Source: Oopsacas minuta
Lineage: Eukaryota > Animalia > Porifera
Direction: 5' to 3'
DNA length: 64,000 bases
Assembly: GCA_024704765.1 (NCBI GenBank)
Contig: JAKMXF010000177.1
Location: 62,001 to 126,000, forward strand
Shown here: piece by piece, positions 1-64,000 of the stretch
Position numbering within the stretch: the stretch's first letter is position 1
How the letters are laid out: each line of letters opens with the position of its first letter
The notes under the pieces: model-generated
Told to the model about the DNA's origin: nothing
The model's input: the letters and a program-made list of their open reading frames with translations, nothing else
Databases searched by the model: none
Translations under genes and position numbers: made by a program

Positions 1-432
1 GAAGCTATCAAGTCTAAGATGCGTGACAAGTTGAGTTCTCATGTTTTGCTTCAGCATGATAATGCTCCAGCCCATACCAGCAGGCGAACTTTGGATGAAA
101 TTCAACATTTAGCGTTCGAATTACTCCCATATCCCCCGTACAGCCCAGATCTAGCGCCCAGCAACTACTGGCTTTTTTCAGAAATGAAAAGACCACTTAG
201 AGGTAAACGTTTCAGCGATTTTGAGCACCTTAGGTCCGCTGTAAATTCATGGATTCAAGGTACCCCTGAAAAATTCTTCACCACAGGAATAAATAAACTC
301 CCATCAAAATGGAAGAAATCTATTGAGGTAAAGGGTGAATTTATTGAAAACTATGAACAATAATTAGTTGAGCATGATCATTGATAAATAAAATATATTT
401 GCAATTCCACGAACTTTTTGGACAACCTGGTA
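1..432 (+). mobile_element. 3' part of a mariner (Tc1/mariner) element; transposase C-terminus at 19-363
   Basis: ORF contains LQHDNAPAH, PYSPDLAPSNYWLF and the KLPSKWKKSIEVKGEF mariner tail. A TIR-like end (GAACTTTTTGGACAACCTGG-TA) lies at ~411-432. The third catalytic Asp reads Asn. The 5' part is outside the window. Confidence 0.9.
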
Positions 433-714
433 CATAGTTGTCAATCTTTAGCGAGCTTCGATTATCGGAACTTTTGGACTTGTTCTAACGAGTCCGATAA
501 TCGAGGTTGCACTTATTTGAAAATAATAAAATGCACCCGAAAATATCAATCTATTGAGATTTTACAAAGCTATGGTTGAACAATAATAGGGCAGTAATGT
601 AGCTGTATCCATTAGAAAAGAATATATTTGGATTCCCTCTTTAGGATGGATAAGCCCTTGCAGCAGCCCCTAAGATTGAAATAGTGAGGTCGTGGGCCCA
701 CAATAGGTGCGACA

Positions 715-778
715 ACCGGGGCCTCAGCTGCGCTGACCGGGGCCTGGCCCCGGCTGGCCCCCCTTGGCCACGCCACTG
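715..778 (-). repeat. GC-rich terminal fragment of a non-autonomous DNA transposon (hAT-like)
   Basis: Minus strand reads CAGTGGCGTGGCCAAGGGGGGCCAGCCGGGGCCAGGCCCCGG, typical of hAT/MITE termini. The partner end was not identified. Confidence 0.35.
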
Positions 779-2503
779 CTCAGATCGAACTTCAACCTCA
801 ACTTTTTCAAGAACTTATTGAAGGACCATCTAGAAAATTTTAGTTAACTTAACACTAAGATTACTTCAAAATCAAGAAGGTGAATACCGCGAGAACAAGC
901 GGCACAATTGTAATACAATTGGTTGGGATATATTAAATAAGATACTCACTACAGGCGCTTATAGTTTTCTCTCGAACAAAGTCAATAACCTGGATGGTCT
1001 ACATAAACTTGAGTTTGAGAATATTCGAAAATTGAAGAAAATAGTTTGTATGAAGCATCAGGAAAAGTACAGGGAACACGGGAAATCCGATTAAAATCTG
1101 GTATAGCCTCGGGCAGCCAAAGGCTGGAATATATTGTTCAACGGAATGATTCAATATTAGGTAACCACCAAATAATTCAGTACTAGGTATTAGGTTGGTC
1201 AAATCACATATTTGTATTATAACCATTATTCAGTTCGAGCGATTGCAACCTTGAAAATACGACACATGTCACATTCATTCTCTATATGCTTCAGAAAGTG
1301 GGATGAAGAAATTTAGTTGGATAGTAAGTTGCGTATGAAAAGTATTTAGTGGAAGCAGAAATGAAATATACGTTTAATGTGCAAACTTTCGAAATCGTAA
1401 ATTTGATATTTTGTCTCGACTGTTGGAGTAAAGTATACGTATATGTTGGATAGTATTGACATATACTCCAACATTCGGAGTATTCAGTGTTGGGCTTCAT
1501 TTTCTTTGTAAAATTATCGAGTATATGAATTCTTGCGACGAAGAAACAATTGATAATATATATTTGTAGAAAAATTATACCATGTAAAACAGATGTTTTT
1601 ACAATAATCTAGCACCCATCACCTTTTTCATTCAAATCGTTAGAGTTTAGCAATTTATAGTTTGGAGTACTTTGTCTCTAGATAGAGAAATGATTGGAAT
1701 TGTATTTCCCTTATGATTACCTAAAATATGGACTCGCCTTTGTCTAACCTTGTCGCTGTATATAGTTGACATAAAGATTTCAACGATTTAAAGTATGAAG
1801 TATATGTTAGTTAGTAAATTGTTTCAAACTAAGCAATAATGTGAAACATAGATAGAACCTGATAATAGGCGAATTTGCCAATAGTGAAATGTTATTTTTT
1901 GAAGAAATAAGACCGAAAATCCTTCAATGCAAAACATCATGAAATGATTCATAAAGCCCATTCAGAACAACCTAACCAGGTGTCCCAGGAATAATTGAGA
2001 TAAGTTAGTGGGCAGGTATGCAATAATCACACAGCATTTTGGAATTAGTACTAGCTTAGGATTGATATGCCCAACAATCTTATGCAGGCCAGAGCTCGGC
2101 ACGACTAACATGCGCCCATGCTTTAGAGAATCCAAAAACAAACGATATCTACTAGAATTAAATTTCTTATTTAAAATCTATGGATTATTTATAGATGCAT
2201 TACAAATGTAGCTATTAGATGCCAAATACAAAATTCATTCACCCATACAGTACCCAATTGCGCAATTGTAGGGAGAGAAATTTGGGGGAAATGCGAGGTT
2301 GTAATTAATTTAGATAAATATTACACTTGCAATTAACCTCGGAACAAAATACGTCAAGGATAATTGTTGTTGGAAGCAATACGTTACGGTCAAGAATTCT
2401 TTATATATCTACTGAAAAGATAAAAGCAACAACGTCAATACAGGGAAATAATAGAATTAGTGTAGCAGAAAATTCACCGGGGCCAAACACCCAATTAAAA
2501 GGA

Positions 2504-3154
2504 TCATATCATATATACCTGATTATGTTTCACTGGAGTTAATATAAACTTAGGAAGCTCAAGGTCCTTTGGCATACAAACAACGGAAGATGTAGAGAGA
2601 GGAATAAGCTCAGGGGGTTCTTCAAGGTGATCAATGCTCTCAGATATTGAATATTTTCCATCAATATCGAGGATTATAGTCTCACCCAAGACAGGATTAG
2701 AGCTTTGTTCATGAGCATAAGGGACCAAGGAATACGGGTCAGCCGTAGGAGAAATAACCGGAGATTCAAATGAAGAAACAGGGGTAAATTCAATTTTTTC
2801 TAAATCTTTAATTGAGGCATTAGAAATACTTGATGAAGCTTGAATAAGTAAGTGATCGGTTACCAATGGAATTGGAAGAGAGTCATGAGTGCTACCGGAG
2901 CTAGAATTATTGCCATTAGTATTAGATGGATATGATAAAGTTTGAGTATTGTCAATAGTACATGGTTGAAGGAAGAATCGGGAATTCGAAAAAACAGATT
3001 GCTGATTATATAGGGAAATAACCTTACCCGAGAATTTCTTTTTATTACCATTTTTCTCTTCAATCAAATTTCGCTGCTGGTTCAACTTGTGAGAACGTAT
3101 TTGAAAAGAAGTTTTTTCAGAATATAAATCTGGGCCTAAATCTGCACATGCCAT
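2504..3154 (-). CDS. Unidentified Ser/Pro-rich ORF, probably an internal or first exon of a host gene
   Basis: 216-codon open frame in AT-rich DNA. Acceptor-like TTTTAG just upstream and donor-like CAG|GTATAT near 2519. No recognisable domain. Confidence 0.35.
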   Translation of the reverse strand: MACADLGPDLYSEKTSFQIRSHKLNQQRNLIEEKNGNKKKFSGKVISLYNQQSVFSNSRFFLQPCTIDNTQTLSYPSNTNGNNSSSGSTHDSLPIPLVTDHLLIQASSSISNASIKDLEKIEFTPVSSFESPVISPTADPYSLVPYAHEQSSNPVLGETIILDIDGKYSISESIDHLEEPPELIPLSTSSVVCMPKDLELPKFILTPVKHNQVYMI

Positions 3155-3828
3155 AATCTAAAATAGTTAAAATTGGTAGAAAAATGATGAAATGATCGTA
3201 TTAATTTATTATGAGTCCCAACATTTTATGCAATATCTAGAATATTTAAACAAACTAGGGTAGGTATCGGGTATAAGAAAGTTTCAGTGGAATCGCATCT
3301 TTTACGAATTTAGCCATACCATATAAAAGGCCTGCTGTATAATATTTGAGACACTATGGTATTTTGAGAGGAATGCTGCAAAGTAGAAAGATCCAAAGAA
3401 ATGTAATCGAATATAGAACCAAGAAATAAGACATCCCTCTGAATTCCTTAATTTTTAACCCCACGAATGAGAGTAGCGAGTATTGGAGCGCAGGGGAAAT
3501 GAGCGGGATTGATGAACGAAGCGCCCTCCAAAGTCTTGAAGCCTAGGGAAGAGTTAATTTAGTGTTGGGTAATTTCACCCCTAATTTCCTGGAATTGAAG
3601 AAGTGACGGTCCTGGAACAAGCAGGTGGCTAAATACGCGACGTGACGTTATGGAAGCCTCCTAAAGGGTGAGTGAATACATTTTGGGAAAATACATATAT
3701 CAACTCATTTCTTTAGAATTGATAGGTGTGTGTGTTGAGGAATATTATTGATGATATAAATTCTCAGCATTTTAAAAATGTTTTCTAGTGATATAATTTT
3801 ATATAACCCCCAACCAAAATATCTCTTT

Positions 3829-5415
3829 ATCTATATGATTATTCCTATAACGAGTCATTGGCTCATCGCTTTGCTATTAACTCGGTGTATTGTGTCTCGA
3901 GGTATCCATTATTATCCAAATTGACGCCCTTGGAGTAATATATTATAGATATATTTCGAACACTGTAATTCACAAATATACGTATATGACAAATAAATTA
4001 TTGAAATTTTTTGTGAGATCAACCACCTTAGTTGCCGTCTAGAGCAAGTATCTACATAAATTTTGAGATTTTTCAAAATAGATTCCTTTAAATATATAAA
4101 ACAACAATCAATTTACATATGAGAACCTTAAAATGCGAAATTCGGATTCAGCGTACTCAGTAAATCCTGGGTAGTCGTTTAGAGCAAGGCTATTCATAAA
4201 ACATCAATATAATAACATATCAACGAACGAACAAACAAACAAACAAACAACAATTGAGATTATATTATATTGATGTTGTTTACAATACTATACTCGGCCT
4301 CAGCATACTCGCTTAATTCAGTAGAACCAGAAAGCATGATTCTAAAAACAATATTGAAATTTGTTCAATATAAATACCTAAGAGTAAACAAATATTCATA
4401 ATATGTAGTTTACAATATCATATTCGAACTCAGCATACTCGATTACAACAGTATAGTCGTTGAAAGTATGATTCGACGACAATTTTGAAATTGTTGCTTA
4501 ATATTCATGCAAACAACAATTTACATATGAGGAACTTGAAAATACGAAATTCGGATTCAGCGTACTGTGTTACCCCTGTCATGGACTACTATATCATACA
4601 GATAGGAAGTAGCCGAGGAACGAATAAAAAAGTGAGGCCATTTATATAAATTAAATAAAAGTTAAATTATCCATCCAAAATTTGTAAATTGAATATTTTT
4701 GAAAATTCATAAATCTATTTTTGATAAATATATTATTCTCATGTCCATAGTATAATTAATAAATTTTTCTGGCAATAAGCAATCTTGAAACATCGATTTA
4801 GCTTAAGGGTGCAATACATGTACGAAATTCAAACAAAATTAGCATAAAAGTAAATAAAACACATTTCTTACAAAACATTTGAGAAAATATTCAAAATATA
4901 TAAATGCTAACCTCCTTCCATAAATGGCACCTAAACGAGATTAAGGATGGCTGTTTGAACTTTATAGGTAGTCTTAACTGATTCTTTACATTTTCTAACC
5001 CTAAAAATGTTCAATTTACAAATTTTGAAGGGTTAATTTAACGTTTATGAGATTTATATAAATGGCCTCACTTTTTTATTCGTTGCTCGGCTACTTTCCT
5101 ATCTGTATGATATAGTAGTATATGCCCCTGTGTAGCCGTTTAGAGCAAACCTGTATATATATTTTGTAATCTGGCTAATTTGTTTACTATATATTCATAA
5201 AAACAACAATAAATTTACATAACATTAATCTCAAAGAGTGAAAATCTGATTCAGCATGTTCGATATATTTAGTGGAGTTTTATTGAATTATAGTTGCTTC
5301 CTTGATAAACACAATAAATGCATAGTTATGCGACAATTTCAAATTGTATACCTTAAATCCTTTCCTTGACAACAAAGAAACAAACAGACAATAATTAAGA
5401 TTCAATAATATAGAT
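3829..5415 (-). mobile_element. Cluster of non-autonomous Helitron/Helentron-like (HINE/DINE-like) repeats
   Basis: Reiterated modules (TTCGGATTCAGCGTACT / TTCGAACTCAGCATACTC). Ends read ATCTATATTATTAAATCTCAATTG on the minus strand next to an (AAAC/AGAC)n microsatellite. The same modules recur at 16993-17397, 54316-54388 and 59738-59780. Confidence 0.5.
4580..5124. mobile_element. MITE with ~85-bp TIRs and 7-bp TSD (P-superfamily-like)
   Basis: TIRs CATGGACTACTATATCATACAGATAGG / CCTATCTGTATGATATAGTAGTATATG. CCCCTGT is duplicated at 4573-4579 and 5125-5131. The joined flanks resemble the uninterrupted module at 4141-4190. Confidence 0.8.
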
Positions 5416-8400
5416 TAAAAATTATACAAAATCTGATACACTTGATAGTTTACTAAACAGAGGTTTTCCGAAAATGGATACATTCATCAATTTGTATCAT
5501 AAAAACGAAACGTAAAGCTGCATAACTTGAATATTAAAAGAGAATATGTACATAAATTGAGGTGAACTATTGAAAGTGATCACATGATTTAGTGAAATTT
5601 ATAAAACCAGAAGATCTTCAAATTATATAGTTTCTGATCGTTCCTTAGATTAATTGTATACTTATGCTTTCTTACTCATAAAAACTAAAACAAAGCTGCT
5701 TTGTCATAACCAGCATTGTTTTGATCTGTAATATTGAAAATACTTAGTTAAAACTTAGTTCTTGCTCATTTTTCATTAAAAAATAAGTTTTAGCAATACT
5801 TAAGTTTAAATAGTCTCGTAAATATGGCTCAAGGAATAATTATTATAATAGAAATATGAAGCGTCGTTACAAGCGTGATTTATTACCTAGCCGTCATAAC
5901 GATGAGAATGATGGTTGCTGAGTTTACCAAAACTCTACTATTCTAGATGTTGTAATAATTTCTGACCAAGGTTCGAGAGAGAGATGAGTCAAAAATTGCT
6001 AGAAGCTGCTGTAAGCTTTTGTTACCTTTCAAGGAATGAAGCGTTGGCAAGCCAGGTAAGAAGTCGAGAGTTAGTGGCTATTCGGAAATATACTACTTAG
6101 TTTACCATGTATTTTTGTGAGATCATAAAATTTTGCAAATTAAGAGTTGCAATGAGTGATTATCTTTAAGTCAGTAATCAAACATTTCGAAAACTATCGT
6201 TCGATATTGGATTCATTTTTGAATGAATAAGGAATAATTCTATTCATGAACTTCCATTATTTTGAATTATCCAACTTAAAGCCCAATATGATGTGAGAAT
6301 TTAATATTGTTAACGCTTGAGGTATTTAATTCTTCTTATTAACACCTTAGATCACAATATCCTAGCGAAATCCATTATACATTTTCTTACTTATGATATT
6401 TACTATCTAATCAGCACAGTTTTGAATCAATCATAATAGGAGCATTTAGGGCAAATTAATTGCCCTTTGCTCCTTTTTTGTAAATCGGAATCTGTATACA
6501 TAACTTGGTAAATTCGCACTAATGTATTTACTTTTTGGCCATGTAACATCGAATAGAAATAGAATTAAAGTTCTCATTTGTTGAATATATTTCTTCCGGT
6601 AGAGAATGATAATGCAGGACCTAACACTTTTGAATGACATACATTATCCACATCATTAGTTGCAAATATCAAGCTAAGGATTTCAAGGAATTGTTATAAA
6701 ACTGAATAAGCAGTTATAAAATGAACGCTCCAAAACGTATTTAGATCTTATTGAGATACTGTGTTAATTTCTCGTATCAAATTCTTATTATTCCTAGCGG
6801 GCTTTGCTCGCTAGGTCGCTGCCGGACAGGTTAGTACCTCAGGTTAGCTTAAGTATCAAAGAGCTAAATTTCTGGTGATAAAGACAAACAAATTGAATCA
6901 CCTTATTGGTCACTGCACAGCTAAATTTGCCAAATGTCCTGACGGCAAGATTTTGGCGAAAGGTTAACTCATCACGGGATTATATGTCACCATGACTAGA
7001 GGAAAATCAACATTTCCCAAATTTCGAATTTTTGAGCATTTCATAATACTCTAGACACGAAGTTCCCATATTACTAAACAAAAACTATGTAGCAGCTCTG
7101 GGATTACCACAGAAGGTTATTAAATGGAATTGGATGACCATAGATAATAAATATTAAATTTCCGCGAAATGTTCACTTCGACGCACACAGTGCTGAGTTT
7201 ATACGGTCGCGGAGCGACATTTATCATTATTAGTATTATTTGTTAACTACGCCCTAGTATTCGTGGGACTGGGCTTGAGAGTTGGGGAATAAACCAAAGG
7301 TTGAGAGAGTTGGAAGGCCTGGAAATATTTATATGCATTCCAGATGATGACACCCCAAATTGTTGATTCGGACCCTAACAACTCAATGGCAATAATTACA
7401 ATATCTATGTATCTATATTATAAAAACACAATTATACTATCTATATGTATATATGTTGTATAATATAGATTATCATAGATAGTTCAAATTTGAACAAGAA
7501 ACATATAGTTTTCGTAAACAACCCTGGCACCTGGAAAAGTCCATGCGACCCAGAGGCATACCCTAAATCTTCCTGGTCTTATGATATGGTTCACACAAAT
7601 GACTCTTTGTTATATTATATCAAACTTTCATAATATCCAATCGAAAAAGTCCTTCTTTCACGAAATATTTGGTCTGTATTGTTTTCTGTCCTACCGGACC
7701 AAATATTTTGCCGTTTTCTCTCCGAGGATAAAAATAATGGATTAATGGATTAAATAGATATACTTTTGTTGATCAGAATTAAAATTTTCCCTCATTTATC
7801 CCATATACGTATTACCAAATTTAGAAACGTTCATTGAATAATTATATGCATGCATAATCGAGTAATCACACACTTAAAATAGTTATTATGCTTGTGAACC
7901 CAGAAACCCAGGTTACTCCCCAAGGGAAAACCCATGTATGTATGGTTCATTTGGTCAGGAAATAATCACAAATTGGTGATGCACTTCACAATCACAAAAT
8001 ACATATACATTTCCTGAGTTTTGGTAGTGACAATGAAGGGATTTTCTTTTTCCAATATGTAAATCTGTAGTCCTAGCCCCGTACAAGTTTAAACGTCAAA
8101 TTTAGAATCAATGTACATTAGTACCAGGTTTATATCAAATCTATTTGAGTTGGCAAAGTATTAATTGTTAGTCTATCAACTCACTCAAGAAAATGAATTG
8201 ATTTTGCCAACTATAACTGAGTTGATAAGCCATGAAATATATTATAATATAAACGAGAAATATGCATTAGACAGATAACTCATTTTTTAAATAAATGGGT
8301 ACTAACATGTAAGGCAGTTCTACATAAAGCTTTGAAAATTGAACAGATTGAGATGGATCATAGTTGGGTGATAATCCATAGCACATGTTTTTTGGCATTT

Positions 8401-8759
8401 AATAGACAGAGTATATCATTATACTCAGCTCGATGTTGGGAAATTGTAAACAACCAAACTACTACAAATCAGACATTCCAACTGTTTTTGCATCTCTGTT
8501 CGGCACATGTATTGAATCGAATTAGCTACAGATTAGATACAACTAATAAATTAGACAAAAAATGTAAAATGTTAGTATTGCATTAATTCGTACTATGGTT
8601 AAAGTTACAATATTTATGAAATATGCCTCGTTTTCGAATTATTATATATTTTGCTGACTACGGAATTGAGGTTACTTCAAGTAATTAAGAGTTTAGTAGA
8701 TTGGGAAAAAGGGAAATTTCGAAATCAAGTGTTTAGAAAACTTTTATATTGATGATTAC

Positions 8760-9960
8760 CCTGACAATGCTAAAGGTAACACATATAAAAAATGCCTCCC
8801 TTTGGAAAATACTTCGAAGAATATTACTCTAACCCAATTGTAAAATTTCTAGAGCAAAACACCTGGTACCAAATCAAAATGCATCTCATTCTCATGAAAT
8901 CCTCAAATGTATTTTGACTTATGACATCACCATTGCTTTCTTTTGGAGTTGGATCATTCCAAGTAAACACAAATGGTATTTCAACTGATAGCAATCCAGA
9001 AATCGAGAATTGGTTTAAAAAGGTCAAACATTGCGCATTTAAATCCCAAAATAATATCAGAGTTGGTGATTTTATACAATGCGTCTTACACACAAAGGAG
9101 ATAGATTGGCTTCATTTGAATTCGCATTTCAACCATTGGGTTACAAAGCATTCAAAGTGAAGGAAAAATGCGAGAGGCTACTAATAAGAGAACGTAGAGA
9201 AATTTGGGGAAAAGAAAGAGAAACAAAAATAGCTACATTCATCCAAAATATGTGCAGAAGACAGTATTTGAAAAATTTTAAGGATTTTAGCTTAGGAAAA
9301 ACATAATATCTACCTAATCCTTTGAATAAACAAATCAATCAGATGTACCAAAAAGGCTACATTAGAAGTTTTAGAAAAAACAATACCAATACTAGCTAAA
9401 GTATTTAGATTAGAACAGACTTGGAATTAGTAGCACTGGGTACGATCGATGTTATATTACCTCCCTTCAAGCAAATGTCATTCCTAGGTAGGGTAATCTT
9501 TGTAATATTTTAGGATTACCTTTAACAAATCCTGTATTATGTAGGATAAATTGCTCGAATAACTGTAATAAGGATGCGATCAGTTGAAATGAGCTAGAAG
9601 CATCATGAACTCCCCATATTCCCGGGGATGGGAATTGTCTATTCTCAAGTCTCTCATATATAGTTACAGGAATCACAAGTCATCACGCTATAATTCGAAA
9701 AATAATAACAGAAAGTATAGTGAGAAAACTAGTCAAATTTGTTTAAAATGGAGAAAGAATAATTTCCTCATACATATCGAAGCACAAAAGAGTACATTAG
9801 TAAGTCAAATATTGAATATGGACGAAACGTGTGGTGGAGACATCGAAATATTTCTATAGCTCCATTGTTTAACACAGATATTTGGGTAAGTACTACAGAG
9901 ATGAAAATAGTTGGATAGTGCATTCTGGGAATGCGCTAGTTTAAGGGAAATAATGAGTAG
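8760..9960 (+). pseudogene. Degenerate OTU-family cysteine protease (deubiquitinase) coding remnant, probably transposon-derived
   Basis: 9609-9746 translates TPHIPGDGNCLFSSLSYIVTGITSHHAIIRKII (OTU Cys box). ~9817-9890 gives MDETCGGDIEIF...APLFNTDIW (OTU W/GG-E-I box). Multiple stops and frameshifts. Confidence 0.6.
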
Positions 9961-12900
9961 TAGTACAGCGAATGATGCTGGATCATACTCTATACAACAT
10001 GCAGTAACCATTATCAACCAATATTGTAACAAAAAACAATTATAAACCACAAAAATGAATAAAATGTATGTACACCTATAAAATTTTAAAGAACAAAATT
10101 ACAAAAAAATAGTTTAATTATGCTCTATTATATACAATTAGTCATTTTATTGCACAATATATTATGGATACATCAGTGTCCCTATTGGACACATCAGTTT
10201 ACCTAGTAAGATACATCTATTGTGCACAAATCTGTATATGCGAATATTGATATCAGTTAAATTTCTCCAATAACGATAGATACAAATTTAGAATTTTGTC
10301 AAATATTTGTAGTCAGCGAATAATCTCTCAGTATGATAAATTATTCATGGAGTCAATTTCACTGGAATGTCAGCCAGTTCTAATGTACCCAGGTATCTCA
10401 TTGAATACCACTTCTCCTCATCCTTATTGTATTAGTGTGCTTTGAGTTTCACACAGCATTAGTCGAAGATCATCTAGGTAACTCAGATTGCAAAGATAAT
10501 ATTACATCTCATTATGTATGTATAATAGTCAGAAAATTACTTAAGTATATTCAGCGTCACATAAACATTTACTATAGTACGACTAATACAGGTTTACAAA
10601 ATGAAAATCCAATGATAATTCTTTATCAAACACCAATTAATGATTGTATCAATTTATCCACCTTAGGTCAAAAGGCTCAATTCAAATTCGGTTCGCTTAT
10701 TATGACCAAAATGTGTTCGCAATAAGAGACTTCATATTATCCGAACTCGAATTAATACAAATCCTATGTAGATTGGTATACAGACTGCAGAGACCATATA
10801 GTTAGTCAGGATAAGCGAATGTGCATATTAAGCGGGTCCATATTAAGCCTCCCTGACTGTATGTATATGCATTTCTATTATTGGTATCGTCAAGTGGTGA
10901 CAACGTTTTGATATAAGAACCTTCGACAGTTATATATATTGGTGTTACTGTAGTAATGGGGATGAGCATTTTCAATGGATTATGATATTGGTGTAGATCT
11001 AAGTATGCTTGCCAACACAATCATAGTTGTATGTACGTAAATGAAAGATATAGTAGGATATGCAAGAGAGTATGTGGAAGAAAAATATGAGAAACCTTGG
11101 CAAACAATATCTCACAGGAAAGCCCACAAAATTCAAAATCTTTTTAATATTCATGAACGTCCCTATGCCTTCTACTTCTACAATTTTATCCAAATCCAAG
11201 GACTAGAATTGCATCAAATTTACAACTGAAGTGTGCTCAGTAAAATCTTGCGCTAACTTCACACTCGTAAATAGGAGCCAGTTAATATGTACAATGTCGA
11301 CCCTACGATTATCTCATTACATTCCTTATTGAGTATTTCAACTATACAAGTAGTAAATATGTATTGCACAATCTGTGACCCAAGAGTGGCCAAAAATTTA
11401 GATGAAAATACAAAGAAAAGGGAAACAACATTTAGGGGAGGCACGGACGAAATCAAGGATATTACTTTACATGGTTTTATTTAATGTATGTTATTTATTT
11501 ATCATATATATTTCGTTATGAGGTACCCACCAAATTTAGGTAATGCATTCACGAACCATTAATAAATTAGAATTAGGGCGAGCCCCTAAAGTTAGAAGGG
11601 CCCCCAAATAGAGCAATATCAATTGGGGAGACCCCCAAATCAACCTTACAATACAATACTATTATTTACCCTTCCAAGAGTCGCTCTTTTAAATTTCTGT
11701 ATGCCTATACTTTAGATAACATTGTCTATAATATGCCTTGTTTCCCTGAAATTCATACATGAGAATACTCAGGAATCTTCAGGGCCTAACGTACATTCCT
11801 TTCCTTCATAATATATTTACTACCAATAATTCAAAATGTTCTAATCGTGTTTTGTAATGTATAAAGGAGGCCAGAATATTCCCGGATTTAATCTATTCTA
11901 GCTGATATTATACATCGAAATAACATTTAAGGGCAAAAATAACTATGCCAGAATATACTCCTATCCTTTGCCAAGTGAAAACATTGAGAAAACAATCCGG
12001 GTTATGAATATAAATAATTGAATAAAATATAGCCACAACACAAATAACTCTATCAAAGACATTGGCACACATCCAGGCGAATCTAGAGAGAGGCAAGGGG
12101 GACATTACACCAAAATTTGTACGATACACTCCAACAATTGTATAAATCACATGTATTATATTTCTCTTGTCTGAGTATAACACCTCTAGTATCCAGTTTG
12201 CAGGATTTTGTCACACCAATGTTAGCGACTACGACAGCTGATGTACCAATCCCAGAATAGTGGATTACGCCTATCTATATACACAAATCTGGAAAACAAT
12301 TCATTTAATATGGTAAACATCAACCGGACGCTAATTTCTGATATATTTGGTCCGACTGAACATATTTGCAAACCCGGACCAAATATTTCGTGACACACCA
12401 ATTGGTGATACACACTAAGGCTGTATATTGTTTGTTAGTAAACAGTTAATGAAGTACACCATCAATGAGTAATTGGCACAAAAGGAAAGAACGTAAACAC
12501 AAACATGAACATGTACATGACCAAAAAATAATATAATTGAACCTTATTGGTAAAGTATATGTGTTGCAACACTGGAAATTTTGGGATGAAAAAATGCTTG
12601 TGGTAAATTAAAAAATTGACGACCAGCTTAGGACAATGAGTATTATCGATCATTTAATTTTTGTAAATTTGAATAGAATTTTCAGAAAAGATTGAGGACG
12701 GTTTACACTATTCACTAAATTGGAAGAGAACGATTGGAACAAACAAAAAATACCCTCGAGTGAAATTTTTTATTTGGAGACTTAAAATATATCTTGTACA
12801 CATATATGTCTTCTATATCCTAAACCAATTCCCGCACCAAAAACGAGATTTTGTACCCTGTCTCGAACTTTAGTATAATATTAGTTCTATTTGTTATAAC

Positions 12901-15392
12901 TGACCTGATTTATTTCTTACTATGTCCTCGGACTCCAGAGGTTATTTTATGCTCCAATGATCTTAGGGATGTGAAGTTATAAATGATTTTGAACAGCTCT
13001 AAATAGTGAAAACTAATGCTTTTACCCATCTATATACATCGATCATTTAATTAGAAAACACCTCTAAATAGTGAACCGAAGGTGTTCATTATAGAGAAGT
13101 TGTATTTACATTTTCTGAGATGTGAATTTATACGACATCCTTAAAATATCCACTGTCGGGTTCCCACACAATTTATCACAGTACAATTCAGATACAATAC
13201 CAGATGTGCAATTAACCTCATAGAAGATTAACTTGATTTGAACTTATCGACTCATTACAATTCAAGATACCTGATGTGTACTACTTTTGTTGGTGTTTAA
13301 TGTGTTGTTTTGTGCTTGTCAAATCACAGATTTATTCTTGAGTTACTTTGGAATTGTTAAATAACATATTCACCGATTTGACATAGTGAATACGTCAAAT
13401 TGCTATTTACCCTGTATTACATTCTAGTTATACATTAGTTTGCGGTATTGATATAAAATAGATTCAGAGACGCAAAAACAATCTTATAACTTGTTAAATT
13501 ATCACCATGGATGTGTTCGCAGATGAAATTATTACTGGCCCAAAGTGATTAAACCTAACCATAATTATATCTATGACTGACCCATAGTTGTTATATTCAA
13601 TATTCAACATATTAACACATTATAGTCAAACCGGATCTTATAACTTCACTGTATTGACACACTACTATGCAAACATTTGGTTATTTTTCACTAATTCAAT
13701 ACACGAACATTTTACTATTTCTTCATTGAAACCTTATCGGAAGAAGGTGACCTGTGTGGTTCCAGGGTGTAAATCAATTTAGATAGCCAACCAAATCGTA
13801 CAACCTCATTTTCATTTCATAAAGAGAAGGATTTCGCGCCATGTGGTTTAAGACTATTCCAAGACCGCAAGAACACTACGAGGAAAACAAGTCCTTACAG
13901 GTATGCAAATTACACAAATTTTACTCAGTTTGTAATTCCTTTTATTCAATTACTTCTACATTTTAAGTATATATCCTCCACTTCAACGATGAAGATACTG
14001 GGAAGAATTTTGAATATTTTGATGGTGAAAGGACAGTCTTGATACCCCGAGAAAGGATAAGATTAAAGAAAATGGTGGTATCAAGTATCTTTTCTAATTG
14101 CCCAAGCTATTTAACAGACACGACAGAAAAGCATACAAGACTATCAAGAGACTAAAAAGACGAGATAATACTTCAAGTAGCTTTCAGGATGAGCCGAACA
14201 TATAACAAGACTAAATTAAATTCGTAGTTTATTCATAGCTGATTTGTTAACTATTTTAGACTTAATTGACCTAGAAAACGGTTGGGTTACGTACAATCTA
14301 GGAACTGAGTTGTTTTACTTCCTGAAAATAGTAAATTGGATAACGTACCATCCGTTGAACGAAACCTCACTATTGATTTTGATGAAATACTCAAGGACTC
14401 ATGAGAAAACATGAAATCCAATTGTTAGTAAGGAAGATACATGATATCCGTCAAATTGAAACGATTATGAGTGAAATTTATTGTTATTATACCACAAAGT
14501 TCTACCGCCATCAATATTCCAATAAATAATAATATAGAATGTACAATTAATGAAATCGACTGCTCAATTACTAAATTAGATCTACATGAAAATAGCGATT
14601 TTGATATAGAAAACTCCAGTTCAACGAGAATTAGACTCAATTTCCTTGTAGATCAATTGAGATATTTAATCACTGAAAAACATCCAAGGCACTATACTGG
14701 CTATAATATTCTTTCACAAGTATTTGCATTGGAAGTATATGGAATATCACCTGCTTGTTATCGACTCATTCAGTCTTCGAATTGCTTAATTTTCCCCACG
14801 AGAGGTATATTTTAAAATTAAAAAATTCTATTAGCTTAGAAAATGAATACTTAAACGTTCTCAAGGAAACTGCGTTAACATTATGTCTAATAGATCGTCA
14901 CGTAATTATTCAAGTGGATGAAGTGGATATCCGTTGTGATGCTATTTACAAAGTGAGTAAAATTGTCAGATCTATTGAAAACCCTGAAGATCCTCCGACC
15001 ACTGTTTTTCTGTAACGGTATCAAGATTGGCGATAGCATATTCAACCATTGTCCATTTGATAACGCTTGGCTCATCGTCAGGAAAGATCTTTTTCCCCAT
15101 TATCAGAAAATGACTTTAGATATTGAGAGTTGTAATCTGTTTGTTGAAGCGATTTGTACTGATAACTATCCTCTAAATGCTAGTTTATTTAAGGAGTCTT
15201 GCCGCGAACTTTGTATTACGGTATGGGCTATTTTCTAAAGTATATGCTATTCTACTTCCTTAATGTATTCCAGTTCGTTGGACTTGCCAAACTAAGAGAT
15301 AATAATCATAAACCCCGATGTATCTAGTGTGTATTACGAATTGGGCATGAAAAGGTGGCAAAAGTCCTCCCATATGCGTAACATTAAAGTTC

Positions 15393-15719
15393 GGGACATA
15401 TTTTCTAATGTTTTTTGAAGAAGGACTATTGCCTAAGACCTATAAATTGTTATATATGCTTACCATATGTAGTTCTAATTTCTGGACCACAATTAGGCCC
15501 GAGTACCGCTCCAATAAGAAGATATTAACGGTTGAAGGGGGGTTTGGTAAAAATAGGCTAAAATCGGAGTCCGCAGGACTTAGGGTGGGATATCATGAAA
15601 ATTATTCGTTTATTCATTCTAAATGTGGTCCAGATTTCAGATAACATTGTATAAATGCTTCCCCAAAATTTCAGAGCATAAGAATTAGTCTTTCTTCAAA
15701 AAATAATAGACTATGTGGC
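15393..15719. repeat. Degenerate foldback MITE
   Basis: Imperfect inverted arms (TTTTTTGAAGAAGGACTA / TAGTCTTTCTTCAAAAAA; CTGGACCACAATTAG / CTAAATGTGGTCCAG). Confidence 0.45.
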
Positions 15720-15790
15720 GAAAAACATAGTTTTGAGATAATTGAAGTTAATGATTCATAAAATATATTTTTTGAATATATACATATTAT

Positions 15791-15851
15791 AGTGGTGTTT
15801 CGTCCCGCTAGGACTCATCAGTTAAGCTATGCCTTGTCTTAAGACAACACT
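15791..15851 (-). ncRNA. Type III hammerhead ribozyme
   Basis: Minus strand: AGTGTTGTC^TTAAG-ACAAGGCATAG-CTTAA-CTGATGA-GTCC-TAGCG-GGAC-GAA-ACACCACT. Full CUGAUGA/GAAA core, GUC cleavage triplet, 5-bp stem I, 4-bp stem II, 8-bp stem III with one mismatch. Confidence 0.88.
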
Positions 15852-16217
15852 TTCTTTTAACTGTTAACAAACAATAAAAAATAAGTCAAAAGGTGTGACA
15901 ATTTAACTCAAGACTGGGGTACAGCATGGAGATTATCAAGTGATCAATCAAGCCCACTGTCCAGTTCTGTACATCTCTGATAGAAATGTCAAAAGGAGCA
16001 AATAAATATTGTATAAGACTAAGTATAGAAGTGTAAAAGATATTATTAGAGCTAAAAATACATTCACTATTGTATCTAAGCAAAGCTATAACATGGTGTT
16101 TATACTACCCAAGTAGTAGAAATTACGTAAATACGAGTATGCACATACTCTGTTATGCATATTCTCTAAGAAAGTATCATATAAATTGCATTGTATATAG
16201 CAATAGCATAACGAGTA

Positions 16218-16590
16218 ATGTCACAAATTCAAGAACTCAAAAATTTTATTTCTATCGCTCAGCACCCCCAGAATCGGGAGGCCTTAATCAAGATTCTCGG
16301 AGACGTGAAAAGGGAGAAACATGAACGTGAGCAGGTCGCTCGCGTCTTTGCAAAATGGAAACGTTTTGCAAGGGGGCGACGATCGCGACGTTCAATGCGG
16401 CCCATTCCACGTGCTAAGAGGGTCAAGGCCAATGATCTACGTATACAGTGGGCATTATTTTGGTGGAGTTCTTCCGCCCAATGTCAATCTGATGCGTATG
16501 CATTGCGAACTTTCCGTGAGGAAAGTGACCGACGCAGGTTCTGGGAGGCTTCGTAGCGAGCTGGCTTTTTTTAAAGCCCGCAGGAAATGA
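16218..16590 (+). other. GC/CpG-rich island with two overlapping ORFs of unknown function
   Basis: ORFs 16218-16556 and 16321-16590 overlap around a G-run (GCAAGGGGGCGAC). Composition is visibly different from the flanks. No domain recognised. Confidence 0.25.
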
Positions 16591-16992
16591 TGAATCTGAT
16601 CCTGCGTCATTTTTACACAAAAGAGTAAATGCATGAATTAATAATAACTTGGGATCAAATATATAATTTTTGAAAAAATGACTATTTTTGGAAGATGACG
16701 TCACAAATTGTATATAACTCACACTAGAATACTCGGATTTGAAAAATTTCAATGTAGGAATGATAATAATACATGTGAGTATGTTTCCAAATAATAAACT
16801 CAATAAAACAAATTTGCCTAATAAATGACCAAATTTCGCGGCAAGACACCTTAAATTATTCTCAAACGACTCGCAAACTTTGCAATCCAAAGTAAAACAT
16901 CCTTGTGACCCTTTGAGATACCTAATACTACGAGCCTTTGGCACATCGCTTCGCGATAAACTCAGCGCATTGCGCCTCAAGGTATTCAAATG

Positions 16993-17397
16993 ACAAACAA
17001 ACAGTCAAACAACAATTGAGATTTAATGATATATTGATTTGTTTACAATACCATATTCGAACTCAGCTTACTTGATTACCTCAGTAATGTCGTTCTAAGT
17101 ATGATTCTACATCAATTTTGAAATTTGTTTACTTTGTATTCATATAAACAATAATAAATTTACATATGATTAATCCAAAAGTGTGAAAATCGGATTCAGC
17201 ATGTTCGATATATTTGGTGAAATTTAATTGAATTCTATTTAATTCCTTGATAAACACGATAAATACATAGTTATGAGACAATTTCGAAATTGCATACCGC
17301 AAATCAGTTCCTTAACAACGGACAAACAAACAGACAAACAAACAAACAGACAGACAAACAAACAAATAGACAACAATTGAGATTTAATAATATAGAT
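16993..17397 (-). mobile_element. Helitron/Helentron-like non-autonomous repeat end with (AAAC/AGAC)n microsatellite
   Basis: Same modules and terminal CAATTGAGATTTAATAATATAGAT as 3829-5415. Confidence 0.5.
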
Positions 17398-19060
17398 TTT
17401 TTGATATTGTCCATATAAAAATATCAATTCGTAATAATTAGCTAAATTTTTTTACCATGACAAGACATGTTTTTACCCTTGTTTGATGATTGTGTTGAAG
17501 ACAATTCACAAATTGTGACTTCCCCCAATAGTCTTTATATCTTTATTCAAATCAAAGATATTATTCATAATTCTATTGATCATCCATCATTATATCCACA
17601 TGTTTGTACAGCTACTTTCGAGGACATAAGAACTGTATTTAAATCAGATGTGTATAATGTTCTCAAGAGAATACAAAAACCATCTTCAAAAGCATTTGGC
17701 CATCCAATTAGAAAGGCAAAATGTTAACTTGGCGCTTAAGATATTCCACGAATCAACTTTTAGTGCGATCCTCGCTTACAAATTAGATACAGGAATTGCC
17801 GAAAATAATCAAACTGTTGCATTTTGAACTTAATTAGTATTATTTGGGACATTCTGAATGTTAAATTGGTTGGAAAACATATTCGCTTCAAAAATGCATA
17901 TTCTGCTCGCTTGTATCCTAACGATTCTCGATTATGTTTCATTCGAAAAGTGGTAATATGGTTATATTGTTTGAAAATCTACTTTTTAAATTTGGTAAAC
18001 TAACATCCCAAACGTTCGCAAGTTATAGGCACATTTATATGACACTACCTCTCCTAATTGACCGCCTTACTTCTGAATGTAATTTCAAATATCTATTGTC
18101 AGCTAGAATCCAAAATGACCCATTAGAATACCATTTCGGTCTCTATATACAAATGTATGGTGCTCATTACCACATAACATATTGTCAAATATTAGAAAGT
18201 GAAAGAAGACTTCAACTTTCAAATATTTTAAAATTATTTCCGCAGAAGTACATTTTGATGTTTCTGACAAACCTTATCTCTGAAAAATTATATACACAAA
18301 TATGCAGAAAATGTTAGTATGGAAAGTTCATATACCGATAAAGATATTCAATTTTATGTTGAGACACTTCAATTTATTCAATATCCTCAAATACTTCCAT
18401 CTCAGGTTGAATTTCTTACATTTGTTTTTATTCCTACTGAAATCTAATGAATGTCCTGATTGTCATAAATTTTAACACTAGATAAACAGATGGAAATTAT
18501 TTATGAGATAGACTCCCAATATACCCTCATTGATATATTAGACAGGGGTTCGCTTAAATATCCATCGATTTCAGTTAGCGATTCTGTCAATATTGTAAAA
18601 GAAACTTTTATGAAAATAGCTAATTTTGAAATTTTAAATAAACATTTCTTTTCGGGTCCGTGTCGTTCTATATTAGTATATTTGAGTATTATGATTATTC
18701 AAGATAGGTTTGACGAGAAATGGAGAGAATGGTGTGATTGCAAGGTCTGGCAATGGGATATATTAAAAAGATTTTTAAAACCGTTTCTAATTATATTCTC
18801 TCAAAGAAAGTTAAAAATTATAATTCTATGGTCATGAAGTCCGACAATTGGAAGCTTAAAAATATAGCAGCTAATTTTTTCTGTTTTTTCCTAGATACAT
18901 GTCTACAGATGATTGTTTAGAATAGATGTTGCTAGTTTATTAAAGAAGATAGTTTTCAAAATAGATGAATGAAGTCTTTGAACGTTTCGTGTACAAGCAT
19001 GACTACATACCATAGAGTCACAGATTCCTACTAGTGCAAATATTTCAGATTTACTACATA

Positions 19061-21393
19061 CAGTATGTCCTCTCTAATAGTCCACCTACTGGCAACGGTA
19101 GTTGAGGTGGACTATTACAGGTATTGGACTATTAGAGTTTAACATGTGTAAATACCGAAATTAATGTGCAGTATATACATATTTATACATCACATGAAGT
19201 GTCCAATTGTGGAACAAAATACTCCCTAAGGACAGTTTGCTTTGAGTTTAGGTCCTTTTTCTCAGCTTTCAAGTCTAGGCATTTGCGATACACCCTTGTG
19301 AGCATATAAGTAGCTTCATCTTCATCTAATGATGACATTATTTGTATAACCTTCTCAACCATTTCAATGCCTTCAGTAATGTTCACACTATTGAGAGCTT
19401 CCATTCGAGTAAGAGGTTGTACTTCAGAATCCGAATCATCATCTGCACTTAATGGATCTGGCGGTATGTCCACGCTACTAGGATCTATCTCCATTGAAGT
19501 TTCAGTTGCACCATCGTTTCCTGCAGTGGGTTGCACATCTTCTCGTTCAAGTGCCATTTGAACTTCATCTTGTTTAACAAGATCACCATCTTCGATATCA
19601 AACCAGTCATTTAGTACATCAACGAGACCTGCAGGATCATTTTTAGCTTGCCATTGAAGAGCAACAAACTCTCCAATGAAATGCTCTCTCCCTATTGCAG
19701 GAGGAGGTTGATCATTGTCATCCTGGCTCGAGGGTTGACTGCTGATAGTTGCATGCTGCAACAAACTACTTAACTCTTCAACAGCTGGCAGACTCAATGG
19801 TCGACGATAAGTCTCAAGACCCTCTACATGACATGTAGGCAGAATGTCTGCTTTCAACCAGCAATTTAGTAGAGTTGACTGGTTCATTGATTCCCACACC
19901 TCGTGCGCTATTGTTGCAGCATCTAAGAGGTTCGGTGGGTAAGCATGATTTAGCCCTCTAACTCCTGCTGTAATGGAGGCTCCAATTGCTCGCAATTCAT
20001 CATACCTTTCAAGGTTTTTAACCATTGAATGTAGCATGTTGGACTTGTACTTCCTCTTAAGTGCAGCGATAATGCCCTGATCCATAGGTTGATGGACTGA
20101 TGTACAGTTTGGTGGTAGCAAAACCCACTTGACCTGTGGGTCTTGAAGAGCAGCATCAGTTTCATCATGGGAACCAAAGTTGTCAGCTATCAGAATGACT
20201 GGTCTGGATGTCCTCTTTCGAATTGCTGGCAGAAAGACATCATGGAACCACCATTTAGTCAGTACATGATCATTCCATGCATTCTTCTGCGAGTTGTATG
20301 GCAAAGGAGATGGACATGTTCGAAAGCAACGAGGCTGGGCTGCCTTCCCAATCATAGCAAGAGGAATCTTGTGTGTGCCTATTGCATTAGTGCACGTGAT
20401 AAGGGTGACACGATCCTTTGCTTTTTGAGCTTTAGTTCCCCGTGTACGTCGTCGCTGTTCATTTGGTGCAGTATACGTTGCACTAGGAATCAATCTAAAG
20501 TACAAGCCAGTTTCATCCCAGTTGTATATAAGCTCTGGGTCATACTCCTCTAGCATTTTTTTAATTTCCTGGATCCTCTCTTTAATATCTTTTGGGTTTA
20601 CGTCGCCTATGCAGGCGAACACTCTTTCCTATGCTGTTTCTTTTCATCAGCTTTTGCCACCAACCATTTGATGCTTTAAACTCATGTTCACCAAGGGATT
20701 TGGCCACTTGTTCAGCATACACCTTTATAATACTCAAAGAAATAGGCATAGGTTTGCGTCTGTTACGAAGAAGAGAAACAAATGCTACTACTTTTTCTTC
20801 TATAGCCCTATACTTGATCTCACGATTACGTCGAAGATCACCAGATGTCGTAAGAAGTTGTTGCTTGAGCTTCTTTGCACTCCACAAAACTCGGTTTATC
20901 GTCTTTACAGTGACATTATGCTGTTTTGCAAGCATAGTCTGGTTAACTCGGACCAAGGTGGATTCTACAGAGTTGGGTTGAAAGCCACTTTTTAGTGCTT
21001 GATCAATCACATCACATTTCTGCTTCAGTGTAAGCTCAACCCTTTGCTTCTTTGCAGCAAGCTGAGCTGTGGTGTATTTCTTGCCTTTTCTTGTTGAAGC
21101 ACCTCTTAGGTGAATAGGTTGCTTTCGACCAGGAGCCATTGCTAAAAAACTGAGCTAGAAAACTGAGCTAGAACTAAAACAGGCTAGCAGCTGTCAGCAG
21201 TGCAGGTTTTAACAAGCAGCTGCCAGATTCTAAATAGTGCCTGTTTTAACAAGCAGCTGCCAGCACTGCAGTGCACTCTGTACACTTATGTAACATTGTT
21301 TACACCTACAAATACAAATGGGTTTTGGGTATCTGCTAGACTATTAGGGGATTTGGACTATAAGGGAGGTGGACTATTAGAGAGGACATACTG
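19061..21393 (-). mobile_element. Complete Tigger/pogo DNA transposon
   Basis: Perfect 27-bp TIRs CAGTATGTCCTCTCTAATAGTCCACCT with a TA TSD on both sides. Subterminal GGACTATTA repeats. Confidence 0.95.
19183..21139 (-). pseudogene. Tigger/pogo transposase (CENP-B-like HTH + DDE_1) with a single frameshift at ~20610
   Basis: ORF 20582-21139 has HTH_psq-like and HTH_Tnp_Tc5 motifs (FKASNGWWQK). ORF 19183-20622 has NWDETG, ADNFGSH and QPMDQG. The junction reads ...VRLH|AGGCGAC where HGEAGD is expected. Confidence 0.9.
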
Positions 21394-21639
21394 TATCACT
21401 GTTGATCATTGTTAGGGTAGTTAATATATAATTGTACTATAGTTGTTTATCCTCAATATTGTACAATATGGTTTAATTCTTCATTAACAACTATAAGGGA
21501 TAAATATAAGAATGGGAAAAATTACAGTGAAACAAATATATTTAAACATTTTACAGATTTGGTTCATTGAAACTTGGCTAAGTGGATGTGCTATAACTTG
21601 GTATTTAAGCTTGCTTGAATATTATACCTAACTTATGTT

Positions 21640-21701
21640 AACCAATCCATGGTCCAAGAATTTTAGTTAGTGCCATTGCCTTTGTATATTAGAATGCTAT
21701 G
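21640..21701. repeat. Right TIR of P-like copy 1
   Basis: CAATCCATGGTCCAAG...GCCATTGCCTTTGTATATTAGAATGCTATG closely matches the right TIR of copy 2 (52400-52459). The left TIR of copy 1 was not found. Confidence 0.7.
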
Positions 21702-21708
21702 CTCTAGT

Positions 21709-23693
21709 GGGATACTGACAAATGACTACATGGACAAGTGACTACAAGATAGTTGGGGAAATGGACACATAAACAACAAAGAACTTCAAGGGTGTCCTCT
21801 ATTATTGTATTTATTGAAAGAATACTTACTAATTGGTTCATCTAAGTTGCTTCAGCTAACAATTCCTAATAATAATGGATTGTTTCCACATAACACTTAA
21901 CAAATAGACAAGACTAAAAATAGGCAGTTTGGCAATATATATGTATATATATATATATATGTATATACGTATACGTATACGTATACGTATACGTATATTC
22001 TATTTGCAATCTCTAAATTTGTTGGTATTATTTTGATGGCTGAGCCAAATACAGAACCAAGTCAGTTCAGGTTGATCAGATCGTGAACTATCCGAAAGGA
22101 GTGTGATCAACTTGTCGAAGGCGGTTTTATCTATATTAAACAGAGAGTAATTGGGGATGTTACACACTGGCAATGCGAGAAAAAAGGTTATGTAAAGGAA
22201 GGCTCCATACTAAAATGGATGAAATTGTAAAGCTTACTGGAGAGCATCTTCATAGTCCAGACATATTGGCTGTCAATTGCTTAGAAGTGAAGGATTGAAT
22301 GAAACGTAAAGCCCGTCAACCACATGACACAACTCATCATATTCTTGGAGACTAATCGGGGATAATTACTGGTACAACGGCTGCAAAATTACCAAAACTT
22401 GGTAGCATGAAATGTAACATTCGTAGAGAAAGGCATGTACGAGATATAGTTCCCGTTCAACCAGAAAGTCTTCATGATCTTGCCATTCCTTATGAGATTA
22501 CGTTAACCGCTAAAGAGGAAGACTTTCTATTATATGATTCCGGTCCTGAACTAACCAGAATTCTAATAATTGGGACTCAGAAGAACTGTAACATGCTAAT
22601 ACCATCCAATTTTTGGCTAGCAGATGGAACTTTCAAAACAGCGCCTCAACTTTTCGCTCAAGTATATACAATACACGCGTTACGTGGAGGTCCAAACCCT
22701 CTACAAGATGGCCACCTTTACTTTACCTCTTTATACTATTACCCAATAAGACCGAAGCAACATGCACTCGAATGTGGGAAAGTATCAGAATCGTTTGTCC
22801 TACAGCATCTCCAACAAGCATGATTATGGATTTTGAAAAGGCTGCAATCAATGCCTTTCAGATGGAATGGCCAACAACTACAGTAAAAGGCTGTTTCTTT
22901 CATTTTCCGCAAAATGTTTAGCGTAAAATTCAGGAATTAGGACTCCAAACAGACTATTTGAACGATGAACAATTAGCTCTTCGTCTAAGAATGCTTCCTG
23001 CACTTGCTTTTGCGCCTCCACTTGAAGTTCAAGAACTCTTCCCTCAAGTAATAGAACAACTGGATATACCAGCTTCTCTGGAACTTGCATTGTATTTTGA
23101 GAATACCTACATAGGTCGAACAGTCCCCGGCGGAACACAGTTAACACCATTATTTCCCATTGAGATGTGGAATCATCATTACGGTGTACCTCAGGGGATA
23201 CCTCATACAAACAATGTTGTAGAAACATGGCACAGAGCCTATAATTTTACTATTGGTTGCCACCATCCGGATATATGGAATTGGATTATCGCAATCAGAC
23301 GAGAACAAGGATTGGTTGAAGTAAAGCAGGCTAAATTTTTAACGGGGGATGAGCCATCTAAGAGAATAAAGAATTCGCTAATGATGATGGATTGACCAAC
23401 CTTGTGTTCTTAGTTACTTTCACCGATCCCAAATAGAATTCCTCCAAGGGGTTGCACACAGATTATCTTTTAGCACAAATTAGGACGAGTTATAGGATAT
23501 ACTACTATGATACTATATCTTTACTTATGCATCATTACTTCGTCCTTTGTTATTTTGACTTATTATTAAATTTAGTAGTATATATATACACATCACTTTA
23601 AATCAGTAGAAAACATGTATCTATATCACAAAGTACCGGAAGTGTAATATTTATCATGTAGTCATTTCCATGTAGTCATTTGTCCGTATCCCC
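21709..23693 (+). mobile_element. MULE (Mutator-like) element with decayed FLYWCH + MULE transposase (~22060-23395)
   Basis: TIRs GGGATACTGACAAATGACTACATGG / CATGTAGTCATTTGTCCGTATCCCC. Motifs WLADGTFKTAPQLFAQVYTIH, MDFEKAAINAF, GCFFHF and TNNVVETWH. Frameshifted. No clean TSD. Confidence 0.9.
21935..21997. repeat. (TA)n + (TACGTA)n microsatellite inside the MULE
   Basis: Direct reading: TATATATATG...TATACGTATACGTATACGTATACGTATACGTAT. Confidence 0.9.
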
Positions 23694-25000
23694 TAAGTGG
23701 AATCATTGTAAAGAGAAATTGGGCGTGCTTGGAATTAGCTATTAGTGGAGAAATTGCAAATGCATGACGAAAATTCCCTGAATTGTGGAAAGAATGTATC
23801 CAAGCTAAAGCTAAACAATTTCAGTAGCTAGTCTCACAGAAAGTTCTAAATTTTATATTAAGTATTAATTAGAGAGTAAGTTAAATAGCAATGTCAACTT
23901 TGATGGTCATATCTTTGCTAATCTTAGTTATGATAGGATTCAAAACTATATTAGGTCGGTCGCTTGCGAGGTCGCTAAGCGACGTTCAGCAATACACTCA
24001 GCACTATGCGCCTCGGCTAAATGCCATTCAATGTAGATTTGGGAAAACTGCATAGCATCATTTACAGGGTGATCCATAAGTTCTGTAACAAATTTCAAAT
24101 TTCAAAAAATATGTTAGAACTGGATAAATATCGCTGAATCATTTACCATATCTAAACTCAGCCCACACAAATTCTGTTAAATTTGTGTTGTTTACTTCTA
24201 AATGATTATCCGTGTGCTTAATTAATTGTCCTAAATATTACCAGAATATCTATGAATTTGATGTGAGATTCATGAGCGGATCCCAAAAATGTTCAAAAGT
24301 GGGTCATCAATTTAAGCGACCATAGCGGGCCATTTATAAGGGAACGGGCTTGAACCCCTGAATCTTTGACTTCGATATTTAGAGGTCAATTTCATGCTAA
24401 TTCCAATATACTAGTACTTTAGAATTGTCACTATTTCGAATTGACTCCTTGATTGCAGTTATGTACATATGTACAAGGATTTCATTTTTGATAAGGATTG
24501 ATTTCTCTATTGACCACATTCATGCAATGTCTTTGGCTGGTGTAATTCCCCTGTAGAAGTATTTAGGGATTTCAAAGAAGGGCGAGGGCAGCGGGCGAGA
24601 AAATTTTGGGTCTCAGAGGCATTTGGGAAACTTACAGTTGAAAATTGGGACTCAATATAGAGATAAAACTGAAATATGTTGGCAGGTATGCGAGCAAATT
24701 GACTTTCTTTGCCCATGAAGGGAGGATGCAGCCCTTCTGACTTCTCCCATACAGATATTACATGATAGTTATGAATCCTGACCTGCCCATTTTGAAAATT
24801 GCTCCAATATTTCATAATTGTTCTGAGCTGTGTGATGGATTTGTGATTGTTCGGTTGGAAGTCAGGGTCCCTGATTTGATTATTACTCTATTCAGTATCT
24901 CCTTCCTAGTATGTATCCATATTTCTATTCTATATAATATTCTAAAGAACTATTTAGCGCTATTTATATATTCCTTAACTTTTATCATTCACATCTATTT

Positions 25001-27985
25001 ATGCGGGGTCCATGTTCTCCTATATTTCCTTCAGAAAAAACACCCTTTATTCACACTAATTTGGATCCACATTCTTGGTTAGTTAATAAGAGTTATATTT
25101 ACAACGGGGGGATTGATAATGAGAAATCTTCTCCTAAACTTTCTCGTATAAAGCCAATATTGACTACTACTGATTTCCTTACAAAGTCGAATACTGAAAT
25201 TCATTGTGGTGTTGTTCATAAACCAGGAGGTAATTTATTTTACAAGGATGTTTTTGATAATCGCAAAGATACAAGTTTATTTGAGTTGTATTCACTACCT
25301 AATTTTGACATTCCCAGGTATGCACTCGTATTTGGAGATAATTGTTTGTCTCTCAAAGGTCATATGCCAATGTCTTCTTGTGATGAACTCCCGGTTAAAT
25401 CTGGGGATTTCATGCCCCAAAACAAGAGGTATTACCTTTATCCCAATGATGATTCTGCCACTCGTACATTTAATACCTGCAGTTCGAATTTACAAATACC
25501 AATAACTTCGTTATTGATTCCGATTACTCCTATATATTTAGAGGCCGAGGAATTAGATGATTCTTCACGATGCGAAGATGACTCGAAATTTTTTTGTAAT
25601 TTTCTCAAATCATTTCCAAATTCAATTTCAATTTGGCTGCACCATAACTCTACTATTCTGCAAGTTGATAGAATTCCACCAAACATATATACTCCATACT
25701 CTGCATTTGATTTTGAAGTCTGCCTAAAGTTTTTAGAGATAACATTGTCACAGCATCCAAAAAATATATCCTTCATATCTACTTTTATGTCATTATATTC
25801 TTATAAATATGACTATCAGCAGGTTATCAATAAATGGAATCAATTTTTGTTTATTGTTGTTCACTCTTCTCGCTTATGGAACGAATTTATCAACTATATT
25901 AGTCAATCGTTCGAACATTATTATTTCGAAGATGTAGTTCTTACATATAACATGGCTTTTGAAAGATTGATAGCCATTTGTGAAGGAGATCTGTTATCTA
26001 CCACTCCTGAATTAGATGCTGAAAATAATTTAGTATTTCTTATGATAAAATTCTGTTATTTCCTCAAAAACGCGGGATATCAGGAAAGGTCCCTTTCATC
26101 AATAATTGCCTTGATTGAAATAAATGTCATGTACAAATTGAACGCTCATGATAATAAGTGTTACATTGTTGATAATTTTATCAGTAGTTGGAATCGAGAC
26201 AGTTCAGTTATCTTTAATTGTGTAAATATTCATCCTTACTTGTCTCTAACTCTTTTTGAAGAGCACTTGATTCAACAGGATTCAAATCGCGAGGTTGGTG
26301 GTATTTTTTTCAATGGTAAATCTTGGACAGAAGCTGAACATATCAGAAGTGAAACTTGGTCATTTCTACCTAAATGTCTACACAACAAAGCGGATGCAAT
26401 TGATAATGAAAGGTTAATATGCCATCCTCAACTAACTTCATATTTTTTCTCAATTCATAACTCCGATAACCTTTTTCAACTCTTATTACATACTATGATA
26501 TTGTTTGGAATTCCTATAAGTATGACTTCTCGAGTAAAGAATACATTCTTAGCAGAACTCGGGATGGTTGTTGAGATTGATGCTATTAGTTGGTTATCGC
26601 TATCCCCTCTTCACTATAGTGGAACTCTGATTGTAAATTCTACCGACACCCAGAATTTCATTTATTCGAAAGCCCCTCTCACTTATCACCAAATGACACC
26701 AGTAATCAACATTCTGAATCATATATTGCCTGTTATTGATTTAGAGTATCAAACGATCATATTAATCACTTGGTTTGAGTATGAAATTAATTGCCTTAAC
26801 TTGAATGTTGCTGATAAAGAAATTAACAAGTTTGTCCGCAAACAAATTAAGTCAATTTTGGCTTTAGAGATTCATAAAAATAACCTAGAGCTTTGGAGTG
26901 CATATCTTATACTTCATTCTTATGTATGTACACTGAAAGAAGCATTTAAAATACCCACTAATATTATTTCACAATATACCAACTCTTATAGTTTGTTAGA
27001 GAGATTACTATGCACGCATATTCTGTTATCTATATGTGCAATTGTGGAAGCACGATTTAACGTTTCTTCGTCAGGATTGAAGCTGTATTTTCTGGATTGT
27101 CTTGCCTCAGAGTGCTCCCCAAAGTTTTATGTTATACTCAAATATTTAGAGCAGAATTCCAATCTACCTACCTATTCTTACCCCGAATACATTAGAGTGA
27201 AACAGACTATTTGGTTGTCTCTAGTGTCCAGTTTTGAAAATAATTCTACAATTGAAAATCCCATTATACCTATGCTTTATTCATATTTTTTTCTGCAATC
27301 TGAAATTATTATGCTAAAGCCTCTAGAACTAGAAGCTTATTGCATGAACCTGAAAATTATCAATGATTTTGTTGCTGCCTCTAATATATTCCCTACTCGA
27401 CGAAGTAAGAACCGTATTATGCAATGTATTCTTTATAAAGCTATAATTTTAATAATGAAATATATTGGTCTAAGAAAAATTCCTTACAATCTTGCTAATA
27501 TTATAAATAATTTTCTACTTCCCTTTATGAGCTACAATACATGCCTTTATAGTTTTCTTATGCAATCATATATGTCGTTTAATACAAAACTACTGTTTTA
27601 CACAAATACGACTATCAGTGGATACGTTGGACAACAATTTCGTCTACTTAGCCTAATCACACAAGAGCTTGACCTTTCTTTTAAGCTAAACTTATTAAAC
27701 ATGTTGAAAGGAACTTTTGAAGACGCTTTGATAATAAGTCCTTTTAATTTGATTCTCTTCTTTGGGTATATGGATTTTCTAAATTTTTTTGGATTTAGTG
27801 ATGATATTCGTTCTTTCTTTTTACAAGCTATCCGAAAAGCACCCGGTGTCAAACATTTATACATGCAATATCTTTCTATATTCAGTAAGGACACACAGTT
27901 TGCTCTTTCAACCATGGAAGATAAGGGAATCAGAATATTTTGCCCTATGGAGGAATATCTTCTGTTACACAATACTAAACATTGA
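25001..27985 (+). CDS. NRDE2: NRDE2 orthologue (nuclear exosome/MTR4 regulator, nuclear RNAi and splicing factor), single long ORF, 994 aa
   Basis: C-terminus FFLQAIRKAPGVKHLYM...MEDKGIRIFCPMEE matches the NRDE2 tail (FFYRALQNCPWAKVLY...MTEKEIRVRLPLEE). Also AGYQERSLS, WTEAEHIRS, DNERLI and an N-terminal LFELYSL...DIPRY. The true start is uncertain. Confidence 0.8.
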   Translation: MRGPCSPIFPSEKTPFIHTNLDPHSWLVNKSYIYNGGIDNEKSSPKLSRIKPILTTTDFLTKSNTEIHCGVVHKPGGNLFYKDVFDNRKDTSLFELYSLPNFDIPRYALVFGDNCLSLKGHMPMSSCDELPVKSGDFMPQNKRYYLYPNDDSATRTFNTCSSNLQIPITSLLIPITPIYLEAEELDDSSRCEDDSKFFCNFLKSFPNSISIWLHHNSTILQVDRIPPNIYTPYSAFDFEVCLKFLEITLSQHPKNISFISTFMSLYSYKYDYQQVINKWNQFLFIVVHSSRLWNEFINYISQSFEHYYFEDVVLTYNMAFERLIAICEGDLLSTTPELDAENNLVFLMIKFCYFLKNAGYQERSLSSIIALIEINVMYKLNAHDNKCYIVDNFISSWNRDSSVIFNCVNIHPYLSLTLFEEHLIQQDSNREVGGIFFNGKSWTEAEHIRSETWSFLPKCLHNKADAIDNERLICHPQLTSYFFSIHNSDNLFQLLLHTMILFGIPISMTSRVKNTFLAELGMVVEIDAISWLSLSPLHYSGTLIVNSTDTQNFIYSKAPLTYHQMTPVINILNHILPVIDLEYQTIILITWFEYEINCLNLNVADKEINKFVRKQIKSILALEIHKNNLELWSAYLILHSYVCTLKEAFKIPTNIISQYTNSYSLLERLLCTHILLSICAIVEARFNVSSSGLKLYFLDCLASECSPKFYVILKYLEQNSNLPTYSYPEYIRVKQTIWLSLVSSFENNSTIENPIIPMLYSYFFLQSEIIMLKPLELEAYCMNLKIINDFVAASNIFPTRRSKNRIMQCILYKAIILIMKYIGLRKIPYNLANIINNFLLPFMSYNTCLYSFLMQSYMSFNTKLLFYTNTTISGYVGQQFRLLSLITQELDLSFKLNLLNMLKGTFEDALIISPFNLILFFGYMDFLNFFGFSDDIRSFFLQAIRKAPGVKHLYMQYLSIFSKDTQFALSTMEDKGIRIFCPMEEYLLLHNTKH

Positions 27986-30900
27986 CATGCATTTCTTTTT
28001 TGTATAAATATAAGTGGTCCCCTTGGATTACTGATAGAAAATTCCACATTGTGTGTCTTTCAGAATTCAAATTATTTGTGCAATTACGTACAAACATATC
28101 TATCAAGTGAAATTATTCATGCGATTTCAGACAATCAACTGCAGCTGTATCAAATTATCAATTTGCCATGTTTACGAAAAGCTACCAATGAGATGTCAGT
28201 GTATATAATATTATATTTCGAATCCCAGTGGTTTCGATATCATACAAGTAGTACATAGAGTAAATGAATTATAGATATGTAAAGTTTCACGTTTCTAAAC
28301 TAGTCGCTTCTCAACCCGTGGGCCTCAGAAACGTAGGTAAATGTGCCGCCAAATTTGAAAAGCCTTATGTGAATTAGTTTATAATGATTTAAAGTGCTTA
28401 GTTTTGGTACATTGTACTTGAGTTTGCAGTCCAGAATTTTTTAACATAACTTTACCAGAAACTTTTTGATGTTGCTGACAAGCAACCCTTTTATAAATAA
28501 TTTCTCTTCCTGAAATTATAACGGAACGAGTATAAGAAGAAGCACAGTGGATATGCTTATCTCAGCTTCAACTAGAGGAGTATCAACCTATTTCTTGTGT
28601 CTCCTAGAGTCAACAGATATTCTTAAATTGACATTCTTTGAAAAACTCGTTATCATAATATATACAATGAGTTATACTCTGCTCTCTTCTCTAATTACAC
28701 TAGATGAGATGAGTACAATACTTATGAATCTCCAGCGCATCTTGATTTCGGGCTGGATAAACATATTGCCAACTTCCTCCATCCTAGCGATATAGATTCT
28801 CTTGTACAACACGTTAAACTTTGGAGGATGGCACAATTTTCGCTGCCATCTGTGAATATGGGGAAGATGACAGTAGGGAATATTAATTTGTATCTAATGC
28901 AAAATCATGTAGAATGGAATATAACATTTCTTTATTTACAAGTGAAGCAAATACTGAGTCAGTAATTATTATAATCGATTAACAACTCGTCAAGATATGG
29001 ACCATGTGCATGTTAAAGCCGCCCAAATATTAATTGATGGCGAACTATTTTAAGTTAATACGTATTATACGTTATACGTGAATAATACAACTTATATTTA
29101 TTAGGAGAGACAATATTAAATCTTACTCTTTCGACGTACTAAATATGTTATTGATATTTATCAATACACATAATCTATCTCTACAAACTATTACCAATTC
29201 GAAATAACGTCATCTAATTGCTTAATTAGCTCCTTTGTCAACAAATGCATGTATTAATTCACTAATTTTATAGGTCATGAATCAATAAAAAATTTACGAT
29301 TGTATAATATATCAATGGGATCTATCAATATTTTTCAGGCCAAATATCAAATCATATTTGATAATTTTTGCGTTCCAGAGTTTTTATTGCAAACATAAAT
29401 GCCACATTTTGCTGATATTCATCAATAACTTGACGATGTTTTAATGTTATGGTCCAATCGTGCGGGGAACTAGTTTATACCCGATTTCACCATGTCCTGA
29501 TAATACATTTCGATACGATATCTGGTAATTATGACGCAATCTTGATAATGCGATATATAGTAATATTCATGCTGCTCAATATTTTTTCAAGATATCCTAG
29601 TAGGATATATTATCGGTGTATTGGAAATCTGATATATACTACATGTTTCCAGACGATTTGAGCATAACATTGAACATTGTAAAATTTTTGGAGAATTTCA
29701 AAAAATGTGACATCATGGTTGCAACTATAAATCTGGAACCTGTAAACATCATCAATGAAATTTTGATTTATTGTATGAACGAAGCCATAAAACCTATTGA
29801 CTATATTATGCAATCGTACCAGTATAAATTGATATTAACTGATTTTAGCAACTCGAAAATTGTCCATTAATAGTTGAGAAATTTGCTTATAAAATACATG
29901 AAGTATGATAAATTAATGAAACTAACTAATAAAATTACTTGGTCAAGGCTTCAATAATAAGTAAAACAATTACAGTCCAATTTTCCGCTTACACACACAA
30001 ATTTTCAAATATTACACTAAAAAGCTAGTAATGAGTCATGGCCTATCATAGTGTGACCACATGACCCACATAACCCATCCGAAAAAGTGAACCATGTGAC
30101 CAATTGACAATTCGACATGTGTATTTTCAGAATCAATATTCGACAAAATTGACATAACAACCCGGAGTTATTCGGTTAGACAATGGACGGCACATTTTTT
30201 GCCAATATCCGCCAACAACTTTTCAACCTCACATTTTATTATCAAATTACTTACCCATTATACTTTATAATTGTACTCAACCTTCCATGCACTACAATAC
30301 ATTTCGGCATGTTATTTCTTATTATTATAACGTGATGTTGCATAAATCGTAAATATTAATATTGATAATTGCGTCATTATTATAACACTGGTCAACACTG
30401 AATTTTTTGTTGCCTGAACTAAATATATTGCTTTAGGGGGTGTCAATTATCCTGTTCGCGGAAATATATACTCATCCCGAAATATATACTCATCTGCTCT
30501 CCATCAGCTTTCATTTTCAGATATTGTCTTCCAATTTTCACAATGTTTTGCAAATTTCCGGAGAAATTGAGACTATGGTTCCATCAATTATATGCAGGTT
30601 GGGCCAAAAATATCAGAACCCTGGAATTCAATAAATAGTATAAATAGAGTATCATTGCGACTAATTATTTCAAGGTAGCCTGATATCTCGACGGATTCCA
30701 TTTTTTTGGACCACCCTGTATTTATCCCAAGGTCGGAGGAACCGGTCGGCAGGTCAGGCAATTGCCTGACCATTTTTTAGTTTTTCCTGAACATTTGTAT
30801 GGGGCAGCCTTGAACACTTAACATTTTTACCCGACCACTATTAATTTGCTTCCGCCTGGCTTGTATATAATTGTTCATTGTTAACTTTTTCGTGAAGTCT

Positions 30901-31742
30901 TCTTCATTTTTGCCCTTTTTAGTTAGGCAATTGGCCCGATGGTATTCAACCTATTGGAATTTCACAGATGTCAGACACTTAGTCCCCCAACCACAATAGA
31001 GTTACGGTAACCTAAAATTGGATTATTCCTCACACAGGAATCTAGGGGGCAAAACGAGGGGCAAGGCGTTTTCACTCTTTTAGCAGGAGGCATGACATTT
31101 GGATCTATAATTTTCTATGTGGGTATGACCATATAGCTGGGCTGTGGCTTATTCTGGCTTTGAAATCTTTGGAGCCCATTCCATCTAGTGGGCACCAAGT
31201 TCTATATATGGGACAAGTTATAGTTACTACATTAATTACCTTTCTATTGTCTCGTCGCGTAGGTTTGAACAATTTCTCATAACTGCATGATACACATTTA
31301 GTTTGGAGTATTTTGCGATCGACATTATGCTTTGCTAATATAAAAAAGATGGATGCATGTGGTAATACTAAAAAATAATGCATAGGTACATATATCAATA
31401 CAAGATATATTCCGCTTATATTTATGTGTGATTGCATAATATGAGGTTAAGATGCGGGCGAACCCAGCGAAGAGAGCCGAAATTTACAGTTTCCAATCTG
31501 AGCGAAAGGGAGATGCCCGGGGCACGAGATTTTGCCAACGGGGGCACTGTCCCATATGCTCCCGCGACATCCCTGTCTACACGTATACACACCGGATTTT
31601 GTATTGAATATCTTCAGATAGTTGACATGAATATGTTCTCGAGAATTTCGACTCGCTAAGTATTATCTATGAAATAGCGAAATAATTGTTAGGTCATCAG
31701 AACATTATTGGAAGATGTTGGTAAAAATGTGGCGCTCATGGT

Positions 31743-34575
31743 CACGGGTCTCTCAGAAAATCATATTGATCGAAAAAACGAGGTCCTTGAGATTTTTCAT
31801 GATTCTTGTGTAGAATTTTGCGTAGAATCCGATTCTGTTGCCAAAAAAATATTTCTCACACAAATTTTTGAGTTATTTTATATTTTTTTGTAAAAAAAAA
31901 ATTTTTTAGTTCCCATTTTATATGTTGTCGGGTTGCTAATTTATCATATTAGAATCATCGTTATCACTCATACATTGAATATAATACATCCATCAGTCAC
32001 ATATAGAATAAATTAAGTACTTATAAAATTAACGAAATTAATTTCCTTGACAGCATTTAGTAGGTTTTCGCCGTAATTTTCTAGAGACTCGCTACATTGA
32101 TAATTTCTCCAAACTTTGATGAATCGAGAATGAGCTGATTCAGCTGCCTGCTCTGAAACGGCGCCCAATCCCATACCAACTGGAAGGAATTTGGTGATAA
32201 ATGGGATAACATGTCTGCACACTATATGGACTTTTGTTGAACAATTCAGCCCAGTTAATTTGAATGCTTCTTCAAATTGAAATATCGCCAGTTTGTAATC
32301 ACCTTGTATCTTTTGCCCAAAACATGTCCTCACTACCTCTGAAAATCGCTTTAAAGCAATGCTGGATGAGTTGCTAATTGGAAAACCAATCTGCTCAACC
32401 ATCAATGTAATTTTCCGCATTGCATTACCTTCAAATGCGCCTCCATGATAAGAACTTCGAGATATGTTATTGTGCTTCAGTAATAATTCATGTGTAACTA
32501 ACTCTTCTTCAGACATTGTAGCCACGATCGCATTGTACAACTTCTGACCAACCCCTAACAAAAGATGTAACTCGGGAATATTGAACATCTGCATGTAGTC
32601 AACCATCCATACACCAAGAGCCTCCATATCTTCTACACCATCACAGTCAATCGCATGATTCTTTGAGTCGGAGTTATATTCTTCACACAATTTTTGGTAC
32701 ATCTCTGCATGATGTGCTGATGATCTTGATTTGAATTCGACATGATCCAATCCACTTTTAGCATCCCATACACACCAAATGCATGGGTAACGTCCAAGCA
32801 TAATACCCAGACAGAGAGCAGCGGCTTTGAGATCAAAGGTAAAAGATACGTTGTACTCATGAATAAACTTTTGAATTTCCGGGGCATTCAGTATTATAGA
32901 AAAATTGTAATTATTTTCAGGAGCACTTGATACCCATAAGAAGATTAGATTTCGCACAGAATTTTCCAGTTGTAGACACATGACAAGCTTAGTGAACCCA
33001 CAACCATAATCAAGGCCAAGCTTAAAATTGAAACTGTAAACTGAAGATTCTCCGCTAATGTTGTAGACTTTTTCTATCAGTTTGTCGATGTTGCAACAGC
33101 GTACGACCCAAGTCTTTCTGATATCAGAGGAATACTTCTCTTTGCTCCATTCCAGATCTAATTGGACGCATTCGAATATATCATCACAATATTGTTTCCG
33201 TTCGTCGTAATAGTCCTTCATTGATGGACAGGCCACGCCAGCATCCCTTATTACTTTGGTTACAGCTTTTAGTTGCTTGTTACTCATTGCTCCGCCAGTG
33301 CATTTTATCTGTGCGATGTCAGAGAAATCCATTTTGGGCATTTTGTGTTGAGGTAACTGGTCCAAATTACCAGGAAGCATATGAATTGGATGGCCTCCCG
33401 ATGGTCTAGGTAACGTTATACGCGAGTCCTCACTTGCACTGCGGAATTTTCGTAAGATTTCGGAACATACGACAGGTTCAATAGAACGTTTTCGTGCTAA
33501 CAAAAATTGGCTATTATTTACCAAAGAAGTTTTTGAGCAAGTATGCGGAAATCCGGGACTTATTGTGTTTAAACACTTACTACAAAGGTTAAGAACCTTT
33601 TTGGGAGAGTTGATCGCAGGACGTCCAGGTTTTTCGTGGAGAATTTGCAAAGAAGCACGATTTCTAGGTCCAAATCTCGAACTTTCCATGCACATTACAC
33701 AGGTATTGACTGAACTACACGTATTCAAGCGAGTATTTCGTATAATTGGCCAATTGAATCGAACAGGAATTTCCCTTGAAGTATCATCATGCATTAATCG
33801 ATTAACCAAATAGAGCTTGCAAGTATTGCACAAAACATTTGGCCGATTATCGTCCATCGGATCGATTGGCTCGAAAAACTTCGAATATTGCTCACCCAAA
33901 TGAGTAGAAATAAGGCTATTGTTTTTAATAGTTATCTTCCCAACTTTAATACAACACCAACGACAAATTTTGTCTTTTGCAGACTCGTGCTTACTCATAA
34001 ATACCAACAGTAGAAATAGATATCAGAACAATTATGTATCAGAAAAATTATATAGAAAATGAGTACAAGCATTCTTTAAATAGTTTTTCTATGCAAACAG
34101 ATATTCGTTAAACACCTTTAATTACTAATTATCACTGAATGGAAACTACTTAAAAGTATTCAAAGGACTCGATTAGGTGATTAATGACGTGCAATCAAAC
34201 TATTGTTACTATTGTTAAACTATTCGAACCTGATACCATACAGAAAAATGAATGACATAATAGAATAGAATAAAACCGCAATACTATTGAAAATTCTAAG
34301 TGCATGCAGATGTAAACAACAATGTCTAAGCATATCATAATAATATCTGATTGCCAATGGTGATGCATCTGCCATCGCTGTCATGATGAGAATCTAAAAT
34401 ATTCGAATTGTAAAAAATTATTTTTTTACAAAAAAATAAATTTATCGAAAAAATTTGCGTGGGAAATATTTTTTTGACAACAGAATCGGATTCTACGCAA
34501 AATTCTACACAAGAATCATGAAAAATCTCAAGGACCTCGTTTTTTCGATCAATATGATTTTCTGAGAGACCCATG
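31743..34575 (-). mobile_element. Complete Chapaev-type (CMC superfamily, RAG1/Transib-related) DNA transposon
   Basis: ~160-bp TIRs (31743-~31908, ~34410-34575) starting CACGGGTCTCTCAG / CATGGGTCTCTCAG. 4-bp flanks TGGT (31739-31742) and CGGT (34576-34579). One long internal ORF. Confidence 0.88.
32013..34007 (-). CDS. Intact Chapaev-type transposase (~661-664 aa; first ATG at 33998)
   Basis: N-terminal Chapa-like Cys/His domain (H-x7-CRWC, PNVLCNTC, W...C...CVMC). Core motifs: KLGLDYG (D), TFDLK (D), YPCIWC, ELHLLLG, KVHIVCRHV and GAVSEQAAES (E), collinear with the RAG1/Transib core. No stops. Confidence 0.85.
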   Translation of the reverse strand: MVFMSKHESAKDKICRWCCIKVGKITIKNNSLISTHLGEQYSKFFEPIDPMDDNRPNVLCNTCKLYLVNRLMHDDTSREIPVRFNWPIIRNTRLNTCSSVNTCVMCMESSRFGPRNRASLQILHEKPGRPAINSPKKVLNLCSKCLNTISPGFPHTCSKTSLVNNSQFLLARKRSIEPVVCSEILRKFRSASEDSRITLPRPSGGHPIHMLPGNLDQLPQHKMPKMDFSDIAQIKCTGGAMSNKQLKAVTKVIRDAGVACPSMKDYYDERKQYCDDIFECVQLDLEWSKEKYSSDIRKTWVVRCCNIDKLIEKVYNISGESSVYSFNFKLGLDYGCGFTKLVMCLQLENSVRNLIFLWVSSAPENNYNFSIILNAPEIQKFIHEYNVSFTFDLKAAALCLGIMLGRYPCIWCVWDAKSGLDHVEFKSRSSAHHAEMYQKLCEEYNSDSKNHAIDCDGVEDMEALGVWMVDYMQMFNIPELHLLLGVGQKLYNAIVATMSEEELVTHELLLKHNNISRSSYHGGAFEGNAMRKITLMVEQIGFPISNSSSIALKRFSEVVRTCFGQKIQGDYKLAIFQFEEAFKLTGLNCSTKVHIVCRHVIPFITKFLPVGMGLGAVSEQAAESAHSRFIKVWRNYQCSESLENYGENLLNAVKEINFVNFIST

Positions 34576-35449
34576 CGGTGCACGTCTGAAAACTGGTGTA
34601 TAATTTCAAGAATTTAAGCGATTAACAATAAATTATCGTCCTCTTTTGTCACCTGATAGATGCTGCACTCCAAACACTATATTAAAACTAAAATATTTCA
34701 CTCCAGGCCTTTAAAACTAGACAGCCAACCAAATTTTTTGGAAACAATGATACTTATAATAATTGCATAAACTGATCTAATATAAGAAATACGTCAAATT
34801 GATGATAAACTACAAATGTTATATAGTATATATTTGAAAGAAAATTGTTGCTAAGGTAGTTAGGTATTTACTATTGCGGTTAGCTATTTAAAATAATCAA
34901 AATATGCTTACTTTAGCTCGGTGTAATCGAAATTCCTATGGGTCATACATACAATCATCAATATTTTCCTACTAATTCGACGATGGAGATTCATAAAAAC
35001 GTAGTTAAATTCGTAATTGAAATTTTGCCCAATACGCCATATCGGCACACTGTGCCTCGAGGAGTAATGCGAGGAGTCAAAGGTTCGCACCAGGTAAAAC
35101 GAAACTAAGAAGGCCTGAAATATGATTAATCATATGATAAAATCATGTAGATATAGATTAAAAATGTCTATATTGAAATTTACATATTCGATGATCCCTT
35201 ACTAGTAGTTAAAACGAAATCACTCCATGATATTGAATAATATACAAAAATGTGTGAAAGTATGATTATTATTCATGTGCTAAATCAGGAAATTAATACT
35301 TTCAGACTCTAAAATTTTGTAAATCCGACTCTACCACCCAAATTTCCCTGACAACATGTTGAAACCTAATTTCTTGCTTGCTTTTGTATTTTACAAAGAA
35401 CGGTGTGAAAATATAATCAATCACCAAAAAGGTGTTAGGCAAGCTACTC

Positions 35450-36720
35450 TCTTCTGGAGATAGGAAAGTTTGTCAAGCAGAGTCAAACCACATGAAGTCC
35501 AAACAGTATTTCTATAATCCATAAGTGATAGTATTTTTGAATGATGTAATGGAAGAATTGCAGATATGTGCTGTAAATGTCTAATCTTCTACAAATTTTA
35601 GGGAACAAATTGTTGACATGAGATTTAAAAGATAAGTGGGAGTCAAAAGTGAAACCATTATCTTCGCCTCAATAACTATTTGAAAGATCGAGCCATTTAA
35701 AGTCATTTTATAGTTGTTCGTTTTGTAACGACAAGCAGGCTGGGAAGAAAAGAATAATGTATAGAGACATTTATCGCTATTTATGATAAGTTAATTATTA
35801 GAAGCCCAATTAGATATTCTATCAAGATCATCATTTAATTTGTTATCAATCGATGAGATATCCTTATCAGTTAGGAAATGATTGTGTCATCTGTAATTAA
35901 CTAGATACTAAACTAATCAGGATAGATGGAGATCTTAATAAACAGGAGAAACAAGAGTGGTCCTAAAATGGGCCCCCTGTGGTATGCCAACTTTGACTGT
36001 GCAAAGAGTAGAAATAGAGCTATTATAATTAACTATTTGGGTTCTAGACAAAAGATAATTTTGAAATTAGGCACGGGAATTCCACAAAATTTTGTACAAT
36101 TATATTTATCCAGAAGTGTTGAGTGGTCCACTGTATCGGAGGCTTTCTGATAATCAAAACAGGTCACTCTTGTGGCTTGTTGATCATTGAAGTTGGTAGG
36201 TACATCAGAATGAAATTTGGTCAAAAGTGGAAGTAGAGATGTCGGAACCCTGATTGGCATTTAGAGATCAAGTTATTCGCTGTTACGAAGGAATATAGTA
36301 AACGTGAATCACTCTTTCCAGTAACTTGCAAGCTACTGGTAAACTAGATATAGGTTAGAGCAATTGGTGGCATCACCATGTTTATACATAGGAATTCATG
36401 AAGTAGAGTATTATACGAGTAGAAAGAGAATGATTCATCAGTTTAGATAGAGGAACTGAGAGGACTGATACACCACATTTCAGAATTTTTACGCAAATTT
36501 CATCAAGAGTTGAGAATAAATTATCCCGTAAATTGGAAATTAAAGAGGCAATAAGTTGGGGAGTAGTAGAAGGTGGTTCAAAAGCAGACGAAAGATTAGG
36601 GAAGAGGGTAAGGTCATAATACCTATTGGATGAGTAATGTTACGTACAATTTTTCATAAGTCTAGGATATTATTGCCGAAATTCCTGTGCTGGTAGGCCG
36701 CCACATTCGCTTGGATAATA
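35450..36720 (-). pseudogene. Degenerate non-LTR retrotransposon (CR1/L2-like) reverse transcriptase
   Basis: FDYQKASDTVDHSTLLDK, GIPQG-PILGPLLF and (L/I)TDDT motifs in order on the minus strand. Many stops. Confidence 0.75.
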
Positions 36721-36787
36721 CCCTATTGATGTTGGACAGTTTCAGTTTTAATTCACCCTAAATCTCGGGAGAAAGATCGGTCTATAG

Positions 36788-37330
36788 CAGTGTTATCCAA
36801 CCTATTTTCCTCCAGGGCCAAACAACTCAAGTCCAACTGTTTTCGGGCCACACACCCAGAAAAATATTACGAGTTTGATAATTTCCTTGATTTAATAAAG
36901 CCAAAATAGCTTATCTGAGAAAAATACATAAAAGGGCTATGGAAGTCATAATCAATAGCACCATAATTATGATGAGGCATCGAAGAAATCTTTTGACTTT
37001 TAGTTAGTAATCTCGGCACTTCGTGCATTGAGTATTAAAAATATCTCAAAAATATTTTTTGGACAATCATGATGGCGTAACAATACCATGATGAAGCTGC
37101 ACCTTTAATAAATTACTGACGTCAGAACATTTGGCATATAGAGAGAATCTGTAACTACATTTCAACATCTAACCTATTTATTGACTGAGCATTAATGTGA
37201 TTTTTGAAAATACTAAATGCTGATAATTACGTCATATTTCTTCATAGGTGTAAACTTTCTCCCAAGACTCGGTCTTATCCGAGCCAGGGCCGAAATACCT
37301 CTAGGTTCCAAAATATTTCTTAGGAGATTT
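36788..37330. mobile_element. hAT-like remnant
   Basis: Terminal CAGTGTTATCCAACCTATTTT...GGGCC typical of hAT ends. Internal sequence is degenerate. Confidence 0.35.
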
Positions 37331-38199
37331 CCGGTTTCATCAATCAATTTTGGACATACTAACATATATATTAAGTTTGAAACCGCTTAAATCGATAATG
37401 GTCAACCAAATTTTTGGCAAACCGAATAATTTTGCCTACCCAATTATTTGCTTAACCGAATAATCTCATTTATAGAAAATATAATCCAGTCCCAATAGAC
37501 TATAAACATATTCTATTTTTTGAGTTCGGGTCGCCTGACGTGAGAATTTGTGATTGCAGATACATTTATCATAAAGGAGCTAAATTATTTGGTTGAAAAA
37601 TGTATTCGTTAACCAAAGTAATGTGCTAAATCAAAATATTATTTTCAAAACCGAAACCAAATCCAGATAAAGGGTTGAAAACCGAATATCAACTATTCGG
37701 TTTCAAACATACAGGTAGGTGTTGCAATACTCTCAATTATATCAATAAAGTGTGCCCTAGACATTTCTACAACACTTATGTTCCGTGCAAATAGAATAAG
37801 TACTAAATAACAATGGAGAAACTAGTGGATACTAGATGAAATCTGGTACTTTGAGTGCTGATTCATGTCTGAAGGGAATGTATTTTATATCCCGAGTGTT
37901 TAAGATATATGCGAGGGAGTAGTACCAAATAGAAAATACATTCGGCCCAAAATCCACCCAAAGTTCACAATAAGTAATTTTCAGCATATCAAAAATATAT
38001 CCCAGAATTGATTCTCAAGAGTCTGGGTGCAAATCGTTTTAGATGGAATTTAAGATGGAAAGGAACCATTATACCATGTTGGATATCAACTTTCAAATTT
38101 CGATATTACCTTAGTAAATATAGAAAATGTCCAATGGACAAATGTGTAGTGAAATTCGTCCTAGGTCATGATTCTGACAATGGAAAAAACTATTAGTCG

Positions 38200-38499
38200 T
38201 TAAATCAAATAATCAATATCATTTGAGGTAAAAGCCCAATGTTTCAACATATGAATACGCATAATAATACGAAAACATGTAGATATACAAATGGAAATGT
38301 CAAACTTAAAATCTATATACTCAAATTCCCATGATTTACCAGACGCAAAATTGTATATGTAGATTTCGTTATGTTGAACCCAAATTACTGAATCATTTTG
38401 AAATATTTTCAAAAGGCTCTTATTAGCAATTAAAACGAACATTCCATAATTAACAAGCAGTTGAAACGAACTTCGAGCAAAATTTGGAAATATTTGCAA
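38200..38499 (-). other. Unidentified ORF downstream of IFT80, possible exon
   Basis: 99-codon frame with protein-like composition. No domain recognised. Confidence 0.2.
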
Positions 38500-38994
38500 T
38501 AATGATACTACTATGATTAATCACACTATAAATCACTGAATTTGTAACTTTCAACTTTTGAAAATTTCAAAATCGAATTCCACTCACCCAATTACCACTA
38601 CTGACAACTTGGTGATACCTAATCGCTAGATGTTTTGAAATAAATAATAACACCGTATCAAAATTTCAGATTAATATTCATAAGTGAGGAACAACTATTC
38701 GACTCAATATATAGGTGTACCAATTTTCATGTAATGGCACTGCTAGATTTCGCAAGGCAGCGCGGAGTGACTAGCGGATCTTACACAACGTCCATGCTTT
38801 TAGGATATCTCCATATTTAAAGTACAAATACTGATTCTCAATCCTGAAAAATTACATACTGCGGATGAACCCAAGTAAGCTAGATACCGTACAAGTTAGT
38901 AAAAAATCCATATTATTAAATGAATCTGAAGACCGCCCTAACAAAAAATTTTATTTTTAGGGTGTAGTATAACATCGAGGAATTGATAATATGA

Positions 38995-40281
38995 TCAAGA
39001 TTTAGATAGGAAATATTCTTCTTCGCTTTTCAATTTGACTAATATCTTCTTCCAATCTACTTCAATATCAGCGAATTGTTTAAATTTCTTTCTGTTTTCT
39101 ATGAGTGAAAGTGAATCAATAAATTTCATTCTAAGTGCAATGCAAGTATCGATATGGGTTTGGTATTTAATAGCAAATGAAATAGCACGATCCCAATTGA
39201 AAGCCATTAGATTAACTTCAATTGCTTTAAAGATATAGCCGCCTTGTAAATAAATTGACTCTGCTTGTGTAACCTTTTGACAAAACATAGATAAATTTGC
39301 ATTTCCAATTTCAGGATTATTATATTTTCGAATATGAGTCCAAACCTCCACTTTATCAATAGCGTTAAGTGCAGAGTATGCCACCTCAGAAACCAAAATG
39401 TTTCCTTGACTTGAAGCACTGCAGGCTAAACATGACCACAAAAATTTAGTACCAACAACTCTGCAAAGACGTATACAATCTTCCCATCGTTTTGTGCTTA
39501 TATAAGAATGAAGAGTAAGTATCTTAGAAGAGATGTAGACTGAAGTGACAGAACCATCAGAATTTCGTACAAGACAATTGTTTTCAGAAAACTCAAGTAT
39601 CTCTGGATTGTTACTAATTATAAAATCTAGAAAGTATTGTTTTGTCAATGGGAAGATATCTTTATCGATTGAAAGAAACATTGGGTTAAACCAAATGGTA
39701 AGGATTCCTTCTTGTATGGCAGCAAGTATTGGAAATTCTTTATGCCACATAAATCCTCCAACAAAGTTCCCCAACTTAACTGGATAAAACATATCTGAAC
39801 TATACAGAGAAAAGAAAATAGCAAAGAGATTATTATTTCTATCCAAATATGCCAGCTGTTGACTGTTTTCTAGTTGTAAATTACTCAATTCAAGGTGTAT
39901 AATACCAGAAGCGTGAGTAAAATTTTTTGTATGATCATTAAAAGATCTTGTGGAAACGAAATCGGAAATATGAACAATCTTTTCATCAGTACTATCCCTG
40001 CAAGCAACACAGTCATTACATATTGAAAGCGTTTTTGGGAAAAATGCAAATGTTCTGTTTGAAGAATTATGACTATTCAAAAATAAGGTACCATCATAGG
40101 AATATATTAGAACATTTGCCATCAGATCGTAGATCAATAAATACTTCTCTGTTAGATATATATTTGATGAGTTATGAAAATCATTTGAATCAATTATGAT
40201 AGGTGTGTAAAGAGATGTTAAATGATGAATATAACATTTATTCGCAGTTAAAACTACAAGATATTCCCATCCGACATTGAT
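38995..40281 (-). CDS. IFT80: IFT80 (intraflagellar transport 80), large terminal exon
   Basis: Acceptor TTCCTATAG, then an open frame INVGWEYLVVLTANKCY...YSYDG...CRDSTDEK...LAYLDRNNNLF...WEDCIRLCR...LWSCLA...FNWDRAISFAIKYQTHIDT, collinear with the IFT80 C-terminal half. Confidence 0.9.
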   Translation of the reverse strand: MNVGWEYLVVLTANKCYIHHLTSLYTPIIIDSNDFHNSSNIYLTEKYLLIYDLMANVLIYSYDGTLFLNSHNSSNRTFAFFPKTLSICNDCVACRDSTDEKIVHISDFVSTRSFNDHTKNFTHASGIIHLELSNLQLENSQQLAYLDRNNNLFAIFFSLYSSDMFYPVKLGNFVGGFMWHKEFPILAAIQEGILTIWFNPMFLSIDKDIFPLTKQYFLDFIISNNPEILEFSENNCLVRNSDGSVTSVYISSKILTLHSYISTKRWEDCIRLCRVVGTKFLWSCLACSASSQGNILVSEVAYSALNAIDKVEVWTHIRKYNNPEIGNANLSMFCQKVTQAESIYLQGGYIFKAIEVNLMAFNWDRAISFAIKYQTHIDTCIALRMKFIDSLSLIENRKKFKQFADIEVDWKKILVKLKSEEEYFLSKS

Positions 40282-43200
40282 CTATAGGAATTAATTAATT
40301 AAGGAATATGAAATATACATAAATTAGATAAAGAAGAATACCTTGAAATACATAAAAATAGACAAATTAACTCAGGGCAGTAACTACATAAATATGAATT
40401 GGAAAGTATAATTATTTTCTAGACGAGTCATAAATAAGAAGTGCATTGTAGTTGATTCGAATTACAAATAAGAAATAACTCATGATGTTAGCAAATATAC
40501 TGAAGCTATAATCAAGTACACCGAATATGACGTAATAAATCTCACATTCCACATCTAGAAAGTATTTGCAGGTCAAAAGGCTGTATGCGATCGCCTAATA
40601 GGAGTATATGTTGAAAAATACTCCAACTTTGAATTACTATATTACCCAAAAATACTTATCTTGATTATATAGTTCAATTATGAAATGTAAAAATTGTCTG
40701 TTTATACAAATATTAAAATTCGTCATGATAAAGATACCTAGTTATTGAGTAAAGCTGAGGCCATGAATTGCACTTGTTTGTGAATATTCACTTACAACTC
40801 GATAACGGTTACAATTATGGCCCAATATAGACAGCCAAACTATACTACATGCGGACTTCCCATACCCTAATTATATTCAGTAAAATTAAGTGCACGAACG
40901 GAACTTCGAAATTTGTACCTCTTATCCGGAGAACTATTAAAAGGAACAAAATCAAATGAAAGGTTTTTCAATCGATTTTAGTGTAGGGAATAGATTTGTG
41001 CAAATAGTTAATTGTATTATCCGGAAATTCGCATTAACCGTGTTCGGATTAACGAGGTTCTACTGTATTTTGAGATGATATCCCTGAAGATTATTGCGCA
41101 ATCTTGAAATTACCAAATATGGGCTCATTCAGGATTATATTACAATGTACGATACATCATATCGGTATGTACTATAGATTGGCCATCTTGATTTGGCCAC
41201 AATTATAACGATTTTCGATCTGTCAATGAATATTGACAAACAAATGCAATCCATGGTCTCAGCTGTACCTCAAGAACTAGCCAAATTTAGCATTACAATT
41301 TATGACATTTTGCATAAAAATATATCTCAATCATTTATAATTGAACTATAAAATACGAGATCAACATTTTGCCTTATATAGTCCTCCAAATTGGATGAGT
41401 TTTATCATAATATAGCTTATTAGGAGAACACATGACGTCTTTTCGCCTGAAAATATTTTCCAACTGTGGAATGTGATTCAATGCATCAAATTTCTAAAGC
41501 TTGATGATAGCTTCAGCATATTGATAATATCATGAGTTATTTGTACTTAGAATCAACTACATTGCAGCTCTTATTCTAGAAAATACTAGTAGTTTCCAGT
41601 CCTTACATTAAGTGATAACCTCACTTATGTTACAATTTCAATTGAATATGTATTTAGATTCATTCTTTCGAAAGAAAGCCAAATCAATGCTATGTGAATC
41701 ATTGCAATCATCAACTGAAACTGTTACAAACTCCTCTGGCCCAGAAATATCACTATACATTCTTAAATTTATACTATTAAGAAGCAAAAATCGATATATG
41801 TCCATGTATACGTACGAGGGCGACTGATAAGTTTTCGGGCTGATTTGAAACACTTGAGACAAATACTCATTGTCTGTAGTCATTAACACTTTTATACCTG
41901 AGATCCGATTTAGCTGTGAAATAGTTTAGTACTTTTTGGTTTGCGATATATTTATGTTGACAGGTCTGTGTTATTTTATTGCAATTTATAGAAGATGCAA
42001 AGACACTCTATATTCGGTAGTATATTCTTTAACAATACCCTGTACAAATACAATGTGATAAAGATTGTTTGACTAACAATTAAAGCTCATTATTTATCTG
42101 TTATTGCTTTGTGGGTTGATATTGATATTTATCGCCAAATTTCCAAAAATATCCATGCTCTACCATAAACCAGACCTGTCTACATAAGGATCTTTCAAAA
42201 AGAAAAGTACTCAACGATTTGATTGCAAAATCATCGATTCATCAGTTTGATAGAATATCGTTGATAATCTCTCTCAATGTATTAAATTTCTATTTCATCA
42301 CTTGTACTTTGTGTGCATACTTTCCTGCGTTGTCACGGAAATATTATTGAACAGTGGCCATGTGACCCCATAATGAAGGAAATTTCATGCTGATTACATA
42401 TATCTTTATAGAAACTTTATTTCGCTAATAATATGGAAGTTGATGTAATTTCATAAGATTCGAAACCCCAATTGGTATAAATTTAAAGTAATTCCATTTA
42501 CTTGTACTAAATCATGAAATATTTAGTCTTGGCTCATGGACGAATATTTGTTCTTCAATCTTACAGAAAATTCATTTTATTGTATCATTATCAATTGAAC
42601 ATCAAATAGAGAAAGAATTACGCCTTAAACATTCACATACAATTCATTTGGTCCGGGTAAAACAAAAGTATAGTGTGTAGAAAATACTGCACGAGTTTGT
42701 GCTAGAGAATAGGGTCGTTATCAACGTTTTTCCATCCGAAGTTACTGTATAAAGTGTATCACCCAAAGGATTATCTAAGAGCGGGGGACGCTCCTCTAGG
42801 AGTATGATTTTTGGTGAAATCGTATTTGGGAGCTTGAAAATTGAGGATCTTTCCCTCTATCGAAACACTAATTTAATGATTTAAGCTTAAAAAATTCGGG
42901 AGGAGCGCTAGGTGCGTGCACGGGAACCCTGTATAACCCCTGATATAAACTGACTATTGGAAAATTTACAACAGTTAAGTATATTTCAAATTGTGCAGTG
43001 TCAATTCGGAAATGTTAAAAAAGTATGGCAGCTGCGCTCCCACTAACTGAAGGACTATGGGACCGCTACCCAGCGCTCGCACATGGTGACATCTAAAATT
43101 CTAAATGTGCCGACAGCTTAGTTGACAATTAAAAATATTTGTACTCGCTACGCTTGCTTTTTTTGAACATTTCAATCATGTATATATATTCTAAAATTTG

Positions 43201-44186
43201 ATATATCATCATCACCACTAGTATAGTGATGTCAGAATGGTTTTGTGAGCTGTAAGTTTTCTAACAAAGCAGATCTAAAACATAGAAAAACTATCAATTT
43301 GAGTATTATTCCTTGAAAATTCTATCATAGCAGACAATTGGCCCCGACTACGCCACAAGGATAAATATTTCGAATGGGGAGCAACCGAGGAAATGTGTTT
43401 CGAAATGAAGCCTTCACACAAACATTTGAGAATCCAATAAGCGTGAATGAAGGTATTCTAATGGGTACAATTATAGAAAGTTACACCACCCAACTTTTTG
43501 CAAGATGGTGAAAATCGCTATATGAGCTGTTATAGAGTATGTTGAAAGATGAAGATTGAGCTAGAGATTTCTAAAATCGGTCAAGAAACAAAAAAGTTAC
43601 AGCTATTTTAGCTTATAAGCCAAAGTCTATGGGGAAAATTGCAACTTCATTGAAGCCAAGTATATTACAATAATAGTGTTGCAAATAGCATAGTAGTGTG
43701 CATACAATACTACAACATACCTAATTAACATTCCAATGTCTAAATAATTTGTGTTACCTATTAATCATTCTCTTAAATCTCCAAGTAAATAGACATATTT
43801 AGTAAACATACAATCTGCAATATTTTAATTTTATTTAATAATTATAACTATAGAATGGAAATATAAGTATTGAATTGAGTATAATTGGGAATGCTGCATT
43901 TTACCAACAAATCTATGCAAATTTCAAACAGATTTTCGCCTGTCATTTCACCAACAACAGGATTTCTATTGTGTGATATACAGCAAACAATGCCATTCTA
44001 CTCGTTATCAACGGAGCAAATTTGGAACAATATCAAATAATAACTGTGTAATATTGTCAAATAAACTACTTTTAAATGGTTTGAGCCCATGGCTGGTTCC
44101 ACTGTTTGAACAATGGAATTATTTTTATTCTCATGTAAATATCTAGCAATTATGAAAAACTAGTAATTAGCATGCAAGAGATGTAT

Positions 44187-45128
44187 CTAAGTGACAGTAT
44201 ATTGGTTTCTTATTTCTATTATTAAGTTGTGAAATGGATTGTCACCATATTTCTTTCTCCAGCAATATTCAGCGAGGTATGTATCCAGGAGCTCGGGGTT
44301 GGTGGTCATAAAATTTCTCATCTTTTTCTTGGCTTGACCCCAAGTGCTTTCGATTGTTTGTATGTGAATCTCTGTCCCAGGGACCACAAACTGGATACTG
44401 TGATTAACAGTCAAATGGGTAAACGTAGCTGGTGGAATAAGATTGTATGAAGCCCATTCATCGCTTAGAACAATAGTACCCGGTTTGATATATTGTTCTA
44501 TAATGGGAATCAAAGTAGAAGCTGATCTATCTTCAACTGTGACCATGAAAGCTTCTTTGGTCACTCTATCAATCCCACCAAACACCCATTTTCCTGATAG
44601 TTGCCTTCCTTGATGGTACTTTCATTTCCCAAATTCGCTTTCATCGATCTCAACGATGTGCCCATGCCCTCCGATTGGTTCGGGATTAGAGAGATACTTC
44701 TCCGCACAGATATCCCTCAAGAAATTTTTCCAATCCGTGATGGCGTTTGGAGACCACTTAAGATTAAGGGTTAAGAAATGTGTACTTTGTAGTCCTTCTG
44801 CCCAAAAATACAGAAATACCACCAACTGAGTAAGAGGAATATTGGATCCCTTAAAGAATGATCCTACTCGTAGGGATGCACATTTCTTGCAACCCTTTTC
44901 AGGACATCTCCAACCTCTCCCTTCGTGCGCCTTAGAAAATACGCCTTCCGACATGTTTGCCCCACATTTACATCTCATACCTCTTGCTAATAATCCATGA
45001 ACCCTCAACCAATCGATACAATTGTCACGATTGATGGTTATCCTTAAGAATAATTCCTTCAATCCAATCTCATCGACGAACGGAAAAGATGTAGGCATCA
45101 TCACAGGTCTAAATACGGGAGTAGCCAT
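44187..45128 (-). pseudogene. Merlin/ISXO2-like transposase with one in-frame TGA (44622-44624)
   Basis: CKCG...WRCPEKGC zinc ribbon, VEIDESEFGK*KYHQGR, WVFGGIDR, SDEWASY, VNHS and IESTWG. Both ORF pieces are in the same frame. Confidence 0.92.
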
Positions 45129-45649
45129 GAAAATTGCGACAATCGTGAAAGATATAAGTTTGAAATGATATGCAATTATATTTCTGATATCGAAATAAAA
45201 CGTTTATATTTATAGAGATTGGTTAGATCTGTCTACTTGGAGATGATCCACCCTATTGATTTGCTTTTTATCACTCAGATAGAAAATCAATTGTTACTTT
45301 TTCAACCATGAAAAAGCCAAACTACATTAACATGCAAGAAAAAGTATACACAAACCATTTGAAAATATCAAAAACTATACAAATGCAAATAATTCGCATG
45401 AAGAACAATATAATTCATCAACAGCCATTATAATTCATTATTTTATGAGGTTATGAGTTTGTTCCAACACGCATGGCAGATAACCATCTCTAACTTGTAA
45501 AGGAATACTTAGAATATGCTAAAAGCGGTTCATTTTTATTTATTATAATTCACTGAAGGGTATATTCACTCATTCGTGTAGGTTCTTTGTCTTTCCTATA
45601 GATTATAATATTGAATTTAACCTTTTGTATTGCTCTATATTTTGAAACA

Positions 45650-45845
45650 TGACTAAGTCAGAAAATTATTCTTACTCTAATAGCAAACAGCCGTATAACC
45701 AAGTACGTGAAAGCCTCCTTGTCCTACAGTTCAGGGGGTCCAGTAGCAAGCAGCCCCCTGAACTGTAAGACGTAGAGGCTTTAACGGACTTTGTCATAAG
45801 GCTGCTTGTTACTGGAGTAATCAATAATTTTCGTCCTAATTCCAG
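45650..45845. repeat. ~190-bp foldback element inside the Merlin
   Basis: Inner arms TACAGTTCAGGGGG / CCCCCTGAACTGTA are perfect. Outer arms are progressively degenerate. Confidence 0.65.
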
Positions 45846-46922
45846 TTTCCTTATATGGGAATTTTGCTCGAATTTTCGGCCTTAATCAGTGAACCCAATA
45901 CTGTATTTTACTAATACAATTTGAATTGATTCACAAAGAAGCTCTTACATTAGTTATCCCAAAAGTTGCTAGATAGAGTATCCCACAACCCCATGCAAAA
46001 TAAAGTCATTAGTTCTCATAAGTTCTCAATCAATTCCAGACAAAAACCAAAAATATGCATACCATGAAATACAGTTTCATGCAAATCGGTTGCATAGAAG
46101 TTTCATGGAAGTGTAAAAGGTGTCCTGTGTTATAGTATGATTTGATAAATTTATAAAATTTCATTGAAAGATTTGTTTTAAGCCCCCTTACGCATGCAAC
46201 AATATTTATGTGCAACATTTTGGCATGCAACGATCAATACACACGATGCAAAAATTTTGTGTATGCCATCCCATAATACACGGTACAACATAGTTGCATT
46301 GTGTATAGTGGGCTTTACATTAATCAAACGAAAAAGAATCGCTGGAGATTATTAGAAGATGTGATACACGAGGAATAGAACTAACAACTGTCTCCATTTA
46401 AGTTCAAGTAGTTACTAAATAATCTCTTGATATGTAGTTAATTAACAGAATATCATTATTGCAGATTGTATGTTTACTAAATATGTCTATTTACTTGGAG
46501 ATTTAAGAGAATGATTAATAGGTAACACAAATTATTTAGACATTGGAATGTTAATTAGGTATGTTGTAGTATTGTATGCACACTACTATGCTATTTGCAA
46601 CACTATTATTGTAATATACTTGGCTTCAATGAAGTTGCAATTTTCCCCATAGACTTTGGCTTATAAGCTAAAATAGCTGTAACTTTTTTGTTTCTTGACC
46701 GATTTTAGAAATCTTTAGCTCAATCTTCATCTCTCAACATACTCTATAACGACTCATATAGCGATTTTTACCATCTTGCAAAAAGTTGGGGGGTGTAACT
46801 TTCTATAATTGTACCTTCTAATGTGGGACTAGAAGATTTAAAATGTTGGTATTGAAAGGAGAAGTAAGTGAAATGTATAAGAAATAGCCGAAAGTAATCA
46901 ACATTGTGTGATAAATTCTTAC

Positions 46923-47113
46923 ATTTATAATCACTTCAGGACAATCAATAAATTCGTCTATGTTAGTTGAATAATTGCGTAGAATGATTGAGCAATCTTG
47001 AATTACATTAGCATAGTATTGCATCCAGGTAGACTCAAGATTATATATGTTATACAACAATACAGAGCCAGCACTAGATGCCAAAACCAACTTAATAGCA
47101 TCAGGACACCATT
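46923..47113 (-). CDS. IFT80: IFT80 internal exon (191 nt)
   Basis: Polypyrimidine tract-TTTAG acceptor and AAT|GTAAGA donor. EWCPDAIKLVLASSAG...W...ILRNYSTNIDEFIDCPEVIIN splices in frame to INVGWEYL and aligns without gaps to the IFT80 segment AWSIDGTQIAGACGNG...RDRVIKASLNYAHL. Confidence 0.8.
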
Positions 47114-47744
47114 CTAAACAAGAAAAGATAAAATAAACCATTAAATAAATAAATAATAGACAAGAAAATTATGTGGGAGCCGAATAGTCATATTGCCTTA
47201 CATTAAATATTTTCGGAGTGTGACCATATTACTTAAATATGGCATCTATAATTTCAAAATTAATGGATGAAATATCTAAATATTAATTTAAACAAAATAT
47301 AAATATTTGTCATCATATAGTTGGCTCATTTATCAATTACAGTAGGGACCATGGATGTCACTTTTGAATACCAATTAAAATTAAATAATCCTGAAATTTT
47401 TTCTTCAAGTCAAATCAGTATAGCCTCCTTATAGTATATACCAGGCTACCCATAAGCTTGGAATACATTCTGACATGAAAGCTCCAAAATAATTCCTAGT
47501 CATAGCCTACTAAATATAAGGCCTAACAATAAAAGTGCAAAGGATGTAGTTTTAGCGGAATCATTGTATTCATGGATTCTTTAGTGTTGCAAAGGTGCAT
47601 TTTTGCAAGAATATATGTATTGCATATTAGTGAAACGTCAAATTTTATACAAATATATGGTAAAATGTTCAGCAATGCGTGAAAATATGTGCCTAGTTAG
47701 CATTTATTTAGTAAAATATGTCATTGGCTCGTTGTTGAATTACA

Positions 47745-48086
47745 GTAGAGGTCATGGATGACATTGGTTTATGAATATTCAAATATAACTCAAGAATCGT
47801 TGAAGTTATGGTAAAATCTTAGTAGCCAATTATACTATACCCGACTTCCCATAACATTTGAATACATTTTGATATGAAACAATTGAAGAGTATTGCAGAA
47901 TCTTGAAAATGAACATATATGGGAATTGTCACATTGACGCGAAATAGCATATCAAAATGTATCACAAAAGGTATGGGAAGTCTGGGTAATAGTATAAATG
48001 AGGACTATCCTGATATATGCCATCATTTTAATGATTCTCGATTTATATTTGAACATCCATAAATTTCAACATCCATAGTCTCTACC
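47745..48086. mobile_element. pogo-like MITE containing a second nested MITE (47831-47996)
   Basis: Outer arms CAGTAGAGGTCATGGATG / CATCCATAGTCTCTACCG. Inner arms TATACTATACCCGACTTCCCATA / TATGGGAAGTCTGGGTAATAGTATA. Confidence 0.55.
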
Positions 48087-48389
48087 GTCCCTCGCCAACT
48101 AGTCAACTTTGGAATCACTAGTATTAGACATTTTATATATAAGTATCTATAGATCCTTTCATGTATTCACTTTGAATTGATAAATGCAATATTTAACGTT
48201 CTACAAAACTGCAAAGAATGATATATTTTATTAAATAAATTCTTCCTAGATACATATTTTGACACATTCCTAAAATTTTTAGCATTTATTAGCATAAATT
48301 TTGATGTCCTATAGATATGTAATACATTTATTCAGGCAAAAATGAATTTTTCTGCAATAAAGAAACTTTGTCTGTCAATGCTTTAAGCT

Positions 48390-48910
48390 AGTACTGCATT
48401 TTCAGAGGCTTATATCTTAAAAATTTCAGAAATGGAAACTAAAACAGCAGGAGCCGCAGACAAATTGCAACGATGATTTGGTATGTGAATATGAAAATCG
48501 TTCAGTGATTTCAGAGCACAAAAAAGAACATTTTCTTTTGTTTCAGATCCTTGGCTTATTCTTCAGGAGGAACTTAGTGAATCACACCATACATTAAGAA
48601 CTAAATCCTGACCGAATGGCAAATGGAGTTAGTTGAAATTCAGTCAAATGATGTACTAAGAAGGACGCATGCAACAGTTTAGAGCTTGACATTATTCTGG
48701 AGTCAGGAACATCAGAAAAATCTGAGAAATATAGCAATTATTGTGCTGTCAATGTTTGGATCAACATATTGTTGCGAAAAACATTTTCTGTGATGAATGC
48801 AGTAGAGTAGACGATGAGGAATAGTATTACAACTCAACACACATCTGAATTAATGAAAGTTGCAGCGACAAGTGCATCCATTATACTACTATAAAACTAT
48901 TCATTTAGCT
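48390..48910 (+). pseudogene. hAT (SPIN/Charlie-like) transposase C-terminal dimerisation-domain remnant
   Basis: Translates (with indels) QMELVEIQSND...LRNIAIIVLSMFGSTYCCEKxFSVMN...MRNSITTQH. Confidence 0.7.
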
Positions 48911-48989
48911 ATCATTGATGATCGATGTATTTCACATTGGATATTAAACCTAGTACTTCTATAATACTTACAAATAAATTTGCATCAAA

Positions 48990-49500
48990 TACGTATTGAA
49001 GGAATCAGGTAAAATAGAATATCAAATAACTTATGAATGTCTCCCTAGAAGTTAGAAGTAAAGGGAGATTGCATAATCTCTCTCGATACAAAGTAGAATC
49101 AATTTGACCGACAAGAGGAAATCTTGAAGCAATGGAACGACTAACAGAGAGCGTAGCTGCAGCATCACAATATAACGTTGGTATAGGAGTTAGTTGAGTC
49201 TTTGCCTTCATTTTCAGTTCAGAAACTACTAATTCAATGGCCGTAGCATCTGAATCTGGGATACAATGTTCACGGTGAGAGAATTCTAGTTTGAATATCA
49301 TTGTTCCACTGATTATTTATATTATAGATACAGTCATTGCAATTTCGAGTGCGACAACGCCATCATTTCTTAGTATTGGCCGACGGTTATTTGTCAAATC
49401 TATAAGAATGACCTCAAAACTTAACGCAAGACACATTTTAGTTGTTGTATACCAAGATGCCATTTGGTAGAATAATTTTCTTTGACATGGACAAGGTTCC
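48990..49500 (-). pseudogene. MULE N-terminal (FLYWCH) remnant
   Basis: GHSYRFDK...KKWRCRTRNC followed by HSHREHCIPD...ELKMKAK, a FLYWCH-MULE layout. Confidence 0.55.
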
Positions 49501-49995
49501 TATTATACGTATTTGGTCTATAATACCTACATGTGTATTATTGTAACTCCAAAAAGTTGCTTTTATTCGAGTCTCATTTTGAAAACTTTACAAATTGTGA
49601 TATGGATTCGCTTAAGTGGGGAAACCTCATAAGAACTCCACGAGCAAGAATTCCACCAGAATTTAGTTCCAGAGGGAAGTTCGAAATACAGGACTTACAC
49701 TTGGCATATCTTTCATTGTACCATTGATGGCGAGTAAATGGCCATATACGTAAAGATAAGGTCTAAATACGCGTATAAATACGGTATCAGAATACAAGCT
49801 TGTCTGTCAAAAAATATTAATTTTCTTACTACGTAAAGGCAATTTTTGGATGATTTCGAGAGTTTCTAGCCTGTTCTCAACGAAGTAATTGGTACGGCAA
49901 AAAATTCCATTGAAAAGATGACTAACTAAAGCCAATATTTAGAAGAAAGAATTGAATAAATATGAGATATTGCAATTTTGATTTAAGGGTCCAAG

Positions 49996-52459
49996 CATAG
50001 CATTCTATTGAAATTTTGGACCATGGATTGTCATTACCATCGGACTACTTTACACAATAACTTTTGTATTTCGTAATATATCAAAATGATTCCAACATTT
50101 ATGTGTATCCAACAACTGCCTACCCTTAGAACATATTTTAGCCTAATTTATAAATCTTCAGTTTTGCACACATATTTAAATATCTAATCCAGTCGTAGTG
50201 TCCGTCGAATTAATCTCCTATAGAGTTCTAAGAATACGTATAATTCTTCATAAGCATAAAGATCTTATGTAGCAACATGCAAATTATGTATTATCGTCAA
50301 TATTTGTGATTACTTTTGAAATTTTGTGTCTTAAACATATTAATATGAAAAATATTTTACTCACCTATAAATTTTGATTTCAATGTTGATAATATATGAT
50401 AATTATTGTAAATATTTTCGTTTCTTCCAATTACTGCAATATTTGTACAGCATCATTCACATATTCAACATGACATGCTTAGTACCTGTTTGTAAGTCAA
50501 ATTATCACAGTCAAGGTGATACATACGTGCGTACCTTTTCCTTTCCTAATGATGTTGAAACTCGGGAAAAGTGGTTTCGAGGGATTCTCCGGCCTAAAGG
50601 AGACTATGAGGAGAATAAACGATTTTGGTAAGTTGTAATAGAAATTTCTCTGTAATATAGTAAAATTATTTCTCTCTTTATAGGCCTGTATACATCATTT
50701 CCGCGAAGAAGATATCGAGAGGAATATTGAATATTAGAACGGAGTTGAGATGATCAAAATGCGCAGGAAAAAGTTGTTCTTAAGAAATTTGCCGTTCCTA
50801 GCATCTTTCCAAATTGTCCAACCTATTTCACAGAAGCAGTTGAAACTCAAAGGCTATCTCTAGACGATAAAGAGGAGAAGAGGATGCATGATGAATACAA
50901 GCATAGTCGAGCAGAATTTCAAGAGGCAGAAGTTCATTATTTCGAGTCTTAGTTGTATTATATCTAAGTTACACATGATCGAACTCCCAAACTGTTGGCT
51001 TCTCCATCGCCCTGATTCTTCGAACATACTATTTCTTAAGATTCTATTTTGTAACGAAGTTTCCACTATCTAACGATATATAGTTGTCGATTAAAGTCTA
51101 TTCTGTAAGTCTTTTTATTAGGAACAAGAACAAATTCAGCTCTCGTCTTCCTCAACCAATTATATCAGGATATTAGAAAACATTATACATGAAGTTGATT
51201 TATTTGAAACTTCTCCAAGAATTAATACAAATCACTGCGATATCTCTGATACAACATGTGGAGAACTCTATTCATAGTCTTGCACAAACTATTGATACGT
51301 TAGGGCGCACTGATTCCAAATTATACTTCGAAATCGCTGAGGCTTCTATACGAATGCGTCTTACTTTTTTGCTCGATCAGTTGAAATATCTAATCATTGA
51401 TAAACATGCTCGACGTTATAGCATCATCACCCAGGTCTATTGTTTAAAAATTCACGGCATTTCCCCAGCTTGTTACCGTCTCATTCAGGGCTCTAATTGC
51501 TTAAATTTTCCTCATAAGCGTAATTTGTTGAAATTAAATATAGTATTGGCTTAGAGAGTGATTACCAAAAATTCTCAAGGAAGTTGCCACTACATTCAAT
51601 GATTTAGAACGCTAAGTTATTCTTCAAATGGATGAGGTGCATATCCGTGGTGATGGATCATATAAGAGTGGGAGGGTAATTGGGCCGATTGACAATCCTA
51701 ATGGCCCATATAACACAGTTTTAACAATGATAGTTTCTAGTCTATCGGCAAAGTTTTCTACCATTGTTCCGTTGATTCATTTGGAATCTTCTGCTGCTGA
51801 ATCATTGTTTCCTATTGTCAGGCCTACTATCTGTGATATCGAAACTTGCGGTATATTTGTAGAAGCTGTTTGAACTGACAACTATCCACTCAACGTTCGT
51901 TTCTACATAATGTTTTCAACTAGTTCGAAACTGGAGGCAAAAGTACAATACGCCTGCAACACACATAGAAATTGAATTTTGCTTCTTGATAGTGTTCATA
52001 TCATTAAGTGCATCCGAAATAATTGGTTACAATTTTATGGTTATAAAAAGGGATAATCCTAAGCTTTAAAAATACAAATAATTTTTCCTTGTTCTTTGTT
52101 AGATCATTTTGCAGTTAGAAGCTTGTGTAGAAGTGTATTGTTTTCGATTTATTATATCTAGCTGGACGTTTATGAAAGTATAATATATTATGGTATTTGT
52201 TGTATACTACATATACGTATTGTACTGTTAAATATATGGTTTGACTTATCAATATCTACTATGTTGACTTTTAACATTCTGATATTAAATAAATCAGGCC
52301 GGGTGTGGTTAATCGTCTACTGATGATCCATAATTAACTAGGAGCGCAGTAGAATCACACCTATAGCTAATACATTGTACTTTGAAAGTCGATGGTAATG
52401 ACAATCCATGGTCCAAAAGTTCAATAGAGCGCCATTGCCTTAGTATATAGAATGCTATG
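49996..52459 (+). mobile_element. P-element-like THAP transposon (copy 2), internally deleted and decayed
   Basis: TIRs start CATAGCATTCT and share GGACCATGGATTGTCATTACCATCG. The 7-bp TSD GTCCAAG is at 49989-49995 and 52460-52466. THAP (MTCLVPVCKSNY...FSFP...EKW), MDEVHI and TDNYPLN motifs. Confidence 0.88.
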
Positions 52460-55400
52460 GTCCAAGGTACTGTATTAGATCTTCTTGTCAGGCTCAGATT
52501 GAAGAGATCTCACCTATACACACCTTGAGTGAAAATTTCAAAGAAATCCGATTTGACCGAGCCACGTGAGTTTTCATTGGTATCTGTCCATGGTATCTAC
52601 AAGGCACCTCACAATTATTAAATTGTCAAATTGTCCGTCGAATTTTTGGATGGCCGGTGCGGAATCAAAAAATCGAGCTCTAGTAGAGCATGTAAACATA
52701 TCTTCGCTACAAATAACTGTTTAGAACACATTGATATCTCTGAGTATGGTGATGCAATATTCCTCGGTTTCGGGGCCATATGGAAAATTTTGAGAGGCCT
52801 TGTAGAGCATGGATATAAGAAAATGCAAACTAACGTTGCTCAGTCAAATCTTACCCGAATGGTTTGAAATTTCCACACAAGATGTAGATAGGTAAGATCA
52901 CTCGAAATCTAAGCAAATATGAAGATCTAGACTTTTGGTGACTCAGTACCCTGCGTCCTCAAGATTCCTATCCTACACATACGAAATGTCCATTGGAGAA
53001 CTCTTTATCTCCAATAGCTACTGCTTAGGCAACAATAATATATCATTGCAAGTCACAATTGATGTAAGTTTTCGCACAATTCAATAATGAGTTGAAAGCT
53101 TCTTCAATAGTAAATTCAGATGCGTAGAATACTACTCTCAAATCAAAATGCATTATCTCATACAATATGAATACGATAAAGCTAATTGTTAGATTAACTA
53201 AAATATTACTATGAAAATTTTTTGGGTACGTAGAATTTCAGTAAAGGAATGCATTCCTCTGTTGCGATGCAAAAGCAAAAATTCTATCCATATCTGTAAA
53301 TATTGGTGATAGACCTTCAATTTAGACTCTAGCACATCAGCAATAGATGACATACCACTCAAGAATTTTACATTTTTTAACTTAACTCTAACGGTTAATA
53401 GGTTGTTACATTATATACAGTAATAACTACTTAATCGGCACTCGGATAACACTGGTCTGAAAAATTTGGACAGCATTTGTTCCATGAGGATCAAATATCG
53501 CTTCTGAGGTTATCGACTAAGCTGATCCCCGAAAATATTATGAGTTTCTATTTGCACACTCTGGTTGTGATGAAATTATAATTGGAATTTCTATCAAAAT
53601 TTCTGGGAGATTTCTTCTATGGTTCTAGGAACTCGATATTTCTACTGCACATATGTGTTCAATAGAAATTCTTCCGACAAGTAGTACATATATGTCATGT
53701 GACGTATTTTGGCTATTTGGCTAAGTGATTGGACAGATGGTATTCGAACTATTAGAATTTCTAAACTTTCAGTCATGTGAGATTACACTCATAATAGAGG
53801 TACATCCACCTGCCTAGAAGAACTGCCTCATTCCACAGCTGCGTTTAATCTTCTTGAAATGAATAAAAAGTTAGTAACTATATGTCATGAAGAACCTAAA
53901 TAAATTGGTCGAGTATTTTCTGAGTTATAGTGATATAACGGCTACGTCATTCCAACAATACGTAACTCAAGCGATATTATTCGTATTGGCTGTTATTCTG
54001 TGAGTCTTAGGGTTAGAAAGCTGTAAATTTTACAGGAAACTATAAGACAGATATCTAGCCTCTTTGAAGCATTAAAAAATTGTAATCAGGATAATAGCGC
54101 TGAAAATGTGGCAATTCGCGTAAAACACCAAATGCGGTATAAAGTTGAAATACTGTGGGCTTGAACAATTAGAAGAGGAGACACTCCATTGAAGTTCAGT
54201 GGCGTGATCCAGACTCAGGTTTATGTTGCACTTTAGACATATTGTGAAAGTATATAAAATGTATATAACTCTTCCAATGATAAGCGGAACGAAATTTAAT
54301 AACAATACATTTACACATGTTCGATATATTTGCTGAAGTTTTATTGAATTTTATTTTACTTCCCTGATAAACACGATAAATACATAGTGTATATCTACAT
54401 GTTGTTGCAATTTACGAATATAGGCGTATTTGCGAAATTGACTCATTCTCATCCACCCACTAGTATTATTTCTCGTGTTTTCCGAAGTATATACAGTGAT
54501 TGCTAATTGTTATTATTATATACGGTGTAGCTGTTAACGCAATCAAGAACGCTGTGCAGGGTTGCTAATTACCAAACACCAATACCGAAGTAGGGCCTAC
54601 CAATAGCTACCCTATATGGGTTGAGGTCGTTGGTTGCTTATCGTACTTTTTGATAAGACTTTCACTATTATATGCTCGAATTGTTTCGGTGCCAACCTCA
54701 ACTCATTCTTTGTGTCTAGTCTTGCAGGCTCTTGCGTCCATTTGAACTTATGAAGCTTGTAGGTACTAGGCTCTAGGGGGTATTTAAAATCACTAAATTT
54801 CCTATAATTGACACAGGCCATAGGGCTTATATTTGCGGTTGTATTCGATATTATACGTGCCAAAGCAATTTAACCATTTAGTTTATGAGATTCCTTATAT
54901 AGCTGATTTATAGTATAGTATAGTTTTGCAATACAACAACCAACAATTTGGTGCTATCGTCATGAATCTTGTGTTAAACATTTTGGAATTTGTCTACCAT
55001 TTCGCCAAATTATGAACTACAGTCGAATACTGTTTAGTAGAAAGCCACGGGAAAATAGTTCATTCGAATTATTGTAGGTTCCATCAAAACATACGCAACA
55101 GTCATTTGAAGACCAAAACGAGGTATTAATTATTGATTATAAGAGATTTGAATTCCTTGAAATAGCTTGTTTCGATAAATATCGTGATATAGTATATGAT
55201 AGATTCAGTGATAACACTGGGCGCATAGATATTTGGCTAAAATGTTACTATAACAAATATATCCCAACATCCATTAAATTTCGTATGGAGTATGCTGTAA
55301 ACGGGGATGAGAATCAACGAACAAAAGTATCACTACATTCACTATCACTTTATCCATTATGTCCTGTATAATGAATATTTCGAGGGAGTATTAGGATATA

Positions 55401-55679
55401 GACTTATATATACACTCTCTGAGTGAGAGAATTGGGACATTATTCTACTTTGGTCTCAAGTGATACAAAGGAAATATTGAACACGAATATTCTATAGATA
55501 TTACAAAATTATAAAATAATCGACTTTTCTAATGGTTTAAGATAAAATTAAGTTAACAAATGTTAGAAAATATCTTCAGCACGTGCAAATAAACGATAAT
55601 GCCTATTTGTGCAATGTGTCAATTATGGCAAGGGGTTCCAATACTTTTAGCCAGGGAGTGTATATATATATATATATAA

Positions 55680-56060
55680 ATATCCATCTTAAGGTGGACA
55701 CAATGGCCAGATTCCTTAGCATAAGAATGAGACGCCTGGAAATAGCATCAAATTTGAATATATAAACTTCATGATCCTGAATCAACTTTCCTCACGACCA
55801 CATGAATGGATACATTTTCGATCCGAAATTTCATTGATGCATTGCGGCTGTATGCCAAATCTTCGAAAGATTACAAGGGTTAGCTCTCCCAATTTCATTG
55901 GGTCAACTTTCGTACCCAGCATAAAATGCTAATCAGATTCGTACACAGAGTAAAATTACCAGCAATTAGATGGGTCAGTTAACAAAATTCGGAGACATTT
56001 TCCCTAACAAAGCAACAATGTGTCAAGAATGTAACAAGATTCCATTCTCAAAAATTGTCA
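55680..56060 (-). pseudogene. Short degenerate LINE RT fragment
   Basis: KFDAISRRLILMLRNLAI...LRWI resembles the RT motif KAFDxVxHxRLLxKL...LxWI. Confidence 0.4.
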
Positions 56061-57239
56061 TAAGCACCATCGAGGGAGCTTTCGTTCGACGCCGCTAGGC
56101 TAGCCTAGTATTCCACTTATAGATTAAATGATCTTTAAATACGATTTACAAGATCGAGCGCCTCAGTCCCTTAGTTTTAATTGTTATTACGTGTATAACC
56201 TGAAGACATGCTGTGTCAAAGTTCAAAGAGTTATACCATTTAAAAATAATTAGTCTATTGATAATTATCCTTATATGGACAAGTGACCCATCAAATTGTT
56301 GGCAAATGCAAATTGAAAACAAATCTGATGGTCAAAATATGATAGGCAGAAATCTGAAAAAGTTAACCCGCGGTGGATTTATCGGCGAATTAGCAGACAG
56401 CCCTAATTCAATTTCCATTGGCCTCTATTTATTCCTTCTCTACTCGGGCCCGCGAAATTTGATGCCGGGTCATGAAGATTATATATAAAAATTTGGGTGC
56501 TTTTGTACAGCTTGTCTCAATTTTACGAAATTTCGGTGCAAAGCCACCTGACTACTACTTGATAAGTGAAGCGTAGATTAAATACACATTCAATGAAAGA
56601 CATATTGAATGTTCGAATTATATTGGTTGGATTTATGTGGGATTAAATAAACATATCAAAGAATAACAAACTTCGTTGCAATTGGTAGGTTCCAATTATC
56701 GAACAGAGTATGTAGTGTAATACCCTGAAAGGGAAAATAAAATTTGCTCGAATTAGTGAAATAAGAATTAACGGAGCACAAATTTCGAATTATCGAATGG
56801 ATTTTGCATGGGATTAATTTGAATGTTTCAAGCGGAAAAACGTGTTTGAAATTAGCTGAAGTTCGAATTATCGGGTAATCGGATTAACTGTGGTCGACTG
56901 TTATTATCATATATCTATATGAACAAATTATCATGTTAATCTGATAATTCACATGTCTGCACGTACTGAAGTACGAACGTATGTATGAAAGCACATATTG
57001 CATATGCCAGCATATCAATATATTTAGAAGTAATATTAGGCTTGAATTTACTTTACTATATTCATACGAGAAATAACTACATATTTGAAAAAGGATTAAA
57101 TTCTAATTATAAGCTTACCAAAAACCACATTTTCCCATGGATTTCAAATTCTCGTTTTTCAATGAGAATTATGACAGATTATACCGGCTAAAACAACGCG
57201 AAATTGGAAGAATATTTAGAACTTAATCTAAATAAGTTG

Positions 57240-57560
57240 CCGCAAGAAGTGTATGTACGCAATAATTGGAAAAGAGTTACACGTTCCTTGGGTTAACGAT
57301 ACTATTTGATGTTTTGGGCTAATTGCGAGGATCTGAATAATATAGATTCATAAGATCCGAACATTAGGAGACAAATTATGAGTGCATCCATGCGAAGGGA
57401 TAGATTGAATATAATCCTGAGATGTGTAAATATTGATGATACAGCACTAAAAGAGTATCTGGTCAATATACGATTCTGAAGAACATAAACTTTATCTTCT
57501 TAATTTCTTAAGAAATTCTATACACATATTTAGAGATTTACTATATAGATTACATAATAA
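57240..57560 (+). pseudogene. Possible piggyBac-like remnant
   Basis: MSASMRRDRLNIILRCVNIDD resembles piggyBac MSRxRFxxILRxLHFxD. Very degenerate. Confidence 0.3.
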
Positions 57561-58759
57561 TCAAATTTGAAAACCAAAAGCAAAAGAACTATTTGATTAG
57601 TGAATAGTATGTTGACTATGGTGGAAATACTGGTACAAAGTTTAGAGTAATAGAATTAATAGTTTTTGATAAATAGACTCAACAAACAGAAACACATTTC
57701 CTTAGCAACATAGGAATGTGTTCACATTCAAATAATAAAAACCAATCTTTTCAAATTAGCTCTTGGCCTTTGTCATTCTATACAACTGTCAAGCATTAAA
57801 TACACTGACAACATGGTTTAAATACAGCTCGAAAGTTAGTATATGTTCTAAGAATAATTTTTGCTAAACTGTAAGATGAGATATCATATTTACGCAATTG
57901 AAATGCATACTTTGATACTATTTCCTTTATGTGACTAATGAGAATTAAGGTCTATCATATATATTTCTCGAGATATGTGATAATAACACATTTTCAGTCG
58001 GCCTTCTCGTATCAAGCCTTCTCGGGGGACATATTTTGAGGTATATTATGTAGGCCATGTTCTACCTTATACATTCGTATTGTACCATGATAAAAGATAT
58101 TATACTCCGCGTGAACTCTGTTAGCTAGAGTATAGATCAAAATAGCTGTGGTCAACCAAGGAATGACCTGGCCTCACTGCAGTAGGGTAGGTTTAGAACA
58201 AAAATTGTAAGTTTTACTAATAGATACTTCAGAGCTATATGGGGTATAGGTTCTGGAATCTGCTATGCCAACAATTTTATCCCATATTTATGGGGCTTGG
58301 AGAGCAATTATTGTCCTATAGGATATTTCCTCTGTAACGAGCCATTTTCCAGCATAGATAGTGCATAGTAGGGTATTATTCATAGAATCCAATAAATTTC
58401 GAATATGTGGCCATTTCTTGCTTAGAGATCTCTATAGTCTTAATGGTGGCTTATGCTGCGAGACAATCCAAAATATAATCTTATATTTGAAAATATGTAC
58501 CTAAATATACATCACTTAATCAAACCGAAAATGATTCTTGAAAGTAATGAACTGTAATACAAACAGTGTAGACACAATGGGTCACGAATGAAAAGAAATC
58601 GATCATATAAAGCAAATGCAAGATGGTCAACATTAGCATTTTTCAGACCTGATTAGTATAATCGTATAGTGTGCTTGGCGACCTGGGTCAGTAAAAAGAA
58701 AAAATCGAAGAAAGTTTCTCTATAACTTAGCAATATGGGATCGTGTTACCCGTAAGCTA

Positions 58760-59668
58760 GAACACGTGAATCATTTGTATATTGTTTAATATTAAAATAA
58801 TAATATATTGAAGAAATGTATTGGACATCTTTCAAGAATGTCGTAGAAAACTTTTTGGGAAATAAGTAAGCGGAAAACTACCAAGAACTTGTCCAAACAA
58901 TGCTTGCTAACTATGAATCTCTTGGCTATAGAATGAGCATAAGGATTCATTTTCTGCATTCGCATTTAAATTATTTTCCTGAAAATCTCGGTGCCTTAAG
59001 TGAGGAACAAGGTGAGCGGTTTCATCAGGACATTTGTGAAATGGAGAAAAGATATCAAGGGAAATGGAATACAAGTATGATGGGAGACTATTGTTGGTGT
59101 TTAAAAAGGGATTGCGACACAGCTCACAATCGAATGTCAAGAAAACGGCGTTTCATTCCATATGTTCCATGTTCAAGCTGTTAGGGATTAATAGTTTATC
59201 GCTTACAATTTCCAAGTCAAATAGTAATAGTGTTGTTGCTTAAAACTTCTGATCACAATCATAAATTCAACCACATTTATTTTATACTTCATCCAGATTG
59301 ATATATCGAAGGCATGATATACGTATATGTATAACGGGTCTCGGAAACCGTGATCTTGATCAAAAAAATACGGACCTTACGAAATTCACAGAATAAAAAA
59401 TATATTAACAATTAATGGGAACTCATATTGTTGTACATGGGTTCGAATAATATACTTTTAGATTGTTCTTTGGGTTTGAAAACATTACGGTACATTTTTC
59501 AAATAAATACTTTCCTTGAAGTCAAAGAAATTTGAAAAATTGACTTTCGAAAAATCTGGGCGTGTAGATAACAAATGAATGCCATATTTGAAATCAGCAT
59601 TAAAAATTGCAAGAATAGTTTGAATACATCGAAGAAGAAATTGTAATTTGAAAAAACGTTGCCCAGTG
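58760..59668 (+). mobile_element. Chapaev3-type transposon 3' fragment with right end
   Basis: MSIRIHFLHSHLNYFPENLGALSEEQGERFHQDI...RYQGKW...MMGDYCWCLKRD. Terminal ...TTGCCCAGTG at 59668. Confidence 0.8.
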
Positions 59669-59947
59669 TTATTTGTTAAATTGATTTCATAGCAAAAACG
59701 ATGGACAAAAAACCTAACTTCAAACGTACTTGTATTGTATATTAATAAATCTCAATCGTTGTTTGTCTGTTTACCTGTTGTTAATGTAAGCTGAAATGGA
59801 ATGTTAAATCCAAATGGACTGTTGAATCCATATATACTGTTACAAACAATGTAAAATGTTACCTCAAGAATTAATTACACTAGTATTATTTTCTAAGGTT
59901 TCATTTAATCGATCATGACAATACAATATACGGTAAGGGACAATATT

Positions 59948-60092
59948 TGTAGAGGTGACAATATTTGGCGAATAACAAGGATATTTTACAAAATCTGTCC
60001 CGCCGAACAATTTATGTAGACTCTACATAAACTGTCGGGGGGACAGATTTCGTAAAATATCCATGTCACTCACCAAAAATTGTCACCTCTAC
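59948..60092. repeat. ~145-bp near-perfect palindrome (foldback MITE)
   Basis: Arms TGTAGAGGTGACAA...GGATATTTTAC.AAATCTGTCCC...TTTATGTAG mirrored around position 60021. Confidence 0.85.
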
Positions 60093-60286
60093 ATTGTAGA
60101 TGGACAATTTTTGTCAAAACAGTGCATCCCAAAAAATATTCAATCAATCTCCACAAATTAAAGTATCTAAATAGATGAAAATCTAAGCTATAAATTTATT
60201 CAAACAGCAAATACATGTGGTTAAACAATAATAGCAATAGCTAGGGCTACGAACTAATTGAAAGCCCTTTGTAATTACACTATGTA

Positions 60287-61575
60287 CAAGGGTTTTCAAT
60301 AAGTAATGAGATTAATGTATCGAATTCATATTCTTGTTAATACAGCTCTAAGCTAATATCAGATTACAAGGCTAACTAGATTGTCTAACTTTGATAGAAT
60401 ATACTCTTTACTCTACTAGCATATTCTTCATTATAAAGTTTCATTTGTATAGGCCACTTTTTTCAACAATGGATTTTAGCAAAGAAAGAAAACGACAAAT
60501 AATTTGGTACCTGTGGAAAAAGGGCAAGACTGGCTCATACATTCTTCGTGAAATGATTGTCCTTCGAAAGTCACCATATATAGATGGATCGAACGTTTGA
60601 TAATGGCGATGAGGAACTCCACGATGACACTCGTCCAGGTCGTCCGACCTCCCCAAAATCCGCAGCAATATCGAGAGGGTCCAAACAATTTTAATGAGGA
60701 GAGACGAATAACCCTGCGAGAGTTAGAAGAGAGGGTAGGTATATCAAAACGCCACACTACACTCGATTATCACTGAAGATCCGGAAATGTTGAAGGTAAC
60801 TGCGCGTTGGGTCCCTAAACTTCTTTCAAAGGAACAATACGCGAAAGGGCCAGAGTTAGCAAAGAATTACTTTCAAGATACAAGGCAGAGGAAGACTTTT
60901 TGGATCGTATAGTAAAGGGAGGATGAAACTTGGTTCCATTTTCATAAACCAGAGAGCAAAACTCAATCGAAGCAGTGGAAGAGACGTGATGAACCTGTAC
61001 CCATCAAAGTAAAGGACGCAAAATCAGTAGGGAAGAGAATGGCAACAGTATTTTGGGATAGGGAAGGAATTATATACCTCGACTGCTTGCCTGAGAAGAC
61101 AACCATAAACAGTGATTATTACGTTGACGAATTGAAAAAATTGTGTCAAGCGATTAAACGTGAGAGGCGAGGCAAGTTGACACGTGGCATATTGCTGCAA
61201 TATGACAACGCAAGGCCCCATGTAAGCTCCAAGACAATAGCTGGAATTGACGACTTAGGATTCGAATGCCTCCCTCATCCCCCGTATTGTCCAGACTTTG
61301 CTCCCAGCGACTACTGGCTGTTTGGAGAGATGAAGAGACCTCTTGGAGGGAAGAGATTTGAGGATTTCAAATGGCTGGAGTATGAAATAAAACAGTGGGA
61401 AAAAGGGATCCCTAAAGAATTCTATACCACTGGGCTGGAAAAGTTACCAGAACGATGGAAACGATGTATCAGTTAAAGGGGGAATTTATGGAAACATTTG
61501 ATAATCAATTATGATAAGTATAGGTTTACTATATGAATTATGAAAAAAGTCTCATTATTTATTGAACAACCCTTG
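60287..61575 (+). mobile_element. Full-length decayed mariner (D,D34D)
   Basis: TIRs CAAGGGTTTTCAATAAGTAATGAGA / TCTCATTATTTATTGAACAACCCTTG with TA TSD; 1289 bp. Motifs ARWVPK, GDETW, QYDNARPH and PDFAPSDYWLF. Several frameshifts and stops. Confidence 0.92.
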
Positions 61576-62985
61576 TATTACTTGTATGCATGAGATTAAT
61601 TGTATAATAACTTTATAGAATCAAGTAAGATGTAAAGGTTAAAGTGGATTTACAAACAATGAATAGACAGCCTGATTGATAAGAAACACCCTATATATAC
61701 TAAAGTGCAATGGCATGTGTTTCTAATGGTAAAGGATCTATTAATATCAAGGTTAAGCCCAATTACCAAAGGCGCACTGGCAATTCTTACCAGATGCCAC
61801 CTGGCTACCAAACCCAATATATAGGGTGGCGCATTAGATGAAGGGCCGCAACACCACGGTAAATAATTTTTTTAAAACATAAAGGGATCTAAAATCTCAA
61901 CATCTAGGTGAATCTAACGATTTCGGGTACAAATACTGCAGAATCCCTGGTCTTTTCCTAGAATACTAATAAATTGTAGATATGATGATAGAATCGTGAG
62001 ACTTTTGACGAATATCACGATTATAAAGGTTTCTAGGTGAAGAGCCCCGCATCTATTAATTTCACATTGTAAGGAATAAATAACATAGACTAACTAACAA
62101 ATAATCATTAATTTTCTCATTTCTCAATGGGAAAGCAACGAAAAATGGATTCACTAGCATTATTCTAATATTCATAACCTAATCACAAATATTGAATACA
62201 ACGACACAAAATCTTGTCGATTGGGCATCATTTTATATGTAAATGATCAATAATGAACATTCCAAATTTCATAATTCATCAACTAACAAAATTCTTAGTT
62301 GGTACGAAATATTGGCGGGGTGTATAGAGTATCTGGGCGGGTTGCAATAGGAACTCTGGATGCAATTTGGGGATGCAAGTAATAGTGAATCCACGCTATA
62401 AATATTTAATAGATTTCAAATAGAATATATCAAAAAATTAGAAACTAATCTTCTCCTTTCATGCTCGCTCTCGGGTACATAATTAATGAAGATAGATAGT
62501 CGTATATTCAGTAGCTCATGTATGGATAGAGCTGCTTTCTGTAATCAAGATAACAAAAAATATGAGGCCTCCTTAGAAATATTGATAGATTTCAATTTCA
62601 CTAACTCAATCATTGTTGTATGAATATCCTCAACCGTGACCTAAGTAATATAAGGCCTGGATATTGTGCATAGAATTACCTACCATGGATTACATTGTAT
62701 AATTCATCCATAATTGTAACATGCTACATTGACATTGCACAACTCAACAAGATTTCTCATCAGAGATCACATACATTTATCTTAGCATACTTTTGAATGC
62801 TGAACTCGAATCTGGAATCAGAATTTCTCTAGCACGTCTAGTTATTCTGAAATCCAATATCCATTTTTTCAATAGTATAGTGTTACCTAGTTAATAAATT
62901 GCTATATGAGCATGCCTATTTTGATTCAATTATCTGGAATATAATGACTTTACTTATTTGAATTCAAGCAAATCAAATTATAAAC

Positions 62986-64000
62986 ATGCATCGTAATTGT
63001 AGAATTCATCCCGACAATTTCTGTTACGTTTGTGGTCTTCTTTGGGTAAAATCACAAAGACGACCAATCACAAATCAATTAAAGAATATTTACAAATTGT
63101 ACTTCGAATGTCCACTTGGTGACCAAGACAAGTCGTGGGCACCACATGTTATATGCACTTCTTGTTCAAGTGGACTACGTGATTGGTTGAACAAAAGGAA
63201 AGTTTCAATGCCATTTGCAATACCCATGGTCTGGAGGGAACAGAAATATCACCTTGATAATTGTTACTTTTGCTTTATCGACATTACAGGATTCTCAGCC
63301 AAGAATAAGCACGCTCTTGTTTACCCAGACTTGGATTCTGCTCGCAGGCCAATTCCACACATTTCATTACCAATCCCAATTCCCAAGCCACAGCAAATTA
63401 AAATCGGGTCTGATATGGTGGAAGATGTTCATGGAGATTCTACAGATGCTAATTATGTCCCGAAGATGAATTACTAGAGCACAAACATTTATACAGGGAG
63501 AATTGAATGACCTGGTCAGGGATCTAGACTTATCTAAGGACAAAGCTGAACTCCTTGCATCCAGGCTCAAACAGAAAAACCCACTCGACAAAGATGTCCT
63601 AGTATCCCACTATCGCAAGCGAAATTTCGATCTCACTCAATACTACACCACTGATGGTCCACTGTGCTATTGCAATGATATCGAAGGACTCTATGCAAAC
63701 CTATTACAAGAACATTATTCCTCTGATTGGCGCCTTTTCATCGACTCGTCAAAACGCAGTTCGAAAGCTGTTCTGTTGCATAACGGAAATCTAAAGCTTG
63801 GCGTTCCAATTGCTCACTCTGTCTATCTCAAAGGAACCTTCCTCAATTTGCAGGAAGTTTTGGAGGCAATACAGTATAGAACACATATATGGAATATCTG
63901 CGGTGATCTTAAGATAATCGGGCTATTGATGGGCTTGCAACAAGGTTTTACAAAGTATTGTTGTTTCCTATGTCTATGGGACAGCTGAGCAACTGGTGAA
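62986..64000 (+). pseudogene. Chapaev3-type transposase, 5' half (continues past window end)
   Basis: CRIHPDNFCYVCG, WAPHVICTSC, WREQ..H...CYFC, WRLFIDSSK and ICGDLK...GLQQGFTKYCCFLCLWDS. Frameshift at ~63480 and a stop at 63986. Confidence 0.85.

Follow-up and report, generated by a model that had tools for sequence, protein, structure and literature searches.

The window, that is, the whole 64-kb stretch of DNA analyzed here, comes from the genome of the glass sponge Oopsacas minuta and harbors, among its host genes, homologues of NRDE-2 and IFT80. On its minus strand lies a type III hammerhead motif that starts 1,004 nt into a 1,666-bp element bounded by inverted repeats and TTAA [Table 1]. 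Immediately to the right of this element is a ~420-bp repeat of very high copy number (1,440 candidates at first look), the scored copies of which are 83-91% identical and which probably represents a MITE- or SINE-like family. The window further holds a pogo/Tc5-like transposase, with its DDE_1 and HTH_Tnp_Tc5 domains in two adjacent ORFs, and a Chapaev element in which no hammerhead was found.

Table 1 Features of the carrier element, its surroundings and related loci. Positions are those of the window unless a locus is named; q is the element coordinate (q = 16854 - window position + 1).
Feature	Position	Strand	Remarks
Type III hammerhead motif	15792..15850 (q1005-1063)	minus	Core pattern and alignment to relatives
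Non-autonomous Kolobok-like DNA transposon (assignment from ends and relatives)	15189..16854	minus (ribozyme sense)	1,666 bp including flanking TTAA; boundaries shared among copies
3′ terminal inverted repeat (ribozyme sense), TTAAGGAGTCTTGCCGCGAACTTTG	15189..15213		Starts with TTAA (15189-15192); 23/25 match to the reverse complement of 16830-16854
5′ terminal inverted repeat (ribozyme sense)	16830..16854		Ends with TTAA (16851-16854); terminal pattern
3′ module common to transposase-bearing relatives	15189..15951 (q904-1666)	minus	Would correspond to the 3′ UTR and 3′ end of the autonomous form
Apparent transposase coding-end remnant (PHD-like finger)	15948..15985	minus	82% identity over 38 nt to L031:1222-1259
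Filler or captured DNA	16045..16593 (q262-810)	.	67-73% identical to loci beside a multi-copy P-loop gene
112-aa basic ORF	16218-16556	plus	Inside the filler, antisense to the ribozyme
5′ subterminal region	16665..16829 (q26-190)	minus	Kept in long and short non-autonomous forms
Palindrome across the cleavage site	15837-15850	minus	14 nt
Very high-copy repeat	16925-17354		Right of the element
pogo/Tc5-like transposase	19183-21139	minus	Two adjacent ORFs
Chapaev element	31743-34575
Domain of ~150 nt upstream of other hammerheads	L034:1319-1470	plus	Same in L032, L033, L035, L037, L038 and L041-L046
Hammerhead of the most abundant group	G000:C177:182961-183019	minus	Same contig, ~57 kb past the window end
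PF20700 frame of 865 aa	C338:208747-209697	minus	Intact, without stop codons

Read along the minus strand from 15850 to 15792, the motif consists of GUGUUGUC / UUAAG-ACAAGGCAUAG-CUUAA / CUGAUGA / GUCC-UAGCG-GGAC / GAAA / CACCAC. Its core is complete (CUGAUGA, GAAA and GUC, with C17 at 15843), and all of the residues by which hammerheads are recognized are in place, namely C3-U4-G5-A6-N7-G8-A9, G12-A13-A14, the A15.1-U16.1 pair, an H17 other than G, and the G10.1-C11.1 pair that closes stem II. Stem I comprises 5 bp and an 11-nt loop, and stem II 4 bp and a 5-nt loop; as helices I and II both end in loops and stem III is open, the topology is that of a type III ribozyme, for which cleavage is predicted between 15843 and 15842 of the minus strand (q1012/1013). 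The core pattern CTGANGAGN{8,20}CGAAA matched once in the 64-kb window, against 0.02 matches expected from shuffles, and a model search likewise returned one copy. These results bear out a sequence-only reading of the same DNA, which had described a complete minus-strand core with a G-C pair closing stem II, type III topology with an 11-nt stem I loop, this cleavage site, a single copy in the window and a probably animal genome as the host. The word "intact", which that reading had also used, is appropriate for the catalytic core but not for the molecule as a whole: helix III of the window copy carries a C·U mismatch at 15.4/16.4 (minus-strand U at 15847), and the minimum-free-energy fold is not the hammerhead.

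An Rfam scan of the window yielded no match at the gathering score, the window copy remaining below the 48.5-bit threshold of RF00008, and in E-value mode the sole match to the motif was a partial Hammerhead_1 alignment of 16.8 bits. The missing call was considered as evidence against the motif and set aside, since the C296 sibling aligns end to end with Hammerhead_3 (36.9 bits, E 5e-5, the best member of the family, all matches of which lie below the 48.5-bit gathering score). The type III hammerhead motif in the window is confirmed as real.

Anatomy and copies of the carrier element

The element has TTAAGGAGTCTTGCCGCGAACTTTG at one end and the reverse complement of TTAAGGTGTCTTGCCGCGAAATTTG at the other, these 25-bp terminal inverted repeats being identical at 23 positions. 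Inside the TTAA, the termini read GGAGTC...GACACC, that is GG..CC, and so conform to 5′-RR..YY-3′. A search with the terminal inverted-repeat pattern gave 24 matches in the genome and none in the control. The boundaries of the element are sharp and common to at least 14 copies with unrelated flanks, and every complete copy has TTAA at both ends. A 351-bp probe around the motif found 32 matching places in the 61.46-Mb, 365-contig assembly, and a search with the whole element found 49, at least five of them near-full copies at 94-97% identity and many of them fragments. The copies are dispersed singly, with no tandem arrays in the whole-element search. No ORF longer than 112 aa was found inside the element, nor were direct terminal repeats (LTRs) when these were looked for, and the element contains one hammerhead, as does the window as a whole. 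A search of the genome with the joined flanks of the element, for an empty site that would prove duplication of TTAA, gave no match, no clean empty site being available because the left flank has paralogues at 65-73% and the right flank is the high-copy repeat. Thus, the motif is not the orphan that the sequence-only reading had considered, and neither the tandem or LTR-like pairs nor the Penelope terminal repeat that it had envisaged were encountered in or around this inverted-repeat element. Its mention of heavily decayed transposable-element debris fits the repeat-rich neighborhood but not the motif's immediate surroundings, which are a well-delimited element closely similar to its siblings.

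Between its ends the element appears to be composite. The apparent coding-end remnant is joined to the 3′ UTR by a ~139-bp deletion relative to the C296 copy. A short subfamily of the element is devoid of q190-934, and hence of the filler, and matches to q1-190 and q934-1666 are accordingly paired at C8, C332, C315, C304 and C146. The 112-aa ORF inside the filler shares 55% protein identity with L059:6393-6857 (minus strand) and, judged from its sequence, looks like host DNA captured by the transposon. The L059 ORF lies next to a multi-copy 438-aa P-loop gene, GIMAP-like by eye; L057:3766-5082 (minus strand) belongs to the same set of loci. The filler was also followed as a possible path to the transposase; it led to the neighborhood of this P-loop gene and was treated as captured DNA. 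Three additional sites recovered from the genome with the inverted-repeat pattern (L051, L053 and L055) were rejected as autonomous parents in that they have only ~50 bp of terminus in common with the element and hold host genes or a pogo-like DDE_1.

In three independent copies (G000:C146, C304 and C8), foreign DNA of 0.9-2 kb interrupts the stretch TATAATAT shortly past the ribozyme, at q1075-1082 (window ~15773-15780). In the C146 and C8 copies q1075-1081/1082 is duplicated on both sides of the break, and the break in C304 lies slightly upstream, at q1069/1070. The site resembles a preferred target for insertion of another transposon.

Transposase-bearing relatives

Similarity between the 3′ module of the window element and the C296, C9, C332, C244, C151 and C105 copies begins at q904. 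In the C296 copy, this point lies ~105 nt after a transposase stop codon: upstream of the ribozyme and on its strand come first an ORF matching PF20700 ("Mutator-like transposase", E 3e-18) and then one encoding a PHD-like finger. Homologous C-terminal coding pieces were found directly upstream of the 3′ module at C105, C244, C151 and C199, such that in five diverged relatives the module follows the end of a PHD-finger transposase on the same strand. The gap between the stop codon and the ribozyme, located with the model built from the genome's hammerheads, amounts to ~200-211 nt at C296, C244, C151 and C199; at C105 the ribozyme is cut off. The proteins of these relatives, as read from partial and broken ORFs, consist of a PF20700 domain and a PHD-like tail, and although they are only 56-73% identical, the position and strand of the ribozyme after the stop codon are kept. 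An ORF from a sister locus is 100% identical to the NCBI hypothetical protein LOD99_3993 [Oopsacas minuta]. Because the same module follows the transposase end at a fixed spacing and on the same strand, the hammerhead is best understood as a native 3′-UTR feature of the transposase gene.

An intact autonomous copy combining the ribozyme and both ends was not seen in the genome, the C296 copy having frameshifts and a truncated 3′ repeat. C338 carries an intact 865-aa PF20700 frame which, from its sequence, may belong to an intact autonomous element; neither the hammerhead pattern nor the genome model detected a ribozyme downstream of it. Several copies of the window's element are located within ~30 kb of this frame. 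More diverged transposase relatives at C99, C31 and C44 gave no ribozyme match, and at ten metagenome loci with transposase relatives (36-52% identical, on short contigs) no hammerhead was found with the genome-derived model or Rfam, a negative result of little weight given the short contigs and the low identity.

Kolobok transposons have TTAA-specific ends and 5′-RR..YY-3′ termini, those of piggyBac being CCC..GGG; they are known from sponges and their DDE transposase is related to those of MuDR, hAT and P [PMC9587614]. The window element resembles Kolobok in both its TTAA ends and its 5′-RR..YY-3′ termini. A piggyBac carrier was considered and rejected, the termini being GG..CC rather than CCC..GGG and the linked transposase matching PF20700 rather than PF13843. 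The carrier would accordingly be of the Kolobok type, an assignment based on its ends and on the match of its relatives to a Pfam model with the name "Mutator". Its inverted repeats, TTAA/GG..CC ends, single ribozyme and DDE-transposase relatives make the element a non-autonomous, internally deleted cut-and-paste DNA transposon with acquired filler.

Our preferred reading, to which we assign a probability of about three in four, is that the hammerhead of the window is a passenger in a non-autonomous Kolobok-type transposon, the autonomous form of which has the ribozyme in the 3′ UTR of its transposase gene. In such an autonomous form, ~200-211 nt would separate the ribozyme from the upstream stop codon of a Mutator/Kolobok-like DDE transposase whose C-terminus is PHD-like, and the 3′ inverted repeat would lie ~600 nt downstream of the ribozyme start. 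Upon transcription of the element, the ribozyme would cut after C17, ~210 nt past the stop codon, and would release the UTR lying further downstream, together with the 3′ inverted repeat and any read-through, from the coding portion. The effect would most likely be control of the 3′ end or of the level of the transposase mRNA, as the Clec2 3′-UTR hammerhead and engineered 3′-UTR ribozymes suggest by analogy; another possibility is that cutting prevents pairing between the two inverted repeats of a single transcript. Non-autonomous copies need no more than their ends for DNA transposition, and the ribozyme is therefore free to decay in them.

Hammerheads across the genome and their conservation

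The tight core pattern gave 50 matches in the genome and none in the reversed control, and a covariance model built from the genome's hammerheads gave at least 113 type III matches. The related hammerheads of the genome make up at least four sequence groups with compensatory changes in their stems. Groups A (the window's family) to D are alike in architecture, in that stem I has 5 bp and a loop of 10-11 nt in which AAGG occurs, and stem II has 4 bp. The most abundant group, with the core CTGACGAGTCTACGCCG[A/T]GACGAAA, has ~25 copies in the genome, one of them on the same contig as the window [Table 1].

Groups B, C and D have the core and stem architecture of the window's family, with compensatory differences, but they are set apart from it by the differently flanked elements in which they reside and by a GC-rich domain of ~150 nt just upstream of the hammerhead. 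This domain is 80-90% identical among the three groups, the other flanks of which differ; it matched no Rfam family, and nhmmer did not find it in group A. The carriers of groups B, C and D are characterized only in part, and where an upstream ORF survives in them the ribozyme is on its strand. A group B ribozyme is preceded by an ORF with an OTU domain, a finding compatible with Ginger1 [PMC2836005], and a group C ribozyme by an ORF with a weak RAG1-like match. The Chapaev protein of the window was compared with the latter ORF as a possible relative and proved to be unrelated. The recurrence of one hammerhead architecture in at least four groups with otherwise dissimilar flanks, the upstream domain common to three of them and the diversity of the preceding ORFs could all be accommodated by a mobile ribozyme cassette that recombines between unrelated transposons, for its own spread or for a host function, with Kolobok as one of its vehicles. 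We consider this unlikely in that group A is devoid of the upstream domain and its ribozyme sits in a UTR that is collinear across diverged members, a situation that fits long vertical residence better than recent capture.

Fifteen hammerheads from four sequence groups were aligned for covariation. The core is invariant in all 15, 86% of the cells are paired, compared to 26-45% with slid partners, and 8 of the 16 stem pairs vary on both sides. The three-way junction of type III is thus supported by covariation, the window copy having one helix III mismatch. Across the family of the window element, ribozyme columns deviate from the family majority at 7.3% of sites, compared to 16.3% in the flanking UTR (Fisher p 6e-17), a divergence 2.2-fold below that of the flanks; within the young subfamily the corresponding figures are 2.3% and 3.9%, a difference that is non-significant (p 0.09). 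Individual copies have suffered core mutations, different in each (L006, L007, L008, L011, L012, L015, L017, L021, L024, L025 and L027). A ribozyme conserved in the family together with assorted core mutations in the copies fits selection on the source elements; the sequence pattern is what would be expected if selection acted on these and not on inserted copies.

The window copy belongs to a young long subfamily that has GUGUUGUC in common. Older and transposase-linked copies carry GUGGUGUC, which gives a perfect seven-pair helix III. The G-to-U change of the window's subfamily breaks the 15.4-16.4 pair of helix III and at the same time lengthens the palindrome UUGUCUUAAGACAA spanning the cleavage site. 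In the window, a perfect 14-nt palindrome, TTGTCTTAAGACAA, extends across this site; it contains TTAA, the target sequence of the carrier element itself. The hairpin formed by this palindrome competes with the hammerhead fold in the window's subfamily. In fold energies that take no account of tertiary loop contacts, the hammerhead fold of the window copy reaches -5.7 kcal/mol compared to -13.4 for its minimum-free-energy fold, and that of the C296 copy -10.4 compared to -14.9; in L032, of group C, the minimum-free-energy fold is the hammerhead. Owing to the derived C·U mismatch in helix III and to the competing hairpin, activity of the window copy is doubtful, and folding predictions suggest that it is probably a poor or dead ribozyme, a weakened relic. 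Less important in itself, this copy can serve, next to the better-preserved copies linked to a transposase, as a natural control for "relaxed selection".

The free decay of individual copies, the preference of the window copy for a non-hammerhead fold and the fact that every match falls below the Rfam threshold might suggest that the hammerhead-like sequence of a transposon UTR was a chance product that multiplied with the element without ever being functional. Such an origin appears quite improbable to us given the compensatory changes between groups around an invariant core, the retention of position and strand after the stop codon in copies that are as little as 56-73% identical in protein, the 2.2-fold lower divergence of the ribozyme relative to its flanks, and the 50 genome matches as opposed to none in the reversed control. 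The sequence-only reading had proposed an undescribed retrozyme-like or circular-RNA retroelement family, whose transcripts would be cut by hammerheads, circularized and copied back to DNA; a multi-copy mobile-element family it is, and plant LTR retrozymes are indeed defined by type III hammerheads [PMC6155905] and the window element is, like them, non-coding and repeated, but the single ribozyme per element, the lack of direct terminal repeats and tandem arrays, the inverted repeats with TTAA ends, a cleavage site (q1012/1013) that coincides with no copy boundary, and relatives encoding a DDE transposase and not a reverse transcriptase largely refute the retroelement and leave it with a very slim chance.

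For the preferred reading of a Kolobok-type passenger derived from a transposase 3′ UTR, what is established pertains to the family, namely how the element is built, its link to the transposase at a conserved spacing and on a conserved strand, the covariation of the stems, and a ribozyme that is better conserved than the remaining UTR. A broader proposal would be that type III hammerheads are a selected, functional 3′-UTR part of glass-sponge cut-and-paste transposons (Kolobok, probably Ginger-like elements, and others), where cleavage of the transposase transcript would define its 3′ end, set its level or detach it from the terminal repeats. We see the odds of this proposal as evenly balanced.

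Comparison with known systems

In the literature searched, type III hammerheads are described from viroid-like RNAs, plant retrozymes, HDV-like agents and Clec2, and type I hammerheads from animal satellites, Penelope-like elements and non-LTR retrozymes. Until now, eukaryotic hammerheads have been associated with retroelements, satellites, viroid-like RNAs and a small number of host genes, type III being considered typical of plants and viroids and type I of animals. The literature searched held no hammerhead in a DNA transposon and nothing on ribozymes of Oopsacas, and the Kolobok literature searched nowhere mentioned a ribozyme; relative to that literature, the pairing of a ribozyme with a DNA transposon is new. 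If the proposal is true, class II transposons would for the first time be known to employ a self-cleaving ribozyme, and a large natural set of animal type III hammerheads would come with them. A type III hammerhead at a constant distance from the transposase stop codon of a DNA transposon, together with more than 100 relatives in a single compact animal genome, extends the known niches of hammerheads to class II elements and gives an opportunity to test whether a transposon processes its own mRNA.

Of the systems known, plant LTR retrozymes resemble the window element in their type III topology, in which helices I and II end in loops, and in a carrier that is non-coding, repeated and non-autonomous. 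They are, in contrast, retroelements that pass through a circular RNA and carry a ribozyme in each of two direct repeats [PMC6155905], whereas the window element, with its single ribozyme, has inverted repeats and TTAA ends and is related to elements encoding a DDE transposase. Membership in the LTR retrozymes was rejected on these grounds, as direct terminal repeats are absent and both the element and the window contain a single hammerhead.

Penelope-like elements and animal non-LTR retrozymes provide a precedent for a hammerhead inside an animal mobile element. Their hammerheads are of type I and often dimers, and occur in pseudo-LTRs or tandem units of reverse-transcriptase elements; that of the window is of type III, single, and housed in a class II element. 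Membership in these groups was likewise rejected in view of the type III topology, the dispersed single copies and the linked pieces of a DDE transposase.

The mammalian Clec2 hammerhead resembles that of the Oopsacas family in being a type III motif located after the stop codon in the 3′ UTR of an mRNA, where a part in controlling the 3′ end or the polyadenylation site has been suggested for it [PMC6155905]. Clec2 is a host gene, however, and its hammerhead is discontinuous, with a very long insertion in helix I, whereas the Oopsacas motif is compact and belongs to a transposase gene.

Follow-up and report, generated by a model that had tools for sequence, protein, structure and literature searches.

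A probable Chapaev-group transposon family in the sponge Oopsacas minuta, with a transposase predicted to fold like RAG1

Described relatives and the anatomy of the sponge element

To our knowledge, a RAG1-type N-terminal zinc domain has been reported from no transposons other than Chapaev elements, and we know of no biochemical study of any of these. Papers have placed their core either with CACTA and Mirage (the CMC group) or with Transib and RAG1. The Chapaev1/2 type was reportedly described by Kapitonov and Jurka in 2007 from lancelet and sea anemone, and the same authors are said to have given, in 2005, a 5-bp duplication for Transib, ProtoRAG and RAG. The published hallmarks of Chapaev are 5'-CAC...GTG-3' ends, a target-site duplication (TSD) of 3-4 bp, a DDE triad and the motifs C(2)C, LH and H(4)H, and Chapaev3 produces a 3-bp TWA duplication, being inserted between A and T (PMC4079192). 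The Chapa zinc domain of Chapaev is related to the N-terminus of RAG1 (PMC4411706, 10.64898/2026.01.24.700457); this Chapa/NZD double zinc finger comprises a ZAD-like ZFa and a ZFb that takes one ligand from the N-terminal side and three from the C-terminal side, and Transib is without it (10.64898/2026.01.24.700457).

The window studied here, a stretch of 64,000 nucleotides, belongs to contig JAKMXF010000177.1 of Oopsacas minuta and holds at positions 31743-34575 an element of 2833 bp with inverted-repeat ends and one open reading frame (ORF) on the minus strand. It is very probably an autonomous cut-and-paste (class II) transposon of the Chapaev group, of the non-Chapaev3 4-bp type, and a member of a young family of which this sponge has two dozen copies or more; its assignment to Chapaev is based on the published hallmarks and not on a labelled phylogeny. 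The original prediction had foreseen that placement within a described Chapaev family would leave little novelty, and at the family level this is essentially what was found, so that novelty there is low.

The terminal inverted repeat (TIR) arms at 31743-31906 and 34412-34575 are 164 nt each and 90% complementary, and the terminal 20-mer occurs at both ends of the element and nowhere else in the window, where none would be expected by chance. The arm on the gene's 3' side (31743-31906, plus strand) opens with CACGGGT; a variable stretch of ~23 nt separates this from an A6 tract, after which comes the TTGAGATTTTT block. The CACGGGT terminus, the A6 tract and TTGAGATTTTT are conserved across three related families, and within the TIR the A-tract lies at 31-36 and a block at 45-55. 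The arm on the gene's 5' side (34412-34575, minus strand) has the terminus CATGGGT; the window copy reads CACGGG at its left end and, reverse-complemented, CATGGG at its right. The transposase ORF is intron-less and occupies 32013-33998 on the minus strand (661 aa and a stop codon), the coding part at 32016-33998 running uninterrupted from an ATG to the stop codon at 32013-32015. The element offers no further plausible ORF: the others of at least 80 aa either overlap the main ORF, in different frames or on the opposite strand, or cross a TIR. The remaining ~850 bp consist of TIR and short untranslated sequence. Repeat and ORF mapping thus bore out the anatomy first read from the sequence (a 2.8-kb element with CAC-initiated TIRs, 4-bp flanks and a stop-free ORF of ~661 aa), together with the claim that no space is left for a RAG2-like gene. 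The convergent RAG1L and RAG2L gene pair that is the hallmark of ProtoRAG is missing, a single ORF lying between the TIRs.

Copies, target sites and recent mobility

Besides the window copy itself (recovered as L006, at 100% identity), eight further full-length copies, 98.0-99.6% identical, were found in O. minuta; taken as a set, the copies are 98.0-99.9% identical. The ORF is complete in six of the nine, which depart from the majority protein at 0-6 residues, and three are already broken. The window protein stands apart from the proteins of the five further sampled copies with an intact ORF at a single residue, having L68 where these have S, and copy L003 has the majority residue at each variable site. 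In the NCBI records the cluster comprises 24 protein variants and the window protein is 99% identical to O. minuta models, several copies having models of at most 560 aa, and hence truncated, despite an open 661-aa ORF. The window copy had been put forward as the only uninterrupted transposase in the window and as a candidate active element, but it is not exceptional among the copies, of which at least five more are just as intact.

The CATGG right terminus had been read correctly, but it is not a trait of the family. It reflects a C>T change at a CpG, at the third base of an otherwise invariant CAC, that is private to the window copy. The eight other copies have CACGGG...CCCGTG termini, save one with a single change at the 3' end (CCAGTG), and CAC...GTG termini are found in all eight as well as in both sister families. 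The window copy encodes a near-majority protein; with its mutated CAC end, however, it may be a poor substrate in cis and the less mobile copy.

A perfect 4-bp TSD flanks five of the nine copies (GATA, CTGT, AAGT, CCGA and ATCG), two copies (L001 and L005) are without one, and two more TSDs (ACCG and ACCA) become perfect once swapped flanks are re-paired. The latter pair involves the window copy, whose flanks TGGT (31739-31742) and CGGT (34576-34579) agree at three of four bases. This mismatch comes from an exchange of flanks with L003, a copy in inverted orientation 74 kb away, a reading that follows from the reciprocal pattern in L003 and from the paralogous continuity: TGGT is one half of a TSD from what was originally the insertion site of the partner copy (ACCA in gene orientation), and CGGT (ACCG in gene orientation) pairs with the ACCG flank of that copy. 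CpG decay of the TSD was considered as the cause of the TGGT/CGGT mismatch and was rejected, since the reciprocal L003 pattern and the paralogous continuity fit the swap better. The two copies, located on JAKMXF010000177.1 at 93.7 kb and 170.8 kb, appear to have mediated a 74-kb inversion, or to have confused its assembly. A paralogous empty site was recovered by flank-to-flank comparison, in which a copy of a repeat is continuous across the insertion point with one ACAG; searching with joined flanks gave no match to an empty site in the DNA searched.

The duplication does not extend further, as the fifth flanking base is mismatched in the copies with a perfect 4-bp TSD (a before GATA against c after it, t before CTGT against a after it, and so on), and the test for a 5-bp duplication of the Transib type was negative in the window family. 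None of the seven TSDs has the TWA pattern of Chapaev3. The element resembles Chapaev3 (Merrow, Garfield, Conan) in its CAC ends, its probably Chapa-type N-terminus and its DDE, C(2)C, LH and H(4)H motifs, but its 4-bp, non-TWA duplications (GATA, CTGT, AAGT, CCGA, ATCG, ACCG, ACCA) set it apart from that group.

The window family was active in the recent past and is possibly active now. It is quite possible, if short of probable, that it is instead a recently extinct Chapaev family, young and with open ORFs, of which no copy transposes now, for example through host silencing or a shared defect. Three of the nine copies are broken and the window copy has lost the CAC at one end, while the two TSD-less and two recombined copies indicate that some time has passed since insertion. 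The distinct variants among copies stand at 26 nonsynonymous to 14 synonymous, a near-neutral ratio compatible with mostly neutral decay of the ORF after insertion. No RNA holder was found among the runs searched, all of them Logan contigs and none on record as RNA; one run guessed to be RNA (X18) held only short contigs of ~90-97% identity. Extinction is harder to reconcile with copies as alike as these, two thirds of them with full ORFs close to the majority protein, with the consensus state of L003 and the intactness of all catalytic and zinc residues, and with sister families, both within this genome and in a second assembly, that are likewise near-identical multi-copy sets.

The ORF is annotated at NCBI as a hypothetical protein-coding gene. 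That annotation and the intact frame would suit a domesticated host gene, or gene family, of transposase descent, but we consider this highly improbable: all copies are enclosed by long TIRs whose termini are conserved, in different flanks and with 4-bp duplications, and dozens of near-identical copies occupy unrelated loci, one of them with an empty paralogous site.

CACGGGT also starts the elements of both sister families, one in assembly ERZ25071281 and the other a second family of Oopsacas, and the TIRs, 164 nt here, are 128 and 417 nt long in these families. A perfect 4-bp TSD flanks four of five copies in ERZ25071281, the fifth being without a clean one, and the single copy of the second Oopsacas family examined for a TSD is without a clean 4-bp one. 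In a more distant relative (P0204/L016) the contig cuts the right TIR. The wider protein family has 5764 representatives at E<=1e-3, and the sponge clade, with at most 33% identity to any non-sponge relative retrieved, forms a long-branched lineage inside it in an unlabelled FastTree phylogeny of 88 sequences.

The likeness to Chapaev sensu stricto, drawn from published descriptions, covers the CAC...GTG ends, the 4-bp TSD, the single transposase of ~660 aa, the DDE triad with C(2)C, LH and H(4)H, and probably the N-terminal Chapa zinc domain (PMC4079192, PMC4411706, 10.64898/2026.01.24.700457). The sponge element differs in its hexactinellid host, its long TIRs, its long-branched clade and the lack of a RING after the zinc domain. 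No report of Chapaev in hexactinellid sponges was found in the literature searched.

The transposase core and the N-terminal zinc domain

The RAG1-core-like region spans residues 220-661 (32016-33341, minus strand) and corresponds in structural alignment to mouse RAG1 460-1000. All residues that follow are on the minus strand. The catalytic residues are D330 in GLDYG (33009-33011), D389 in TFDLK (32832-32834) and E616 in SEQAAES (32151-32153), the zinc site is made up of C406/C409 in CIWC (32772-32783) and H591/H596 in HIVCRH (32211-32228), and residues 477-478 form the LH motif. In an alignment of 88 sequences D330, D389, E616, C409, L477 and H478 are invariant and C406, H591 and H596 are conserved in at least 90%, so that the Chapaev motifs C(2)C, LH and H(4)H are conserved together with the DDE triad.

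The window protein alone matched no Pfam family, and neither phmmer nor a nine-sequence profile found anything among PDB sequences. The 88-sequence profile matched significantly, among PDB sequences, only RAG1 and the amphioxus RAG1L (BbRAG1L), at E 2.8e-4 and 6.7e-4, and aligned the second Asp, CxxC, LH, GN, HxxxxH and Glu with RAG1/RAG1L motifs. In sequence the protein resembles RAG1 only modestly (E ~3e-4), the similarity beginning no earlier than the second Asp, and identity to RAG1 is as low as 12-14%. Among 70 family members, none matched the CACTA-type Pfam transposase models or the Pfam RAG1 core model, and the only recurrent Pfam families were DUF1280 (16) and zf-AD (13).

The AlphaFold model of the 661-aa protein has a pLDDT of 88, and with it all 49 Foldseek matches at E<=1e-3 were RAG1, RAG1L or Transib (E 3.8e-12 to 6.5e-6). 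VIA-align gave the predicted model Z scores of 22.7, 22.2, 21.1 and 17.0 across these proteins, over 343-460 residues; by family the scores were 22.7 for RAG1, 21.1 for RAG1L and 17.0 for Transib, against 13.3 for the P element and 9.3 for Hermes. The protein is thus predicted to have the RAG1/Transib fold, with an RNase-H DDE core and ZnC2/ZnH2 modules, from the dimerisation/DNA-binding to the C-terminal domain. The comparison with RAG1 and Transib structures called for by the original prediction accordingly gave a match far above any other transposase, and the profile alignment and predicted fold independently bear out its assignment of counterparts to D600, D708, E962, C727/C730 and H937/H942 of RAG1. 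Two helices at residues 153-190 (33429-33542, minus strand) may lie opposite the nonamer-binding-domain region of RAG1 (405-460), a placement taken from the longest structural alignment, where the rmsd is 9.6 and the segment weakly fitted.

With RAG1, BbRAG1L and HzTransib as the nearest solved folds, and RAG1 and RAG1L as the only significant PDB sequence matches, the element might belong to the Transib or RAG-like (ProtoRAG) lineage proper and not to Chapaev; its CAC ends, which run from a heptamer through ~23 variable nt to an A-tract, also recall RSS-23 and Transib ends. We judge this improbable in view of the 4-bp rather than 5-bp duplication, the absence of both a RAG2-like ORF and a RING, the failure of all 70 members to match the Pfam RAG1 core, the low identity to RAG1, a D-to-D spacing of 59 against 108 in RAG1, and an N-terminal ZAD-like double zinc domain that is reported absent from Transib and typical of Chapaev (10.64898/2026.01.24.700457). 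Against Transib itself (Helicoverpa zea HzTransib, PDB 6PQN and related entries) the core fold is shared over 343 residues, as are the DDE triad, the CAC ends and the lack of a RAG2-like partner, but TSD length and the zinc domain differ and identity is ~11-13%. RAG1 and the amphioxus ProtoRAG RAG1L (PDB 4WWX, 6DBI, 6B40) are the best structural matches (Z 21-23 over ~405-460 residues), and the two-zinc domain at the N-terminus of RAG1 is probably of one kind with that of the sponge protein; the sponge element departs from them in having no RAG2/RAG2L partner, no RING, the shorter TSD and two symmetric ends where theirs show 12/23 asymmetry, and from RAG1 further in being a mobile multi-copy element and not a host recombinase.

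The Chapaev assignment thus draws in part on the N-terminus, where residues 1-110 (33669-33998, minus strand) are consistent with a ZAD-like two-zinc module, that is, with the Chapa/RAG1 N-terminal zinc domain. C12, C15, C57 and C60 form the ZAD-like site and H4 with C94, C100 and C103 are candidate ligands of the second, a layout that fits the published type I scheme. Pfam zf-AD was matched by 29 of 66 members in this domain, and the Atlas RAG1_imp_bd clusters score 0.87-0.88. ZADs filled the top rows of a Foldseek search with the N-terminal model (best E 0.48), and the N-terminal profile found only the ZAD of Grauzone among PDB sequences (E 0.37); as neither result is significant, the Chapa/NZD assignment stays indirect. 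A third conserved zinc-type motif, CxxC-x9-HxC (C139, C142, H152, C154; 33531-33593, minus strand), is not a RING finger, having four ligands only.

Proposed mechanism and meaning for the Chapaev group

Transposition would be carried out by a single 661-aa DDE transposase, in which an N-terminal ZAD-like double zinc module is joined to a core (roughly 150/220-661) of predicted RAG1/Transib architecture, with D330, D389 and E616 on the RNase-H fold and C406, C409, H591 and H596 as a putative Cys2-His2 zinc site. By analogy with RAG and Transib, we infer that a multimer of the transposase would bind each TIR at its CACGGGT terminus and its subterminal blocks, nick at the CAC border and release the element, probably via a hairpin on the flanking DNA. 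The 3'-OH ends would then join the target at points separated by 4 bp, leaving gaps whose repair would yield the 4-bp duplication. The element encodes no RAG2-like partner that could take part.

It is conceivable, though doubtful, that the sponge Chapaev lineage supplies a currently active RAG2-independent transposase, in which one mobile protein unites an NZD-type zinc domain, an NBD-like module and a full RAG1-type core and acts on RSS-23-like ends (the invariant heptamer CACGGGT, ~23 variable nt and an invariant A-tract). Were this true, both the whole domain plan of RAG1 and ends built of heptamer, spacer and A-tract would be older than the split between sponges and other animals, and the sponge element would be the first tractable Chapaev for biochemistry.

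The window element is not a new kind of element, but its predicted RAG1-like fold makes it a good candidate for laboratory study, and the intact near-identical copies, the defined ends, the 4-bp duplication and the confident predicted structure together offer a practical starting point. One question that it opens is whether hairpin chemistry of the RAG type operates in Chapaev when RAG2 is absent; the others are the role of the NZD/Chapa domain and the age of the RAG1 domain plan.

Structure and copies of the element in Oopsacas minuta

The element spans 2833 bp (window 31743-34575) and is bordered by 164-nt terminal inverted repeats (TIRs) with 90% complementarity between the two arms (31743-31906 and 34412-34575). 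Its terminal 20-mer occurs twice in the window, both times at the element ends, where none is expected by chance. The transposase ORF lies on the minus strand at 32016-33998, begins with ATG, encodes 661 aa and terminates at a stop codon at 32013-32015. All remaining ORFs of at least 80 aa in the element were located over the main ORF in another frame or on the opposite strand, or crossed a TIR, and this survey left no space for a second gene between the TIRs. As the TIR arms, the terminal 20-mer confined to the element ends and the lone long ORF were found, the original prediction described the repeats and the uninterrupted ORF correctly; its statement that there is no room for a RAG2-like gene also holds, given the single long ORF. 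The GenBank model of this copy covers L006:3501-5183, and the NCBI models of several copies (also proteins P0001 and P0014) are 560 aa long, omitting the first 101 residues that form the zinc domain though the 661-aa ORF is open.

Hypothetical proteins of O. minuta, a glass sponge, share 99% identity with the window protein, whose 90%-identity cluster comprised 24 distinct protein variants from GCA_024704765.1. Nine fetched loci were compared, including L006 (JAKMXF010000177.1), which is the window copy itself as it shows 100% identity over 2833 bp; this match puts the window at about 62001-126000 of that contig. The other eight were full-length copies, 98.0-99.6% identical to it. The complete 661-aa ORF was retained in six of the nine copies, some of them annotated by NCBI at 560 aa, and was disrupted by a nonsense codon or frameshifts in three. 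One residue (L68 versus S) separates the window protein from the five other intact copies sampled. In the Logan contigs of the run that matched the element best, the k-mer depth of internal contigs was 60-110x that of the unique flank contig, which fits tens of copies when such depths are taken as a rough guide only. The O. minuta genome paper assigns 1.22% of the genome to 'Other (Mirage, P-element, Transib)' and leaves Chapaev unmentioned.

Two further stretches of the window matched the family profile weakly, a C-terminal fragment at 58870-59181 (+, E 8e-7) and a frameshifted N-terminus with RNase-H region at 62962-63985 (+, two frames, reaching the window end; E 1e-6 and 1e-9), and by sequence both look like degenerate relatives within this transposase family. 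Sequencing runs X5, X6 and X18 from other organisms and marine metagenomes X9-X15 also contained fragments 90-100% identical to the element (searched with window 31243-35075). The element was found in no run recorded as RNA. Run X18, guessed to be RNA, gave only short contigs of about 90-97% identity, among them non-coding segments and junctions to other flanks; at 31739-31741 its contigs pass from the element into flanks that differ. Related species, other individuals and horizontal spread are all possible sources of these fragments.

Termini, target-site duplications and exchanged flanks

Each of the eight other copies begins with CACGGG; seven terminate in CCCGTG and one, L007, in CCAGTG. 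The CAT terminus singled out in the original prediction is present at the gene-proximal end of the window copy and results from a C>T substitution at a CpG that is private to this copy. Perfect 4-bp target-site duplications (TSDs) flank five of the nine copies (GATA, CTGT, AAGT, CCGA and ATCG), and the fifth flanking base is mismatched in all five.

The flanks of the window copy (window 31739-31742 and 34576-34579) read ACCG/ACCA in gene orientation, and those of L003, an inverted copy 74 kb downstream on JAKMXF010000177.1 (about 170830-173645), are reciprocal, ACCA/ACCG. The left flank of the window copy and the right flank of L003 run continuously in a paralogous host repeat (the left flank of copy L002, 78-84% identity), which therefore indicates that the two copies have swapped flanks; re-pairing them yields perfect TSDs for both, ACCG and ACCA. 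At the position of ACCG-element-ACCG in the filled site, this paralogue has ACAG once, and thus represents a paralogous empty site confirming the 4-bp duplication. The sequence suggests that the swap arose either when recombination between the two copies inverted the 74 kb separating them or through a misassembly at the repeats; under an inversion, window 34576-64000 would be part of the inverted DNA. On comparison of flanks no TSD was found in L001 and L005, which perhaps underwent similar exchanges with unsampled copies.

Relationship of the transposase to RAG1

The window protein had no Pfam match and, as a single query, no sequence match in PDB. Searching 1.84 billion representatives with a profile retrieved 5764 relatives at E<=1e-3, of which 672 reached E<=1e-30, and the family is therefore large. 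In an alignment of 88 sequences D330, E361, D389, C409, L477-H478, E616 and E620 were invariant, and C406, H591, H596 and H623 were at least 90% conserved. The profile of this alignment gave only two significant PDB-sequence matches, zebrafish RAG1 (E 2.8e-4) and amphioxus RAG1L (E 6.7e-4). It paired DLK with DEK, PCxWC with CTLC, ELHLLLG with ALHCDIG, FEGN with MNGN, KVHxxxxHV with YLHKTLAHV and SEQAxES with SEGNES of RAG1, motifs that correspond to D708, C727/C730, H937/H942 and E962 of mouse RAG1. The residue mapping proposed earlier was thereby recovered for the second Asp, CxxC, HxxxxH and Glu, while the first Asp, D330, falls outside the profile alignment and was matched at the level of fold only.

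The AlphaFold2 model built from the 88-sequence alignment (mean pLDDT 88) gave 49 Foldseek matches against PDB at E<=1e-3, all to RAG1, BbRAG1L or HzTransib (best E 3.8e-12, TM 0.45-0.58), with the P element as the next family (E 0.012). VIA-align, an independent all-against-all structure alignment, placed model residues 153-661 on mouse RAG1 405-1000 with Z 22.7 over 460 residues, followed by zebrafish RAG1 (Z 22.2, rmsd 3.8), BbRAG1L (21.1), HzTransib (17.0), P element (13.3), Hermes (9.3) and ISCth4 (7.8). The structural comparison called for by the original prediction thus came out in its favour, and both methods together indicate a likeness to RAG1 beyond the common RNase-H fold. In the model this likeness starts at the dimerisation/DNA-binding domain of RAG1, takes in the Cys2/His2 zinc site and runs on to the C-terminal domain, and the catalytic and zinc residues are conserved within the predicted RAG1-like fold.

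At the N-terminus, C100 and C103 were invariant and H4, C12, C15, C57, C60, C94, C139, C142, H152 and C154 were conserved in at least 90% of the 88 sequences. Residues 1-110 hold the CxxC pairs C12/C15 and C57/C60 and a set of H4 with C94/C100/C103, and residues 139-154 carry another motif, CxxC-x9-HxC. Pfam zf-AD was matched by 29 of 66 family N-termini (best E 4.4e-8), ZAD domains were the top but non-significant Foldseek rows for a separate N-terminal model (pLDDT 81), and Atlas clusters with RAG1_imp_bd scored 0.87-0.88. In the RAG1 N-terminal zinc domain and the Chapaev Chapa domain, for which no solved homologue exists, ZFa is ZAD-like and ZFb (type I) has one N-terminal and three C-terminal ligands (2026 preprint 10.64898/2026.01.24.700457). 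Residues 1-110 of the window protein are consistent with this description.

Classification, sister families and mobility

Transib, ProtoRAG and RAG generate 5-bp duplications and ProtoRAG carries RAG2L; the window family differs from all three in lacking the 5-bp duplication, and from ProtoRAG in lacking RAG2L. Chapaev elements are marked by a TSD of 3-4 bp, CAC...GTG termini, DDE and the motifs C(2)C, LH and H(4)H (PMC4079192), and are placed within CMC (CACTA/Mirage/Chapaev) or as a clade of the Transib superfamily, with the Chapa domain also listed (PMC4411706). The window family shows all the sequence hallmarks, and these along with the predicted fold support the original reading of a RAG1-related Chapaev-type transposon, which belongs to an already known kind. 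The 4-bp TSDs set the family apart from Chapaev3, which duplicates 3-bp TWA (PMC4079192). No report of Chapaev in sponges was found in the literature searched. In an unlabelled tree built from the 88 sequences with FastTree, four sponge-type proteins formed a fully supported clade with a long stem, within a 9-member group separate from the bulk of the family. The nearest non-sponge protein, P0046 (679 aa, 33% identical), comes from the transcriptome of the rotosphaerid protist Pompholyxophrys punicea (EukProt), and could be a true element, derive from prey or contamination, or reflect horizontal transfer.

O. minuta has a second family, P0040, whose cluster comprises 26 protein variants and which shows 56-60% protein identity to the window family; its 2928-bp element (L015:2067-4994, JAKMXF010000011.1, GCA_024704765.1) encodes 667 aa, has 417-nt TIRs at 99.5% and a CACGGGT terminus, and is flanked by TAT/TAT in TA-rich DNA with no clean 4-bp TSD. 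UniRef names some N-terminal fragments of this family 'ZAD domain-containing'. The family in ENA assembly ERZ25071281 (L010-L014) consists of five 2616-bp copies, 99.9% identical, with 128-nt perfect TIRs, a CACGGGT terminus, one and the same 666-aa protein (60% identity with the window protein), and perfect 4-bp TSDs in four of the five; it looks like a very young sister family that is probably active.

Alignment of the TIRs of the three families (L003:2424-2563, L010:2063-2202 and L015:2067-2206) revealed invariant blocks, among them the CACGGGT heptamer, A6 at 31-36 and TTGAGATTTTT at 45-55, with ~23 variable nt between heptamer and A6. This layout recalls the RAG recombination signal RSS-23 and Transib ends, as reportedly laid out by Kapitonov and Jurka in 2005, and is offered as a lead only, since three related families are its whole basis; unlike RSS-23, it is the same at both ends. 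The canonical RSS heptamer, CACAGTG, occurs at L016:213-219 in the partial left TIR region of a distant relative, P0204 (cluster representative P0042, ~24% identical), ~140 nt outside the pairable part; it is either a terminus or a chance match, the contig cutting the opposite end.

By analogy with RAG and Transib, the transposase would, in the absence of any RAG2-like cofactor, make a DDE-catalysed nick at the CAC border, form a hairpin on the flanking DNA and integrate the 3'-OH ends at a 4-bp spacing. As CAC is invariant across the three families and RAG cleavage depends critically on bases one to three of the RSS heptamer, the CAT end of the window copy may impair its own mobility; its protein could act on other copies. 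The copies define a mobile unit with its ends, a 4-bp staggered target signature and a recent amplification, and the near-identical copies, intact TSDs, empty site and mostly intact ORFs strongly support recent transposition of this family in O. minuta.
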